A stretch of 64,000 nt of DNA from Caecitellus pseudoparvulus (GCA_965644315.1 CBFFRQ010000065.1:124001-188000); one strand, 5' to 3'; counted from the first letter of the stretch, positions 1-64,000 are shown. A program made the numbers and translations. Notes: generated from the letters alone by a model not told the origin.

Positions 1-2
1 AG

Positions 3-3000
3 CAAATCGCCAAGTGGTACAAGGATGAAGGTGGCGACCCTGGGCCAGTGTTTGATGTCATTGCCTGGCGCCAAAGCGACGGTCACTGGGTGGCCGTCGT
101 GGACACTTCCGAGGCAGGTGACCTGGCGGGCGTGGAGCCCATGCTGCCGTACAAGTTCATGCGGCAGTGGCGGCGCCTGAGCGACGAGGCCCAGCTCAAC
201 TATGCTGTGAACATCTACCTGGACGGTGCCACCAGCGTGGCTGAGCCAGAGGATGTCTCCATCCTCGACGCCATGGAGCACCTGAACTCGGTGACGGTGT
301 CCATCATCACTGACGCCGGCAGCCACGGGACTCACGTCGCAGGCATCTCGGCGGGGTACTTTCCAGACGACACCAGTGGCACCCTGAACGGCGTGGCTCC
401 CGGGGCTCAGATTGTCTCCATCAAGATCGGGGATACGCGACTGGGCTCGATGGAGACTGCAGCAGGTCTCATGCGTGGTGTGCGTGCTGTGCTGGACACA
501 GGCGCCCACGTTGTGAACATGTCGTACGGCGAATCGTACAGCCACGCACAGCAGGGTCGCTTCATCGAAGCCATCGAGGAGGCTGTGCGAGGCCGCGGTG
601 TCGTGTTCGTCACATCAGCGGGCAACTCTGGGCCAGCCATCACCACTGTCGGGGCGCCGGCAGGGTGCACATCCTGCGTCATCTCCGTCGCTGCTGCCGC
701 GACCCGTGCGCTCGCGAAGTCTGCGTACTCCCTTAACGTGACAAGGCGTGGAGCGTACGCTCGTGGGCACAAGTCCACTGCTGCGGACGTGACTGAAGAG
801 GATGAGGGTGCTGAGGACTTCATGGAGCCACCGGAGTCCATTCACTACACCTGGTCGTCCCGCGGCCCCAGCACTGACGGAGACCGAGGTGTCACTGTGA
901 CGGCTCCCGGTGGTGCTGTCACCTCCGTGCCAAACTGGACCCTGAAGAAGCAGCAGCTCATGAACGGCACATCCATGTCCTCCCCGCACACTGCGGGCTG
1001 TGTCGCTCTCCTGCTCTCGGCAGCAAAGCTGGCTGGCATCCCCACCAACCCGTACTCGCTCCGCAAGGCCCTGCAGCACTCGGCTCGCATTGTGCCTCAC
1101 GCTACCGTCTGGTGTGCAGGCGGCGGCATGGTGCACGTGCCAGCTGCGTGGGATGTACTGCGCCAGCTCTCCTCGCGCGTCGCCACCCACGTGCTCACGT
1201 GGGGTGCAAGCGAGTCCGCTTACACCATGGACTACGGCATCTCGTCGGAGGATGACGTCGTGGACCCGGAAGTGCTGGAGGAGGAGCGTGCAGAAGTCCT
1301 CACGGCGGCACGCGCAGTTGTCATGAACGCCGAGGCAGGGCAGCCTGTGGCAGAGGAGGGCGACCATGATCCATCTGCGGGTGAGCATGAGGTGCCCACG
1401 GTGGGCGGCGGCAAGCCCCTTGACACGGGCATTTCGGGTGACGCCCGGTTGGGCTGGTTCGACCCAGAGCTGCAGGTGACTGTGCCGTACCAGGGCTCTG
1501 GCGCCGGCACCAAGGCCGACCGTGGCATTTACTGGCGAGACCCTGCCCAGTCTGAGGTGTCCACTGACGTTGACATTGATGTCACCCCTCTCTGGCGTGA
1601 TGAGCGCCGAGACGTCATGACCAAGGGCTTCGATGGCGGCGCCGGCACGCAAGCTCGCCCAAACCTGTTCCTGCAACGCTTCAAGGTCCACTACCACCGC
1701 ACCGTTGTCCTGCGCTCCACTGCTCCCGGGTGGGTCATTGTGCCAGACCACATTGTCTTGCTGAACCGGGGCAGGTCCTTCAAGGCGCACATCGACGCCA
1801 CGAAGCTGCCTCGTGGAGGTGCATACTACGCCGAGATCCGAGCCTACGATGCGACCGACGTCGGCGACGGCGGCGCACAGGGTGTGGACCCCCTGCAGCC
1901 CCCCCTCTTCACAGTGCCCATTACTGTCGTGCGAGGAGCCATTCCCCAGCGCAACCCCGACGGTGGTGTCAACTACACCTTCGGGGCGCCCCCTGTCATG
2001 GACACCTCCATGGTGTCTGCCTGGCCAAAGGGTGCTGACTCCGCCTTCGACCCCGTCTCCCACGCTGCAGAGTCTGGTGGTGTGCCGGCGCGCAAAGCCT
2101 GGACCATCGGAGGCCACGGCGCGTGCTCTTGGCATGAGAGCAATGGTACAGTCATGGGAGGCACAGACGCTGAGCTGGACGCCCGCCCAGCGGGAACCCT
2201 GGACGATGACGACGACGGCTCCTCCGGCGTCCCTCACCCAGCCATGCTGCACTACACGCCAGGCCACATCGAACGGCGTTTCATCGCCGTCCCGGCAGGT
2301 GCGACGTGGGCCGACATTGTTGTGCGCCGCCTGGATGACGGCAGCGACGTGGAAGCTGCTGCGCCGGCGTCTCCGGACTCTGGTGCAGGTGACGTCACCT
2401 TGGCACGCCATAGGGGGCCCTCGGACTACAGTTCCCCTGGACCTGGCGCTTCCTTCGGTCGGTCTCGCACACCCGAGGCAAACCCTGGCGCTGCGTCAGG
2501 AACTCCCTCTGCTTCCCGCTCGCTTCAGAAGAAGGGTGTTGACATCGCCCCGGATGCAGAAGAGGTTGGCGCAGCCCACCCCGCACCAGGCACCCGCAAG
2601 GTGGCTGGGCGTCATGTCGCTGCCGCACGTGGTGCTATCGTGCATGCTGGCGGTGTGGCTGCAGCTTCCCTCCGTGACAGCAGCCCACGCCTGTATGCCA
2701 TCCACGCGGTGCAGGTGGAATCTGGCACATCTTTGAAGCACACGCAGAAGCAGCAGTACACGCGCCTTCGGCCGGCAGAGGCCAACACGGTCAGCGTGCG
2801 TGTGTCTCCTGGCTTGAGCCTGGAAGTGGCTGTGGCGCAGTTCTGGGCTTCCCTGGGCACGAGCAACATCACTGTTGAGGTGCACTTCCGAGGAGTTCAG
2901 GTTGAGGGTGTTGCAGCCATCGGCAGCATCACCACAAACAGCGACAAGTACGGCGCGGATTTCGCCCCAGGGGGTGCTGGCAGCTCCCTGCAGCTGGTGT

Positions 3001-5396
3001 CTGGCAGCCACCCTACCACGGTGCCCTTGACGCCCCTCCTCCACGATGTCACCATCAAACCAGAGGTGTCCCTCACTCACTGGACGCAGAGCTTCAACCC
3101 CAAGGCAACCTCCATCGCGCCCCTCATGCTGCCTGATGCACATGAAGCAGTCATCGCACACGCGGGGGGCAACCGTGCTGACACTCACTCACACTCTCGC
3201 TTGTACCAACTGCGCGTGCAGTTCGAGTACAGCATGCCCTCCGCTGTCAAGCCAGAGGTGAAGAAGGATGTCTACATGAGCATGGCATCTGCCCACGGCG
3301 CTGACCTGCTGTACGAATCCGCTTTTGACGAGTACCTGCTGACTGTCCACGACATCAGCACTGTCGCGGGGCGTCTGCGACTGCCTCGTACGGGGGAGCC
3401 CCTCATGTCGGTGTCAGGGTACTTCGGCGGGGTCGGGGAGGTCGTCGGCACGTCAGACGTCTTTCCTGAGCGCCTGACAAACCTCCGCGGGGGGCGAAAG
3501 TACCTTGTCGAAGTGCGTGTGAGCCACCCCTCCCACACTCTCCTCGCTGCCCTCGCTGATGCTGCTCAGCTGAACGTTACCATGCAGCTGAACAAGCCCA
3601 TTCAAGTGGCAGCATTCTCGGACAAGGTAGCAGCGGCCTTGGCTGGTGCGCACGGCGATGTGGGTGCCACTGGCTCAGATGCCTCAACCGGCAGCAGCGG
3701 CGTGTGGAAGACCCGCAAAGTCAAGGTTGGCATTCGCACAACTGTCGTGCTGGCCCCGCCCAGTCGCTCGCAGCTGCCCAAGTCTGCGCGAGCAGGCGAT
3801 GTCCTGCACGGCAAGGCCCTCTTTGCTGACTACTCTGGTGCGGCCGCAGCTCTGGCTCGTGGGACCAGCGCCAGCTCTCGGCACCCCACCGGGTACGGCG
3901 TTCGCCTCACTGTCACCACAAAGCAGGGAACTCAGAAACGAGCCAAGGAAGGGGCAGAAGAGCCCCACCAGGGCGCCCTGGCGGGTCGCTTTGCAGTGGC
4001 AGCCCCCGGCGTTCCAGACTCCGTCACGGCCATCAAGGAGGTGACCAAGCTGGAAGATGAAGAGGCTGGTGCTGCTGCAAAGACTGAAGAGGAAAAGGCT
4101 GATGAGACTCAGCGAGACGCTGCCCTCACCCTCATCAAGGGCAGCATGTCTGTGCTTGAAAAACTCGCCTGGTCCCCAAAGCCGGAGGATCGATGGCACG
4201 CCATGTACGAGCTCCTGGCCTCCCAGCTGGACGCTGTGCAACCCGCAGCAGCCGGCTCTGGGTCAGAGAAGCGTGCCAGCAAGCCGGGTGGCCGTCGCGG
4301 CAGCATTGCCATCACCCCCCTTAAGCCAGCGACCGACGTGCTGGAGGAGCGACTGCAGCTGCTCAAGGTGCGCTACCACGCCATGGATGACTTCTACTGG
4401 GCTCAGCGCGTGCAGGCCGTCATGAAGCACATCCACTCAGCTGCTGAAGTGGGCACAGAGCAGAAACAGAGCTCTGAAGAGCCCGACCCTACCAAGCAGG
4501 GCGAAGAGAAGAGCGAGGCGCAGCTCGATGGTGCTGACCTTGCGGCTGACGCAGCTGCCCCCCTGGACGAGGAGACTGACGCGCTGGTGGACCAAGCTGG
4601 CACCGAGCTGCTGGAAACCCTGGACGTCGAGACCTTGCGACGCCACTTTGCTGTCATGCCCGCAAACTCCACCGCAGCGAAGGGAGGCGCATTGGACGAC
4701 ACCACCGCAAACCTTGTGGCTGTCACCACTGACGATGACCTGGATGAGGTAAAGCGCAAGCATGCTGTTGCGTGCAAGGACAAGAAGCTGGTTGTGGAGA
4801 CCCTCTGGCGCCTGGCGCGGCGTCGAGTCGCAGCCGTCTGGCGCCTCGCAGGCGAAGGTGTCCTGCTTGCACGCGGCGGGAAAGTCCCCCCTGACGGCGC
4901 CATCCCACTGCCATGGGTTGAGGAGCCTGATTGGATGGAGGTCCAGGGTCGCCTATCCTCCTGGGTTGATCCATCGTCAGCCAAGTACCGCCTCCTGGAG
5001 CTGGAAACCCACTGCCGAGCAAGGTCGTACGCTCGCGCCCTGCAGGTCACCATGACCTTGCTCAAGGATGCGCGTGGGTCCACGAAAGGCCTGCTCGCTG
5101 GCGAGTCCGCAGATGCCAACGGCACGGACGACGTCCCCCTCTCTGCTCCCATCTTGCTGGGCGTTCAGGCTGCGCTGCTGGCCCGCCTTCGCTGGGTTGA
5201 CTCTGGGGAAGCACAAGGTGCCACCGAAGACTCGGGCTCTGATGCTGCCTCCGCAGCGGACGAGCCCTCCGCGGAAGACGAGGCAAAGGAGGATGCGCCA
5301 GCCCTCACCCCTGGCAACGTCCTGCAAGAGCTCATTGCACGCCTGGCGCGCCCGCGCATCGCTGCAGCCGTGGCAGTCGACAAAAGGGCTGTGTAA
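3..5396 (+). CDS. TPP2: Tripeptidyl-peptidase II (subtilisin S8 family), 5'-truncated by the window edge, with long low-complexity insertions
   Basis: Frame is open from base 3 (QIAKWYKDEGGDPGPVFD). Motifs: HGTHVAGI (catalytic His), KIGDTRLGSMET, VTSAGNSGP (oxyanion Asn), TWSSRGP, APGGAVTSVPNW, LMNGTSMSSPH (catalytic Ser), PGHIERRFIAVPAGATW, AQFWASLG. The catalytic Asp lies upstream of the window. Confidence 0.93.
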   Translation, partial: QIAKWYKDEGGDPGPVFDVIAWRQSDGHWVAVVDTSEAGDLAGVEPMLPYKFMRQWRRLSDEAQLNYAVNIYLDGATSVAEPEDVSILDAMEHLNSVTVSIITDAGSHGTHVAGISAGYFPDDTSGTLNGVAPGAQIVSIKIGDTRLGSMETAAGLMRGVRAVLDTGAHVVNMSYGESYSHAQQGRFIEAIEEAVRGRGVVFVTSAGNSGPAITTVGAPAGCTSCVISVAAAATRALAKSAYSLNVTRRGAYARGHKSTAADVTEEDEGAEDFMEPPESIHYTWSSRGPSTDGDRGVTVTAPGGAVTSVPNWTLKKQQLMNGTSMSSPHTAGCVALLLSAAKLAGIPTNPYSLRKALQHSARIVPHATVWCAGGGMVHVPAAWDVLRQLSSRVATHVLTWGASESAYTMDYGISSEDDVVDPEVLEEERAEVLTAARAVVMNAEAGQPVAEEGDHDPSAGEHEVPTVGGGKPLDTGISGDARLGWFDPELQVTVPYQGSGAGTKADRGIYWRDPAQSEVSTDVDIDVTPLWRDERRDVMTKGFDGGAGTQARPNLFLQRFKVHYHRTVVLRSTAPGWVIVPDHIVLLNRGRSFKAHIDATKLPRGGAYYAEIRAYDATDVGDGGAQGVDPLQPPLFTVPITVVRGAIPQRNPDGGVNYTFGAPPVMDTSMVSAWPKGADSAFDPVSHAAESGGVPARKAWTIGGHGACSWHESNGTVMGGTDAELDARPAGTLDDDDDGSSGVPHPAMLHYTPGHIERRFIAVPAGATWADIVVRRLDDGSDVEAAAPASPDSGAGDVTLARHRGPSDYSSPGPGASFGRSRTPEANPGAASGTPSASRSLQKKGVDIAPDAEEVGAAHPAPGTRKVAGRHVAAARGAIVHAGGVAAASLRDSSPRLYAIHAVQVESGTSLKHTQKQQYTRLRPAEANTVSVRVSPGLSLEVAVAQFWASLGTSNITVEVHFRGVQVEGVAAIGSITTNSDKYGADFAPGGAGSSLQLVSGSHPTTVPLTPLLHDVTIKPEVSLTHWTQSFNPKATSIAPLMLPDAHEAVIAHAGGNRADTHSHSRLYQLRVQFEYSMPSAVKPEVKKDVYMSMASAHGADLLYESAFDEYLLTVHDISTVAGRLRLPRTGEPLMSVSGYFGGVGEVVGTSDVFPERLTNLRGGRKYLVEVRVSHPSHTLLAALADAAQLNVTMQLNKPIQVAAFSDKVAAALAGAHGDVGATGSDASTGSSGVWKTRKVKVGIRTTVVLAPPSRSQLPKSARAGDVLHGKALFADYSGAAAALARGTSASSRHPTGYGVRLTVTTKQGTQKRAKEGAEEPHQGALAGRFAVAAPGVPDSVTAIKEVTKLEDEEAGAAAKTEEEKADETQRDAALTLIKGSMSVLEKLAWSPKPEDRWHAMYELLASQLDAVQPAAAGSGSEKRASKPGGRRGSIAITPLKPATDVLEERLQLLKVRYHAMDDFYWAQRVQAVMKHIHSAAEVGTEQKQSSEEPDPTKQGEEKSEAQLDGADLAADAAAPLDEETDALVDQAGTELLETLDVETLRRHFAVMPANSTAAKGGALDDTTANLVAVTTDDDLDEVKRKHAVACKDKKLVVETLWRLARRRVAAVWRLAGEGVLLARGGKVPPDGAIPLPWVEEPDWMEVQGRLSSWVDPSSAKYRLLELETHCRARSYARALQVTMTLLKDARGSTKGLLAGESADANGTDDVPLSAPILLGVQAALLARLRWVDSGEAQGATEDSGSDAASAADEPSAEDEAKEDAPALTPGNVLQELIARLARPRIAAAVAVDKRAV

Positions 5397-5541
5397 CCAC
5401 AACCAGCAGCTCCGGAACAACTCGCTGTTTCGCTTTCCTCTCCTCAGTCTTCCCTCACAATGCATGCACATTGGGGAGTCACCATCCCAAGGACCGCTTC
5501 ACAAACCCCTTCACCTCGAGCGAAGTGTGCATGTTCACTGA

Positions 5542-6506
5542 GCAACCTGTGAAGGCACGGATGGCCACATTCTTAATAAGCGATGCAAGAGCAACTTCTC
5601 TGCGCCATGTCTGTGGAGCATCAAAACAGCTGCAGGAACGGGACGCAAATTAAGTGCTTCGAACCTCAACATACCACGCCTGCAACAGGAGATAGATCGG
5701 ACAGCACCCCAGCTATTCCCAGAGTGGGCATTCCACATCGCGGTGAGCTCAAATGAAGGCATCGCAGAGCACAGCATCAAGGTACAAACATACTTCGCTG
5801 AGTACAGAGGAACCACAACAACCCTTGGAACAAAGCACATCTCGAACGTTTGAAGGGCTAACAAGTATTCCCCAGCATCAGTTTCAGAAAGCAAAGTTCA
5901 CGTGCTGGAGTCTGTCCACTATTCTGTGCCCACCTTGTCTCCAAGCACTCAGATCGTGCACCCTGTCGACAGAGAGGGCAGAGTCAAAACTGATGCCTGC
6001 CCTGTTCTCTTGACCTGTAGCGGGACAACATGAAGGACATTGAACATCCAACCACTGCTGCCACATGCAGACAACCCTGACTGGCAGCCATTCGTTGAAA
6101 AAGTGCTGCAGGGAAGGGCCAGCCTCAAATTCAACAGTGAAGACGAGAATGAACCACGGTGGCATTCGGGGAAATCATTGAAACCATGAACGTGAGGAAT
6201 ACTCCTTGTGCAGAGGCAGAATATTTCATATTCAAGCATGCGTGTGGATCACCAATTCACGCACAGGCGGCTGAAGGCTGCAGAAAGTCTTGCCCACGTT
6301 GTTCATGTCACTGCAAAAAATCATCACATCGCAAGCAGATCATTCTCCTGTACACCTACAACCTGCAACAAACTACGCTCGTCGCACTCAGGCGAACGAA
6401 AACGACAAGGAGGAATACCAAACACGAGAGTGCGCAGGGAAAAATAGAGCATAGAACTCCTACAAAGCCCTTGTGTGTGTTGCCTTGTGCATCGACCATA
6501 TCATGA
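5542..6506 (+). pseudogene. Probable decayed coding sequence of unknown family
   Basis: One + frame reads about 215 codons (5542-6186), broken only by TGA at 5851 and 6031, with protein-like text (LNIPRLQQEIDRTAPQLFPEWAFHIAV; LNIQPLLPHADNPDWQPFVEKVLQG). It may continue through a frameshift into ORF 6159-6506. Confidence 0.3.
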
Positions 6507-8066
6507 AAAGATGGTTCCTCAAGCTCTCGTCACTCAATGGCTTGCTTAAACGAGCAACTTGGATACTAACTTTGATTTGGGTGTGCAGCAGCGTAAACGG
6601 GAATTGATTCGATCTTTTCGACCAGAAGAGGCTTCCCAAGATGCAAACATGCATCATTGCCTCACAAGCAAAGGCGGGCATATTTCCCACGCACCGAATA
6701 CGTAAAGGGGGTGATGTGTTGTGCACTTTTAGACCTGAAAGACAGTCTAGTCGAAATGTACATGCCACTTCTCTCATTCTCAGCGAATCACTAGGAAGGC
6801 CATGCTCCCCCGTAAGCATGGAATTGCCAAGGGCTGGTGTCAGACTTTGTGGAGAAGAGGCAGCTGGGACTGCTGCCACTTTCCCATGCCTGCTTCTTTG
6901 GGACGCCCAGCCTTACCGCCAATCTGCGAAGATGATGCTTTGACTGTGTAGCACTTTCCCGTGGACACGCCTTCCAAACGTCTCAGTCCGGTGTGAAAGC
7001 TTGCTTCAGGGTACAGATGGCAGGCAACGAGAACTGGTGTTGAGATCAACGATCGAAGAAGCAGATACCCCAGCAAAAGGCTGGACTGAGCCTGCAGCAT
7101 AAACTAGAACTTCGGCTGCAGGTGGTGCGAGCGATCATGCTTGAACTGGCGAAGACAGAGCTGACCATCAATAGAATTGGAGCTATGGACTCTGTAGACT
7201 GGACAGCGTTTGGGATCATGCTGGCAAGCAGGATGCTTTTGGGTGTCAAAACCTTCCTGTTGGCTGGAAATGTATAAAGAACAATGTTCACACAGAAAGT
7301 TCTGCTACTTGACGGTACAATTGCATCTGTGGATGCCAGTAGTGCAGCTGTAGGCCCAGCTGGACCAACAGATTGAATTCTCGCCCCGCAAGAGAATGCC
7401 GAACGCCTCTGCGGAAATGAGTACGTTGGTTCTGCAGGCAGTCAAGGAACACTCCTGCATTGTTTTGAGAAAAGGCTGGGGGGACTCCGCGCCTAACTCT
7501 GAAGTGCGCTAAATCGCCTTGCACACTTCTCGCCTTGACCACCTTTTGGTGTCATGTGACATAAAAATGCATTGTGGACATTCAAGCAAAAATTTCTGGA
7601 AAGTTGAAACCGGATATATTCGTTTGGTATTCTTCTCCTCGAGATACGGTGCGTCCATTTCAAAAACGTCTCTGGTTTCATTTTTCTAAACGAATCGGAT
7701 GTGTTTGGTTTTGCTTGGAGCATGTGAAAATAGCAACTTTGTGCATGAACTGGAGACTCTTCTTTCTCTGTTGTAGTTGGGCCCGGATTGTCCACGATTG
7801 AGCTCAGATTCTTTGGTACGCAAGTGCACCTCCTTGTCCTTCAGTTGGCATCTGATGTTCGCTTTGTACAATCTCAGTCATACCTGGCCTGTGATTCTTG
7901 GGTGAGCAGCCCATTCGGCGGCTCCATACACATTCATTGCCTTCAGTTAGTTTGGTTGATTTGTGCCCGTTAAGGCGGGCGTCTTTTTATTCTGCCGTTG
8001 TGGTTTGGTTTTGCACCGTGCAAGCACAACTTTGATTGTTGCATTCACGTCAGATAGCTGGCACAT

Positions 8067-9284
8067 TCAAGTGTACCGTTTCCTCCCGCTTGCACTGATA
8101 GTGTACCTGCCTCCCCTAGGCCCAACGTACACTTGACTTCCACGCGAAGTGGACGAGGCAGGAGTGGCTCTCGCTGGAACGGATGTCCTTGATGCAAAGC
8201 TCGACCTACCTCCTCCCGATGGCAGGTACTGCTTCTTCCCGCTCTCGCTCACAGTGTATCGGCCTCCACGGGGTCCAACGTGCACTGTGGCGGGGCTTGC
8301 AGTGGCCGGTTTGGCTTTGGGCCCCGCCGCCTTGGCTTTCACGGGTGTTGAGTACGGGTCTCGGGCTGGTGATGCAGAGGTTGACCCACCTCCTCCCGAT
8401 GGCAGGTACTGCTTCTTCCCGCTCTCGCTCACAGTGTATCGGCCTCCACGGGGTCCAACGTGCACTGTGGCGGGGCTTGCAGTGGCCGGTTTGGCTTTGG
8501 GCCCCGCCGCCTTGGCTTTCACGGGTGTTGAGTACGGGTCTCGGGCTGGTGATGCAGAGGTTGACCCACCTCCTCCCGATGGCAGGTACTGCTTCTTCCC
8601 GCTCTCGCTCACAGTGTATCGGCCTCCACGGGGTCCAACGTGCACTGTGGCGGGGCTTGCAGTGGCCGGTTTGGCTTTGGGCCCCGCCGCCTTGGCAACA
8701 ACGCGAGCTGCTGAGGCCTTCTCTTCTGTGGCTTGCGGGATCCCTTCGCGAAAGTGTCGGCTGATGATCCTTTTGCCCTCTTTCACAGTCACTCCTCTCG
8801 TTTTGGTGTTGTCTGAGACTGCTGCGAGGGCATCGACAAGCTGTCTCATTTCCTCGTGGAAGGCCTTCGCTTTCGCCTGGCCTTTGGGGGGCTTCGGTGC
8901 CCCATGAGATGCAGCCTCATACTGCCGGATCTTGGTCCGGTTGCGGCCCAGCTGCAACTGGCTCAAGTCAGACTTGCCTCGCAAGACGCCCATGATGCCC
9001 TCTTCGGCGCCCTTGTCCACGACCCGGTTCCCTTCCGCTGTCTTCATCCGCAAGTTGGAGCTTGCTGCGGCATACTGCCTGACATACACCATGTCGTCGC
9101 TGTCTTTGCGGATGCCAACACTGTTGGCCACATGAGCGATGAGTCCACAGTCAATCTTGTGCGCAAGATCCCGTGGCGCACCAGGAGATGCTCTCTCACG
9201 CCTGACAGTGGAGAAGTTCCTGCTTCCAGCGCCATGCCTCACGTCTGCCGCTTTGCAAATGTCTGTTGGAGCCCCTGATGCCAT
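8067..9284 (-). CDS. 405-aa basic protein: N-terminal His-Me/HNH-like segment plus four GPRGGRY..SG(K/R)K.Y modules (PBCV basic adaptor-like)
   Basis: Intronless ORF. Carries DLAHKID...SNLRMKTAEGNRVVD, three copies of VHVGPRGGRYTVSESGKKQYL and a terminal VYVGPRGGRYTISASGRKRYT. A TATAAG lies about 75 nt upstream and AATAAA (7986-7991, - strand) about 75 nt downstream of the stop. Confidence 0.75.
   Translation of the reverse strand: MASGAPTDICKAADVRHGAGSRNFSTVRRERASPGAPRDLAHKIDCGLIAHVANSVGIRKDSDDMVYVRQYAAASSNLRMKTAEGNRVVDKGAEEGIMGVLRGKSDLSQLQLGRNRTKIRQYEAASHGAPKPPKGQAKAKAFHEEMRQLVDALAAVSDNTKTRGVTVKEGKRIISRHFREGIPQATEEKASAARVVAKAAGPKAKPATASPATVHVGPRGGRYTVSESGKKQYLPSGGGGSTSASPARDPYSTPVKAKAAGPKAKPATASPATVHVGPRGGRYTVSESGKKQYLPSGGGGSTSASPARDPYSTPVKAKAAGPKAKPATASPATVHVGPRGGRYTVSESGKKQYLPSGGGRSSFASRTSVPARATPASSTSRGSQVYVGPRGGRYTISASGRKRYT
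8208..8696. repeat. Perfect 180-bp tandem repeat, about 2.7 copies (in-frame 60-aa unit)
   Basis: Lines starting at 8221, 8401 and 8581 are identical, and no mismatches were seen between copies from 8208 to 8696. Confidence 0.97.
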
Positions 9285-9577
9285 GCTGGTGTTCTTGCGC
9301 GGCAGGAAGGGTGATGCTGGTTTGAGGGTTTCGGCTCAGCGGCTGCGAGAAGTGCTGCTTATAGGCACGGCCAGGTGGCGAGTCCTTCCAGGGCCTAAAT
9401 CTGCTATGCGATCAAAACATGTGATGATAACAGTGTGGATGTGTTCGAATGGAGATAAAGTTTGACCGTCATGCCTTGAATGTGCATGGTTGAGTGGTTG
9501 GTCGCGAAACGCCAGCAAACAGCTTCGAAAAATGATCAAGATAGCTTTAAAATGACATAATTCACACATCTGATCAA

Positions 9578-9649
9578 GCACTTGTAGTTCAGTGGTAGAA
9601 CGCAGATTTAGTAAGTCTGAGGTCCGCGGTTCAATTCCGCGTAAGTGCA
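9578..9649 (+). tRNA. tRNA-Thr (anticodon AGT), intronless
   Basis: Cloverleaf folds by hand: acceptor GCACTTG/TAAGTGC plus discriminator A; D arm GTTC-AGTGGTA-GAAC; anticodon arm CAGAT-TTAGTAA-GTCTG (AGT at 9610-9612); T arm CGCGG-TTCAATT-CCGCG. No encoded CCA. Confidence 0.95.
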
Positions 9650-9651
9650 AC

Positions 9652-9656
9652 TTTTT
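9652..9656 (+). terminator. RNA polymerase III terminator (T5) of the tRNA-Thr gene
   Basis: TTTTT begins 3 nt after the discriminator base. Confidence 0.75.
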
Positions 9657-9908
9657 CTCTTTGCATGGTGGGCTACGGTTTTTTGCACTTGCTTATCTTG
9701 CTCAAATTGAAGGCGCTCCTGAGTTTGAAGCTGCGTAACAGCCTGCATGGTTTCAGGGGCAGCGCCCGGCACACGACGAACCCTTGACTGGCTGTGCTCG
9801 ATTCAACTGAGCTTGGCTAATCCCTGCTAAGAGAGGGGTGCGCCTCCCAGCTGATGGCGTGTAGCACTGCACATTGCTCCTATATCGAAGGGTGGTGAGA
9901 AAGGTGGC

Positions 9909-12900
9909 ATGGAAAGCGATGAGCGGGCGGCCGTGTCTCGAGCGTGCGGTAGAGTTTCGCATGCGTTACGTGTGCTGCTGGACGTGCTTCGTGCGCCGCC
10001 CCTGTGCAACCACAAAGAGGTCCAGCATGCCAAGAAGCTGAGCATTGACCTGGGGACAATGGTTGGTGTTGACTGGGATGAAGGCTCAACTCTTGCGCGT
10101 GTTCTGCACATTGCAGCTTCCGCATTTGCTGTGGCAAAAAGGTGTGGTCTGGCTTCAACTGCAGAGGAGGTGCAGCGAGCTGCGTTTGGATTGATCAAAG
10201 CCCGGATCACCCTGAGAGATGTGAGTTTGACTCCGGTAGAGGCCAGAATTATGGGATACGATGGCATGGCGGCCATTCCCCAGCTTCGCTTCCGCTCCGG
10301 AGGCAGAAGTGACCCGGCACTGAAGCAGGCCAACTCTATGTTTATGCGAAGCATCGCCGCTCGTTGGCGAGAAGAACTGCAACACTCACGATTTTCTGAC
10401 ACTGCAGAGGCCCTTGCAAGTGTTGCGCAGGCCGCCTCTGCAGCGTCAGCACTGCTGCGCGAGGAGCAGCATGCTAAGATGGCGAGCGTGCGCCGTTCTC
10501 TTGCTGACCGTGCTCTGGAGGCAGAATCGTCGTTCACAGCTTGGAAATCAGCAATTGCAAAGGCATCTGTTAAAGCACCACACATAGAGGCTTTGGCTCA
10601 AGCAGGGCACTTGTGGAGGCGTGCTCCAGCCGAAGTTGTGCGGCAGCTGAAGGAAGCCGGGGTGACCGTTCCAGATGAAGCTCGCGCAAGCAGCGGCATG
10701 CTTGCCATCGCATCCGGTGAAGCCCCCCCCACCCTGCATACAGTTCGAGGACAAGACATGTTCAATCGCTTTGCGGATGCGGAAGCTACTAAGGCCCTAT
10801 TCGACGCGGTTTCCGACGCTGCAGTGGCCGCAAATGAAGCTGCACAGGAACGGAAAGCTGAAGCCGAGCGCATGAGCACAGCAAGAGAGCAAGCGCACCG
10901 AGTTGAAAAGGTTCTCATGCGCTGCCTCAGGAGCCTAAGTGATGCGTGCAAGTCCTGTATTGTGAGGTTTGCATTTATGGTGGGCGGCGCGGAGGGTGGT
11001 GAACGAGCCGTCCTTGGCGGAGCATTGCTCCGTGCCCTGCTAGTTCCTATCTCGGGGATGATGAGGGGTGACACGACCAGTGTAAGTGTGTGGACTCAGT
11101 GCGAAGCTCATGTCATTGCGTGCCTGGATGCGTGGGGCAGTGTCCCTGCAACAGTTGCTCGCAAGGCCGCTCGCTCTGCTCGAAAGCACGCAGCAAGGGA
11201 GGTTGTGCAGCTGGGAACTCGGCATGTCTGGGCCAGCGAGAGCGTCCTCAGTGTGCAAGCTGCTCTTCCTGTTTTGCATGCTGTGCAGCATGTGTACGAT
11301 CAGGAGCTGCAGGCACGCGGGGCGTCCGACACCGTAGCGTATTCTGACACTGAGACACCTGAGGAGCCAGGGTCAGTGGAGCACATCTTGGCAGCGTCTG
11401 CCTCCATGAAAGACCGCATGCATGTCACCGCCTTGGGAGCCTCCCGTATGAGCACGGCCGCCATTCACTGTGAGCAACGGAGACTGAAAGCTCAAGCTGA
11501 GGTGCTGCAGCAGTGGGAAGCATCGCTGCTGAACCCAAGTGCGGTCGTCATTCAACCAGTCGATATTGTCGGACTCGTACGAGACCTATGCGCTCGGTGT
11601 GATGGACGCGACCCAGACAGCTCCGATACAGGTGCTTCCTGGGAGACTCCAGCGTTTGAGCTGCGCGTCGGCGATAGTGTGGCGGCCCCGCAAGTTGGGG
11701 CAGATGCCGCGCAAGTCGCCAACTTGCGCTTCCGGAACATCATGGGGATGTCAGCAGCCAGCGTGAGCGTGGCTTTGCTGCCTCCCCCCGACCGCCTCGC
11801 ATCAACCACAACTCTGGATCGGACGTGGCTGTCGCTTCACCGGCTCGTGGGAGCAAGGTGCACACCGGCAGAGCCGAGGTCAGACGAAGCAGAGGGTGTA
11901 GATGAGGGCTCGGCGAGTGCAAGATCTCCGAGCACTTTCTTGCGCATCAGCGTCATCAATGCTACGGGCGCCATGGAGTCCATCGCCAAGTCGCTGCGGA
12001 ATGCCATGCCTGCCCCCCTCAGCCCACCTCCAAGCCTGGACTCTTTGCTCCCCATGCACGACCTCCTGGGCACATTATTGCAAGGCAAGCGCTTGATCCA
12101 ACTTGCACCCGACCTCTCGTCTTGGGTCTGGGTTTCGGGCATGCTTCTGCAGGTTCTAGGAGCAGGCGCAGCTGGCCTTGCAGCACCTTCTCGTGAGTGG
12201 GAAGCTGCCTTTTCTCGCGTCTTGGAAGCCTGGCTGCGCTGTAGTGAGGAGTCCAGAGCAGCTAAACTGTTACAGGCGAGTTCTTATTCTCCCTCGGAAA
12301 TCAGGTCAATGTGTGCGGACTTGCTAACAAGCCTTGTTGCGTCCAGTGTGGGAGGGATGGGCTCACAGCTGTCAGCTGAGGAGGCTGTGAGGAAGGCCAG
12401 GGCTGGATCACAAGCAGCGTGGCTGGAGCTCGTAGCGGCTTTCCTTTACCACTCCCGAGGCTCTACTTCACTATGCCCACTTGGCTGCACAGAGCTCGTC
12501 GCTGCCACGGCGGGGAAGGCACACCTGCCCCAGCTCCCTGGTGGGCTGCTGTGGCACCAAGTCCGAGCTGTAGCAAAAGCTGCAGCGCAAGAGGCAAGTA
12601 CGGCTCCGGAGGCTGCTGAATTTGTCAACATTGGGAGTTGCACCCCTTCCACAGCATTCGTGGAGTGGGGGCCAGTGCCTGACGGCCCGGGAGTCTTCAC
12701 CGTTCAGCTCCGGCACCAGGAGTCAGGGAAGCAACAGTTTATCGAAGTATATCGAGGGACAGAAACGTGCACACTGCTCACAGGCCTAGAAGAAAATGCC
12801 AGGTACTCCGTAAGGGTGCGAGTGGATGAGAAGCCATGGCAGGTGGTGTCCTTCTTCACTGCGCCGAGCCCTCCATCTCCGCTGACTTTCAGCAAGCTAT

Positions 12901-14168
12901 CTCGAACAGGTCAGCTGTTCCGGCTTGAAGGCACTGTGGTCAGCAAGTCCACTGCCAGCCAACATTGCTCTGTCCATGTTCAGGTGGCAACGGTACACCC
13001 CGCCCCTTTCCAAGTTGATGGAGAGAGTCAGCGCTTCAAGGCACGGGAGGAGTACGCGACCATTCATGCTGGGCGCCGCAGGGACATCTGTGTGCATTGG
13101 ATTCCTCCAGGAACCGTCCTACGCCTCCGAGCCCAACATGTGGCTGAAAACGGTGCTGTCTCAAGGTGGACAAAGCCCGTGCAAGTCTGCGTTCCTCTGC
13201 TTCCCCCAACACTTGTTCGGCACGTTGCCAAGCGTGACCAGCTTCACTTGAGCTGGCGGCACCACGCCAGTGTCTTGGCCTGTCCAGCTGAGGTGCACAC
13301 CGAAGTCTCCACGGCAGCAGGGGGGGGCTCTGCAATTGTTGGCCCTGCCACCAAGTCAAGAGAGGTTGCAGCTGAGCTTGCAGAGGAAGTGCCAAGCGTG
13401 CCAGAGTATGACCCGCCAGACGTTTGGTTCCCACGGTTCCTGCACTTGGCATCTGGTGCTGGGCGATTCTTCTACGTGAACCTGGCAAGAGGCCAATCAT
13501 CTTTTGACCCAGCTCCCCTTAGTGTTTCAACTGCTGCGCAGGTCATTGGTTCTCAAGCGCGACTTGCAACGAAAGGCTCGGGTGCACCTGTTCGTATCCA
13601 GCCCCGCCACTCTGAGTGGATCATGGCGTGGACTGGCTCAGGTGAAGGGCAGCAGTACTATTGGTACAACACACAAACAAAAGCAAGGCAGTGGGAAGCA
13701 CCGAGGGTTCCATGTCCTGATGGACTGGACGTGTGCAAGTCCCATGCTGGACTCTGGGCTTGGGGGCTGCGAAGCGAGTTTGCTCGAGGCACGGCTGCAC
13801 AAGCTCCAGCAGCCGGCCCTGATCCCCTGCCGGAGGGCAGCAAGCCTTACCACTCGTCCGAGCAGTCAACAACGGCGCTTGGGCATGCTTTGCTACAGTG
13901 TGAGTCACCCAGACCTCCCACAATCACAGCTTCAGCCACAACACCAGCGGCTAGCTCTGCGAGCACGCCGATAGTGCAATCACGTGTTCGTGTATCGTCA
14001 GATGGCGAGCTGCTGGCTGAGTGGTCTGGCCCGGAAACAAAGTGCCGTGTCGGGCTTGCTCCAGGCGTGACGGCGAAGGTGCATATAACCACCATCGTGA
14101 CTTTGGGCACTGGAGCACAGCAGCGAGAGCTGCACAGCCTGCCATGCACCCGCACGCTCGACATGTGA
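9909..14168 (+). CDS. 1419-aa protein of unknown function: helical N-terminal region, fibronectin type III domain(s) and two WW-like domains
   Basis: Long uninterrupted ORF. FN3 pattern TPSTAFVEW...EVYRGTETCTLLTGLEENARYSVRVR. WW patterns SGAGRFFYVNLARGQSSFDPAP and EWIMAWTGSGEGQQYYWYNTQTKARQWEAP. Confidence 0.7.
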   Translation: MESDERAAVSRACGRVSHALRVLLDVLRAPPLCNHKEVQHAKKLSIDLGTMVGVDWDEGSTLARVLHIAASAFAVAKRCGLASTAEEVQRAAFGLIKARITLRDVSLTPVEARIMGYDGMAAIPQLRFRSGGRSDPALKQANSMFMRSIAARWREELQHSRFSDTAEALASVAQAASAASALLREEQHAKMASVRRSLADRALEAESSFTAWKSAIAKASVKAPHIEALAQAGHLWRRAPAEVVRQLKEAGVTVPDEARASSGMLAIASGEAPPTLHTVRGQDMFNRFADAEATKALFDAVSDAAVAANEAAQERKAEAERMSTAREQAHRVEKVLMRCLRSLSDACKSCIVRFAFMVGGAEGGERAVLGGALLRALLVPISGMMRGDTTSVSVWTQCEAHVIACLDAWGSVPATVARKAARSARKHAAREVVQLGTRHVWASESVLSVQAALPVLHAVQHVYDQELQARGASDTVAYSDTETPEEPGSVEHILAASASMKDRMHVTALGASRMSTAAIHCEQRRLKAQAEVLQQWEASLLNPSAVVIQPVDIVGLVRDLCARCDGRDPDSSDTGASWETPAFELRVGDSVAAPQVGADAAQVANLRFRNIMGMSAASVSVALLPPPDRLASTTTLDRTWLSLHRLVGARCTPAEPRSDEAEGVDEGSASARSPSTFLRISVINATGAMESIAKSLRNAMPAPLSPPPSLDSLLPMHDLLGTLLQGKRLIQLAPDLSSWVWVSGMLLQVLGAGAAGLAAPSREWEAAFSRVLEAWLRCSEESRAAKLLQASSYSPSEIRSMCADLLTSLVASSVGGMGSQLSAEEAVRKARAGSQAAWLELVAAFLYHSRGSTSLCPLGCTELVAATAGKAHLPQLPGGLLWHQVRAVAKAAAQEASTAPEAAEFVNIGSCTPSTAFVEWGPVPDGPGVFTVQLRHQESGKQQFIEVYRGTETCTLLTGLEENARYSVRVRVDEKPWQVVSFFTAPSPPSPLTFSKLSRTGQLFRLEGTVVSKSTASQHCSVHVQVATVHPAPFQVDGESQRFKAREEYATIHAGRRRDICVHWIPPGTVLRLRAQHVAENGAVSRWTKPVQVCVPLLPPTLVRHVAKRDQLHLSWRHHASVLACPAEVHTEVSTAAGGGSAIVGPATKSREVAAELAEEVPSVPEYDPPDVWFPRFLHLASGAGRFFYVNLARGQSSFDPAPLSVSTAAQVIGSQARLATKGSGAPVRIQPRHSEWIMAWTGSGEGQQYYWYNTQTKARQWEAPRVPCPDGLDVCKSHAGLWAWGLRSEFARGTAAQAPAAGPDPLPEGSKPYHSSEQSTTALGHALLQCESPRPPTITASATTPAASSASTPIVQSRVRVSSDGELLAEWSGPETKCRVGLAPGVTAKVHITTIVTLGTGAQQRELHSLPCTRTLDM

Positions 14169-14216
14169 GTGACGCTGCCAGCCGTGCAGAGGGAGACCAT
14201 GCATTGCTCTGCCGGC

Positions 14217-15924
14217 CTACTGGGGAAGAGGCAGGGTGGGGATGTCTTTGAACTTGAGAGTGGACAAGTCAGAGCCGGGCATGGCATACCCTTGTGCCAT
14301 GGAGTTCACCTCAGCACGCAGGGCTGCCACCTTGGGCGCCCACGCCTCCGAGGCCATGGTGGCTCGGAAGTCCACGAGTTTCTTGGACGGCGCTGCAGCT
14401 TGGATCGCCACCGTCAATTGCACAGCCTTGTGCAGGAACTGTGCCACCTTCACGAAGTCTTCCTCGACCAGGCCTCGGGAGGTCAGGGCCGGCGAGCCGA
14501 TGCGCACGCCCCCTGGGGACAGCGCAGACCGGTCCCCTGGCACTGCGTTCTTGTTCAGGGTAATGCACACAGCATCAGTCAGCGTCTCCAGCTTGCTGCC
14601 AGTGATGCCCACTGGCCGCAAGTCCCACAGCACCAGGTGGTTGTCTGTCCCCCCGGTGACCAAGGTGTACCCCATGTCCACAAGCGCGCCTGCCATGGCA
14701 GTGGCGTTGGCCTTGACTTGCTTGGCGTAGGCCTTGAAGGCAGGCGTGGCCACCTGCTTCAGCTGGGTTGCAACCGCAGCAATCTGGTGCTGGTGCGGGC
14801 CGCCCTGCAGGGCGGGGAAGACAGCCATGTTAATCTTGGTCTCGAAGCCCCGGGCGTCGCGGCGGAAGAAGATCATGCCAGAGCGAGGCCCGCGCAGGGT
14901 CTTGTGGGTGGTCGTCGTGACGATGTCGGCGTAAGCAAAGGGGGAGTCCACCTCCCCCGTGGCAACAAGGCCTGACACGTGGCTCATGTCGCACATGAGC
15001 AAGGAGCCGTTGGCGTCGGCGATGGCCCGGAAGCGGGCGTAGTCCCACTCCCTCGCGTAAGCGGAGCCGCCACAGATGATCATTGCTGGCTTGTACACTG
15101 CCGCAGACGCCTCCAAGCCGTCATAGTCGATGAGGCCGGTGGCCTTGTCCACCTTGTACGGCAGGGACTCGAAGAAGATGGAGGTGGCACTGATGTTCTT
15201 CTTGGTGCCTTCCTTCTTGCTGTACGTGTAGTAGCCATGCGTCAGGTGGCCACCAGAGGGCAAGTCCAGCCCCATGATGCGGTCGTGAGGCTTGAGCAGG
15301 GCGGTGTACACGGCGAAGTTGGCAGGGGAGCCTGCGCATGAGAGGCGAGACCTCCATTGCACGCGGTCCGTCGCAGACGGCCCTGGCGCTACCCACCGGA
15401 ATAAGGCTGCACATTTACGCCCCACTCGTCCGCAGAGAGTCCATAAGCAGCCAGAGCCCGTGTTTGGGCCAGCCTCTCAACCTGCACACAGCGCAGGTCA
15501 GGCTCCGTGGAACCAGCCAAGCCAGCGGAAATTGCGCCAGTTGCCGCACCTGGTCAATGAACTCATTGCCGCCGTAGTACCGGTCCCCTGGGAGGCCCTC
15601 CGCGTACTTGTTGGTGAGTGCTGATCCCAGGCACTCCATGACAGCGCGGGAAGTGAAGTTCTGCAGCAGCCCCGGGCCAATCAGTGACAGCGAGGGTTGA
15701 AGCCTGAGGCTGGGCAAAGCTGGTGACGTACCTCGGATGCGATGAGCTCGAGGCCAGAAGCTTGACGCGTGCGCTCAGCTTCAATGAGGTCGTACAGCTC
15801 CGGGTCGTGCTCTTGAAGGGGCACATTGCAGGCCTGCACAGGCAAAGCAGGGGGGTGTAGCAACCTGGACACGGACCGCCGCTCAGTGCCTGCGCACCTC
15901 AGCAGCAGAGATGGCGGCGGCCAT
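14217..15924 (-). CDS. SHMT: Serine hydroxymethyltransferase, probably cytosolic; 5 exons
   Basis: Spliced reading MAAAISAAE|[17 protein letters not shown]...LELIASE|NFTS...[21 protein letters not shown]|[10 protein letters not shown]...WGVNVQPYS|GSPANFAVY. Motifs [22 protein letters not shown] (PLP Lys), [16 protein letters not shown]. No transit peptide. Confidence 0.97.
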
Positions 15925-16309
15925 GGTGAGAAAGGGGGAAGCTTGTTGCGACAGGGTACCTCGTTACACATGCGGTGGGGACGTCCGAACATGTGGGAGT
16001 CGGCAGGTGTAGAAAGTGCGCAGAGGGGGAGTTTTACCGTCCACCCTGGCCAGCCCAAATTCCGCATTTCACCACCGGCAGTGCTCACTCAGGCGCAGTG
16101 GCACGGCGCGGCCAACTTTCGCTTGTCACCAAACAACCTGCGTCGCGTTCACTGTTCTGTCCCAACAGCTGCAGCTGGCTGATCGTGCGTTCCTGCGAGT
16201 CCCTGCCCTTGCTTCAGCATGATTGCCTCACTGGCGCTGCCAGCTGCCTGCCTCGTCGAAACTCCCGCCACATCCCCCCCCTCTCACAGCGCCCCCCATA
16301 AGACGCATC

Positions 16310-16814
16310 ATGTCTCTCGCTGTCGCCCGCCTCGGCCGTGCAATGGCCATGAGTGCGTCTGCCGCCCTAGCCCTCTCTGCCAGCCTGATCCACACGAACT
16401 GTTTCCCGTGCACTGCACAGCTGCCTCCCGTGGCACTCGCGCCTTGTCTGCTGCTGCTGCTGCTGACGCAGAGCATGCCAAGTGGATGAAGGAGTACGTG
16501 CATGTAGTGTTTCGTGGCTCACGAGGCCCAATTGTCTCGCTGCCCTTCATGGGGCTGGTTTTTGGAGCTGACGTGCACGGGATGGGCCCTGAGCAATTCC
16601 GCACCGCGCTGCCTGGGCTGCTCACCCGCCTCACTCCTCCGCTGCTCTTTCTTGCCTCAGAACTGTGGGCAAGTACGAAGTCAAGGATATCCACAACTTC
16701 GAGTTCTCTGTCGAGTTCTTGCTGGGTATCCCTGTGCCCCACCATCAGTTCGAGCAGCCCCCCATCCTGGTTGAGGTGTCCAACAGGAACGCTGACATCG
16801 ACATGTCCCACTAA
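16310..16814 (+). CDS. Nucleus-encoded C-terminal fragment of cytochrome c oxidase subunit 1 (Cox1-c) with mitochondrial presequence; exons 16310-16352, 16421-16493, 16661-16814; 89 aa
   Basis: Phase-compatible GT-AG introns give MSLAVARLGRAMAMTASRGTRALSAAAAADAEHAKWMKETVGKYEVKDIHNFEFSVEFLLGIPVPHHQFEQPPILVEVSNRNADIDMSH*. The N-terminus is Arg/Ala/Ser-rich and acid-free. SVEFLLGIPVPHHQFEQPP resembles the Cox1 tail consensus (S/T)LEWxLxSPPxxHxFxxPP. The ORF track misses this gene. Confidence 0.8.
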
Positions 16815-17135
16815 GCCCCCCCCCCGCCTCGGCAGCCTTGTCGGTCCAAATTCATCTCAATGGCCTGCGTTTGTGCCGGCTGAGCACCATCCCAGGGGCA
16901 CTGATGGTGTTGGGCATCAGCACGTGATCAACGCCACTCTCTGCATCCCGTGTTTGCAAGTCACTCGGCTAAGTCTGCCAAATCCTACATCCAGATTCAT
17001 GTGTCCGTAATCCGCTCATCTCCCTGCTTCTCGTTGACAGCTCCTATTTCTCGCTGGCACTTGATTGCTGAGTCCTTGCCGCAAGGTCCAGCGCGGAAAT
17101 TGAATCCAACCCCACACCGGGGAGCTGCATCGGCC

Positions 17136-18740
17136 ATGTGGACTGCCCTTCTGGAATGGATTGCTTCGCTGGGGGTGCCTGACACATTTGCACTCCCTGT
17201 TTCCGTCGCCGTTGTCTTGGTTGCAGGCCTTGTTTGTGCCCTGCTGTTGCTCGGCGGCATGATTGCCGGCGTGACGCTGTACATGGTCTGTGGCAAGCCA
17301 ACCCTGCCTGGGCCGCCTTTCGGCACCATGGGGCAGCGCTTCAAGCAACGACGAGAAAAAGTGTTTGTGGAGGTCTTGCAGGAAGTTGGTGCCTTGAGCA
17401 CGATTTTTGAAGGCTGGCTGGTCACGGCAGACCCCGCCTTGGTGAAGGATCTGCTGAACAGCAAGGTGCACACGGAGCACCGCTCACGGCTGTACAAGTG
17501 GTCCAAGTGGCTGCTCCCAGGTCTGCATGGCGTGCTGAACATGGACGGGGAGGAGTGGCTGCGCCACACACGGGCACTCCTGCAGGTGTTCCACTCCAGC
17601 CACATCTCCCAGCAAAGCCACATCGTCGCAGCCGCCGTGACTCGGCACACGCAAGCCTGGCTCAGGGGCGTCACCGCAACGCGGGGCGTGTTACCGCATG
17701 TTGACTCTCGTGTAGCACCTGCTCCCCCCGCGGCCACAGGGGGGCCCTGCCTGCTCACTGCCATCCGCGGCATCGGCATGGACGCCATCCTCTCCATCGG
17801 CTTCGGCTTGCAGCCAGGCACAGACCTGGCAGACGCGCTTGCCAAAGACATGTCTCTGTACCCTGAGCTGGTGGGCAACTTCTCCCAACTGTCCCTGGCG
17901 CGTGTGCTGGACTTCCTGGAGCTGCAGCGCTGCACCGCCCGCATTCAAAGCCTGACGGCCAAAGCGCTTGGGCAGCTGCCCACCGCTGACGAAGCTGATC
18001 GAGAGCCCTCCAAGTATAATTTCCTCAGCCAGATGGCAGGGGCAAAGTTCTCCCTCCTGGAAACCGCCCGGGAGGTGAACCACATCCACGGGGCACACAA
18101 AGCAGCCTCCTTCGTCGTCACATGCGCCCTGCACACTCTCACCCGGCACCCGCAGTGGATCCAGCGCCTGCGAGGCGAGTGGATGCAGGTGCTTGGCGGT
18201 GGTTCCCCTGACCCTGCCCAGCAGCGCCACCCGACGTTTGCTGACACGGAGCGCATGCCTCTGAGCATGGCGGTGATCGCCGAGTGCCTCCGCCTGCACG
18301 TTGTTTCACTGGGCGTCGTGCGGCAGACAGGTGCGCCGCTGACCGTGCAGGGCAAGACGATGCCCGCCGGCACTGAAGTGGTCATCCTCTTGCAGGCCCT
18401 GCACACGCACCCCCAGTTCTGGGGGGAAGACGCAGAGCACTTCGATCCAAACCGCTTCCTTCAGGATGGCAAGTGTGACGTGGGCCCCTTTGAGCGCAAG
18501 TTCACATACATCCCCTTCCTTCGTGGTCGCCGCATGTGTGCTGGCAAGGCCTTGGCGGAGTTGGAGCTGCTCGTGGTCCTGCATGGCGTGTTGAGCACAG
18601 TTGACATGAAGGTGGGCGGAGGGGAGCACCTCCTGTTGAAAGATGACATGTACGCTGCATTAGATGAAACCTTACCATTCACCGTCACGCCGCTCACCAC
18701 ACTGGACGCGCCGTGCGCCAGCGGACCTGCAACGCCATGA
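17136..18740 (+). CDS. Cytochrome P450, membrane-anchored, with atypical I-helix
   Basis: N-terminal TM helix followed by PTLPGPP; GEEWLRHTR (WxxxR-like); AECLR (ExxR); FDPNRF (PERF); PFLRGRRMCAG (heme Cys). Confidence 0.93.
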   Translation: MWTALLEWIASLGVPDTFALPVSVAVVLVAGLVCALLLLGGMIAGVTLYMVCGKPTLPGPPFGTMGQRFKQRREKVFVEVLQEVGALSTIFEGWLVTADPALVKDLLNSKVHTEHRSRLYKWSKWLLPGLHGVLNMDGEEWLRHTRALLQVFHSSHISQQSHIVAAAVTRHTQAWLRGVTATRGVLPHVDSRVAPAPPAATGGPCLLTAIRGIGMDAILSIGFGLQPGTDLADALAKDMSLYPELVGNFSQLSLARVLDFLELQRCTARIQSLTAKALGQLPTADEADREPSKYNFLSQMAGAKFSLLETAREVNHIHGAHKAASFVVTCALHTLTRHPQWIQRLRGEWMQVLGGGSPDPAQQRHPTFADTERMPLSMAVIAECLRLHVVSLGVVRQTGAPLTVQGKTMPAGTEVVILLQALHTHPQFWGEDAEHFDPNRFLQDGKCDVGPFERKFTYIPFLRGRRMCAGKALAELELLVVLHGVLSTVDMKVGGGEHLLLKDDMYAALDETLPFTVTPLTTLDAPCASGPATP

Positions 18741-18744
18741 CCGC

Positions 18745-19413
18745 CTACTGGGGCTTCATGCCGCCCATGAATGTGGCGGCGTCAGGGACAGCCCCGTTGA
18801 CTTCCGCGCCGCTGAAGTCAAAGCCGGGATTTTCCCGCTGGAACCTCTCCAACAGAATTGCTTTCTTGTCGGCCTCAGCTGTGGCTGCGTCTGAGGGCAG
18901 GTGCGGCGGCGCAGGGTTCGGAGCAATGCAACTCGGGACACCGTGTTGTTGCAGGCACGGACCCAGAGCTTCGTGACCTAGGAAGGCAGCGTCCCATGTC
19001 TTGCCTTCGGTTGCCTTTTGGAGCACCAAGTTCAGTTCCCCGTCACCTGTGGCAACGCAGTGCAAGCTGCCGAGCCAGCTGTGCAGAGCCGCTCACAGGG
19101 CTTACTCACTGAAGGTCCAGGTGCTGAGGTCAACGTCAATGGTTGCGAAGGGCTTAGCATCCAGAAAGGGGGGGTTGCCTTTCAGCCCCACCTGCACAGC
19201 ATTGGCCTTCAGAGTCACTGCGAGGTGCTTGGCCGTGACGCCTGCTGGGGGATTGATCACGACGGTCACATCCTCCAGCGTCTGCTCCCAGCTGTACACT
19301 TCCTTGCCTGCTCGCAAGTAAGACGAGCACAGTGGCCGCAGTTTGTGGAACGCTCAATCCCTCACGTGCGGCATCTCACCTCCACTTTTGAATACATGCC
19401 GTTGGGCGGCCAT
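18745..19413 (-). CDS. NudC/CS-domain co-chaperone (NUDCD2-like), spliced
   Basis: MAAQRHVFKSG|GKEVYSWEQTLEDVTVVI...DLSTWTF; GELNLVLQKA...W; C-terminal LLERFQRENPGFDFSGAEVNG typical of NudC-family proteins. Confidence 0.88.
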
Positions 19414-19577
19414 GTTTCTCTCGGCCTGCAGCACCAATTTCCGCACGCGCCCGTCCAGCGAGCAGCCCACAGAACGGCAGCGGTGAACCCTGCAGTGATC
19501 CAAAGAACAAAAGCAAAGGGCACTGTGCAGTAAGTACGATGCACACTCACATGAATGTCGGGCAGCTGAATTGTGCT

Positions 19578-21748
19578 CTAGTGGTGGAAGAGGCGAGTGC
19601 CCGTGTAGGCCATGGACATGCCGTGCTCCTGCGCTGCTTGGAGCACGGCAGCGTCTCCCACACTCCCGCCTGGCTGAACAACACTGCTCACTCCGAACCG
19701 GGCTGCTGTGTCAATGCCATCCCTGAAAGGAAAGAAAGCATCAGAGGCCAAAGTCACGCCCTGAAGCTGTTGCATCCACTCTACCTTTTCGGCGGCAGTG
19801 AGTTGGTCGGGCTCTGCGTCGAAGTGCTGCGACCATGCAGCTCTTTCGACTTCAGTCATACCCCCTTCGATGTATCGCACTCGGGCATTCACTCTAGCCT
19901 GACGCTTGACGCCTGCCTTGAATGGGAGCGCACGCACACGCGGGTGCTGCCGCATCCACCACGTCGCAACCTTCTGCCCAGCCAACTTTACGCAATCGAC
20001 CCTGCTTTGCTGGCCAGCCCCCACGCCAACCATCTGGCCTCCAAGAGCAAAGCCCACTGAGTTTGACTGGGTGTACTTGACCGTGATGTTTGCGACGAGC
20101 GCATCCAACAGCGCCTGCCCATCCAAGGGAGGGCCGCTCACAGCGCCAGCCCGAAGCATTGACGCAGAAATGGGCTGCGTGTTCCGGCGCTGGCACAAGG
20201 CAACTCCAAACACCTCCCGCCACTCCTCGGCAGGGGCGTCATAGTCTGGGTCCATGGCAATCATGATGTAGCCGCCCTGCTTCTTGGAGCGCAGCAGCGC
20301 AAGAGCTTCCGGGGTGAAACCTGGCGCGATGATGCCGTCGGACACTTCGGGCTTCAACACCCGAGCGGTAGCTTCGTCCACGACATGGCTAACCGCCACA
20401 AAGTCACCAAAGGAACACAGTGGATCGCACTGCCTCGCTCGTATGTATGCTGCTGCCAGCGGGGTCATATGCTCCTCCTGGCTGGAGGTGACACCGTACA
20501 CCTCAGACAGGTGGCGCTCCAGCGGAACTCCGAGGGCGGCTCCAGCAGGGGACACGTGTTTAAATGATGCAGCTGCGGGGAGGCAAGCCCCATGTACTTC
20601 TTCGCTGGCGTGTGCAAGCTCCTTCACCAGCTGCCACGCGTTCAGCGCATCCAACAGGTTGATGTAGCCTGGCGCGCCGTTCTCTACTGAGTATGGCAGC
20701 CCAGCTCCTAGCCCCACTTGGACGGCCGATGGACTGTCAAACTTGTCTGGGATGGCTGTAGGTGGTGTCGTGTTGGGGAGGGTTGCCACCGCTGCTGGCT
20801 TCTGGTGGGGGTTGTTGCCGTACTTCAGTGAGTGCTGCTTCACGTACACCCTTGTGGAGGTGCTTGGCACCTCGCAAGCTCCTGCTGCTCCACCAGCCAG
20901 CCAAGACGCGACATGGCCGTCGTACTGACTCAACAAGGAGAACGTGGCCGCTGCCATAGCTTGCCGAAAGGGTGCATCGGTGACAGCCTCCCCGCTCGTG
21001 CTGCTGGTCTCTTCAATGTGGCGAAGGAAGGCCTCATACAAGCGAGGCGATGGCAACGCCAGCACATGCGCGTGATTTTTAGCTGCCGCACGAAGCATCG
21101 TAGGGCCTCCCACGTCGATGTTTTCCACGATAGTGGCAGGGTCACTCGAAAACTGAGGTGAGAGCGCCCTGGAAGTGAAGGTGACTTGTGAGTGCCTGTC
21201 GCAAGCCTAGCTTACCTGCCGCACGGCTTGCTCGAAGGGATACAAGTTGGCAATGACACAGTCGATCCCAAGAGGGTCGGAAAATGCCTCTGGTAGCGTA
21301 TTTCGAAGGTCCTCTTCTGCAGAAGTGGCGCAGGGAATGCAGCTCTTGCTGGTACAGGCTGCACGATTCCTCTCACCGTGCCCAGCATTCCCCCGAACTG
21401 CCAGCAAGCTCCCATGAACTGCTGGGTGAAGCGTTTTTACGCGGCCATCCAAAATTTGCTGCGTTCCTGTCAGCTCCTCGACGTCCACGACCTGCCAGCG
21501 GAACGCAGCCTGTGTTAGCACACTTTGGCGGGACCATCCGCGATGCGGAATTCACTCACCGGCACCCCTGCATCTCGAAGAGTTGCAGCAGTCCCACCCG
21601 TCGAAACAATCTCCACATCGAGCGCAACCAGGTTCTTAACGACATCTGTCACGCCACCTTTGTCGAAAACTGACACCAGCGCCCTCCTTATGGGAACAAG
21701 CCCTCCAGCGGCGCCCTGGACACTTCGCAGCACCGTTTGAGCTGCCAT
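19578..21748 (-). CDS. ATIC: Bifunctional AICAR transformylase/IMP cyclohydrolase, spliced
   Basis: [101 protein letters not shown], terminal RLFHH. Confidence 0.97.
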
Positions 21749-22086
21749 GCCGCACACAAACACCTTTGTCGGGCTTGAAGATTGAGACTGCGCTGGACAG
21801 ATGCCGGTTGTCTGGTCTGCATTTGCTGTGGCAATGGTAGTGTGGGGGTGGATAAGCAATTTGTTTCGTTGTAAACAGTCGACCTTGTCAGAACAGTTAG
21901 AGGGTAGCGCAGCATGCCGGGGCACCGCTTTGCGTGGCCGGAGGCTCACCGGCCATGCAGTCCTCGACCCCGTTCACTTTTCATTGCGCGCCCAAAGAGT
22001 AGCAGCAACTGCAAGCAGTTGCCTTGCAACTCCGACCCATTGCTGTTGTTTGGAAAGCCTGGGCTTCCTGTAGGGCGCACGGAGCC

Positions 22087-23962
22087 ATGTCGCTTCTTGG
22101 TGGAGCCCAAAGCGGCGGCTTGCTCGGAGGCGGGCAGACCACGGGAGGATTGCTCGGAGGCGGGCAGACCACAGGTGGTTTGCTTGGCGGTGGGCAGACC
22201 ACAGGTGGTTTGCTTGGCGGTGGGCAGACCACGGGAGGATTGCTCGGAGGCGGGCAAACGAGCGGCGGCTTGCTTGGAGGCGGGCAAACGAGCGGCGGCC
22301 TGCTTGGAGGCGGTCAGACCAGTGGCGGCCTGCTGGGTGGCGCACAGGGTGGGGGAGGTCTTCTGGGTGGACAGGCTGGTGCACAAGCATCGCACAAGGT
22401 TTCGATAGGAACTCAAAAGGTGGAGGCATTGCAGGGGGGTGCGGCAGAGAAGTTGTCTCGCATGAAGTATGTCTGCGCTTGTGCGCGATTTCCGCAGTTG
22501 GCATGGTTCCGCAACGGCTGCCCCTCGCCTGCTTGCTCGCAGCATTGACATCTTCACACAGGAAGAATCCATGCAAGCAGTCCAAGACTGGATGCCAACT
22601 GGTGCATCCTACGTGAGAAGCCGGCTGCGGGCGTTGCGCGAGATTGAGACTGTACGTTCAGCATTTGCACTGTGGCAGTGCGCTGCATTCTCACTTTGCG
22701 ACTTTTCTCGAGTACAGGAGCTGCAGTGCATAAAGAATCACTTGCAAGGGGTGAAGTGGTCTGCTGAACACCTCAACAAGGCAGTGCGCGAGGACGTCCG
22801 GGCTGTCCACAGGGCTGTCGCAGAAACCAGGCGGGGCCGAGACCAAGTGTCCACCCGTTGGCACGAACGCCAACCAAGTGAAGTTATCCTGAGCTTTTCC
22901 CAACGCAGTGAAGCTGCTGTTGCTGCCCTCACCAAGCAGCTGGAGGAGGCTGAGCAGGTGGTGCTGAGCAACGCAAGTCACATGACTGGTGGTCCAAGTG
23001 GCCATGTTGAGAGCAAAGCTGCTATAGAGGACCCCTTGGCGACTGTGCGGTCGGTCCTGCTTGCTCAGCAGCAAGCATTGCAGATGCTTGCCCAGGGTAA
23101 AGTGGCAAAGGCTCACGAGGCAGTCAGCATGCAAAAAACGCGGGCTTTGACGTGGATGAACCATGGGCGTCCTCCCCCCCCCGGGTCCAGGTCATCCGGT
23201 CAAGGCATGGGGTACGCTGACACAGCCCTGCCTTCCCAGCCTTCCGTTTACGGTGCCACCAGCATTCGTATTGGTAATGCGGTCGTGACTGATCACACAG
23301 ACACGTCAGCTCGATACTGGACTGGCCCTGGTGTTGAATCAGACTCAAGCGCTGCTGGCTACATCGATCCCTTTCGGCAGCACCAGCGAGATGTACTCAG
23401 GAGGGAGAGTGAACGACGCAGGGCGCGTGCACGGGCTGTGCGGGATGTTGTTGCTCCTGCTGCAACTCAGGCGGCCGGGACGAGCTTGGGGGGTGCATCA
23501 GGCACTGCCAGTGGGTCATTGCTTGGAGGCGGACAGACTAGTGGCGGCCTGCTTGGTGGCGGGCAGACCAGTGGCGGCCTGCTTGGTGGCGGGCAGACCA
23601 GTGGCGGGCTGCTTGGTGGCGGGCAGACCAGTGGCGGGCTGCTGGGTGGCGGTCAGACCAGTGGCGGGCTGCTGGGTGGCGGGCAGACCAGTGGCGGGCT
23701 GCTTGGTGGCGGGCAGACCAGTGGCGGGCTGCTTGGTGGCGGGCAGACCAGTGGCGGGCTGCTTGGAGGCGGGCAGACCAGTGGCGGGCTGCTTGGAGGC
23801 GGGCAGACCAGTGGCGGGCTGCTTGGTGGTGGGCAGGGCACTGGCCTTGGAGTGAACACTGGTGTCCAGCAGTCCCTTTCTGGTGGCTTCCCTGTCAGTG
23901 CTTCCCCAAGCATTTCTCGCGGAGCAGGCCGCAGCAATGGGCGACGAGGGAGACGCTCGTAA
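22087..23962 (+). CDS. Nup58/Nup49-like central-channel nucleoporin with GLLG (not GLFG) repeats on both sides of a coiled coil
   Basis: Repeat-coiled coil-repeat layout. An intron near 22467-22543 joins ORF 22024 to ORF 22469 in phase. PSEVIL...LTKQLEEAEQVV, HEAVSMQK, DPFRQ..R and a basic C-terminal tip (RRGRRS) resemble plant/protist Nup58 as recalled. Confidence 0.65.
22111..22370 (+). repeat. 30-bp coding tandem repeat (GGLLGGGQT[T/S]), 7 full units plus degenerate ones
   Basis: Directly visible, with synonymous variation between units. Confidence 0.95.
23519..23838 (+). repeat. 30-bp coding tandem repeat (GGLLGGGQTS), about 11 units
   Basis: Lines 23521-23820 each contain two near-identical 30-nt units. 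Confidence 0.97.
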
Positions 23963-23976
23963 ATGCATTGGCAGCC

Positions 23977-26900
23977 TTAGTGTAAATGGAACCAGGCATT
24001 GCGAGCCTTGACTGCATGGCGGCGTAGCGCTCTGTGAGGGTCATCCAGGCAAGCTGAGAGGGCAGCAAGCACCACGGCACGGAGGGGGAACACTGAGCTG
24101 TGCGACAATGCTGCACAGCTGGCAATGGAACCAAGTGCTAGCGCCCTGACGGCAGGGAAGGGGCTTTGCTCGGGGTTCGCAAGGTGCAGGAGCCTTGGCA
24201 GCAGGGTGGAAACACACCCCTCAACCAAAGAAGGTTGCAAGCGAAGGACCGTGTGAAACACAGCCACAGCAGCTGACTGCAGTCGATGAGAGGCAGAGGG
24301 GCAGGGAGGCGCTGCAGGGACAGCCACGGGTGAGTAGGGCAGCCTTGGAGGTAGCTGCAGCTTGCCGGACGGGCACAGGGCATGCAGAAGGAGCGGCTGC
24401 AGGGATGAGAATGTGGTGGCCATGCTGCTGCTAGGAAGCTCAGGCAAGATGCAGCAAACGGCAAGCTGCACAGGTAAAGGGGTGTCTGCAGGGGAAGTGC
24501 CACTGGACACCTTGGGGAGGAGGGGCGTCAAGTGCCGCATGATGAGGGAAAAGAGTTTCTGCTTGTACAGCTGACGCACCACAGCCCCCCGACTTTGACT
24601 CAGAACCGGAGTATCGCACACAAGAAGGCCAAGAGCTTCTGCGGCAGCCTCTGCGAGGTGTAGTTTCGGGCCGGTTACCCACTGCAGCAGCTGTTGTGTC
24701 ATTGAAACAGCTGCTTTGTGTCCGGCAGATGCGAGGGCCTTGCAAACCCAAGTGAAAGCTTCCACAGCACGCTGTGCCTCAGACAGGCTCGTGGAGCCTC
24801 CAGCAGAAGACGCTGTACCTCCAGCTACCACCCGCCCAACAGCTGCTGTCGTCAGCTCTGCAATTGCCCCTCCCTCAGCTCGAAGCACTGCCGCGTCGCT
24901 ACCGAAGTTGACGCAACATGCAAGAGCATGAACAGCCGCTGGGTCTCTGTCGCTTGAGCCCAGAATCAAGTTAAGGAGGCTCTCGATGACTGGAAGGGTC
25001 GCAGCGGGGGTGCACAGCATGCTGGTTGCCTTCTCTTGGCGTCCTTGCAATGCAAGCAGGAGAACACGCGGCTGGAGCTGAGCTGCCTGTTTCCCAGCCA
25101 GTGCGCCAGTCGTGCAAGGGCCGCACGGCAACGAGGGCGCTTCGCCAGCCCCAAACAAGATACGCGCAGCACACTGAGAGACCTTGCAAGCCGATTCAGG
25201 TGAGCATTTCAGCAACAGCTGGTGCAGCGCGTTCTTTGTCACAGTGTGAAGAAGCGGCTGAATGCGGGGCCCGACGAGGACCAACTCCACGACGATCGGG
25301 ATCAACCCTCGCTGTCCATCAGTGGAACCCATGCAAATATGGTCCACTACCCCCATTTGCCCGCATCGGTGAGCCGAAGTGGCTGCACAATGAAGGAGGG
25401 CAGTCGAAAGTGTAGTTGGTGACGCGTCAGTGGAGCACGTCGCTGACCCCGGAAGCAAGCACGGTGCAAGCGTTTCAGACGAAAAGTTCGTTCGAGACCT
25501 CTGAAGATGCCATGAAGGGTCCATGCACATGGCAAGCAGCGCCGGTGCAACTTGCTCGGCCACTTGAGGAAGACAGGACAAGTGTGTCAAAGCATGCAGC
25601 GCACGCACAACTCGCAGGCCCTCACAGGTGGGCCCAGTGAAGCCAATTTCAACTTCCCTCAGTATTGAGGGAATCACACTTTCCACGAGACACTGCAGCA
25701 GTGCAGGCCGGGCTCCTAATGCCGCCAAGCAGGCCAGGCACACGTGTCTCACCGATGCATCCTGATCATGCAGCACGCAGTGCTGCAGAGTATCAATGAT
25801 GGAGGTCACATCTTCATCAGGCACCAAAGGCATTGGTGGCCTTGCAATTAAGTATGTCAAACCTGTTGCAGCAGTCCCTCGCCGCTCTGCAACTGCACCG
25901 CCAACGCCAACTGTTGAAAGCGGCTGTGCAGGCAGTCGTGCGCTGCCCGACACCCCCCCAGGAGACGCAAAAGCAGCAGCGGCCGACGCACTCTGAGCTG
26001 GCATGGGGGCTGGGGGTGGTATGCTTCCACTCAGCTTCCCTCGCACCGCGGCATCGGAACGCAGCGTCCCGAGCATGAGAGCCAGCATGCCGGGTGCGAA
26101 AGGTGACATGGGGTGCCCCTCCGAGCCAAAGGCAAAGTGAGGATTCACACTCTTCGCGAGATCTGTCATGCCTTTGAGGCATGCAGTGGTCGTTATGGCG
26201 GTCGGGCTGTCACGCGCTGCACTGAGCAAGACTGGGCAGGCCGCGTTGTACACCTCGGCAGCACATCGAGGGCCACTGCGGGCGAGGGCGACGAGCACCT
26301 GAATGGACCGACGACCTGCAAGACTATCAGGGGCCTTCTGCAGTTCCCCCCTGCAGGTTTGCAAGAAAGGGACCACGAAGGATTGCCAGGCAGTGCCAGC
26401 TGAAGGGTGCGCACTGTCCGTGAACGCCGAAACGGCAGCTGCAACACGGGTGAGGGCATGGTGCAGGGCCGGCTCGACAGACTCATCTTGACAGTGCTCC
26501 AGCTCATTTGACAGGGCAGCTTGCAACATGGGAAGGTGGTCGAAGAGTCCCTCGGGCTCGGCTGCTGGGTCGCTGCCCATACCAGGGCGTGTCCGCTTCG
26601 CTGCAGGTTGGCTCAGAGGGACACCAGCAACAGCAGGGGGAACCACGACTCCGTAGCGGTCCGCAGCTAAGGCTAGGGTGGCAAGGGCGTCCTTTTTTGC
26701 ACTAGCCAGCGTGGATGACAGCTTCTCCAGCAACAGCGGCACCAACATGTCAGCGCAGTGATGGCTGGCAATAAGCGCTCGGTTTAGTGCGGCAACGAGG
26801 ATGTCTCGCGTGATGCCATGGGGATCATCGGGATGTGGTGTGAAAGCAATGGGGAAATAACACGATGTCACGTCGAACAGGGCATCAGCAAGTGGCGCGA

Positions 26901-27611
26901 CGGCTTCTGGGAACCGCTCTTGCACTGCCGCGGCAACGTGAAGCGCGGCTAGCAGAGCGCGCGGATCCTTCTCGCCGTCCATCTGGCCGATGAAGCCCCC
27001 CACAAACTCCAAAGCCAGCTGTCCCTGTGCTAGCTCTTCTGCGGGCCCGCCCTCCACGATGCAGGCCATAAGCTGGTAGGCAAGGAGTCGAAGGGAGGCG
27101 TCCATGGCTTGGGCTCGCACGTGCTGCATAAGAGCCCGAAACACCAGCACTGCGGGCCCGCAGGGAAGGGCCTCTTGCACGGCATGCTGTTTCAGGGTTG
27201 CATAGTGCTGCTGTAACATAAACGTGAGCGCACGCAGTGCAGGCTTGATGGAGGGTAGGTCCTCCACCCTGCCGCAGAAGAAAGTGAGCAGCGTCCAAGC
27301 TTGCTTGGGCGGCAACGCCGATCCTCGCAGTCGAGTCTCCATGGCCACTAGAATAACATCACATGCGCGTGCTCGGACGGGACCCGTGGGGTCTGTCAAG
27401 TACACGCCAAGGTCTTTCACAAGCGCAAGCATGTCGATCTGCGAGGCCAGGCGGAGCTACGTGGCGAACACTGGCACTGACCATCCCGACGGCTGCCCGA
27501 GCTCACGGTGGGAGGCATAAAGGCAACGATACTGGAGAAACTTTGTGCGCCATCCTCAGCCGAAATGCGCGTGCAGTACTCCTGAACATAGTCGGCGAGC
27601 TGTGCATCCAT
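23977..27611 (-). CDS. MMS19: MMS19 (CIA Fe-S targeting complex HEAT-repeat scaffold), with a 5' intron
   Basis: LGVYLTDP...RARA; MDGEKDPRALL; LFDVTSCYFPIAFTP..DDPHGITR; PLLLEKLSS; LYKQKLF; C-terminal LDDPHRALRRHAVKARNAW. Start at 27611 (MDAQLADYV) is inferred. Confidence 0.92.
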
Positions 27612-28606
27612 CTGGAGTAGCTGCGGAATTCGATACAAGCCAAACCTCGCCACGCACTCTGGCCACGCGCTCAAAAAGGGTGACACAAAAGAGCACGCAG
27701 AGGGCCTGTCGAGCACCATTTGATGCTGGTGTACTGAACAGTTAGTAAGAAATTGACGATTCTGTCACTCCACAAAGGGGCGGATCTCGCGTGCCCAGTC
27801 CTCCACCTCTCGCTCCTCCAGTCGTGAATGAAGGCGCAGTTCGATTTCGCTGAACCAGCGAACAAGACAACACAAGTACCGCACCAATAAGCACCCAGGC
27901 TCTTCTTCAGTGTCCTGTGCCGCGGATCAGGGCGCGTGCCGAGGGGAAGTACGTTGAAGAATGTCTGCCGCTCCTCCTCCAACGCTTCCATTCTTCCTGA
28001 GTAGAAGTGCCAAGCGGCACCTCAGCGCTGCAGTGCTCAGCATGTCTTGAGAAGCTCAGTGAATACTCTCACTACTCCTGGTATGGTCTGACGCAAGGTG
28101 TTCGAGCCATCCTACAAGTTCAGACCGCACCGGCGCTGCAAGTGTGGGCCACAACCGGTGCGTGTCGAAACCTACTTCCAAGTGCACCCTGTCGCAACCA
28201 GTCGATTTCTGTAGGCAGCCGTGTGGATGCATGAGCGCATGGCGCCTCTCCCGTGTGGGCGCGTCTGAGATTCCCAGCGCATTTGCCATCACCAAGCAGG
28301 TCAGGCCGAGTCCCATGGTTTGAAGTGTGATTTCGGGTATGTCGCCCCGTCTGTGCCACGTGGGGTCAGCAGACGCGCCAGGAGGGCCAGCAGCATCGGA
28401 TGCAGGGGGGTCAAGGTACCCCTCCTCCCTAGCCCCCCTGTAGCTATGAAGCTTCGGAAGCCTTTGGCTCTGCCACACTTGAACCTACACGTCAAACTCC
28501 GAACACCCCCGTACCACTCCACTCATGAAAATAAACATTAATGTTCCACATACACAAGCTATTCGAGTCCCCTTTCTACCCACTCGCCCTCTGTAGAGCT
28601 GTCAGC

Positions 28607-29875
28607 ATGGCCGGAGCAGCTTCAGGTGAGGTGTGGTGTTTCCGGAAGCGCGTTTCGCCACAGTCGCACTGCGCGTCACCAATCAGTGCTCGCTTGCCGT
28701 GCCGCACGGGGATACGAAGCCACTTACTTTGCATGTCCTGATGATGTTGTGCCTTTCTTTTTGCGTTGATGGAGTGCCACCTGCTCCTGTGCCTTGCAGC
28801 GCACTTGCACGCTGGGAGCTCGTGTGACGTTTGAGAGGGGCATCCTTCCAGAAGTGACGCGTGTCCACGTCACTGTGCAAGCGCGGGCCTGAAGCCCGCA
28901 TCTTCACTGGATCCGCGCCCCCTGCCATGCACAGAGAAGAAGATCATTGCCGTGTTCGGTGCCACGGGTGCCCAGGGTGGTGGCCTCGTGGATGCAATCT
29001 TGGCAGCGCCAGAGGCTGGTTTCACAGTGCGCGCATTGACCCGGGACCCGACCAGTGACAAGGCCAAAGCCCTGGAAGCACGCGGGGCTCAAGTGGCTGC
29101 TGTCGATCTGGATGACCCTTCCAGCATCGCAGCTGCCCTGGATGGTGTGTACGGTGCATTCGTGGTGACGTTCTTCTGGGCGCACATGGACCCGGCAAAG
29201 GAGACCGCCCATGCTACTGCGGTGGCGGAGGCTGCTAAGGCAGCTGGTGTGCAGCACGTAGTGTGGTCTACGCTTGAGGACACTCGCAAGTGGGTGCCTC
29301 TGGGGGATGACCGCATGCCCACACTGCAAGGCAAGTACAAGGTGCCGCACCTGGACAGCAAAGGTGAGGCAGACGCTGCTTTTGTCGAGAGCGGCGTGCC
29401 TACCACCTTCCTGTACGCTGCTTTCTACTGGGACAACGCCATCATGTTTGGCATGGCTCCCCGCAAGAACGAAGACGGCTCATACACGCTGGCTCTGCCG
29501 ATCGGGGACAAGGCGCTCCCAGGCGTCGCTGCCTCGGACATTGGTGCCGTGGCGTTCGGCATCTTCAAGGGCGGCGAGAAGTACCATGGAAAGCAAGTTG
29601 GCGCTTCTGGAGAGCATCTAACGGGTGAGCAGATGGCAGCGACGTACGCGAAGGTGTTCGGGGTGGAGGTGACCTACTCTCACTTGCCCTTCGACGTGTA
29701 CCGTGGGCTGGGTTTCCCTGGTGCTGAGGACCTGGGGAACATGTTCCAGTTCTTCCATGACTTCTCGGACGTGCATGCGGGGCTGAGGGCAGTGAAAGAT
29801 TCTGAGGAGGCACATCCAGGCATGCAGACGCTTGAGGCGTGGCTGGTAGCAAACAAGGATTCGATTCCAATGTAG
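28607..29875 (+). CDS. NmrA/HSCARG-family atypical SDR (NADPH sensor-like), one 5' intron
   Basis: MAGAAS|EKKIIAVFGATGAQGG (Rossmann), VRALTRDP, GVYGAFVVTFFW, HVVWSTL, VPHLDSKGE, GFPGAEDLGNMFQF. Confidence 0.93.
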
Positions 29876-30231
29876 AGTCTGCCAAGGGCATTGGCAGCCG
29901 TCCGGCGTTCGCAATGAACTTTAGCATGCGGAGCGATCATGAGCTGTACGTGAAATAAGGTATTGCTGTCCTCCCACGGGTCGCACCAGCAGTGGCATCT
30001 GTGGGTGGAGGGCATGGTCATGTGGCGCCGTTCACCAGCCGAGGCACCGCGAAGCTGATATCCCTTTATGTGCAGTGCGTGTGCAATGCACCAAGCGTCT
30101 CAGAACTGAATGTGCTGCAAGAATGCTAAGTGACATGATGCACTGCACGAGCCAAAGCAAGGCGTCCAGTCTGCTGTCCTCTGTTGGCAGCCAGCGGGTG
30201 CACCAGTGTTTCATTTCGTTCACCGAGTGCC

Positions 30232-31757
30232 ATGGCAGCGCAGTGTGCTGTTATTGACAGCAGCGCTGGCGGCGCCAGCGACAAGGCAACTCAGTATTGC
30301 TCTCTTTTCGACGAGTTGTCGAGTGCCCATCTCAGCGGTGCATCCAGCGACTCTCTCAGTGCCATTGGCGAAGTGACGAAGCACGGTACGTTTGGCGTGG
30401 TGGTGCGGATTTCCACACCTCCATCGTTTTCTCAGAGCTCTGCCTGTTTGTGGTCCTCACCCCCTCAACCCACCCTCTTCACACAGTTGTGGATGCTAGC
30501 TTTCAAGTGTCCCGGCCGGTTCGTTAAGCGAGGCTTGTCTTCGCGCAGCACCGTGCCACCACCCCCGGATCCTCCGCAGGTGCTGGAGCACGTTTCGTCT
30601 TGGGTGAAGACTTCCATGGAGAAAGCTTCCAGTGAGGGGCAGGGGGACAGGGTTGAAGCACTGATCAAACTCGCGGAGGTGGTCGTTCGTGAGCTGGGGT
30701 CCCGGCAGTCCTCGTTCTTGGCGGCAGACTACTCCTTGCGAGAAGCTCTGTACGCTGGCTACGTTCATGTGGACAGCTCAGTGCAGGCTGCCTCGACTCT
30801 TGCGTGCGTGGGAAAGGGCCCTAGCGTGGGCAGCATTGCGGGTATATGTCATCACGCTTGCCATGGCGCTCCCTTCGCAGTGGCATGGACATCGAGGCTG
30901 TGGCGACTGCTGTGGGCATGGCAGATACAACCAAGGCCCTGGTGTACGTGCGCATTGCGCAGAATTACTTGCGAGCAGGGGATGACTACCACGCTGACGA
31001 GTTCATCCGGAAAGCCAACAGTGCGGGTGTGATGGAGTGCGGTGACCCCATGGTGGAGGTGCAGTTTCAAGTCTGCATGGGCTTTGTCCAGGATGCCCGG
31101 CGCAACTATGCGCAGGCTGCGGTCTGGTTCCACCGTGTGTCTACGGTGCAGCACGAAGGCGTGGATGCCTCTGAGTTAGAGACTCTTCTGCAACAAGCCA
31201 CAGTCAGTGCAGTGCTGTCCCCCCCCGGGCCAAGCCGGACCCGCATCCTCGACGTGGTCATGCGCGATGCCCGCACTGCGAGCCTGCCCACAGCCAGCAT
31301 GGTGGCAAAGATGCACAAGGGGCACTTTATCACAGCTGCGGACATCTCCAGCTTCAGTGAATTGCTCAAGTCTGAGCCAGCTAAGCTGGCGCCGGATGCA
31401 GATGGACTCAACGACGTGCAGAAAGCGGCGCGGCTTCACAACTTGGCAGCCGTGGCACGGGTGTACCGCAACATTTCCTTTGAGTCCCTCGGGCGGCTCC
31501 TTGGCGTGAGCGCCGAGGACGCGGAGGACCTGGCAGCACGCATGATCATGGAGGACCGCCTTGCCGGCACTATCGACCAAGAGTCAGGCACGCTGGAGTT
31601 TGCAAAGAGCGCCGATCCACTGCACACTTGGGATGCTCGTCTCACGGCTGCGACTGGTCACCTCAGCAGCGTCTCCGAGCGAATTGCAAGCAAGCATCCG
31701 TCTCTGGCTGAAGAGGCAGTGCACCGGGCAGCTTCGACAGACCCCACTCTTGAGTGA
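30232..31757 (+). CDS. CSN4: COP9 signalosome subunit 4 (PCI domain), spliced
   Basis: RQSSF...LREAL; YVRIAQNYL..DD; AVLSPPGPSRTRIL...RDAR; HNLAAVARVYRNISFESLGRLL...AEDLAARMIMEDRLAGTIDQ; HTWD. Confidence 0.9.
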
Positions 31758-31798
31758 AGCCTGTTGGTACGGCGAAGCAATGTACCCCGTGTCCTCGC

Positions 31799-32436
31799 TC
31801 ACTCTTGCGCTGTGGGAGAGGCGGCGTCCAGCGACTCCCCGAGCAGCTGAGCAACTCGCGCCATGATCGGGTCTTTGGCGGGGTCATAGGGACTCTCCTT
31901 GCTCGGTATCTCCAACACCGTCACATGGGTCTTCGGACCCTCACTTGAAGTGCTCAGTTCAGCTCCTGTGCCAACTGAGGAAAGAGCAAGGACACCGATG
32001 ATGCGGCGCTGCATGCGCGCCAAATGGAAGCCACTTACTCGCTCCTGAGGCCAGCATGACATGACGAATGTCATCTGCAATAGACTGGTTGATGAGGAGC
32101 AGTCCAATGTCATGCCGGTTGACGAAATTCGTGAACGTCTCCTCAATGTCCGTGCGCTTGGTCTCTGCACCAGGCAACGCAAGCGTAGCTGTGCGGCGGG
32201 TGCAGCCAGGGCTGGGGCGCTTTAGAGACGCACTAGCATCGACAACCATGAAATTCTTCTGATCATCCAGCGTGCAACCAATGCCTGCCAGCAAGAGCCC
32301 TGTCACAGTGTCCTGCACGTGCGGCGCATCAGTGTGGCGGGCGCGTGCGGAATTCGAGGGTGAAGCCGGTCCTCACTTCATCGCCAATCACGGCGATCAG
32401 CTTGTGCTCATCACCGAATGACCCATCAAATGCCAT
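31799..32436 (-). CDS. ATP6V1F: V-type ATPase subunit F, spliced
   Basis: KLIAVIGDE|[12 protein letters not shown]; NFMVVD; [27 protein letters not shown]; [18 protein letters not shown]. Confidence 0.95.
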
Positions 32437-33018
32437 GACACGGTGGATCTACTGTAACTTGGTTCGGAATCTCAGGCCAATTTGCCTCTTGCTGACTGCC
32501 TTGTGTCGTAGCAGCGTCGGCTCGAAGCGGTGCAGGTCGAGCGAACCATGCCACACAATGCTCGAGGGACTCTCTGCGAAACTGGCGCGATGCTACGTGC
32601 TGATGGATTATGCACTTTGAGGTGTGTGGGAGTGGCGATGTATGGCGCTCGGCCCTGACATGAATGGGGGGAAGAAGTGGCACCTTGCCAAGCCGGCGCA
32701 CCAGGCCACAGTGTCTGCTCATGCTCAAATCTGCACAACGCGTCAGGCTGGCACTGAAATGACCACTTTCACGCATGTCCAGTGGCCCGCTCCGGCTTGT
32801 GTTGCTTCTGCCTGCTTGGGGGGCAGTTCACCAAGCGCACACTTTGCCAAGTCGCTGTGCGACGGCTGACTTGTGCTAGCCGCCGCGTGTCGCGAGAGCA
32901 GCTGCTGCCGCTGGGGTTGCCCTTCCCCCTCGACACAATATTGGCCGTGCCTCGCTCTGCAAAGTGGCAGGCTTGGGCTTCATCCGCTCGCTGTCTCTAG
33001 GCTGCCGCATCCGTCACC

Positions 33019-36000
33019 ATGGCAACCAACGTATGTGGCACGCCATGCTGAGCTGCATTGCGACGTTGCCACCGACTGGCGCAGCCTCAAGGTGCCGGTT
33101 TACCCGGGTAGCTGCCTTGGGGGAGGCTGCCTGTAGCACGAGCTGCTGTGCGCTGCACGTCAGAGGCCGCTTCGTGCATCGTGTTGAGCAGCAACCGCCA
33201 CGCCACCTCCCCGCCTTCGGTCCTCTGTGCAGCATCGAGAAGTGGGTGTCGGGCTGGATGCCTCAGTCAACAAAGAGAAACGGTGCGTCCAGGGCTGCCG
33301 TGTGGGGCGTCCCAGCTGGTAGCCCCGGCGTCGGCATCGACCCGACAGCCGGAAACGCCGCCGCCTGCCTCCCTCGCACAGGTTCCCGCTGAACCATGTG
33401 ACTACCTCGCGCTACACGGCCATCTCATTTGTCCCCAAGAACTTATTCGAGCAGTTTCAGCGGGCGGCGAACGTGTATTTCCTCCTCATCTCGGTGCTGC
33501 AGGTGTGTGCTGCGCCATGGTCCACGGTCCGCCTGGCCTGGCACTGGCTCCCCCTCCTTCTCGGCGCAGGTTTCCACTGACCTCTCGCCCACGAACCGCT
33601 TCTCGACCATCCTCCCACTGATGGGAGTTATGTTGGTGTCCATGATCAAGTCGGCGATCGAGGACTGGCGTCGACACTCAGCTGATGCGCTGACAAACAA
33701 CGCCAAGGCAAAAGTGCTTCGTTCTGATGGCTCTGTAGACACAGTCCGGTGGCAAGACATTGCCGTCGGAGACGTCATTATCCTGCACGACCGAGAGTCT
33801 TGCCCTGCTGACTTGATCTTGCTTGCGTCATCAGACCCACGCGGGTCCTGCTTCATTCAAACACGCTCCATCGACGGCGAGACTAATCTGAAGCAGCGCA
33901 CCGCAGTCAGCTCAACGCAAGGCATCGCAGGGCCCACCATGCACCAGTACACCACTGTCGTGGGGCTCTCACTCTCCAGCACTCACATCCGCAGCCGTGC
34001 GACGACAGTTCCTGCACCCCGGCCCGAGATGCACGCAGAGACCGAGGCGGGCGATGGCGCTGTGGATACAGGGCCCGGGGGGGTCGTCCTGGACGACGCC
34101 CACTCCAACGTTGACGTGCCCAAGTACAACGCGCTGCTTTCTAAGCTAGGGCCAGCCTTGCCTGTGTTTAGCGGTGTGCTCAAGGTTGACATGCCGAACA
34201 ACGTACTGTATCAGCTGAATGGGCAGGCCAGCGTGCTTGCTCAGCCACGCACGGAGTACAACGAAGGCGTCCTCTCAGCCATTGCCCAGCCAACTGCGCA
34301 TCACGAAGATGACAGCGAGGGTGACACCCTGGACCAGCTCCAGCCGTCTCCCCTGGTTGCCGCCGCCACTCCCTCCAGGAGCCTCCCGCTTCCGCCTGCT
34401 GCAGGCTCAGCCTCGCGTCGCCGCGCAGGTGACCGCCCTGCCAAGAAAGACACCCTTAGCAGCTCTGCTACAGTTGGCAGCCGCACACCAGGGGAGCCGC
34501 TCGTCCAGGATGCGGGGCAGGGTGGTGGCGGGTTGGGCATCGTGCGCACCCGAGAGGCGGAGGGCGGCGTCGAGTTCGAGTACGATTCTGGCCTGCAGAG
34601 CATTGACAAAGACAACATGGTGCTACGTGGGACCATCATCCGCAACACGAAGCTGGTGCTTGGCGTAGCCGTGTACACTGGCCCCGAGACAAAGATTGTG
34701 ATGAACTCCAACGAGTCTCCCAGCAAGACCTCCCGCATTGACTCAATCGTGAATGGCAGCATGGTGGCCATTCTCTTCGCCTTGGTCGTCATTTGCACCC
34801 TTGCCACCCTCCTGGCGTCGGTCTTTGAGCAGCGCTCCGGCGCCGACCACGCGCCGTACTTGACGTTCTTGAGCGAGGAAGTGCACAGTGGGCGCAGCTT
34901 GCTTGGCATGGTGCGTCAGTGGGTCACCGCGCTCATTCTCTTCAACAACCTGGTCCCCATTTCTCTTTACGTTACTCTAGAGCTGGTGAGGTGGTTCCAA
35001 GCCCGGGGAATGGAGGCTGACACGGCTATGTGCGACGCCGATCGGAACCTACCCATGGTCAGTCGGACGTCAGACATCAACGAAGATCTCGGGCAGGTGG
35101 AGTATGTTTTCACAGATAAAACCGGGACGCTGACTCAGAACTCCATGATGTTCAAGATGTGTTCGGTGGGCGGGTTCGTCTACGGAGCGACACGCATGAA
35201 CGTCACCGTGTCCCGCAGAGCAGTAGTTCGAGGAACTGGGCGAACTTTGAGTGTCGGCTCAAAGGGCAGCGCACTGGGCGACAGCGCCGCCTTGACTTCA
35301 CCCTCCGGCGCTGGCGCCTCATCAGAGAGGTCAGTCGGCAGTGGAGGCTGGGTGGCAGGGGACGACTCTGGAAAGCGGGTGCACACACGCCTCCGTATTT
35401 CTGGACCGCAGCTGTCTAAATCTGCTCACTTGGCCTCATCTGCCAGCACGCCAGCAAAGCGAAGCACAACAGCGGGGGTGCTTCAGCTGCCGCAGGGCTC
35501 TACGAGCGTGACACAGTTGCAGTCGAGGACTTCCACAGACCGCCGGGCCCGGGGCCCAGCTCCCATTTTTGCCGTGCCAGAATCCGACAGCGATGCCAAA
35601 GCCCTCCCGGACGCGCTTCCTCCAAGGCCACGTCGATACGGCTCGACGGGGCGTGTGCCAGCCACGCTGTCGCCCACTTTCAGCGCGGATGCCCCTGCAT
35701 CTGAGCTCCCCGCCTCAGCCCCACACGCCGTTGATGCATCAAGTGGTGGCAGCGCTGGGAGGCAGTCAGGCCATGAATCGGATGGCTACCGTGTCACAGA
35801 TGAAGCTTTTGTCCTCGGCGAAGACGATCTTGATGGCTCAGATGACGACAGGGACCAGCACGGCTCCAGCTTTCGCAGGGGCAACGTGCCTGTGTTCGAC
35901 GTGGAAGTCACTCAAGATGTTGAAGTGATATCTGGGGATGACACACGCAGTGCCACCTCTCAGGGCAGGTCAGACCAGCCGCAGGGACCCCCGGTGCGTG

Positions 36001-39000
36001 GCAGCGATGAGGAGAGTGAGCGCTCCAGTCAGAGCCTTCCCGAGCCAGGTGATGGTGAGACTTCTTCTGTTTCGTCGGCTGTGCTCTCGGGGTCCTCTCG
36101 GTCAGGGCGCCACACTTCCATTCCCTTCACAAGGCAAGCTTCGCATGAGGCAGCTGGGGCAGACTCGCTTCCAGCAGCGTCAAACGTAGCGGCTGCAGGG
36201 AGGAGCTTGTCGGGCGTGCAGCACGCACAGTCGCTCCCTCATGCCCAGCAGGCCATTTTGAATTACTGCATGGCCAAGTATATCCCTGGTGGGTTCAAGT
36301 TTTTTGATCCCCGCTTGATGCTTCACTTGACGGCGGGAGATGTGCAAGCAGAAATTTTGGCGGAGTACCTGCTTTGCTGTGCTGTGTGCCACACGGTGGT
36401 CGCGGAGCGCCCAAATTCCGTGCAGCTAGGTGGCAGCGAAGGTGGAGAGCTTGAGTATCAGGCGGCCTCGCCGGATGAAGCGGCCCTGGTTGCAGCCGCT
36501 CGCGGGTTTGGGTTCGAGTACGTGGACAAGCGAGGTGATACCATCACGGTCAATGTGTTGGGAATCAGCCGCACGTTCACCGTGCTGGCGGTGAATCAGT
36601 TCACTTCTGCGAGGCGAATGATGTCTGTGCTTCTCCGCACACCGGAAGGTCGCACGGTGCTGTACTGCAAGGGGGCTGATCAGGCTATCCTGGACAGGCT
36701 GTGGATCAACAACCCTCACACGGTTCATGCCTACCAGCAACAAATGGAGGCACAGGCCATGGATGCCCAAGCCGCAGCAGCTGCAGCATTTGCTGCCGAG
36801 GAGGGCACAGAGGATGCAGCTCACCACTTTCGCCAGCCGAGCGTGGAAGCAGGCAGCGTGGGTGGCACCCCTCTTGACGCGGCTGATAAAGCTCGCCAGC
36901 ACAGCAGTGTAGTGCAGAGTATGCGCAACTTGCTGTCGACGGAAGGATTGCCATCTGCTGGAACCAGCGTGCAGGGGCCTGCCAGGACCAGCACGCTTGA
37001 GCGCAGTTTTTCTGCTGCCGGTGGCCTGACCCCCACAGCCGGTGCTGGGAAGGTCCACGGTTTCTTGACAACAAGCTTGGCAGGGCAGGCAGCAAGCGGC
37101 AGTGTTCCAAGTGGCGGGGATCAAGTCGCTTTGGCTGCGTCAATGACCCTGGCAGGTCAGAGCGAAGATGAAGGCAAAGCGCCGCAGCCCGTTCGGCCAA
37201 GCGCTGTGCAGCTTCAGAAGGGGATTGGCATCGCCAACCGGCCTCGGCGTGGCAGTCTTGATGCCGAGCAGTCCGCGGCCTCGGTTGGTGCGACATCTGG
37301 TGAGGCCACTGATGGCCCGCCGAGCACCTTCCAAGGCAAGGCCCCTGTCATGGCCATGCCACCCAGGACCACGTCAGAGCTTGACGTCTCTCGGTCAATT
37401 GCGAGCCCGTCCACTATTTCCACACCTGGCGGAGAGAGCTTGCCGGGGAGAGCCGCCATCGGCTCGTCCGCTGTGGGCATTGCAGCCACTCGCTTGCGAG
37501 TCGACACGCGAGCTGGCTTGTTTCCTGACACGTACTCCGATGGTGATGATGTGTCCACACCCGTGCACACTTCATCGCCCACTCGGGGAAAGGCTCCTGC
37601 TACGGCTGCATCAGCTGCACAACAGGTGGTGGACTCCTTGGAGGATCCGTTCTCCTATGATGGGGTGTTGGACTGGGAGCTGCAGCACGTTGCCCTCGTG
37701 GAGCGCCACTTGCGCGAGTTTGGCTTGGATGGCTTCCGCGTCATGGTTATGGCTAAGCGCGAAATTTCCCCAGAGACTGCTGAAGCTTGGCTCAGCATTC
37801 ACAAAGATGCCAGCGAGGCATTGGTGGACAGGGAAGCCAAGCTACTCAATGCCGCAGATAGCATCGAAAGCAACCTGACCATGCTTGGGGCGTCTGCAAT
37901 CGAAGACAAGTTGCAGAAGGGTGTCCCACGTACCATCGCGAACTTGGCTCGCGGTGGCATCCGCATGTGGATGCTGACTGGGGACAAAGAGGAGACCGCT
38001 GTGAATATCGGTGTTTCGTGCCGTTTGCTTCGTGATGACATGTCTGTGCTGATGATCAACGGCCAAACCAAGGAGGAGTGCATCTCTCAACTGGCGGCTG
38101 CGCGGGCTGAGCTGCGCTTCAAGAATCTGTGGGATCCGTCCAATGTGAATGAGAACTTGGCCCTTGTGCTGGAAGGAAGAGCCCTTCAGCATCTCCTCCC
38201 CCCCGACCAAGGTTTCTCTGGGTTCAAGAGTCAGCACTCTGGAAGCGGAGGCTCTTTGATTGCTTCAATTATCGGAGGCGTTGCTTCTTCCATGTGTTGC
38301 TGCGTGGGAAAAGGAAGTTCTGACGGAGACGCAGGTGCCGCGTATGTGGCGCACGACTTCATTTCCCCCCGGCAGTCTGCCTCACCCTCGCAGCCCAGCT
38401 CACGAAGCAGGCGACCAAGTCGTCGTAGCTTGATGGGTGACAGTGTACGGTCGCTGCAGAGTACAGCCCTCAGGTCTCGAAACAGTAGGCGCATTGTCGC
38501 GCAGGCACTGGCTCGCTCTTCGCACAACTTGCTGGGCATGCAGTACGACGAAGAAACTGAGGATGCCGCTGGGGCTGAGTCTGAGCTTTCCCAGTTTGGA
38601 ACTTGCGAGCTCATGGTGGCGTGGGTTCTGCTGTTCTTCATTGACCTGTGCTCCTCTTGCTGCTGCTGCTGCACGTGCTTCAACAGCGTTCTGGGGGAGA
38701 CCCCAGCCCCAGGCGGAGCGGCCCCAGGCTCTGTGTCATCTCGCAGCGTCATGGACGAAATGATTGGCGGCAGCATTGCCTTCTTTGCCGGGCGCAAGAG
38801 CTTTGAAGACGGAGAGACAGGGAGTGAAGTATCTGATGATACTTGGGGACACCAGTACGGCGACTCGGCATCCCAGGCCAGCCGTTCACAGCGCATGGGC
38901 TCTGCACTGTATGGCCAGGCTTCATGGCGGTCCAAGCCAGGGGCAGGCAGCACCTTCATTTCGTCTCGGTCCCTGGTGGACGTTCGCAGCGGCAGCACAG

Positions 39001-42000
39001 GCCGTGGGTACTCTGGTTCGGGGATGACAGGTCCCGCCCTTCGAACCTACGAGCGGGAGCTCCTTGAAATCGCCAGGCAGTGCAAGGCAGTTGTGGCATG
39101 CAGGTTGAGTCCCTTGCAAAAGGCTCAGGTGGTGCGGCTTGTGAAGCACGGCGTGTCACCTTCCCCGCTTACTCTTGCTATCGGCGACGGAGGCAATGAT
39201 GTCAGCATGATTCAGGAAGCTCATGTGGGCGTTGGCATTTCGGGCGTGGAAGGCATGCAAGCTGTCAGGGCATCTGACTTTGCCATTGGGCAGTTCCGCT
39301 TTCTGGAGCGCCTGCTTCTGGTGCACGGCCGGTACAACTACCAGCGCGTGGCGTTCACGATTTCGTACTCGTTCTACAAGAATGTTGCCCTGGTGTTGAC
39401 TCTTTTCTGCTTCACCTTTTTCAACGCTTTCTCTGGCGCGACTCTGTACGAGAGTTTTGTGGGCAGCATGTGGAACGTGCTCTTCACGGTGCTGCCAGTG
39501 ATCGTCGTGGGCATCTTCGATGAAGATGTGAACCCAGCCTCAGCCCTCGCTTACCCCGGCCTGTACCTACATGGTCAGCAGAACCGCAAGTTCAATGCTG
39601 GGCTCCTTGGCAACTGGATGGCGACAGCTGCTTGGCATGCTTTCCTTGTGTTCTTTGGCATGTACTTTGTGTGGCTGGTCCCAACCATTGCCACACAGGA
39701 CGGCCAAGTGTCCTCTCTGTGGTTCTCTGGTGCTGGGGTGAATCTTGCCTTGGTGCTGGTGGTGAACTTGAAACTCATGGTGGAAAGCCAGGTGTGGTCC
39801 AAGGTGGTGCTTGGTGCAGTTGCGTTCTCGTTGCTGGCCTGGGTGGGGTTCGTCGCGCTGTATGCAAGTTTGTACGCTCTCGGCCTCAACCTCATTGACA
39901 TCGTTCCCTTCCTCGGTGTCGGCACCCGCCTCTTGCAGACGCCCACGCTTTGGCTTTCAGCCATCCCTGTCGCGACTCTGGCAGTGTCCCTCGATGCCGC
40001 AAACGCATACTACAAGCGCTACTCCCGCCCGCAGCTTCACCACATTGTGCAGGAGTGGGCAGCAGGCTTCCCGGGCCGTCTGAGCCCCGATAGAGTTGCG
40101 AAGATTATCCGACGCATGCTGCTGTGGTACACGAACCCAGCGGCAGTGACACAGGAGCTGCGGCAGTCTGCGAAGCGAAAGCGGAAGGCTCTGGGCTTGG
40201 AGGAGTCGTCTGATGAGGAAGGTGAAAGTGGGCCTGGAGACGCGTACGCTCATGAAGCCTCCCGCTTGACAACTGCTGCGCCAGTGAAAGTGAACCCAGA
40301 CATCCAACTTCCATTCTCATCCTCCAGGCGTAGCTCATCTGATTTCCCGACAGTGACCTCGGCCTCCGATCGCACCACGACTTCAGACATGGCTGGTGAA
40401 GCCAGCCTGGTGGCTGGCAGCTTAGACTTCCGGGTGGCAAGTCATGTTTCTGGGACAGGCGCGAGCTTGCCGGCGGGAGCCCTCGCTCCCGGGCCGTTTC
40501 GAAGCGCAGGCCCAACTGGCTTGCCCCGAGTTCCAAGTGCAGTGGTCAGCAAGGCTGGGCCGCTGTCAGTCAGCAGGGTCCAGATTGGCAACCACATGGC
40601 CTTGTCTCGTATGCGGTCCATGGGGTCTCGCATGGCCCCGGGGCTCGGCCTGACGACCAGCCTAATGGACCACCAGCTGCCCGTTCGGGAGAGCTCTGTA
40701 GGGAGTCCTGCGTTTATGGGCATTATTCAAAGCAGCCAACCGGTACCCTGGTCGGAAGAGGAAGGCACGACTGCCAACCAGCCTTCTGGCGGGGATGGCC
40801 CAGTCATGCTGTCCACTCAACCCCATTTGCCACATGCCCACGATGGGGAAGGCGCGACGGCAGCATCTTCCGTTGGGACGAGGGAACAAACAGCAGACGA
40901 CCTACTGCCAGCACGCAGCATCCCAGGCACAAGTCGAACCACAGGCACGACGGGGACCACCCTGCAGGGCGGCCTGTCAGTGCGTTCCCCTGTCCTCCCT
41001 GCACATGATGAATTAGACGGTGCGCTATCTCCCCAGCCGCAACCTCAGTCTTCTATGACGTCAGCACAGCCTCAGGCTGCGCCGGTTATTCTTGAACCGG
41101 TTCCAGAGGCCGAACACGAAGGCCACGTGCGTCTGCTATCATCCTTGCGAGGGTCTGTGCTGCGGAACATGGAGCAGCAGTGGGTGGACGAGTATGCCAA
41201 CAAGTTGCGCCTCGAAAAGATTCGGGAACTACGAGCAGCCGAGAGCAAGAACAAGCGACGACGCTCGTCGGTGGCCCAGCTTGGCAAGTCCATTCGCCGC
41301 CTCTTCACTCGGCGCAATGTTTACGAGGACGAGGATGCATCCCCGCGGCGCTCCGGAGGCCTCGGGGGCAGCTCTGAGTTCACACACAGTAAGCGAACAG
41401 GGACGTTGCTGCTGAGCCCAGTAGGCGCGCCGACTGCATCCAAGCGCAGCTCAACTGGCGGCAAGGCCGGAGTATCAAGCCCAGCGGCTGGGCATGTGGC
41501 TTCCCCAGCTGGGGATGCAGCGGGCATGTTCGGCTCTGCGACAGGCTTCGACGTTTCAGACGACTCTGGTCGTGGCCGCGCGCAGTCCTCCCCATTCAGA
41601 TCAGCCTCAGGAGGGCTGCAATCAGATGCGTCCCGTCCTCGAGCTGTGACAGAAGCTGCAGGATTGTCTCAACCTGCGGGTGCCATGCCATCCACGCGGC
41701 GGGCGTCCGATGGCACTTCAACGTCGCACGCTCTGGACAAGTTGGTGGATGCGACGGTGGATGATGCAAGTGTCACGACACTGGGAACTTCGGCTGTCTC
41801 AGAGCACACACCGTCACATGCTGCCCCTCGCTCTGCGAAGTCTGGGGGCACTGCTCATGGCACCTCTGAGAGCGGAGGCAGCAGCGAGGGGCCAGCTGCT
41901 TCGGAAGAACGGAGTGAGCTGGCGTCTTCTGGCGCAGAGCAAAGGCGCAAGCGCCCAGGAGTGTCCCCCCTTGTGCTGCGCACGCACTCAGGAGACTCTG

Positions 42001-45000
42001 ACACGTCAGGCAGTGCGCCAATTGGCCCCCTGTCGCCCACAACCGGCCTGCCCATCAAGAGCATATTACGCAAGCCCCAAGCATCATCACACAGCCAAGG
42101 AACTGGTCACAGCAGCCACTTCGCTGCCAACCCATTTGACGTCGATGGCTATGCGCAAGCTGCCGCCACGGTCAGCCCTGCCACAGGCAAGGCAACGGCC
42201 TTCGCTGCCGCTGGTGCCGCCGGGTCTGCCTCCAGCTCTGTGCCAGAGTGTGAGACGCCCGAAACAAGCATGTCACCGGCGCACAAGGGCAACCGGTATG
42301 TGCGAGCAAGCAGTGCAGCTTCGGGGGACTCTCAGTCTCTCATGGGCATGGCGCTTGTGACGGACACGATGACTGAGCTGAGTGTTTCCGCTCGAACTGG
42401 CTTGACGAGTCAGGGGGGCCAGGAACCCAGCAGTCGGCCGCTGGCCCGGCGACACCAGCCAGCTTCTCAAGGATCAGGCATCGCTTTGGCTCGCAGTGGG
42501 TCTGTGGGCCCTGATGGGCAGCACCGCGCCGAGTCTGTCACGACATCTGCACGTGGGGGCAGCATGGGCACCTTCCGGGGTGGGGGCACGAATCGCCTTA
42601 CCAGCAGCATTCTGAGGTCTACGACTCTCTCGCAGCCTTCCTCTACGGCAAAGGGGCGCAAGGCGTCGTTCTGGGAGGACTCCTTCGCCATTTACTACAT
42701 GACCAACACCATGCACGGTGTGGGAGGCGTGTCTGCTGGGCCGAAGCCGTTGATTTCCAAGATTTCACAGCGCTTCGTGAACAACAGACGGCTGGAGTCT
42801 CAGTACCAGCGTAAATACTTCGCGCCACGGGGAACCCTCCAGCTTCAGTACCTGCTCACCCTTGGCCACATCCTGTACACTGCCTTCACCGTGTTCGAGC
42901 TTGTTGCTGGGTACCGACACCCCCAAACTGAAGAGTTGGTATATGTCTCCTCGGAGGCTGCAAGTATTTCGCTGTTCTTTGAGTTGCACATCTTCCGCAT
43001 GGTGTCATGGGCCATTCTTATTGCGTTGCATTTGCTCACCCTGACGAAGGAGTTTCAGCGTCGATATGAGGTGTACATGCTGCTCAGCAGCCTGTCCTTT
43101 GGCTTGCTCTTCCTCTTCCTCGGGACCAGTGAACTCACCACGCGCGTTGTCATTTTCCTCATGGCGTTGTTCCTTGTGCTCCGTGTGCAGTTCACCCATG
43201 CGCTGGCTGTCGGCATTACAATCAGTCTCGTGACACTCATCATGACGCTGACAAACTCAGGGGGTGACCCTTCTGGTGGGTTTAGCTTCGCAGTGTCAGC
43301 TATCCTCTTCATCGGCTTCTTTGGCTACTCCGCGTACAGCTCGGGCTTGAACATGCGCCGTGACTTTGCTCAGCAGGGCACACTGCGGCTGGAGCAGCGC
43401 CGAGCAAACCGCATTCTGTCCAACACCATGCCCCCACATATCACCCAGCGCATCTTGAAGGGCATGGCGTCGGGATGGGCCAGTGTGAAGCCTGTCAGCC
43501 AGGCTGCCGCCGTCACGGTAAAGGACAGTCCCGGGGTCGGCGACCCAGCGCCCATGGCGCCTGTTGCTGAGCGGGAGACGGCATTGGGCGAGGACTCAGA
43601 GCATGGTGAGAGCTCGGGGCGCAGGCATGCCCCTCCACCCCCAAAACGACGAGCCCCCCCCGCCTCTCCAGGCTCTGGACTCTCGGTGTCTGTGGCAGGG
43701 GCTGCTGTTGACATGATGGATGATAGCGAGCCCGTCGCAACGGAGCTGGTCACCCCGTCGCACCGCCGCAACACCTCCAGCTCAACCTTTGCTAGCATGG
43801 GCCGGGCTCTTTCGCAGCCATCTGGCGAAAAGCTTCCCCTGGCATCCAGTAACCGCACGATCAGTTCCATGCGCTCCATGCTTGGGCAGTCATCCAGAGC
43901 TACGAGTCGAAAGAGTCGCCCCAGGGACCCCAAAGCCCCCCCACTTGCCTTGTTCGTCGATGAAGAGCCTGCAGTGTCGGTGTTGTTCGTGGACCTGCAA
44001 GACTTTCCTGTGATCGTGCAGCGTCACACGCCATCTCAGCTTGTGGGTGTGCTGGACTCTCTGTACTCGCTGTTTGACGTGCTAGCTTCAAAGCACCGCG
44101 TGTACAAGGTCGAGAGCGTGGGGAAGACTTGGATGGCTGCGGCGGGTTTGAGCCAGTCGCGCCCTGACCATGCAGCGGCGTGCATAAACTTAGCGCTGGA
44201 CATCTTGGACCACATCGTTCAGATCCGGAACATTCACGGCGAGCAATCTTTCCACGTGAAGGTCGGAGTGAACTCGGGCGCGCTTGTGACTGGAGTCGTC
44301 GGCTTGAAGAAGCCGCAGTTCTGTTTGTTTGGTGACACCGTGAACACCGCTTCCCGCATGCAAAGCACGGGAGTGTACAACCGGGTCCACATCAGTCCCT
44401 CCACTCAATCCGAAGTGCAAGGCTTGTACGAGCTGGAACCTCGCAAAGTCCAGGTGAAGGGAAAGGGGGAAATGTCCACGTATTTGGTGCGAGGGCCTGT
44501 GGATGGCCCGCTGCCTACGCACGTGCAACGCATGGACCAGAAACAGGAAGCAGAGAGGGCAAAAGCCCAGCTAGAGTCTACATTGGTGGACACAGCTCGC
44601 TCTTCTGTGGGTACAGGCGGTGTTGCTTCTGGTCGCCTACAGAAGAGCCCTGTCAGGCTTCCGAGGCAGGGGGTCGCTGGCATCGGCACTGTTGAGGAGG
44701 ACGCGCCAGCTCCGAAACACTTCACAGCCGCGCTTCGCATTGACACGGGCTCGACTGTGCGCGGTGCCGACAAGGCTCCTCGCAGCGAGTCGTATGAAGG
44801 TGTAGACACGAGTGACAGCAAGGGGCTGGCGCCACTGGGCGTGGCAGGGGGATCACCTGCCCGACGCCGGGTTCACTCCAGCAGTGGGCCAGGTGGTGAC
44901 AGCCCAGCACACAGTTGTGAGACACCTGCAGAGGATGAGAGTGCGAGCTTGAAGATCAAGCACTTGCCTGGCTTTGTAGGAACCCCTGTTGCCTCTGACT

Positions 45001-47432
45001 CAACCGGTCCGGGAACCCCTCCTCACGCCACAGGCGCTGACAAACAGAGCATGGTTCCAATCGAGTCCCCCCTTGCTCGGCCGATGCATGGTTTACACTC
45101 CTCTGGAAGGAAGGCCTCGCGGGATCTTACGCCTTCTGGGCAGTCGGGCATTTCCGCCCCCTTTGCGTTGCCCCCCACACACACGCCCTTGCAGCACGCT
45201 GCAACTATTGGCACTGCCTCAGTGCCTCGTGGTGCTGGTGGAGGGGCAAGCGGCAGGTCCCGCCACTCAGCTGCGACGTTGATGATGGCAGGGTCCGCGC
45301 TCGGAGCTGGAAGCAGCGTTACAATGCCGGGACCAGCCCGCCCTCGACCTTCGTATAGACGAGCGAGTATTGGGCTTGCTGCCACCGCTGGCCGCATTGG
45401 CACTGCGGAGTCGACTGGCACGAGCCCCAAGTCGGGCCTGAGCTCCGACCAAGAGCAAGACATCGCCACACAAGCACAGCAGTTCCTGAAGGAAAAGCAG
45501 CGGGCTTGGAAGAAGGATGAGGAGGCTCAGCTTGAAAAGAATTTGCAGAACATGGCTGAGCGTGTGGAAATGAGACCGCTGCTGCAGACCTTCAAAGACC
45601 CGGAGCTTGACGCAGCATACTGGCTTGCGACCACAGCGAAGCGAGTCCGGCGAACTCGCGTGGTCGTGGCTTTCCTTGCCTTCCTCTTCTTCTACCGAGC
45701 AGTCGAGGAGGCGCTGGCTGCCGAGTCGGACCTTTCCATTCGCACTGTCGGCCTGCGCCTGATATTCACGGGCATCGGGCTGGTGTTTTTGTTCGCATCT
45801 TCCCGCATGCGGCACCAAGCGGTGCGGGGCACCGTGCCGCAGTGGTTCTGGCTGCTCTCGTACATTATGATGGTGCTTGGGGGCTGCGTCCTCGTGGCCA
45901 CCCAGACGACGCTGCCCATCGCGACCATGGACATCATGCTCTTCTGCACTCTCTCATCCAATGGCCGCATGCTGTCCGTCCTGACTTCCACAATGCTGAA
46001 TGCTGCTGTGGTCGTGGCAAGCACAGTAGTGGGCTTCACTCCCACCGCCAGCACGACCCTGTCCATCGACATTGAAGAAGACGGCTGGCAGCTCGTCTTC
46101 TACTGGTATGCGGCGCTTGCAATTACCGCCATGTCTGCCAGCAGCACCGAGTACTACATGCGCCGCGGGTTCGGCTTGGGTGTGCTCACACGGGAGCAAA
46201 CTGCCTACGCGGAGCGCCTGCTGTACCAGATGCTGCCCAGGGCAGCTGTGTCACAGCTCAAGGAGGGCCGCACTGGCGTGTCCGACTCGTACCGCGGCGT
46301 GACACTGTTGTTCATGGACTTGTGCGGCTTCACCAAGATGTCGGCGGCTCTGCGCCCCGCGCAGGTGGTGTCCATGCTCAACGCGCTGTTCACTGAATTT
46401 GACCAGCTCACGGACAAGTACCGTGTCATGAAGGTGCAGACCATTGGCGATGCGTACATCGCCGTCGCTGGCCTGCCCTTTGATGACACTATGAGCGGGA
46501 CCTGGGCTTCTCAGGCAGCCCCGCAGTCATCGCTGGGGCCACCCCCTCCGCTGTCTGGGCGGCCTGAGGTGTACTCGGGGCGCCTGCCATCCACAAGGAG
46601 GAAGCCTCGCCCCCTGGCCCGGGCCGGCACCTTCAGCAGTATGCGGTCGCAGGACTCGTCCAGGCCCATTTCACCTGCCCCAGCCCCCCTTGCATCCCCC
46701 AGCTCGGGGGGACAGCCGGGTGGCAGCTTGGTGGACTACAGCGCCGTGGCGCGGGACATGACTACCGAGGAGCGAGGCATGGTACAAGCTTCCCAGCTGC
46801 GCTCGCTGTCCATCGCACACTCAATGCCCGCCCGAGAAGGGTCTTCGCACTCGGACACGAGCCAGCACCATGCCGCATCAGGCGATGCCTTTACCATGTC
46901 ACAGGCATCCCTTGACTCTCCCGTCCGAGCCATGCGCGCTGACCGGGCCCGAAGGCTGTCACGGCTGCAAACATTGACAAGTGTCCGGGACTTGTCCAAC
47001 GCCCGAACTAGGGACACCGCACGTTCAGCTGGCGTTGCAACTGCCCGGGCAGGCCAGTTGGACGACGTGAAGAAGAACGCAGAGACGATGCTGAAGATGG
47101 CGCTCAGCATGCAGAAAGCTGTGAAGCGGGTGACGAACCCTGCCACAGGGCAGCCACTGAAGATGCGCGTCGGCCTGCACACCGGAAACATCATCGCTGG
47201 CGTGATTGGGACGCGCACCCTGCGGTATGACATGTGGGGCGCCGATGTCTTGGCAGCAAATCTCATGGAAAGCCATGCCGAGCACGACGGCATCCTCGTC
47301 AGCGAAGTCACGCGGGATGCGTTGCAGCATGTGCCAGGCATTCAGTTCGAGGCTGGCGACCGTGTGGATGTCAGCGGCATGGGTGAGCTGAACACCTTCC
47401 ACGTGAGGGGTAATCTTCACCGGCTCATCTAG
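33019..47432 (+). CDS. P4-type ATPase (flippase)-guanylyl cyclase fusion, about 4,681 aa; exons 33019-33030, 33233-33282, 33382-33502, 33570-47432
   Basis: Spliced N-terminus MATN|HREVGV...EK|RFPLNHVTTSRYTAISFVPKNLFEQF. P4 motifs IDGETNLK, LVPISLYV, FTDKTGTLT, YQAASPDEAALV, CKGAD, AIEDKLQ, WMLTGDKEETA, CRLSPLQK, AIGDGGNDVSMIQEAHVGVGISG, SFYKN. These are followed by a TM bundle, class III cyclase domain 1 (~43960-44495), a second TM bundle and cyclase domain 2 (~46270-47420). Confidence 0.95.
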
Positions 47433-47755
47433 CGAAGTAAACCCTCCACAATACATGCATGAAACCTGGTCTTGCCTGCTGCCCAGCGGGAGCCATCCGC
47501 TGTGTCGCTGTGCATGCGTGGGGGCTGGTGGCGCGATGTGTAGCTGTTCAAAACTCGCGTCACCCACTGTATGCAGTCTGCGCAGCATCTTGTGCCAGAT
47601 TTACTTGCTGTCGCTTGCGAATAGCTGGCCGGGTGCTTGGCCACGCCAGCTCCTCGGCAGACCAGAGCGCCTCTCAGCACGGTTGTGTTTCCGCCTGGGG
47701 AGCGCAGAACCGCCCCAGCTGATTTCCTAGCACATTTTCGTACATAAAGCTTGAG

Positions 47756-48577
47756 ATGCTTCGTTTCTCTCTCGCTCTGCTGACTGTCTGGGCTGTGGCA
47801 GCGTCGGCATCTGCTTCGTAAGTTCCGCACTGCCAAGCTTGCCACGCGTCATGGCCACTCCCGCCCTGCCTGCCGCCTGCTTCCAGCGCTGACATTGCTG
47901 GCAAGATTCTTCACCTCCCAAAAGAGGTTCTCTCCATCTCATTGAATGGTGGGGAGCGCTTGACAACGCCAGCAGCCTCAGGGCTGTTCACGTTTCATGC
48001 TGTGGCTCCTGGTCTGCACCGCCTGGAGATTGAAAGCCACAAACTCGTGTACCCTCACTACGTGGTCGAAGTGAGCGAGTCAGGAAGGACCAAAGTAAAG
48101 GAGTTCCATTATCCAGGGGCTCCGCCAATCGCACTGCAGAGCGATGTCATCCAAATCAAAGCGGTAGCACCCGTGACCTACTACAGAGCTGCTGCCTCCT
48201 TCAACCTGGCCTCCTTGCTCATGAACCCCACTGTCATCATTCTCCTCGTCATGGTGGCCGCCATGGTCTTCCTGCCGTCGATGATGGAGAATATGGACCC
48301 TGCTCAAAAGGAGGACATGCGCAGGCAGCACGAAGCCATGAGCAACCCAGCTGCCCTGCTGTCGGGCGGTGGCGCCCCCCAAGACATGGGCTCCCTCATG
48401 TCCATGCTAACCGGCGAGACCCCTGCACCTGGTTCGGCCCAAGCAGACTCTGGCCCTCCTGTGGACCCGTATGAGCATGCCGCAAGCAAGGTCGGCGGAG
48501 GCAGTGGCCGCAGCTCCCGCCGAGCGCCTCAGGCCGCACCTGGTGTTGGCCGAAAGGGCAAAGGCAAGCGCCGCTGA
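47756..48577 (+). CDS. EMC7: ER membrane protein complex subunit 7-like
   Basis: Signal-peptide exon MLRFSLALLTVWAVAASASA followed by a GTAAGT donor. Lumenal beta-sandwich (LNGG...GLFTFHAVAPG.H.LEI), then APVTYY...FNLASLLMNP, a TM segment and LPSMMENMDP. Confidence 0.85.
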
Positions 48578-48603
48578 GGTGACATTGCGGCAGAGCATTG
48601 CAT

Positions 48604-49686
48604 TCAAGCAGCCAGTCCAAGCTTCAGGGCGGTAACTACACCACCAAAGTGCGTGCCGTAGTCCTTCGCCATGTCCAGCTCGCCTTCCAGGGGCTGCGCG
48701 GACCCGTCCGCACCTGCCAGCGTCCCTGGCCCGTAAGGCGAGCCGCCGTGCGCCTTGGAGTTGTCGAACTGGATGGCAGGCGAGCCGTACCCGTGGGGCA
48801 CGTAGATCATGCCGTGGTGGGTGAACTGCGGGGTGGGGGCGCAAGGTCGGGCTCAATGCAGCAACATGCAGGCAAAGTGGGGTGTCGGGCGTGGGTGGTC
48901 GGCGTCTCACCTGTGTGACGGCTGTGAGGGCGGTGGTCTCCTGCCCGCCACCCTGGGTGGCCGTGGAGAAGAACAGACCTACAGGCTTCCCCCTGAGGGC
49001 GCCCTTCTGCCAGTGGCCACCGGTGGCATCAAAGGCAGCCTTCAATTGAGCAGCGATCATGCCGAAGCGGGTGCCACACTGCGAAGTGTGTGGGGGGATC
49101 GTGTGGTGGGAGGCTGCAAGCTAGCCACATCCGCACTGCGTGCCGCACCCCAAAGATTATGCCATCGTAACTTGGAAGTGTAGTGATGTCCAAGTCCTCG
49201 TGGTCACCGCCTTTTGGCGGGGCATGCATCTTCTCCAAGACTGCGGGGGGGGGCGGCAGGCCAACGCTTCCGGAAACCAGCGACACGGCAAGCTGCGTTG
49301 CTCGACGCCATACCTTCCTCAGGCAGCGTTTCTGAGATGCGCTTCACGTCCACCTCCACACCAGAGGCTTCCAGGCCAGATACTACTGCACCAGCCAGCG
49401 TCTTTATGTGGCCGTACATGGAGTAGTAGGCCACAAGCACCCGGGCTTTCGCTTTCGTTTCCAGCTGAGTGCCACTGCCTGTTGCCGCGTCAGGTGTGGA
49501 GGGGGAGCCAGCTTGGCCGACAGCCACATCACCAGCTTGTACAGGTTCCGAACTCCCTGAGGTCTGGCTCATTTCAGGAGCTGCAGGTTCCGGGGCTTGG
49601 GCCTGCTGTGGCGTGGGCTCGCCTGGTGCCTGAGGGGGAGCTGGGCTTGGCGCGAGCGCTGCTTGTTTGGAGCCACCGCAGCCCAT
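48604..49686 (-). CDS. WrbA/FQR1-type flavodoxin-like NAD(P)H:quinone oxidoreductase with N-terminal MGCGGSK acylation motif; spliced
   Basis: VAYYSMYGHI, SETLP, YDGIIFG, TRFG, FDATGGHW, STATQGGGQETT, HHGMIYVP, GGSPYGPGTLAG.DGS.QP. Confidence 0.93.
48645..49034 (-). repeat. Left arm of a 390-bp inverted repeat (partner 50585-50974)
   Basis: Ungapped reverse-complement match covering the 3' exons and an 85-nt intron with 5 mismatches. Confidence 0.93.
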
Positions 49687-49813
49687 GCTTGAGCGTGAAG
49701 GTGGAGGGGGGCGAAGGAATCAGCTTTTATATCGTGTGCGTGTGTGTGGGTGCCAGTCGTACTGAAGATGGAATGTTGTGGGCAGGAAATTGGTCGTTCT
49801 GAGGAGAACGTGA

Positions 49814-49823
49814 GTGACGTCAC
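49814..49823. promoter_or_regulatory. Palindromic CRE/ATF-like element GTGACGTCAC in the divergent promoter of the two WrbA-like genes
   Basis: Perfect 10-bp palindrome in the 387-bp interval between the two start codons. Function is inferred only. Confidence 0.35.
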
Positions 49824-50073
49824 GCAAATTCCGCTCCTGTCAGGGGGATGGAAGGGGGCCTGGAGGGCCCCTCGCGCACTGACCAGCACAACTGCCAGTT
49901 CCATCAAATACAAAACGTTGCCCCCAACCCCCGACCGCTTGCCCATGTCTCCAAACTGTACGCACACACGGCTTTCATTCAAGTCCTACACACGTGCCTC
50001 ACAGCTCGCCGCTCTCAACACGCCGCAGGCATTGCACTCGCATCGTCACTGCTCCTTAGCCTCCCTCGACACC

Positions 50074-51015
50074 ATGGCTGCCACCGGCTCTCCTGCAAAG
50101 GTCCTGGTCCTGTACTACTCCATGTACGGACATGTGAAGCAGGTGCGTGCGGTGCTGTGCTTGCGCGAAGCGCTGCACGTTGAGTGTGACGCAGGCGCGT
50201 CATATGTTTCCGGACGCGTCTAGAAACGTTGCTACCCGGCGCTTCGTAGCTCATCCGCCCGTCGCCCGCATCGCTCACAGCTCGCTGACTCTATCAAGGA
50301 AGGAGCCTCCACTGTTGAGGGAGTCGAGGTCACCATCAAGCGTGTGCGTTGGCATGCATTTAGGCGTGGGAGGCCCGCGTGCTCGTACAGTCGGTGCAAC
50401 CTTCTGCGTCCCTCCCTCAGATCCCGGAGACCCTGCCTGCTGAGGTGCTGGAGAAGATGCACGCCCCAGCTCCTGGACCTGATGCCCCTGAGGAAGCCAC
50501 TGTCGCAGAGCTGGCTGAGTATGATGGCATCGTCTTTGGCATGCCCACGCGCTTCGGCATGATGGCCGCCCAGGTCAAGGCATTCTTTGATGCCACCGGT
50601 GGCCACTGGCAGAAGGGCGCCCTCAGGGGGAAGACCGCTGGCACTTTCTTCTCCACGGGCATTCAGGGCGGCGGGCAGGAGACCACCGCCCTCACAGCCG
50701 TCACACAGGTGAGACGCAGACCACCTTCGCCCGACACCCCACTCTGCCTGCGTGTTGCTGCATTGAGCCCGACCTTGCGCCCCCACCCCGCAGTTCACCC
50801 ACCACGGCATGATCTACGTGCCCCACGGGTACGGCTCGCCTGCCATCCAGTTCGACAACTCCAAGGCTCACGGCGGCTCGCCCTACGGGCCAGGGACGCT
50901 GGCAGGTGCTGACGGGTCTGCCCAGCCGCTGGAAGGCGAGCTGGACATGGCGAAGGACTACGGCACGCACTTTGCGACCATTACCGCTGCACTTGTGAAG
51001 GGCAAGTCTGCGTAA
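50074..51015 (+). CDS. WrbA/FQR1-type NAD(P)H:quinone oxidoreductase, short (likely soluble) paralog; 4 exons
   Basis: MAATGSPAKVLVLYYSMYGHVKQ|LADSIKEGA...|IPETLPAEVLEKMHAP...YDGIVFGMPTRFGMMAAQ...STGIQGGGQETT|FTHHGMIYVP...GGSPYG. Confidence 0.95.
50585..50974 (+). repeat. Right arm of the 390-bp inverted repeat (partner 48645-49034)
   Basis: See left arm. Confidence 0.93.
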
Positions 51016-51264
51016 GTGTATGAGCCCGCCAGAATGCATCGGGCTAGCCCATGGCCTTGGGCATGCAAAGGCAGTGCCGCACCACTTGAGGCAAGCGGAA
51101 AAACTCCTTCATCGTGTGCCATTCCCCGTCATATTGCCTAGAATTGGCAACATGTCCTGTGTCAGGTTGGCGCTTGCAAGGGTTCCACGCTGTCCATCTC
51201 TGGCACAGCTGTGTGTCACTGGCGTTTCACCCCATAACGGCCGCGACACCAGCGATTGACAATC

Positions 51265-54200
51265 ATGTCCACCACGCTGCGAAGGAGCACGCGCACCGCC
51301 TCCACGATGCAAGACTTGACAAACAAGAGTTCTTCGACTGCTGAAGGCACGAAGTTGCCGCGTCCAGGGGCCCGTGGAGTGGCGGCGCCAAAGGCATCGG
51401 CCCGCAGCCGGCTCGGCGCGCTGGCACGATCTGCCGATTCACGCACTGCCCGAACGCGGGGAGCGACGGCAGCCGCTTCTGCAGCAAGCTCTTCTGCAGC
51501 AAGCTTTGCTGCCGATACTGAAGGAGACCTGAGCCTTGAGGCTGGTTCTCTGCATGGCGAGGAGCTGCTGACAGACATTGTTTCTGCTCACCTGCTCGAA
51601 GACATCGATGAGGAGTTTGGTCCTGGCCATGAGACGGCGCTGACGAAGCGAAAGGTGCCGAAGGCAGCAGCATGGGACATCAAGGTGCGTGCGTTCTGCT
51701 GCCTACTTGACACGCCTCCTTCGCCCGTTGCTGCGGCCGTGCTGGCTCCGCTTTGTGTTGAGCGTTTTCCTGACCTCACACACTGCACCGTCTGGCACCA
51801 CGCAGAAAAAAGAGGCATTCTTCAAGGAGAGGCTTGGGCTTGTGTCGAGGGCTCTGGCGGACTGCGCCAGTCGTCGCGATGACCTGCTCAGCGCAGCGGC
51901 TCAGATTGACGCTCGGCGGGCTGCCGCTCGACAGGAGCTGGAGGAGCGCGAGGCCCAGCTCCAGGAGAAGATTCAAGAGATGGACGCTGCCCATGCAGCC
52001 CACGAGGAAAGGGTCCAGGAGCTTTCTTCTGCACTGGAAGCAAGCAGGGCTGAGGTGGAAGACTTGAGTGGGCAGCTGGCAAGCGCACGCGCCGCTGCAA
52101 CAACTGCTCAAGACACGGCCAGCACCGCCCAGACTGACCTTCAAGAAGCAGAGGGCGCCATTGCTGACTATGAGGACAAGGTTGTGGCCCTGGAGGGCGC
52201 TCTCGCTGAGGCAAAGGCCCACAGCGCCGACGTTTCCAGGGAGCTGGAGGTAGCAGTGGCCACCATCGCAAGCCACAGCACGTCGCTGTCCCAAGCCAAG
52301 GCTGCTCACACCCGTGCTATGGCTGACATGGAGGCAGAGGCGACTAGGAAAGAAGCTTCCCTGATCACAGAGCGCGATGCCGCTCTCGCCCAAGCGACTG
52401 AGCTGGAGTCTCAGGTGAGCAAGCTGAAGGCACAGCTGGCAGAGGCGGAGGCGAGCAGCACGGCAGCTTCACGGGACTCTGAGCTGCTGGCATCCAGGGC
52501 CGCCCAAGAAGCTGAGCTGGCTCAGCGGAACGCTGCCTCGCTTGAAGAGCAGCTGACACGAGTCAAGGCAGAGCTTCAGGAGAAGATGGGCACAATATCG
52601 CAGCTGCTGAAGACTGTCGGCGAAATGACGGCAGGGAAGGACGCCGCGATGCGCTCGCAAGGGCAGCGGGAAGAGAAGCTGCAGGAGCGCCTGGACAAGC
52701 TTGGCCGTGAGCGTGACGAGCTGCAAGCTGAAGTCATTCGATTGGGCGGCGACCTGCGTCAGGTGCGCGAGCAGCTGGCAACCTTGTCCTCAAAGCACGA
52801 GGCAGCCGTGGAAGACCTGGCGTCCAAGACAGAATCGTTGAAAGGAAAGGACGAGCAGGTCACCGCATTGACTGCTCAGGTGTCTGAGCTTACCAGCACT
52901 TCTGCTGCGGCAGCAGAGGCAGCCGCACGCAGCATCAGCGACCTGGAGGAGCAAGTGGCAACGGCAAAGGCAGACCTTGGCAAGGCTCAGAGCAAGGCGG
53001 CGGAGCAAGACACCACCGTCAAGTCAGCCCTGGAAGAAAAGCAGAGGTCTGTTGCGCAGCTGGAGGAGGCCACAAAAGAGCTGGCCGAGGCTCGGGACAC
53101 GGTGTCTACCCTGGAAGCAGAGCTGGAGGCCTTGAAGCACAGCTTGGGCGCTTCCGAGTCCTCCAAGGCCGAAATGTTGTGTGCTGCAACAAAGGAGGCA
53201 ACAGCGCTCAGGAGGCAGATGGGGAGCATGGGGGAAGTTGCCCAGCGCCTGGCTGCCGCAGAAGCCCGCATTGAGACCTTGCAGGGGCAGCTGTTCAAGG
53301 GGGAGATGACCCGGCGAAAGCTGCACAACACCATTCAAGACTTGCGTGGCAACATCAGGGTGTACGTGCGCGTCCGCCCCTTCCTGCCTGGTGATGAGCC
53401 TGAAGACACCAAGTGCCTCGACGACCTTGTGCCCGCTGCGAAGCCGGGAGTGGACGGACAGTCAGTCACGTTGGCCGCGGTGCCTGCTCGGGGAGGCAAG
53501 GCTTCAACCATGTCACGGCCATCAAAGCCCAGCACCTTTTCGTTTGACGGGGTGTTTGGTCCTAATGCCGACCAGGCGCATGTCTTCAACGAGGTTGGAC
53601 CGCTAGTGCAGTCAGCGCTGGACGGCTACAATGTCTGCTTGTTCTCATATGGGCAAACAGGTAGCGGTAAGACCCACACGATGGTGGGGGGGCCTGGGGA
53701 AGCATCAGGTCTCATCCCACGATCTATTTCAAAGATCCTGGCGGAGTCGCGACGCATGGGGGACGAGGGGTGGGAATACTCCCTGCAAGCGTCTTTCTTG
53801 GAGATCTACAACGAGAACATCCGCGACCTGCTCACAGCTCCTTCCAAGTCGAAGCCCAGCTTCTCTGCTGCCGGTGGTGGTGCTGCGTCCAGCACAGGGC
53901 AGTCCCTCTCCGTCGTGCATCACGGGGATGGCACGACTGAGGTGCCGGGCTTGACGTTGGTGAATGTGTCAGGAGCTGCTGCAATCGAGGAGCTGCTGGA
54001 CACCGCTTCTGCGAATCGGTCGGTCGCAAGTACTGCTATGAACGAGGTCTCGTCTCGCTCCCACTCGGTGTTCACACTGCACATCAAGGGGTGCCATGCG
54101 GAGAAGGGCGTCGAGGTGCAAGGCACGCTCAACTTGGTGGACTTGGCTGGCTCGGAGCGTGTTGGGCGATCAGGCGCAGAAGGAAAGCACCTCAAGGAGG

Positions 54201-54655
54201 CTGGGGCCATCAACAAGTCCTTGTCTGCACTGGGGGATGTGTTCACCTCCCTGGGACGAGGCAGCGGGCACATTCCCTTCCGCAACTCGAAGCTGACGTA
54301 CCTTCTTGCTCCGTGCTTCAAAGGCGACGGCAAGACCCTCATGCTGGTGAACCTGTCTCCTACAGAAGCCAGTGCCAGCGAGAGCCTCTGCTCGCTGCGG
54401 TTTGCTTCTACGGTGAGCCAGGTGCACCTCGGCCAGGCTACCAAGCGAGTTTCTGCTGCGCCGACGGCCAGCACTCCTGGACCGAAAGCCGCAGCAGCCC
54501 CAGGCGCACCTTCCTCTGCCTCCCGGACGCCAAAGTTTGGCACGTTTCCTGGGCGCCGAGGGGCGCCGGCCACGGGAGGCACTCGACGTGCACGACCTGG
54601 CTCTGCCGCCAAGGGCAGCACCGTCACCGCATCCAAGCGTGCTCGCAAGCTGTGA
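51265..54655 (+). CDS. Kinesin-14 family (C-terminal motor; KIFC1/Ncd/Kar3-like), one intron near 51685-51805
   Basis: Basic tail, long coiled coil, neck RRKLHNTIQDLRGNIRVYVRVRP, P-loop YGQTGSGKT, NEVSSRSH, LVDLAGSE, HIPFRNSKLT. Confidence 0.95.
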
Positions 54656-54753
54656 AGCTGCAGCACGCGTGCGCAAGGCAATACATTACGAAAAGACACT
54701 CGTTTGGACAGGGGAAGGGACACTCGACGCACAGCGCTGCTCTGCATCGCATG

Positions 54754-57700
54754 TCAAGGCAGCCCTGCCCCAGTTGCTGCGGTGCGCCCCACGCCCGCTA
54801 AGGCACCTTGCAACCTTGTGATTTCAACACGAAGGATGCCTAGTGAGGCCTTATTCTTTGCAAGAGTGGCCTCTGCCTCTGCTCGAGTCATGGTGGGGCC
54901 AGCGGGGGTGGTGGCACCACTTGATCTGCGCCCTCCGCGGCTGCTGTGACGCGAGGCAGCTGTGCCAGGGCGACCGGTGGTGGCGCCGGCATCCAAGGCT
55001 CGTGCCTTCTTCTGCAGGCGGAGCTGGGCAACTTCCTGGCGGAGCTCTGCGATTTCCTTGATGAGGCTCATGTTCTCCTGCATGATGCGCACGTTCTCCG
55101 CCCGGTTCGCGAGGGAGTCCTTGGACACTTTGGACTTGAGGGCGGAAACAGACTTGCCCAGGTAGTCCTTTTGGCGGTCAAACTCGCTGACAATGGCGGC
55201 ATCTGCGACCTTCAAAGACATGCCATGGGGAACGTACTTGCGGTAGAGCGCAGAAAACTCCCGCTTCAGCGCGGCCTCATCCAGAATGTGCGTTGACACC
55301 GCCTGCAGGTCAGAGTGGAAATCGTTCAGCTGCGTCTGCATGCGAGTGTTCACTGCACGCTGCTGAGACAAGCCCCCTTGCAGTTCCTCGAGCTGCTTGC
55401 GGAGAGCGCCGATCATGCCATCCAGCTCCGCATTGGACTTGTGGAACGCCTCCAGCTCACCGTCCACTTGCTTGATTTGCTCCCGCATCGCTGCGATTTC
55501 CGACTCCCGCGGCTCGATCTGCCGCTTCAACTCGCGAATCTTGAAATCCAAGACGAATTTGAACTTCTCCAGCTCCTGGTTGCGCTTCTTGAGCTCGTAG
55601 ATCTGCCGCTCCTTCTCTGTGATATGGGCCTCCTTCTCAGCCGTCATGCTGGCGAGGACTTCGATCTCCTTGTCAAAGCTTGCGGTGCGCAGGGACAGGG
55701 CTTTCATGTTCTCTTCCAGTGAGAGCAGCTCTTCCTCTTGCTTTTCAATGTCCCCCTTGAGTGTCGCGAACTTCTTTGACATGATGCCGTGCTCGCTCTT
55801 GCAGCGCAGGATGAGGTTGTGCTGCGCAGTCAGCTTCTCCTCGTACATGCGCCGCATGGCTTCAGTCTCCTCATCCAGGTCTTCCTGCATCTGCTTCTTC
55901 GTCTCGCTCCAGTCTTGCTGCGTGCCTTCTTTTGTGCGCTGCAGTTCCATGCGTCGCTCCCGCGCCTCTGACAGCTCCTTCTCCAGTGCCGCTCGCACCT
56001 CTTCCAGGGTGCTGGCATGCGTAGACAAGATGTGCGCACGCTTCTCGCGGTGTGCTTCAGTCGCTGCGCGGCACTCCGCCTCCAGCTGCTGGTACCGCTC
56101 GACTTCGTCCATGATCTGCTCCTGGTACATGCCTTCCCGCTTCTGGCATTCCGAGCGGTGAGCCACTTCCATCGCTGCGATGCGTTCGCCGAACTCCCGC
56201 TCAAGGTCCACTTTCTCCTCTGCCAGCAAGTCAAATTGCTGCCGTTCCTGCTCCAGCTCTGACGTGTACCGCTCAGTGACCTTCTTCATGTCTTCTTGAA
56301 AGGCAATTTCCCGCATGCGCAGGGCATACTCGTTGTTGGACCGCAGCTCCTCCTGTGCTTCTTCGAGCTCTGCGATGGCTGCAGCCATGTCCTCCAGGTC
56401 GGAGCGGGTGACGAGAATTTCATCTGACCAGGGAATGCGCGCGCCGGCGTCTCGCAAGGGCATGCGACCATCTTTGTCTCTTACTTCGAAGACGAGCAAG
56501 GCGCCGTCCGCGCCAGCAGCGAAGAGGTGCGTCGCGTCATGCGACAGCGCCATGCGGGTGATGGGGCCAGATGCAGCTGGGTAAGACATGCGTTCAGCTC
56601 CTTCTTGTGCCAGGGGCTGCATGTACGAAAAGACATTGCCCACTCGCTGGGAGGCCGACGAGCCAGCGAAGAGGAAGTTGCCCACGCTGGAGGTGGCAAC
56701 GGCCCCCAGCACGACGTCTGACGGCGCGAGTGTCGTGGCGTTGCCTTTGCTCACATCCACCTCTGTCAGCACAGAGTTGGAGCCCACTGCATACACAACT
56801 TTGGAGTCCTTGGAGAGCGCGGCGCAGGAGTACGCCACTTCCTTGTGTACGATGTCGTGTTTGCGTGAGCCGTCTTGGGCGGAATACTGGTACAGCCGCC
56901 CGTCTTCACCGGCGGTGAGGACAGTCAGGTCGTCCGGGGAAAACTGGATGCTCGTCACCAGGCCACCGTGCCCCCGCAGTGTGCACAGCAGCTCGCATGT
57001 GTAGGAGCTGAAGAGCTGGACGGTGCGCCCGTTTGCTGCTGCAAACACGGACCCGCCCCGTGTAAAGCGGGCTTCTCTGCAGTTCTTAATGTTCAGCTCT
57101 TTTGCGACACGGAGGTCGTCAAGGAGGATGTTGCAGTACCGCAGCTTGTCCGAAAAGCCCAGCAGCAAGTGCAGGCCAGATGGGTGGAAGGCAACACTCA
57201 GAGCTGTATCAGCGAACGCCCGGCACAGTTCCTGGCGCTTGTCGGCATAGTTCCACACGCGCACGGTGTTGTCGACTCCGGTGGTCACCACCAGGGGCTT
57301 GCGGATGCAGACATCCAGGCCCAGGATGGGGCAGCCTTCCACCGGCGCCACGCCGGGGGCGATGAACTTGCCGTGGGCAGGGCCGTGTGACGACGTCGCA
57401 AGGTCAGTGATGAGGGCGGAGTCTTCCTTGACGCGTGTCTGGGCGAAGTTCAGGCGCACGAGCTGGTTGGAGGCCAAGGCAACGCCCAGCCACTCCTCCG
57501 TCGGGCTGAGCGCGAGGTGGGTGATCATGTTGCCCTCCTCGTGCTCAGCGCGGCGAACGCGCACATTGCGCCGTGGAAACCAGCCTTCGCCCTCGGACGG
57601 CACCTGCTCAAAAACGCGCAGCCAGCCATTCGCCTGACCGATCACAAAGCCGTCCGAAAAGGCAGTCATGGCGGTGATTGGGGCGCCGTCGGCTGGGCTT

Positions 57701-58504
57701 TCCGGGAGCACGTGTGAGAACTCCTCCTTGGAGAACAGCAGGATCTCACCGGCGCTCGTGCCGACGAGGGAGGTCTCACCATCCAACCAGGTCATGGACG
57801 TGTAGTCTGCCGCCTCGCGCTCGTTGAACGCGGTGGTGTGTGGGATGACGGAGACCTTGCTGTCGTCCACGGTGAAGAACTTGAAGATGCCGTTGCCGCA
57901 CGCGGCGGCCTTGGTGTTGTTCAGGGGGTTGAAGGAAATGGAGTACATGGACATTGTGTCCATGGGGGAGGCTTGCACCCGCCCCACCACAGCCCCTGTG
58001 TCCAGGCGCCACACCACCACCTGCCAGTCAGGCTTGCCGCTGAGCCCCACGAGCAGGGCGTCGTTGGGCGAAAAGGACAGGGACACGAACTCGTTGGAGG
58101 CCACCTCCTCACAGTCCAGAGTCTTGGTGCGGTACAAGCGCCGAAGGTTGTACACGCCAACGACGCCCGCAGCACCGGCCTCTGCCAGTGCCACATACCG
58201 GCGGCTGCCGCTCACGGCGACCGCTGTGATGCCAGTGCTGGTTTCAGTGCCAGTGATGAACTCCTGCAGCCGCGTCTCTAGGTTGTGCTTCAGCACATGG
58301 TGCCCAGCTGGAAAGACGACTGTGGTTTCATCAGCAAAATGCACCCCACCGCGGGTGTCCCCCTTCAGGCCAAAGATGTGCCTGTGCGTGCGCAGGTGCC
58401 GCGTGATCGTGCAGGCCCACCGCCGGCAGTCTGCAGCTCATCGCTGCATGTTGGGGCCCCCATCAACGTCTGCGAACGCACCTGAAGTTCAATGTTGCTG
58501 CCAT
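54754..58504 (-). CDS. CFAP57: Cilia- and flagella-associated protein 57 (WDR65)
   Basis: Spliced start MAATLNF|RHIFGLKG; two WD40 propellers; LDVCIRKPLVVT; AFHPSGLHLLLGFSDKLR; EILVTRSDLE; coiled coil with YELKKRNQELEKFKFVLDFKIRELKRQIEPRE and IMQENMSLIKEI. Confidence 0.93.
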
Positions 58505-58733
58505 GACAAAGAAAGAGCGCTGTCTGCTGCGGTGCGGTCTCTGAAGTGCGGGAATCACTGCCAGATAAGGCTGGCGCCAACGTCGGTTTCTCGCAAAATC
58601 CGCAACCCGCCCAAACCTCGCAAGGGCGCGATTCGACCAGTTGGAACAGGAAGGCAGCACCTGAAAGCAGCCCACAGAGATGGTACATCACACTCCACAT
58701 GTTCATAAATTGTGGTTTCCCTGGAGTCGCTTC

Positions 58734-61700
58734 CTAGTCCAGGTTGCTGCCGTCTGGCAGCTGCAGCTGTGCGGGGGGCTTGCGGCGCGGGGCCGCGGGT
58801 GCAGCCTTCGTCACAGAGCCTGAGCCTGCTGCGGGGGGGGCCTGCACGACTACAGCCTTGGATGACGGCTTGTGCATGGTGGCCTGCTGCAGGAGCAGCT
58901 TCTCCAAGATGACGTCCTGCAAGGCAGAGGGCGGGGACGCCACGGAAAACAGCGTGATGTCCCCCTCGATGATCTCCCGCACCCCCGCGTCAGGCACGTC
59001 ACGCTCGGGGTCCCAAGCCCCGGGCTCTGCAGTGGACCTATCCGTGACGGCCTGCGCGATCTTGTCCGCCAGGCGACCCGACCCCTCAATGACAATCACG
59101 GGAATGCCCAGCTGGACGCACGTGCGGATCTCCTGCTGGCTAATGAAGCCCCCGTTGGCCAGCACTGCCACAGTCGGCAGGCGCCGGCGCAGGACGCACG
59201 CGACAGTGAACATGGTGGTGGTCTCACCACCCCACTCGCTGGTGGGCGTCAGGAAGAAGTTGCTGTGGTGGGGCTCCAGAGGCGCCTTGTCGCTGCCCAC
59301 TGCGGCGGCGTCCTCCTCCTCTTCGTCCGAGTCGGAGCTGGACTCCTCTGCCTTGGGCGTGGAGGCGGCGGAGGGCGAGGCGGAACCTACTCCATCGCGG
59401 TCGCTGCCAGCACGCAGGCGGCGTCGGCTCCCCCGCCCGCCTCCACGGCGACCTGCAGACGCAGCGCCGGAGGGCGACACAGACTTGGGTGTGCTGTCCC
59501 CCTCGCCATGCAGCTGCCGCAGCAGGCGGCGTTTGGACAGCGGCTTGGAGCGACGAGGGTACGTCACGAGGCCCCCGGGGCAGACCCCAAGCACACGCAA
59601 GGCAGAGGGGTGCACGCCCTCCAGCCCCTGCCCGATCATGCTCATGACGCCGGCATCGGTGCCGCCGTCCAGCACCATGCCACCCGCTGCCACGGCTGCA
59701 ACTGTGGCGCCTTTCTTCACCAGTCCTCGCAGGCGTGGCACGAGTAGATCGTGCAGCCCCCCCGCCCCCCCGAAGACGCACACCAGAGCACGGGGGCAAG
59801 AGAAGTACTTCTGGCGCAGGGCTTGCAGGCGCAGTGGCCCCGCTGCGAACACCTCCCCTGGCTTGCGCTCCACCCCCCTGCCGAAGGCGGAGAACTTCTG
59901 GGCGGCAGGGTCCACCTCAAGAGCTGCGCGCAAGGCTGCCTCCGTGGGAGGCGGCGGTGCTGGACGGGGCTCACGAGGGGCAGGCCGCCGCCCAGGCGCA
60001 CCTGGCCGGCGCTGCCCCCCTGGCCCGGAGGCCCGGTCCCGCGTCGGGCTGGGAGGTGGCAAGAGGTACGTGCCCTCCCGCCTCGCGTCAGCTTCCAGTC
60101 GCCGGGCGATGCTCAGCAGCCCCGCATCCGCCTCTTCGCCCTCGGGGGCAGTGATTCCCAGCTTTGGGTACAGCGCCTCCAGTCCTTGCCCCAGGTCTTG
60201 CCCCCGGATGGGCAGCGCCGCCAGCAGTTCCTTGCTGTGCGTGATGGGGATGGGCTGGGCCGACAGCTCGTCCACCTGCACACCCAGGCGCTTCAAGGCC
60301 CACTCAACCAGCAGCTCATCCTGCGTGTCACGGTGCAGGGCCCGGGGCAGGCGGACGACCTCCGCAGAGCGCCCCGTGTCGAAAAAGACTCTCGAGATCG
60401 GAGTGCTGCGGGCCATGCGCACATCCGGCGGCACAGCCTCCCCGCCCTCCTCCTCCTCCACCTCCTCGCCCACCTCAGACACCTGGGAGATCTCCTGGGC
60501 CAGGGCATCCTTGTGCGCAGCTGCGACGCGATCCAGCGCCGCCGAGGCTGCAGCCGTGTCCCTTGCGCCCTCAGCAGCACGCAGGGTGTCCTTCAACTTC
60601 AAGATGAACACTTGCCCAGTGCTGTCCCCGACCACAACTACGCCCAGCGTACCCTGGCCGTCCCCCATGCGCTGCATGCGCAGGGAGTGCTCGGTCAGGC
60701 TGCGCATGGAATCAAAGACGGCTTTGTTCGCCTCCGCGTCCATGCGGTGCCCTGCATCACGCACACCCCCTGACGACATGGGCGTGGACACCTCTCGGGG
60801 CGTCGCAGCCACCACCCGCTTGGCATGGTTCAGGCTGTGGGAAAGGATGGTGCTGGTGAGCGCCTGCAAACCTGGCACATGCGGCCCTGCCGCCATGAGC
60901 TCTCCCATGTCGGGAGGGCGCGTGGACAGCTCCCTGAACTGCTGCAGCATGGAGCCTGCGACGCCCCCGCTGCCAGGCGTCAGCAGCGGTGGCGCTGAGG
61001 CACTTGACCTGGTGGAGGAGGGCACCAGTGCTGGGCGGCCGCGACCTGCCCCACTCTCTGAGTGAGCTCCCATGCTACTGGGGGGCTGCTGCGGAATGGA
61101 ATCACCGTCTTTGCTTTCTGGGGAAGGTGCTGGGCCGCCAGACCCCGTGGCAGGCTCTGCCCACGGCAAGGCCCCCGGCCCCATGCCGATGGTCGTGACG
61201 CTGGCCGTGGTGAGGAATTGTGCCAGGGGGCCCAGGTGGGGCCTGGCAGGGTCTGAAATCGTCACGAGACGGTCTCGTGTCCCAGACACCAGCAGGCTGC
61301 CGTCGGCAGAGAAGCCCATCGCCGTTACCTCATGCCACTCCGCAGGGTCCAGGTCCTGCACCGGGCTGTCCTCGTCCCAGTCTGCCTCCGCCTCCTCCGC
61401 AGGCGCCCCTGCCCTGTCAGTCTCAGAGTCCTCGGAGTCTTCGTCCTCATCGTCCTCGTCCTCATCGTCCTCATCATCGTTCCCCCGGCGCTGGCGTGAG
61501 GCCCGCCTGGCAGCCCGGCGCGCCTCACGCTCCGCCCGCCGGCGCTTCTTGTCTTCGTACCGCTTCAGCTCCTTGGCGCGGGCCTGCTCGGTGGCAGCCA
61601 AGGCCTCCTCTTCAGACGTTGCAGTATATCGCCCGAAGCGGTTGGCCATGGATGCCCTCTGCCGGCGCTTCGCCTGGCGCTGGAAGGCGACCATGCCCCC

Positions 61701-64000
61701 GTTATCGCGCAGGAGCGGGGACTGGGGCCCCAGAGGGGCGCCCACAATGCCGTGCTTCTTGCTATCTTCAGACAGGCCAGCCTTTGCCCTGCTCTTGCGC
61801 TCTTGGGCCACGCGCCGCACCTCCCGCTCCAGGGCGTCGGCAGTGACAGGCAGGCCACCCGCGACGAGGGACGGCACGCCCAAGGACGCCAAATCCCCTG
61901 CACCGCCCAGGGAGTAGTCTCCAGCTGTCCGAGAGGTTGCGGCCAGTGCAACTGATGTCGCATCAAGCTCATCATCGTCCAGCTCCTCTGCACCACCTTC
62001 CTCTGCAAACGCTTCCATGGCTGACAACGTGTCAAGCGGCAGGGGCACCATGAGCTCCGGGTTGCCACAGGGCCCAACCGCAGCCCGCGTTGTCACATCC
62101 AAGTCCCACGCAGCCACGGCGACCCGTGCGGCATGGGGTGCCAGCGCGGCAGATCGAATGCACCTGCCTGTGTGCTTGAGAGGAATGTCCACCACAGCCA
62201 CGGTGGTGCCTCGGAAGAGGTCCCACGTCACCATGCGGCCGTCGTCTGACAGGGACGTGATGCGGTCAACGCCACCCTCCAGCACAGCCAAGGCAGCCCT
62301 TGCAGCGGCAGTTGCCCCCCCCGTGCCGTCGCCTTTGCCGGCTCGGCGAGGAGGTGTCCAACCAGGCACAGAGGCGATGGGGTCGTCGCCTGCACCGCTC
62401 AGCCGCGGATCATCCCAACCGCCTGGCTGGGATGCCACCACAGCCTGCTCCACGAGGAGAGGACCAATGCACTTGAGAGCGGCCCGCTCTGAAATGGCCT
62501 CCTCCTTCGCTCGTCGCTGGGTGCGGCTGCTGCGGCGCCTGGACGCAGAGGGGGTGTCAACGCCCTTGCCTCGTGCAGCCCCCGCAGAGGGGTCAGCGGA
62601 CTCAATAGAAGGCAGCACAGAGCCGTATGTGCCCTCCACTGCATCCAGTGGGAGCTTCTGCGTTACAGCAGGGTAGAGTTCTCGAAGAGCTGAGTGGGCG
62701 GCGGTGTCTCCCACGGCGCAGTGGGAAGACAATCCACTGGCACCCCCCGAGAATACCGTGCTCAAGATCTGATTGGCGGGCTGCAAGCCCTGCTCTCCCT
62801 CTGCATCCAGCCCTCCAAGCGGCACCAGCGGCAGGGAAGCCTCCAGAGAAGCCGCTGTGGGGCTGAGAGGTGTCACACCCTTGCCAGCGGCGGCAGCTGC
62901 TGCAGCCGCGACATCTTCCACGTTCACAGTGTTGGACCGAGGCTCGCCGTCCTGCTGGGCCAAGCCTTCGATGAGGGCGTGGGGTGGGTACATGTCAGAA
63001 GGCACAGGCTGGGGAGTGCCTCCTGGGATGAACGGCCCTTGGCGCTCTGAAGAACCTCCGAACGAAAAGGCTCGAGCGGAGCGAGTGGAGCTGGGCACTG
63101 CCGTGGGCGACGGCGGAACGCCGGCATCAGGCAGCGGCGGGAGGCCTCGCGGAGGTGGCATTCCGGCCTTGGGTGTCACTGTGGCCATGGTGTCGATGTG
63201 GTGCGGCTGCAGCAGCCCGGAATTTAATGGCGCAGGCCGCGCTTGGGGTGGTAGCGGCAGAGTGGCAGCTGCTGTGAAGGACATGGAGAGAATACTGGTG
63301 CTTGGTAAGTGCAGCTCGGGAGGTGGCGTCACTTCCCAAGGGCGACCATCCAGCGCCTTCCATGCCTTGAGGCTGCCATCTTGCCCTCCTGAAAGCACGA
63401 TCAAGCCGGTAGCCGCCGTGGGCGGCTTGGTACCAGGTGGAATGCGCACCACATCCACGACAGTGATGCATGTGATGGAGGTGCCAGGATGGGCATGCAC
63501 GGTGTGGTAGTGGTCAAAGTTCATACCGTTCCACATGAGCAGGTTGCCGTCTGCATCCCCTGACACAAACAAGCGCCGACAAGGCGTCATGTGCAGTGCT
63601 GTGATAGCAGCGTTGTGCCCCAGCAGGGTCAGAGTGTCACGCCCATCATCCGACACGTCCCACACCTTGAGAGTCTTGTCTGCAGACCCTGTAATCGCGA
63701 CTTGGCCATCCACAGACACCACCGACGCAGTGACGCTGTCAGCATGGGAGCCTGACAGCACCCGCGTCTGGTCCCGTGTCACGGACGCAGCGATGGGGGA
63801 CAGCGACTCTTCGTCTTCCAAAAGAGGCACAACTGCCGGCTTCATCGTCTGCCTCCGCTGGCGACTTCCCTGCAGTGCTGACAAGGGCATGGCCTGGGAC
63901 AGGAGGGACTTTCGTCGCCTGTCCATGCGGGCGTCAGTGCTGCTGGGGGCTGCCGTGCCAAAGGCGCCCAGGGCTGCGAGGGATGACTGGCCTTGGTGCG
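58734..64000 (-). CDS. WD40-repeat protein with C-terminal SLOG (LSDAT/TRPM-N-terminal-like) domain; probably 5'-truncated
   Basis: Frame stays open upstream of the Met at 63926 to the window end. WD40 blades: ITGSADKTLKVWD, LGHNAAIT..VSGDADGNLLMWN, LSGGQDGSLKAW, SLSDDGRMVTWD, FSADGSLLVSGTRD. SLOG motifs: VFGGAGG, LDGGTDAGVM, VLGVCP, LEPHHSNF, WGGE, LANGG, GIPVIVIEGSGRLAD. Confidence 0.85.
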   Translation of the reverse strand, partial: HQGQSSLAALGAFGTAAPSSTDARMDRRRKSLLSQAMPLSALQGSRQRRQTMKPAVVPLLEDEESLSPIAASVTRDQTRVLSGSHADSVTASVVSVDGQVAITGSADKTLKVWDVSDDGRDTLTLLGHNAAITALHMTPCRRLFVSGDADGNLLMWNGMNFDHYHTVHAHPGTSITCITVVDVVRIPPGTKPPTAATGLIVLSGGQDGSLKAWKALDGRPWEVTPPPELHLPSTSILSMSFTAAATLPLPPQARPAPLNSGLLQPHHIDTMATVTPKAGMPPPRGLPPLPDAGVPPSPTAVPSSTRSARAFSFGGSSERQGPFIPGGTPQPVPSDMYPPHALIEGLAQQDGEPRSNTVNVEDVAAAAAAAAGKGVTPLSPTAASLEASLPLVPLGGLDAEGEQGLQPANQILSTVFSGGASGLSSHCAVGDTAAHSALRELYPAVTQKLPLDAVEGTYGSVLPSIESADPSAGAARGKGVDTPSASRRRSSRTQRRAKEEAISERAALKCIGPLLVEQAVVASQPGGWDDPRLSGAGDDPIASVPGWTPPRRAGKGDGTGGATAAARAALAVLEGGVDRITSLSDDGRMVTWDLFRGTTVAVVDIPLKHTGRCIRSAALAPHAARVAVAAWDLDVTTRAAVGPCGNPELMVPLPLDTLSAMEAFAEEGGAEELDDDELDATSVALAATSRTAGDYSLGGAGDLASLGVPSLVAGGLPVTADALEREVRRVAQERKSRAKAGLSEDSKKHGIVGAPLGPQSPLLRDNGGMVAFQRQAKRRQRASMANRFGRYTATSEEEALAATEQARAKELKRYEDKKRRRAEREARRAARRASRQRRGNDDEDDEDEDDEDEDSEDSETDRAGAPAEEAEADWDEDSPVQDLDPAEWHEVTAMGFSADGSLLVSGTRDRLVTISDPARPHLGPLAQFLTTASVTTIGMGPGALPWAEPATGSGGPAPSPESKDGDSIPQQPPSSMGAHSESGAGRGRPALVPSSTRSSASAPPLLTPGSGGVAGSMLQQFRELSTRPPDMGELMAAGPHVPGLQALTSTILSHSLNHAKRVVAATPREVSTPMSSGGVRDAGHRMDAEANKAVFDSMRSLTEHSLRMQRMGDGQGTLGVVVVGDSTGQVFILKLKDTLRAAEGARDTAAASAALDRVAAAHKDALAQEISQVSEVGEEVEEEEGGEAVPPDVRMARSTPISRVFFDTGRSAEVVRLPRALHRDTQDELLVEWALKRLGVQVDELSAQPIPITHSKELLAALPIRGQDLGQGLEALYPKLGITAPEGEEADAGLLSIARRLEADARREGTYLLPPPSPTRDRASGPGGQRRPGAPGRRPAPREPRPAPPPPTEAALRAALEVDPAAQKFSAFGRGVERKPGEVFAAGPLRLQALRQKYFSCPRALVCVFGGAGGLHDLLVPRLRGLVKKGATVAAVAAGGMVLDGGTDAGVMSMIGQGLEGVHPSALRVLGVCPGGLVTYPRRSKPLSKRRLLRQLHGEGDSTPKSVSPSGAASAGRRGGGRGSRRRLRAGSDRDGVGSASPSAASTPKAEESSSDSDEEEEDAAAVGSDKAPLEPHHSNFFLTPTSEWGGETTTMFTVACVLRRRLPTVAVLANGGFISQQEIRTCVQLGIPVIVIEGSGRLADKIAQAVTDRSTAEPGAWDPERDVPDAGVREIIEGDITLFSVASPPSALQDVILEKLLLQQATMHKPSSKAVVVQAPPAAGSGSVTKAAPAAPRRKPPAQLQLPDGSNLD

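What the first reader, a model, noticed from the sequence alone, without database searches (positions are those of the whole stretch)
33019..47432. Giant flippase-guanylyl cyclase chimera with an intact P4-ATPase catalytic core in an apparently non-alveolate flagellate
Seen: one 13.9-kb exon joins a complete P4-ATPase to a TM-cyclase-TM-cyclase module. The phosphorylatable Asp of DKTGT (35115), DGET (33873), PISL, TGDK and GDGxND are all intact. Established: this architecture is characteristic of alveolates (Paramecium, Tetrahymena, Plasmodium GCalpha/GCbeta, Toxoplasma GC) and has been noted in oomycetes. There it couples lipid or ion cues to cGMP and works with a CDC50 partner. Inference: the neighbouring genes point to a flagellated stramenopile-type protist. 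This would extend the lipid-sensing cGMP device to another lineage and favour a SAR-ancestral fusion with a probably active ATPase.
Basis: partly seen in the sequence, partly recalled or inferred. Interest (0 to 1): 0.8.

Follow-up and report, generated by a model that had tools for sequence, protein, structure and literature searches.

The report
Flippase–guanylyl cyclase fusion in a bicosoecid-like flagellate
This is a real, intact gene for a giant two-in-one membrane enzyme, a lipid flippase joined to a cGMP-making cyclase, in a free-living marine flagellate, but a July 2026 paper already reported this fusion from the same group of organisms, so it is a well-preserved new example and not a new discovery.

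Summary
One frame stays open from 33429 to 47432 (4,667 codons). It encodes a complete P4-ATPase, a roughly 940-residue linker, and a 6TM-cyclase-6TM-cyclase module. With three short 5' exons the model is 4,681 aa.

DGET, PISL, DKTGT, TGDK and GDGGND are all canonical. The cyclase halves are inverted as in known flippase-cyclases (P4GC). They carry a complete GTP-type site: Glu/Cys, Asn, Arg and two metal Asp.

Both halves fall inside the P4GC clades, with oomycete and unnamed marine sequences. An AU test rejects an alveolate affinity (p 0.00016). The host looks like a bicosoecid-like stramenopile.

The genome also holds one CDC50 gene and three PKG-type kinases.

The novelty claim fails. Wiser 2026 (PMC13466520) already reports P4GC in oomycetes and three bicosoecids, including a Caecitellus genome that may be this one, and proposes the same ancestral fusion.

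Small additions here:
- a full gene model;
- an intact DGET glutamate, where that paper lists Gln in Cafeteria;
- a P4GC in the haptophyte Diacronema lutheri, which that paper does not list.

The scan's index holds no earlier P4GC finding on other DNA.

The parts
33019..33030 (+). Putative exon 1 (ATG GCA ACC AAC), followed by a GTATGT donor
   Evidence: Read from the sequence. The relative's locus has an equally tiny ATG exon with a GTAAGT donor upstream of the conserved exon 2. Tentative.
33233..33282 (+). Exon 2 (HREVGVGLDASVNKEK-R), cytosolic N-terminus
   Evidence: Length, phase and both splice sites (cag|CATCG ... G|GTGCGT) are conserved in relative L038.
33382..33502 (+). Exon 3: FPLNHVTTSRYTAISFVPKNLFEQFQRAANVYFLLISVLQ, the P4-ATPase N-terminal signature and TM1
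   Evidence: 73% identity to P0004 residues 58-97. Conserved in L038.
33570..47432 (+). Exon 4: 13,863 nt, 4,620 codons plus stop, encoding the rest of the flippase, the linker and the whole cyclase module
   Evidence: No splice joints in RNA-library contigs over 39000-44999.
33873..33884 (+). A-domain DGET dephosphorylation motif, Glu intact
34956..34967 (+). TM4 PISL lipid-path motif
35115..35129 (+). P-domain DKTGT with the phosphorylatable Asp
37977..37988 (+). TGDK motif
38292..38678 (+). P-domain insert with two hydrophobic Cys-rich segments (MCCCV; CELMVAWVLLFFIDLCSSCCCCCTCF)
   Evidence: Hydropathy scan. Both are conserved in P0002. Possible S-acylation sites; this is inference.
39183..39200 (+). 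GDGGND hinge motif
39264..40031 (+). PhoLip_ATPase_C region, TM5-TM10 of the flippase
   Evidence: Pfam 240 bits. Six hydrophobic segments.
40032..42851 (+). Ser/Ala/Gly-rich variable linker of about 940 residues between flippase and cyclase
   Evidence: Composition. Only 12-55% identity to the nearest relative in 40-residue windows. Partly covered by metatranscriptome contigs, with no joints.
42852..43334 (+). First cyclase membrane block (about 6 TM)
   Evidence: Hydropathy scan.
43968..44492 (+). Cyclase domain 1. It resembles mammalian AC C2 and carries the purine-specifying Glu (VESVG, 44109) and Cys (FCLFG, 44319) plus the Asn and Arg of TVNTASRM
   Evidence: Pfam. Alignment to AC5 C2 shows Glu opposite its substrate Lys and Cys opposite its Asp. 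Column check.
45660..46034 (+). Second cyclase membrane block (4 segments above threshold; 6 expected)
   Evidence: Hydropathy scan.
46284..47408 (+). Cyclase domain 2. It resembles mammalian AC C1, has both metal-binding Asp (LFMDLCGFT at 46305, QTIGDAY at 46437) and is split by an insert of about 190 residues (46482-47057)

Best explanation
The gene encodes one polypeptide of about 4,681 residues and about 22 transmembrane segments, of the P4-ATPase/guanylyl-cyclase (P4GC) family. It is vertically inherited in a free-living, bicosoecid-like stramenopile flagellate. The C-terminal module folds like a mammalian membrane adenylyl cyclase with its two halves swapped. Domain 2 supplies the two metal-binding Asp. 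Domain 1 supplies the Glu/Cys purine-recognition pair and the Asn/Arg transition-state residues. Together they form a single GTP-specific active site that makes cGMP. The genome's three PKG-type kinases probably read that cGMP. The N-terminal module keeps every residue needed for the P-type phosphorylation and dephosphorylation cycle and for the P4 lipid path. It therefore probably cycles as a real flippase, most likely paired with the genome's single CDC50 subunit. Its conformational state or its lipid cargo is expected to control the placement and activity of the cyclase, as in Toxoplasma and Plasmodium. Shown here: the architecture, motifs, phylogeny and the presence of partner genes. Inferred: enzyme activities, CDC50 pairing, coupling between the halves, and the biological output (perhaps flagellar or feeding behaviour).
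For: A continuous ORF with Pfam domains for both modules. All five flippase motifs are canonical. Domain 1 aligns to AC5 C2 with Glu replacing the substrate Lys and Cys replacing the Asp, and with Asn/Arg kept. Domain 2 aligns to AC8 C1 with both Asp kept. Each cyclase domain falls in an all-P4GC clade (99* and 97*) that excludes the genome's other cyclases. The flippase module falls in a 96* clade with oomycete and environmental P4GCs; the concatenated tree agrees. The fusion and its synteny are conserved in a relative that is 45% identical overall. Contigs from three metatranscriptome libraries lie on the linker and both flanks, with no joints. The genome has one CDC50 gene and three proteins with three cNMP-binding domains plus a kinase domain. 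Published work shows that the flippase Asp and CDC50 are needed for P4GC function in apicomplexans (PMC13466520 section 3.1).
Against: No activity data exist for any stramenopile P4GC. About 57% of the protein lies in poorly conserved Ser/Ala/Gly-rich inserts, some inside the A, N and P domains, and these could impair cycling. The RNA evidence is fragmented contigs from libraries that may contain DNA, and no single contig spans the linker. CDC50 binding was not tested. The host is placed only indirectly.
Confidence: 0.62

Rival explanations
1. Same protein and same cGMP output, but the flippase module no longer transports lipid. It serves only as a targeting, scaffolding or sensing module for the cyclase.
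For: This view is often proposed for P4GCs and is favoured in PMC13466520 section 3.1. Relatives in the same clade have degenerate DGET motifs: P0034 has DGAT and P0018 has LSGDM; the paper lists Gln in Cafeteria. Large inserts sit inside the A, N and P domains. The genome has six other P4-ATPases that could do bulk flipping.
Against: In this protein every catalytic and lipid-path motif is canonical, and the core windows are 80-100% identical to the nearest relative. That is not expected if catalysis were dispensable.
Confidence: 0.25
2. The long ORF yields two separate products, a flippase and a cyclase, through internal transcript ends, an internal promoter or proteolytic cleavage in the linker.
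For: No single RNA contig spans 40032-42851. There are coverage gaps at 41400-41800 in run X10. The linker is long and poorly conserved.
Against: The frame stays open for 4,667 codons. The fusion is conserved in every family member, including a relative only 45% identical overall. No joints or clustered molecule ends were seen. Separating the modules harms Plasmodium, as cited.
Confidence: 0.06
3. The cyclase makes cAMP or both nucleotides, not specifically cGMP.
For: The Pfam family covers both activities. The best PDB scores are to adenylyl cyclases. Specificity was read from two residues only.
Against: Glu and Cys occupy the positions of the AC Lys and Asp. This is the canonical pair of guanylyl cyclases (my own knowledge of the family). 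Other P4GCs in the alignment carry E/S or E/A at these two positions.
Confidence: 0.05
4. The gene is alveolate in origin: the host is an alveolate, or the gene was recently transferred from one.
For: The family is best known from alveolates. Chromera gives 49% identity over the flippase C-terminus.
Against: The AU test rejects grouping with alveolate P4GCs (p 0.00016). Alveolates are monophyletic without it in all trees. No alveolin match in the genome. The 18S matches the Caecitellus probe site at 15 of 18 bases. GC content, introns and synteny are native.
Confidence: 0.02

Closest known systems
Stramenopile P4GC (oomycetes; bicosoecids Cafeteria roenbergensis, C. burkhardae and Caecitellus pseudoparvulus), Wiser 2026, PMC13466520
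   Same: The same single-chain flippase + 6TM-C1-6TM-C2 cyclase. Large disordered loops, as reported for bicosoecids. It groups with oomycete P4GCs in both halves. The N-terminal exons would be missed by TBLASTN, which fits the paper's report of a missing N-terminus in two bicosoecids.
   Different: DGET keeps its Glu here, whereas the paper lists Gln for Cafeteria. At about 4,681 aa it is nearly twice the oomycete size of about 2,600-2,770 aa. The cyclase pair is E/C, against E/S in Phytophthora. Whether this genome is the paper's Caecitellus assembly could not be settled.
Apicomplexan guanylyl cyclases (the coccidian and Plasmodium P4GCs sampled here; Toxoplasma TgGC and Plasmodium GC-alpha/beta from the literature)
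   Same: Architecture, inverted catalytic halves, giant inserts, and a CDC50 gene in the genome.
   Different: A separate alveolate clade. E/A instead of E/C in Besnoitia and P. relictum. The apicomplexan partner UGO and the microneme and gliding outputs have no known counterpart here. The host is a free-living bacterivore.
Ciliate P-type-ATPase guanylyl cyclases (Paramecium, Tetrahymena), the founding members
   Same: Domain order and swapped C1/C2 roles (from my own knowledge of the 1999 description and).
   Different: Tetrahymena and Paramecium have degraded flippase motifs, whereas this one is intact. No ciliate sequence was in my trees.
Mammalian membrane adenylyl cyclases (AC5, AC8, AC9; PDB 8sl3, 8buz, 7pd4)
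   Same: 6TM-catalytic-6TM-catalytic topology and a pseudo-heterodimeric single active site.
   Different: The halves are swapped. E/C replaces K/D. There is no flippase module.
P4A flippases with CDC50 (yeast Dnf1, used as the modelling template in PMC13466520)
   Same: All signature motifs and ten TM segments.
   Different: Fused to a cyclase. About 1,200 extra residues are inserted in the A, N and P domains.

Membership tests
P4GC (P4-ATPase/guanylyl cyclase chimera) | [quoted passage not shown] | tested here: met
   One ORF with PhoLip_ATPase_C (240 bits) and Guanylate_cyc (329 bits).
P4GC (P4-ATPase/guanylyl cyclase chimera) | Cyclase part built as 6TM-C1-6TM-C2 | tested here: met
   Two catalytic domains, each preceded by a block of hydrophobic segments. 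Only 4 of the second 6 pass my hydropathy threshold.
P4GC (P4-ATPase/guanylyl cyclase chimera) | Catalytic halves inverted relative to mammalian AC (first domain C2-like, second C1-like) | tested here: met
   Domain 1 lacks the second metal Asp (GKT) and carries the specificity, Asn and Arg residues. Domain 2 has both Asp.
P4GC (P4-ATPase/guanylyl cyclase chimera) | Both halves descend from the family's ancestral fusion | tested here: met
   Domain 1 clade 99*, domain 2 clade 97*, with the genome's own non-fusion cyclases outside. The flippase module lies within the P4GC group. Caveat: a non-fusion paralogue on contig C68 branches beside the stramenopile P4GCs with support 87.
P4GC (P4-ATPase/guanylyl cyclase chimera) | One transcript and one protein across the junction | tested here: inconclusive
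   RNA-library contigs lie on 28 of 30 bins of 39000-44999 with no joints. They are fragmented and may include DNA.
P4GC (P4-ATPase/guanylyl cyclase chimera) | Produces cGMP | not testable with these tools
   Only the E/C specificity pair and an intact catalytic set can be read from the sequence.
Catalytically competent P4-ATPase | DKTGT Asp, DGET Glu, TGDK, GDGxND and PISL in TM4 | tested here: met
   All canonical.
Catalytically competent P4-ATPase | A CDC50 beta-subunit available and bound | tested here: inconclusive
   One CDC50 gene in two exons at G000:C13:418.9-420.4 kb. Binding was not tested.
cGMP signalling pathway | A cGMP-dependent kinase effector | tested here: inconclusive
   Three proteins with three cNMP-binding domains plus a Ser/Thr kinase domain (C13:624 kb, C88:151 kb, C13:341 kb). 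Their cGMP versus cAMP selectivity was not examined.
Host = bicosoecid stramenopile (Caecitellus-like) | 18S and gene-tree affinity | tested here: inconclusive
   The published Caecitellus probe CET1 matches the 18S at 15 of 18 bases, against 0.01 expected by chance. The Cafeteria probe does not match. The P4GC trees put the gene on the stramenopile side. The CFAP57 and ATIC searches found no named close relative. No full 18S database comparison was possible.

The most novel reading that the evidence does not exclude
The flippase-cyclase fusion is older or more mobile than the published 'stramenopile + alveolate' picture. The haptophyte Diacronema lutheri carries a complete P4GC in one 8.9-kb ORF on a native-looking 562-kb contig, and both of its halves fall inside the P4GC clades but inside neither the alveolate nor the stramenopile group. 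The window's gene would then be the best-preserved free-living stramenopile copy, with every catalytic residue of both enzymes intact, one CDC50 gene and three PKG-type kinases in a compact 30.6-Mb genome. That would make this organism a good place to test whether the flippase cycle gates cGMP synthesis.
Probability: 0.3. Interest if true: 0.5.

Novelty: new member of a known kind. Interest (0 to 1): 0.25.

Why it matters
P4GCs control egress, motility and invasion in malaria and Toxoplasma parasites, yet how the flippase half controls the cyclase half is unresolved. Parasite proteins are hard to work with, and several have degraded flippase motifs. A free-living bacterivore with a small genome and a fully intact P4GC, a single CDC50 gene and PKG-type kinases could serve as a comparison system. 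It also adds one data point, with its unnamed marine relatives, to the question of when the fusion arose. The central claim has already been published, so the added value is incremental.

Tried and rejected
The CFAP57 search gave the same organism, one 81% relative and one 48% relative, all unnamed. After that came a mix of Rhodelphis, Vitrella, Rhodomonas and Saprolegnia at 36-40%. The ATIC search gave unnamed hits at 62-63%, then diatoms and many unnamed hits at about 52%. Neither placed the host, and no hit was named Cafeteria.
- **Other identification routes.** The listing of cluster members gave no organism names for the nearest P4GC relatives. A paper search for the Caecitellus pseudoparvulus genome found only Wiser 2026, and that paper's supplementary tables are not held. 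I therefore could not check whether this exact gene is in its Table S1.
- **18S probes.** The Cafeteria probe has no match within three mismatches.
- **Alveolate origin.** Rejected by the AU test. No alveolin match in the genome (weak negative evidence).
- **A second, reversed fusion on contig C42.** The two-domain cyclase gene is directly followed by a P4-ATPase gene. The cyclase ORF ends in TAG, with an AATGCA hexamer about 120 nt downstream, and the ATPase has its own start and introns. Neither gene belongs to the P4GC clades.
- **Motif clue to Cafeteria.** None of the retrieved relatives has the 'DGQT' that the paper reports for Cafeteria.
- **Steps not run.** No CDC50-flippase complex prediction, because CDC50 is spliced and I make no binding claim beyond inference. 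No search for UGO or SLF-like partners, because no tool-given reference sequence was available.
Full report
**1. Observation**

The + strand carries one frame open from 33429 to 47432, 4,667 codons. At the local 60% GC a random frame would meet a stop about every 31 codons. The chance of none in 4,667 codons is about 1e-66.

Pfam finds four P-type/P4-ATPase families, including PhoLip_ATPase_C at residues 1946-2201. It also finds the class III cyclase domain at 329 bits in three stretches. PISL, TGDK and GDGGND are also present.

A hydropathy scan gives the expected layout. TM2-4 and TM5-10 belong to the flippase. One block of about six segments precedes cyclase domain 1. A second block precedes domain 2, with four segments above my threshold.

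**2. Gene model**

TM1 is not in the long frame. It lies in a short exon at 33382-33502, whose translation is 73% identical to residues 58-97 of homologue P0004.

Reading the DNA gives GT-AG introns at 33031-33232, 33283-33381 and 33503-33569. The exons are 33019-33030, 33233-33282, 33382-33502 and 33570-47432, which sum to 4,681 codons.

The locus of a related species (L038) keeps exon 2 with the same length and phase and the same splice sites. It also keeps exons 3 and 4, and has a tiny ATG exon with a GTAAGT donor. Exon 1 remains tentative.

Every search used exon 4 or a single exon by reference. The only DNA I joined in a script was two adjacent genome stretches, L024 and L032.

**3. Is it one product?**

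- Run X10 covers 28 of 30 bins. Its contigs lie at 40052-40973, 41049-41357, 41966-42229 and from 42274 past the end of the stretch.
- No joints, indels or clustered molecule ends were reported.

This fits an unspliced, continuous message. However, the contigs are fragmented, none spans the whole linker, and such libraries can hold DNA. I rate transcript continuity as likely but not shown.

The stronger argument is comparative. Every family member keeps the fusion, including relative P0002/P0315. That relative is 76-83% identical in the conserved cores but only 45% identical end to end.

**4. What the two halves look like**

*Flippase.* All five signature motifs are canonical. Relatives in the same clade show decay: P0034 has DGAT and P0018 has LSGDM.

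*Cyclase domain 1.* It aligns to the C2 half of AC5.
- Its VESVG Glu lies opposite the substrate-binding Lys.
- Its FCLFG Cys lies opposite the Asp.
- The Asn and Arg of TVNTASRM are kept.
- The second metal Asp is absent (GKT).

*Cyclase domain 2.* It aligns to the C1 half of AC8, keeps both metal Asp, and is split by an insert of about 190 residues.

So the halves are swapped, as in known P4GCs, and they form one complete GTP-type site. The E/C pair is shared with P0002, P0004 and Diacronema. Phytophthora has E/S, and Besnoitia and Plasmodium relictum have E/A.

*Variable regions.* About 57% of the residues lie in 40-residue windows under 50% identical to the nearest relative. These Ser/Ala/Gly-rich stretches sit in the A, N and P domains, the linker, the stretch between domain 1 and the second membrane block, and domain 2.

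**5. Phylogeny**

A word search restricted to long proteins returned the following:
- the same organism (P0001);
- a 74% relative (P0002);
- several unnamed marine sequences;
- many oomycetes at 41-45%;
- chromerids, dinoflagellates, Perkinsus and coccidians;
- Plasmodium relictum;
- one haptophyte protein.

*Flippase-module tree* (44 rows, 1,062 columns). Alveolate P4GCs form a 100* clade. The window's protein sits in a 96* clade with oomycetes and eight unnamed sequences.

*Catalytic-domain tree.* All P4GC first domains form one clade (99*) and all second domains another (97*). The genome's other cyclases fall outside both.

*Concatenated tree.* It gives the same picture. The window groups with P0002 and P0029 (100*), inside a seven-member clade (98*) that is sister to oomycetes (91).

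*AU test.* It rejects uniting the window's group with the alveolates (p 0.00016). The group was fixed after I had seen the tree, but the hypothesis was stated beforehand.

The two halves therefore share one history, on the non-alveolate side.

**6. Host**

The genome is 30.6 Mb in 215 contigs.

- The published FISH probe for Caecitellus (CET1, from PMC9303649) matches the 18S on the expected strand at 15 of 18 bases, where 0.01 matches are expected by chance. The Cafeteria probe does not match.
- No alveolin domain was found in the genome.
- CFAP57 in the window shows the organism is flagellated.
- Earlier notes of this scan call the organism bicosoecid-like. I used them only as leads.

I conclude that the host is a bicosoecid-like stramenopile, possibly Caecitellus. 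I could not prove this.

**7. Pathway context in the genome**

- One CDC50 gene, in two exons.
- Seven P4-ATPase genes, of which only this one is fused.
- At least six loci with cyclase domains.
- Three PKG-type proteins, each with three cNMP-binding domains and a kinase domain.

**8. Comparison with what is known**

Wiser 2026 (PMC13466520) searched for exactly this chimera.

- It reports the chimera in all alveolate lineages, in 30 oomycete species and in three of four bicosoecid genomes: Cafeteria roenbergensis, C. burkhardae and Caecitellus pseudoparvulus.
[quoted passage not shown] A TBLASTN search would give that result with the small 5' exons found here.
- It notes large disordered loops in bicosoecids.
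- It proposes a fusion in the stramenopile-alveolate ancestor, with horizontal transfer as the alternative.

What differs:
- The paper lists Gln for the DGET Glu in Cafeteria, whereas this protein keeps Glu.
- The paper states that no other eukaryotic group has P4GC and never mentions haptophytes.
- Diacronema lutheri protein P0023 (3,120 aa) has the full architecture. One ORF of 2,955 codons spans both modules on a 562-kb contig with uniform 71% GC.
- Both of its halves lie inside the P4GC clades, but inside neither the alveolate nor the stramenopile group.

**9. Verdict**

I file it as a new, or possibly already listed, member of a known kind, with low-to-moderate interest.

Noticed in passing
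L037:8001-18059 (Diacronema lutheri GCA_019448385.1, JAGTXO010000025.1): A haptophyte carries a complete P4GC (P0023, 3,120 aa). One 2,955-codon ORF spans flippase and cyclase, the GC content of 71% matches its neighbours, and the protein has DGES, DKTGT and an E/C pair. PMC13466520 states that no group outside stramenopiles and alveolates has P4GC. In my trees both halves fall inside the P4GC clades but inside neither the alveolate nor the stramenopile group.
   Followed up: partly
G000:C42:125327-136566 (L024 + L032): A 1,948-aa two-domain cyclase gene is followed about 400-800 nt later, on the same strand, by a P4-ATPase gene with a 1,527-aa open frame. They are separate genes (stop codon, then an AATGCA hexamer, then a new start with introns), and neither belongs to the P4GC clades. 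With 7 flippase genes and about 6 cyclase genes in 30.6 Mb, this adjacency is unlikely by chance. It may reflect a second functional link between the two enzyme types.
   Followed up: partly
P0056 (EukProt EP01012, Entosiphon sulcatum transcriptome): A euglenid protein of 2,550 aa combines a P4-ATPase, MORN repeats and two cyclase domains. Its flippase module falls outside the P4GC clade. It could be an independent fusion or a transcript chimera.
   Followed up: no
window 38292-38306 and 38586-38678: The P-domain insert holds two hydrophobic, Cys-rich segments (MCCCV; CELMVAWVLLFFIDLCSSCCCCCTCF). Both are conserved in the nearest relative P0002 although the surrounding insert is not. They may be S-acylated membrane-dipping elements.
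   Followed up: partly
G000:C68:791377-795654 (L022, minus strand): A non-fusion P4-ATPase of the same genome (1,426-aa frame) branches as sister to the stramenopile P4GC flippase modules (support 87) and not with the other paralogues. It is either the unfused member of the same subfamily or a copy that lost its cyclase.
   Followed up: no
L038 (Logan SRR8862141 contig) versus window 30800-50000: The relative that is 45% identical overall keeps the gene order PCI-domain gene, V-ATPase subunit F, P4GC, FMN reductase (WrbA-like). Its ATIC homologue has a copy on a contig of the same length (134,357 nt) as one that carries its P4GC, which suggests synteny over tens of kilobases.
   Followed up: partly
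window 40400-41270: DNA run X1 shows clusters of mostly transition differences at about half depth in the linker (for example 40934-41264). This suggests two haplotypes or strains that differ mainly in the variable linker, with no indels.
   Followed up: no
G000:C13:624079-626469 (L034:1580-3970, minus strand): One of the three PKG-type kinases begins with a WW domain ahead of its three cNMP-binding domains and its kinase domain.
   Followed up: no
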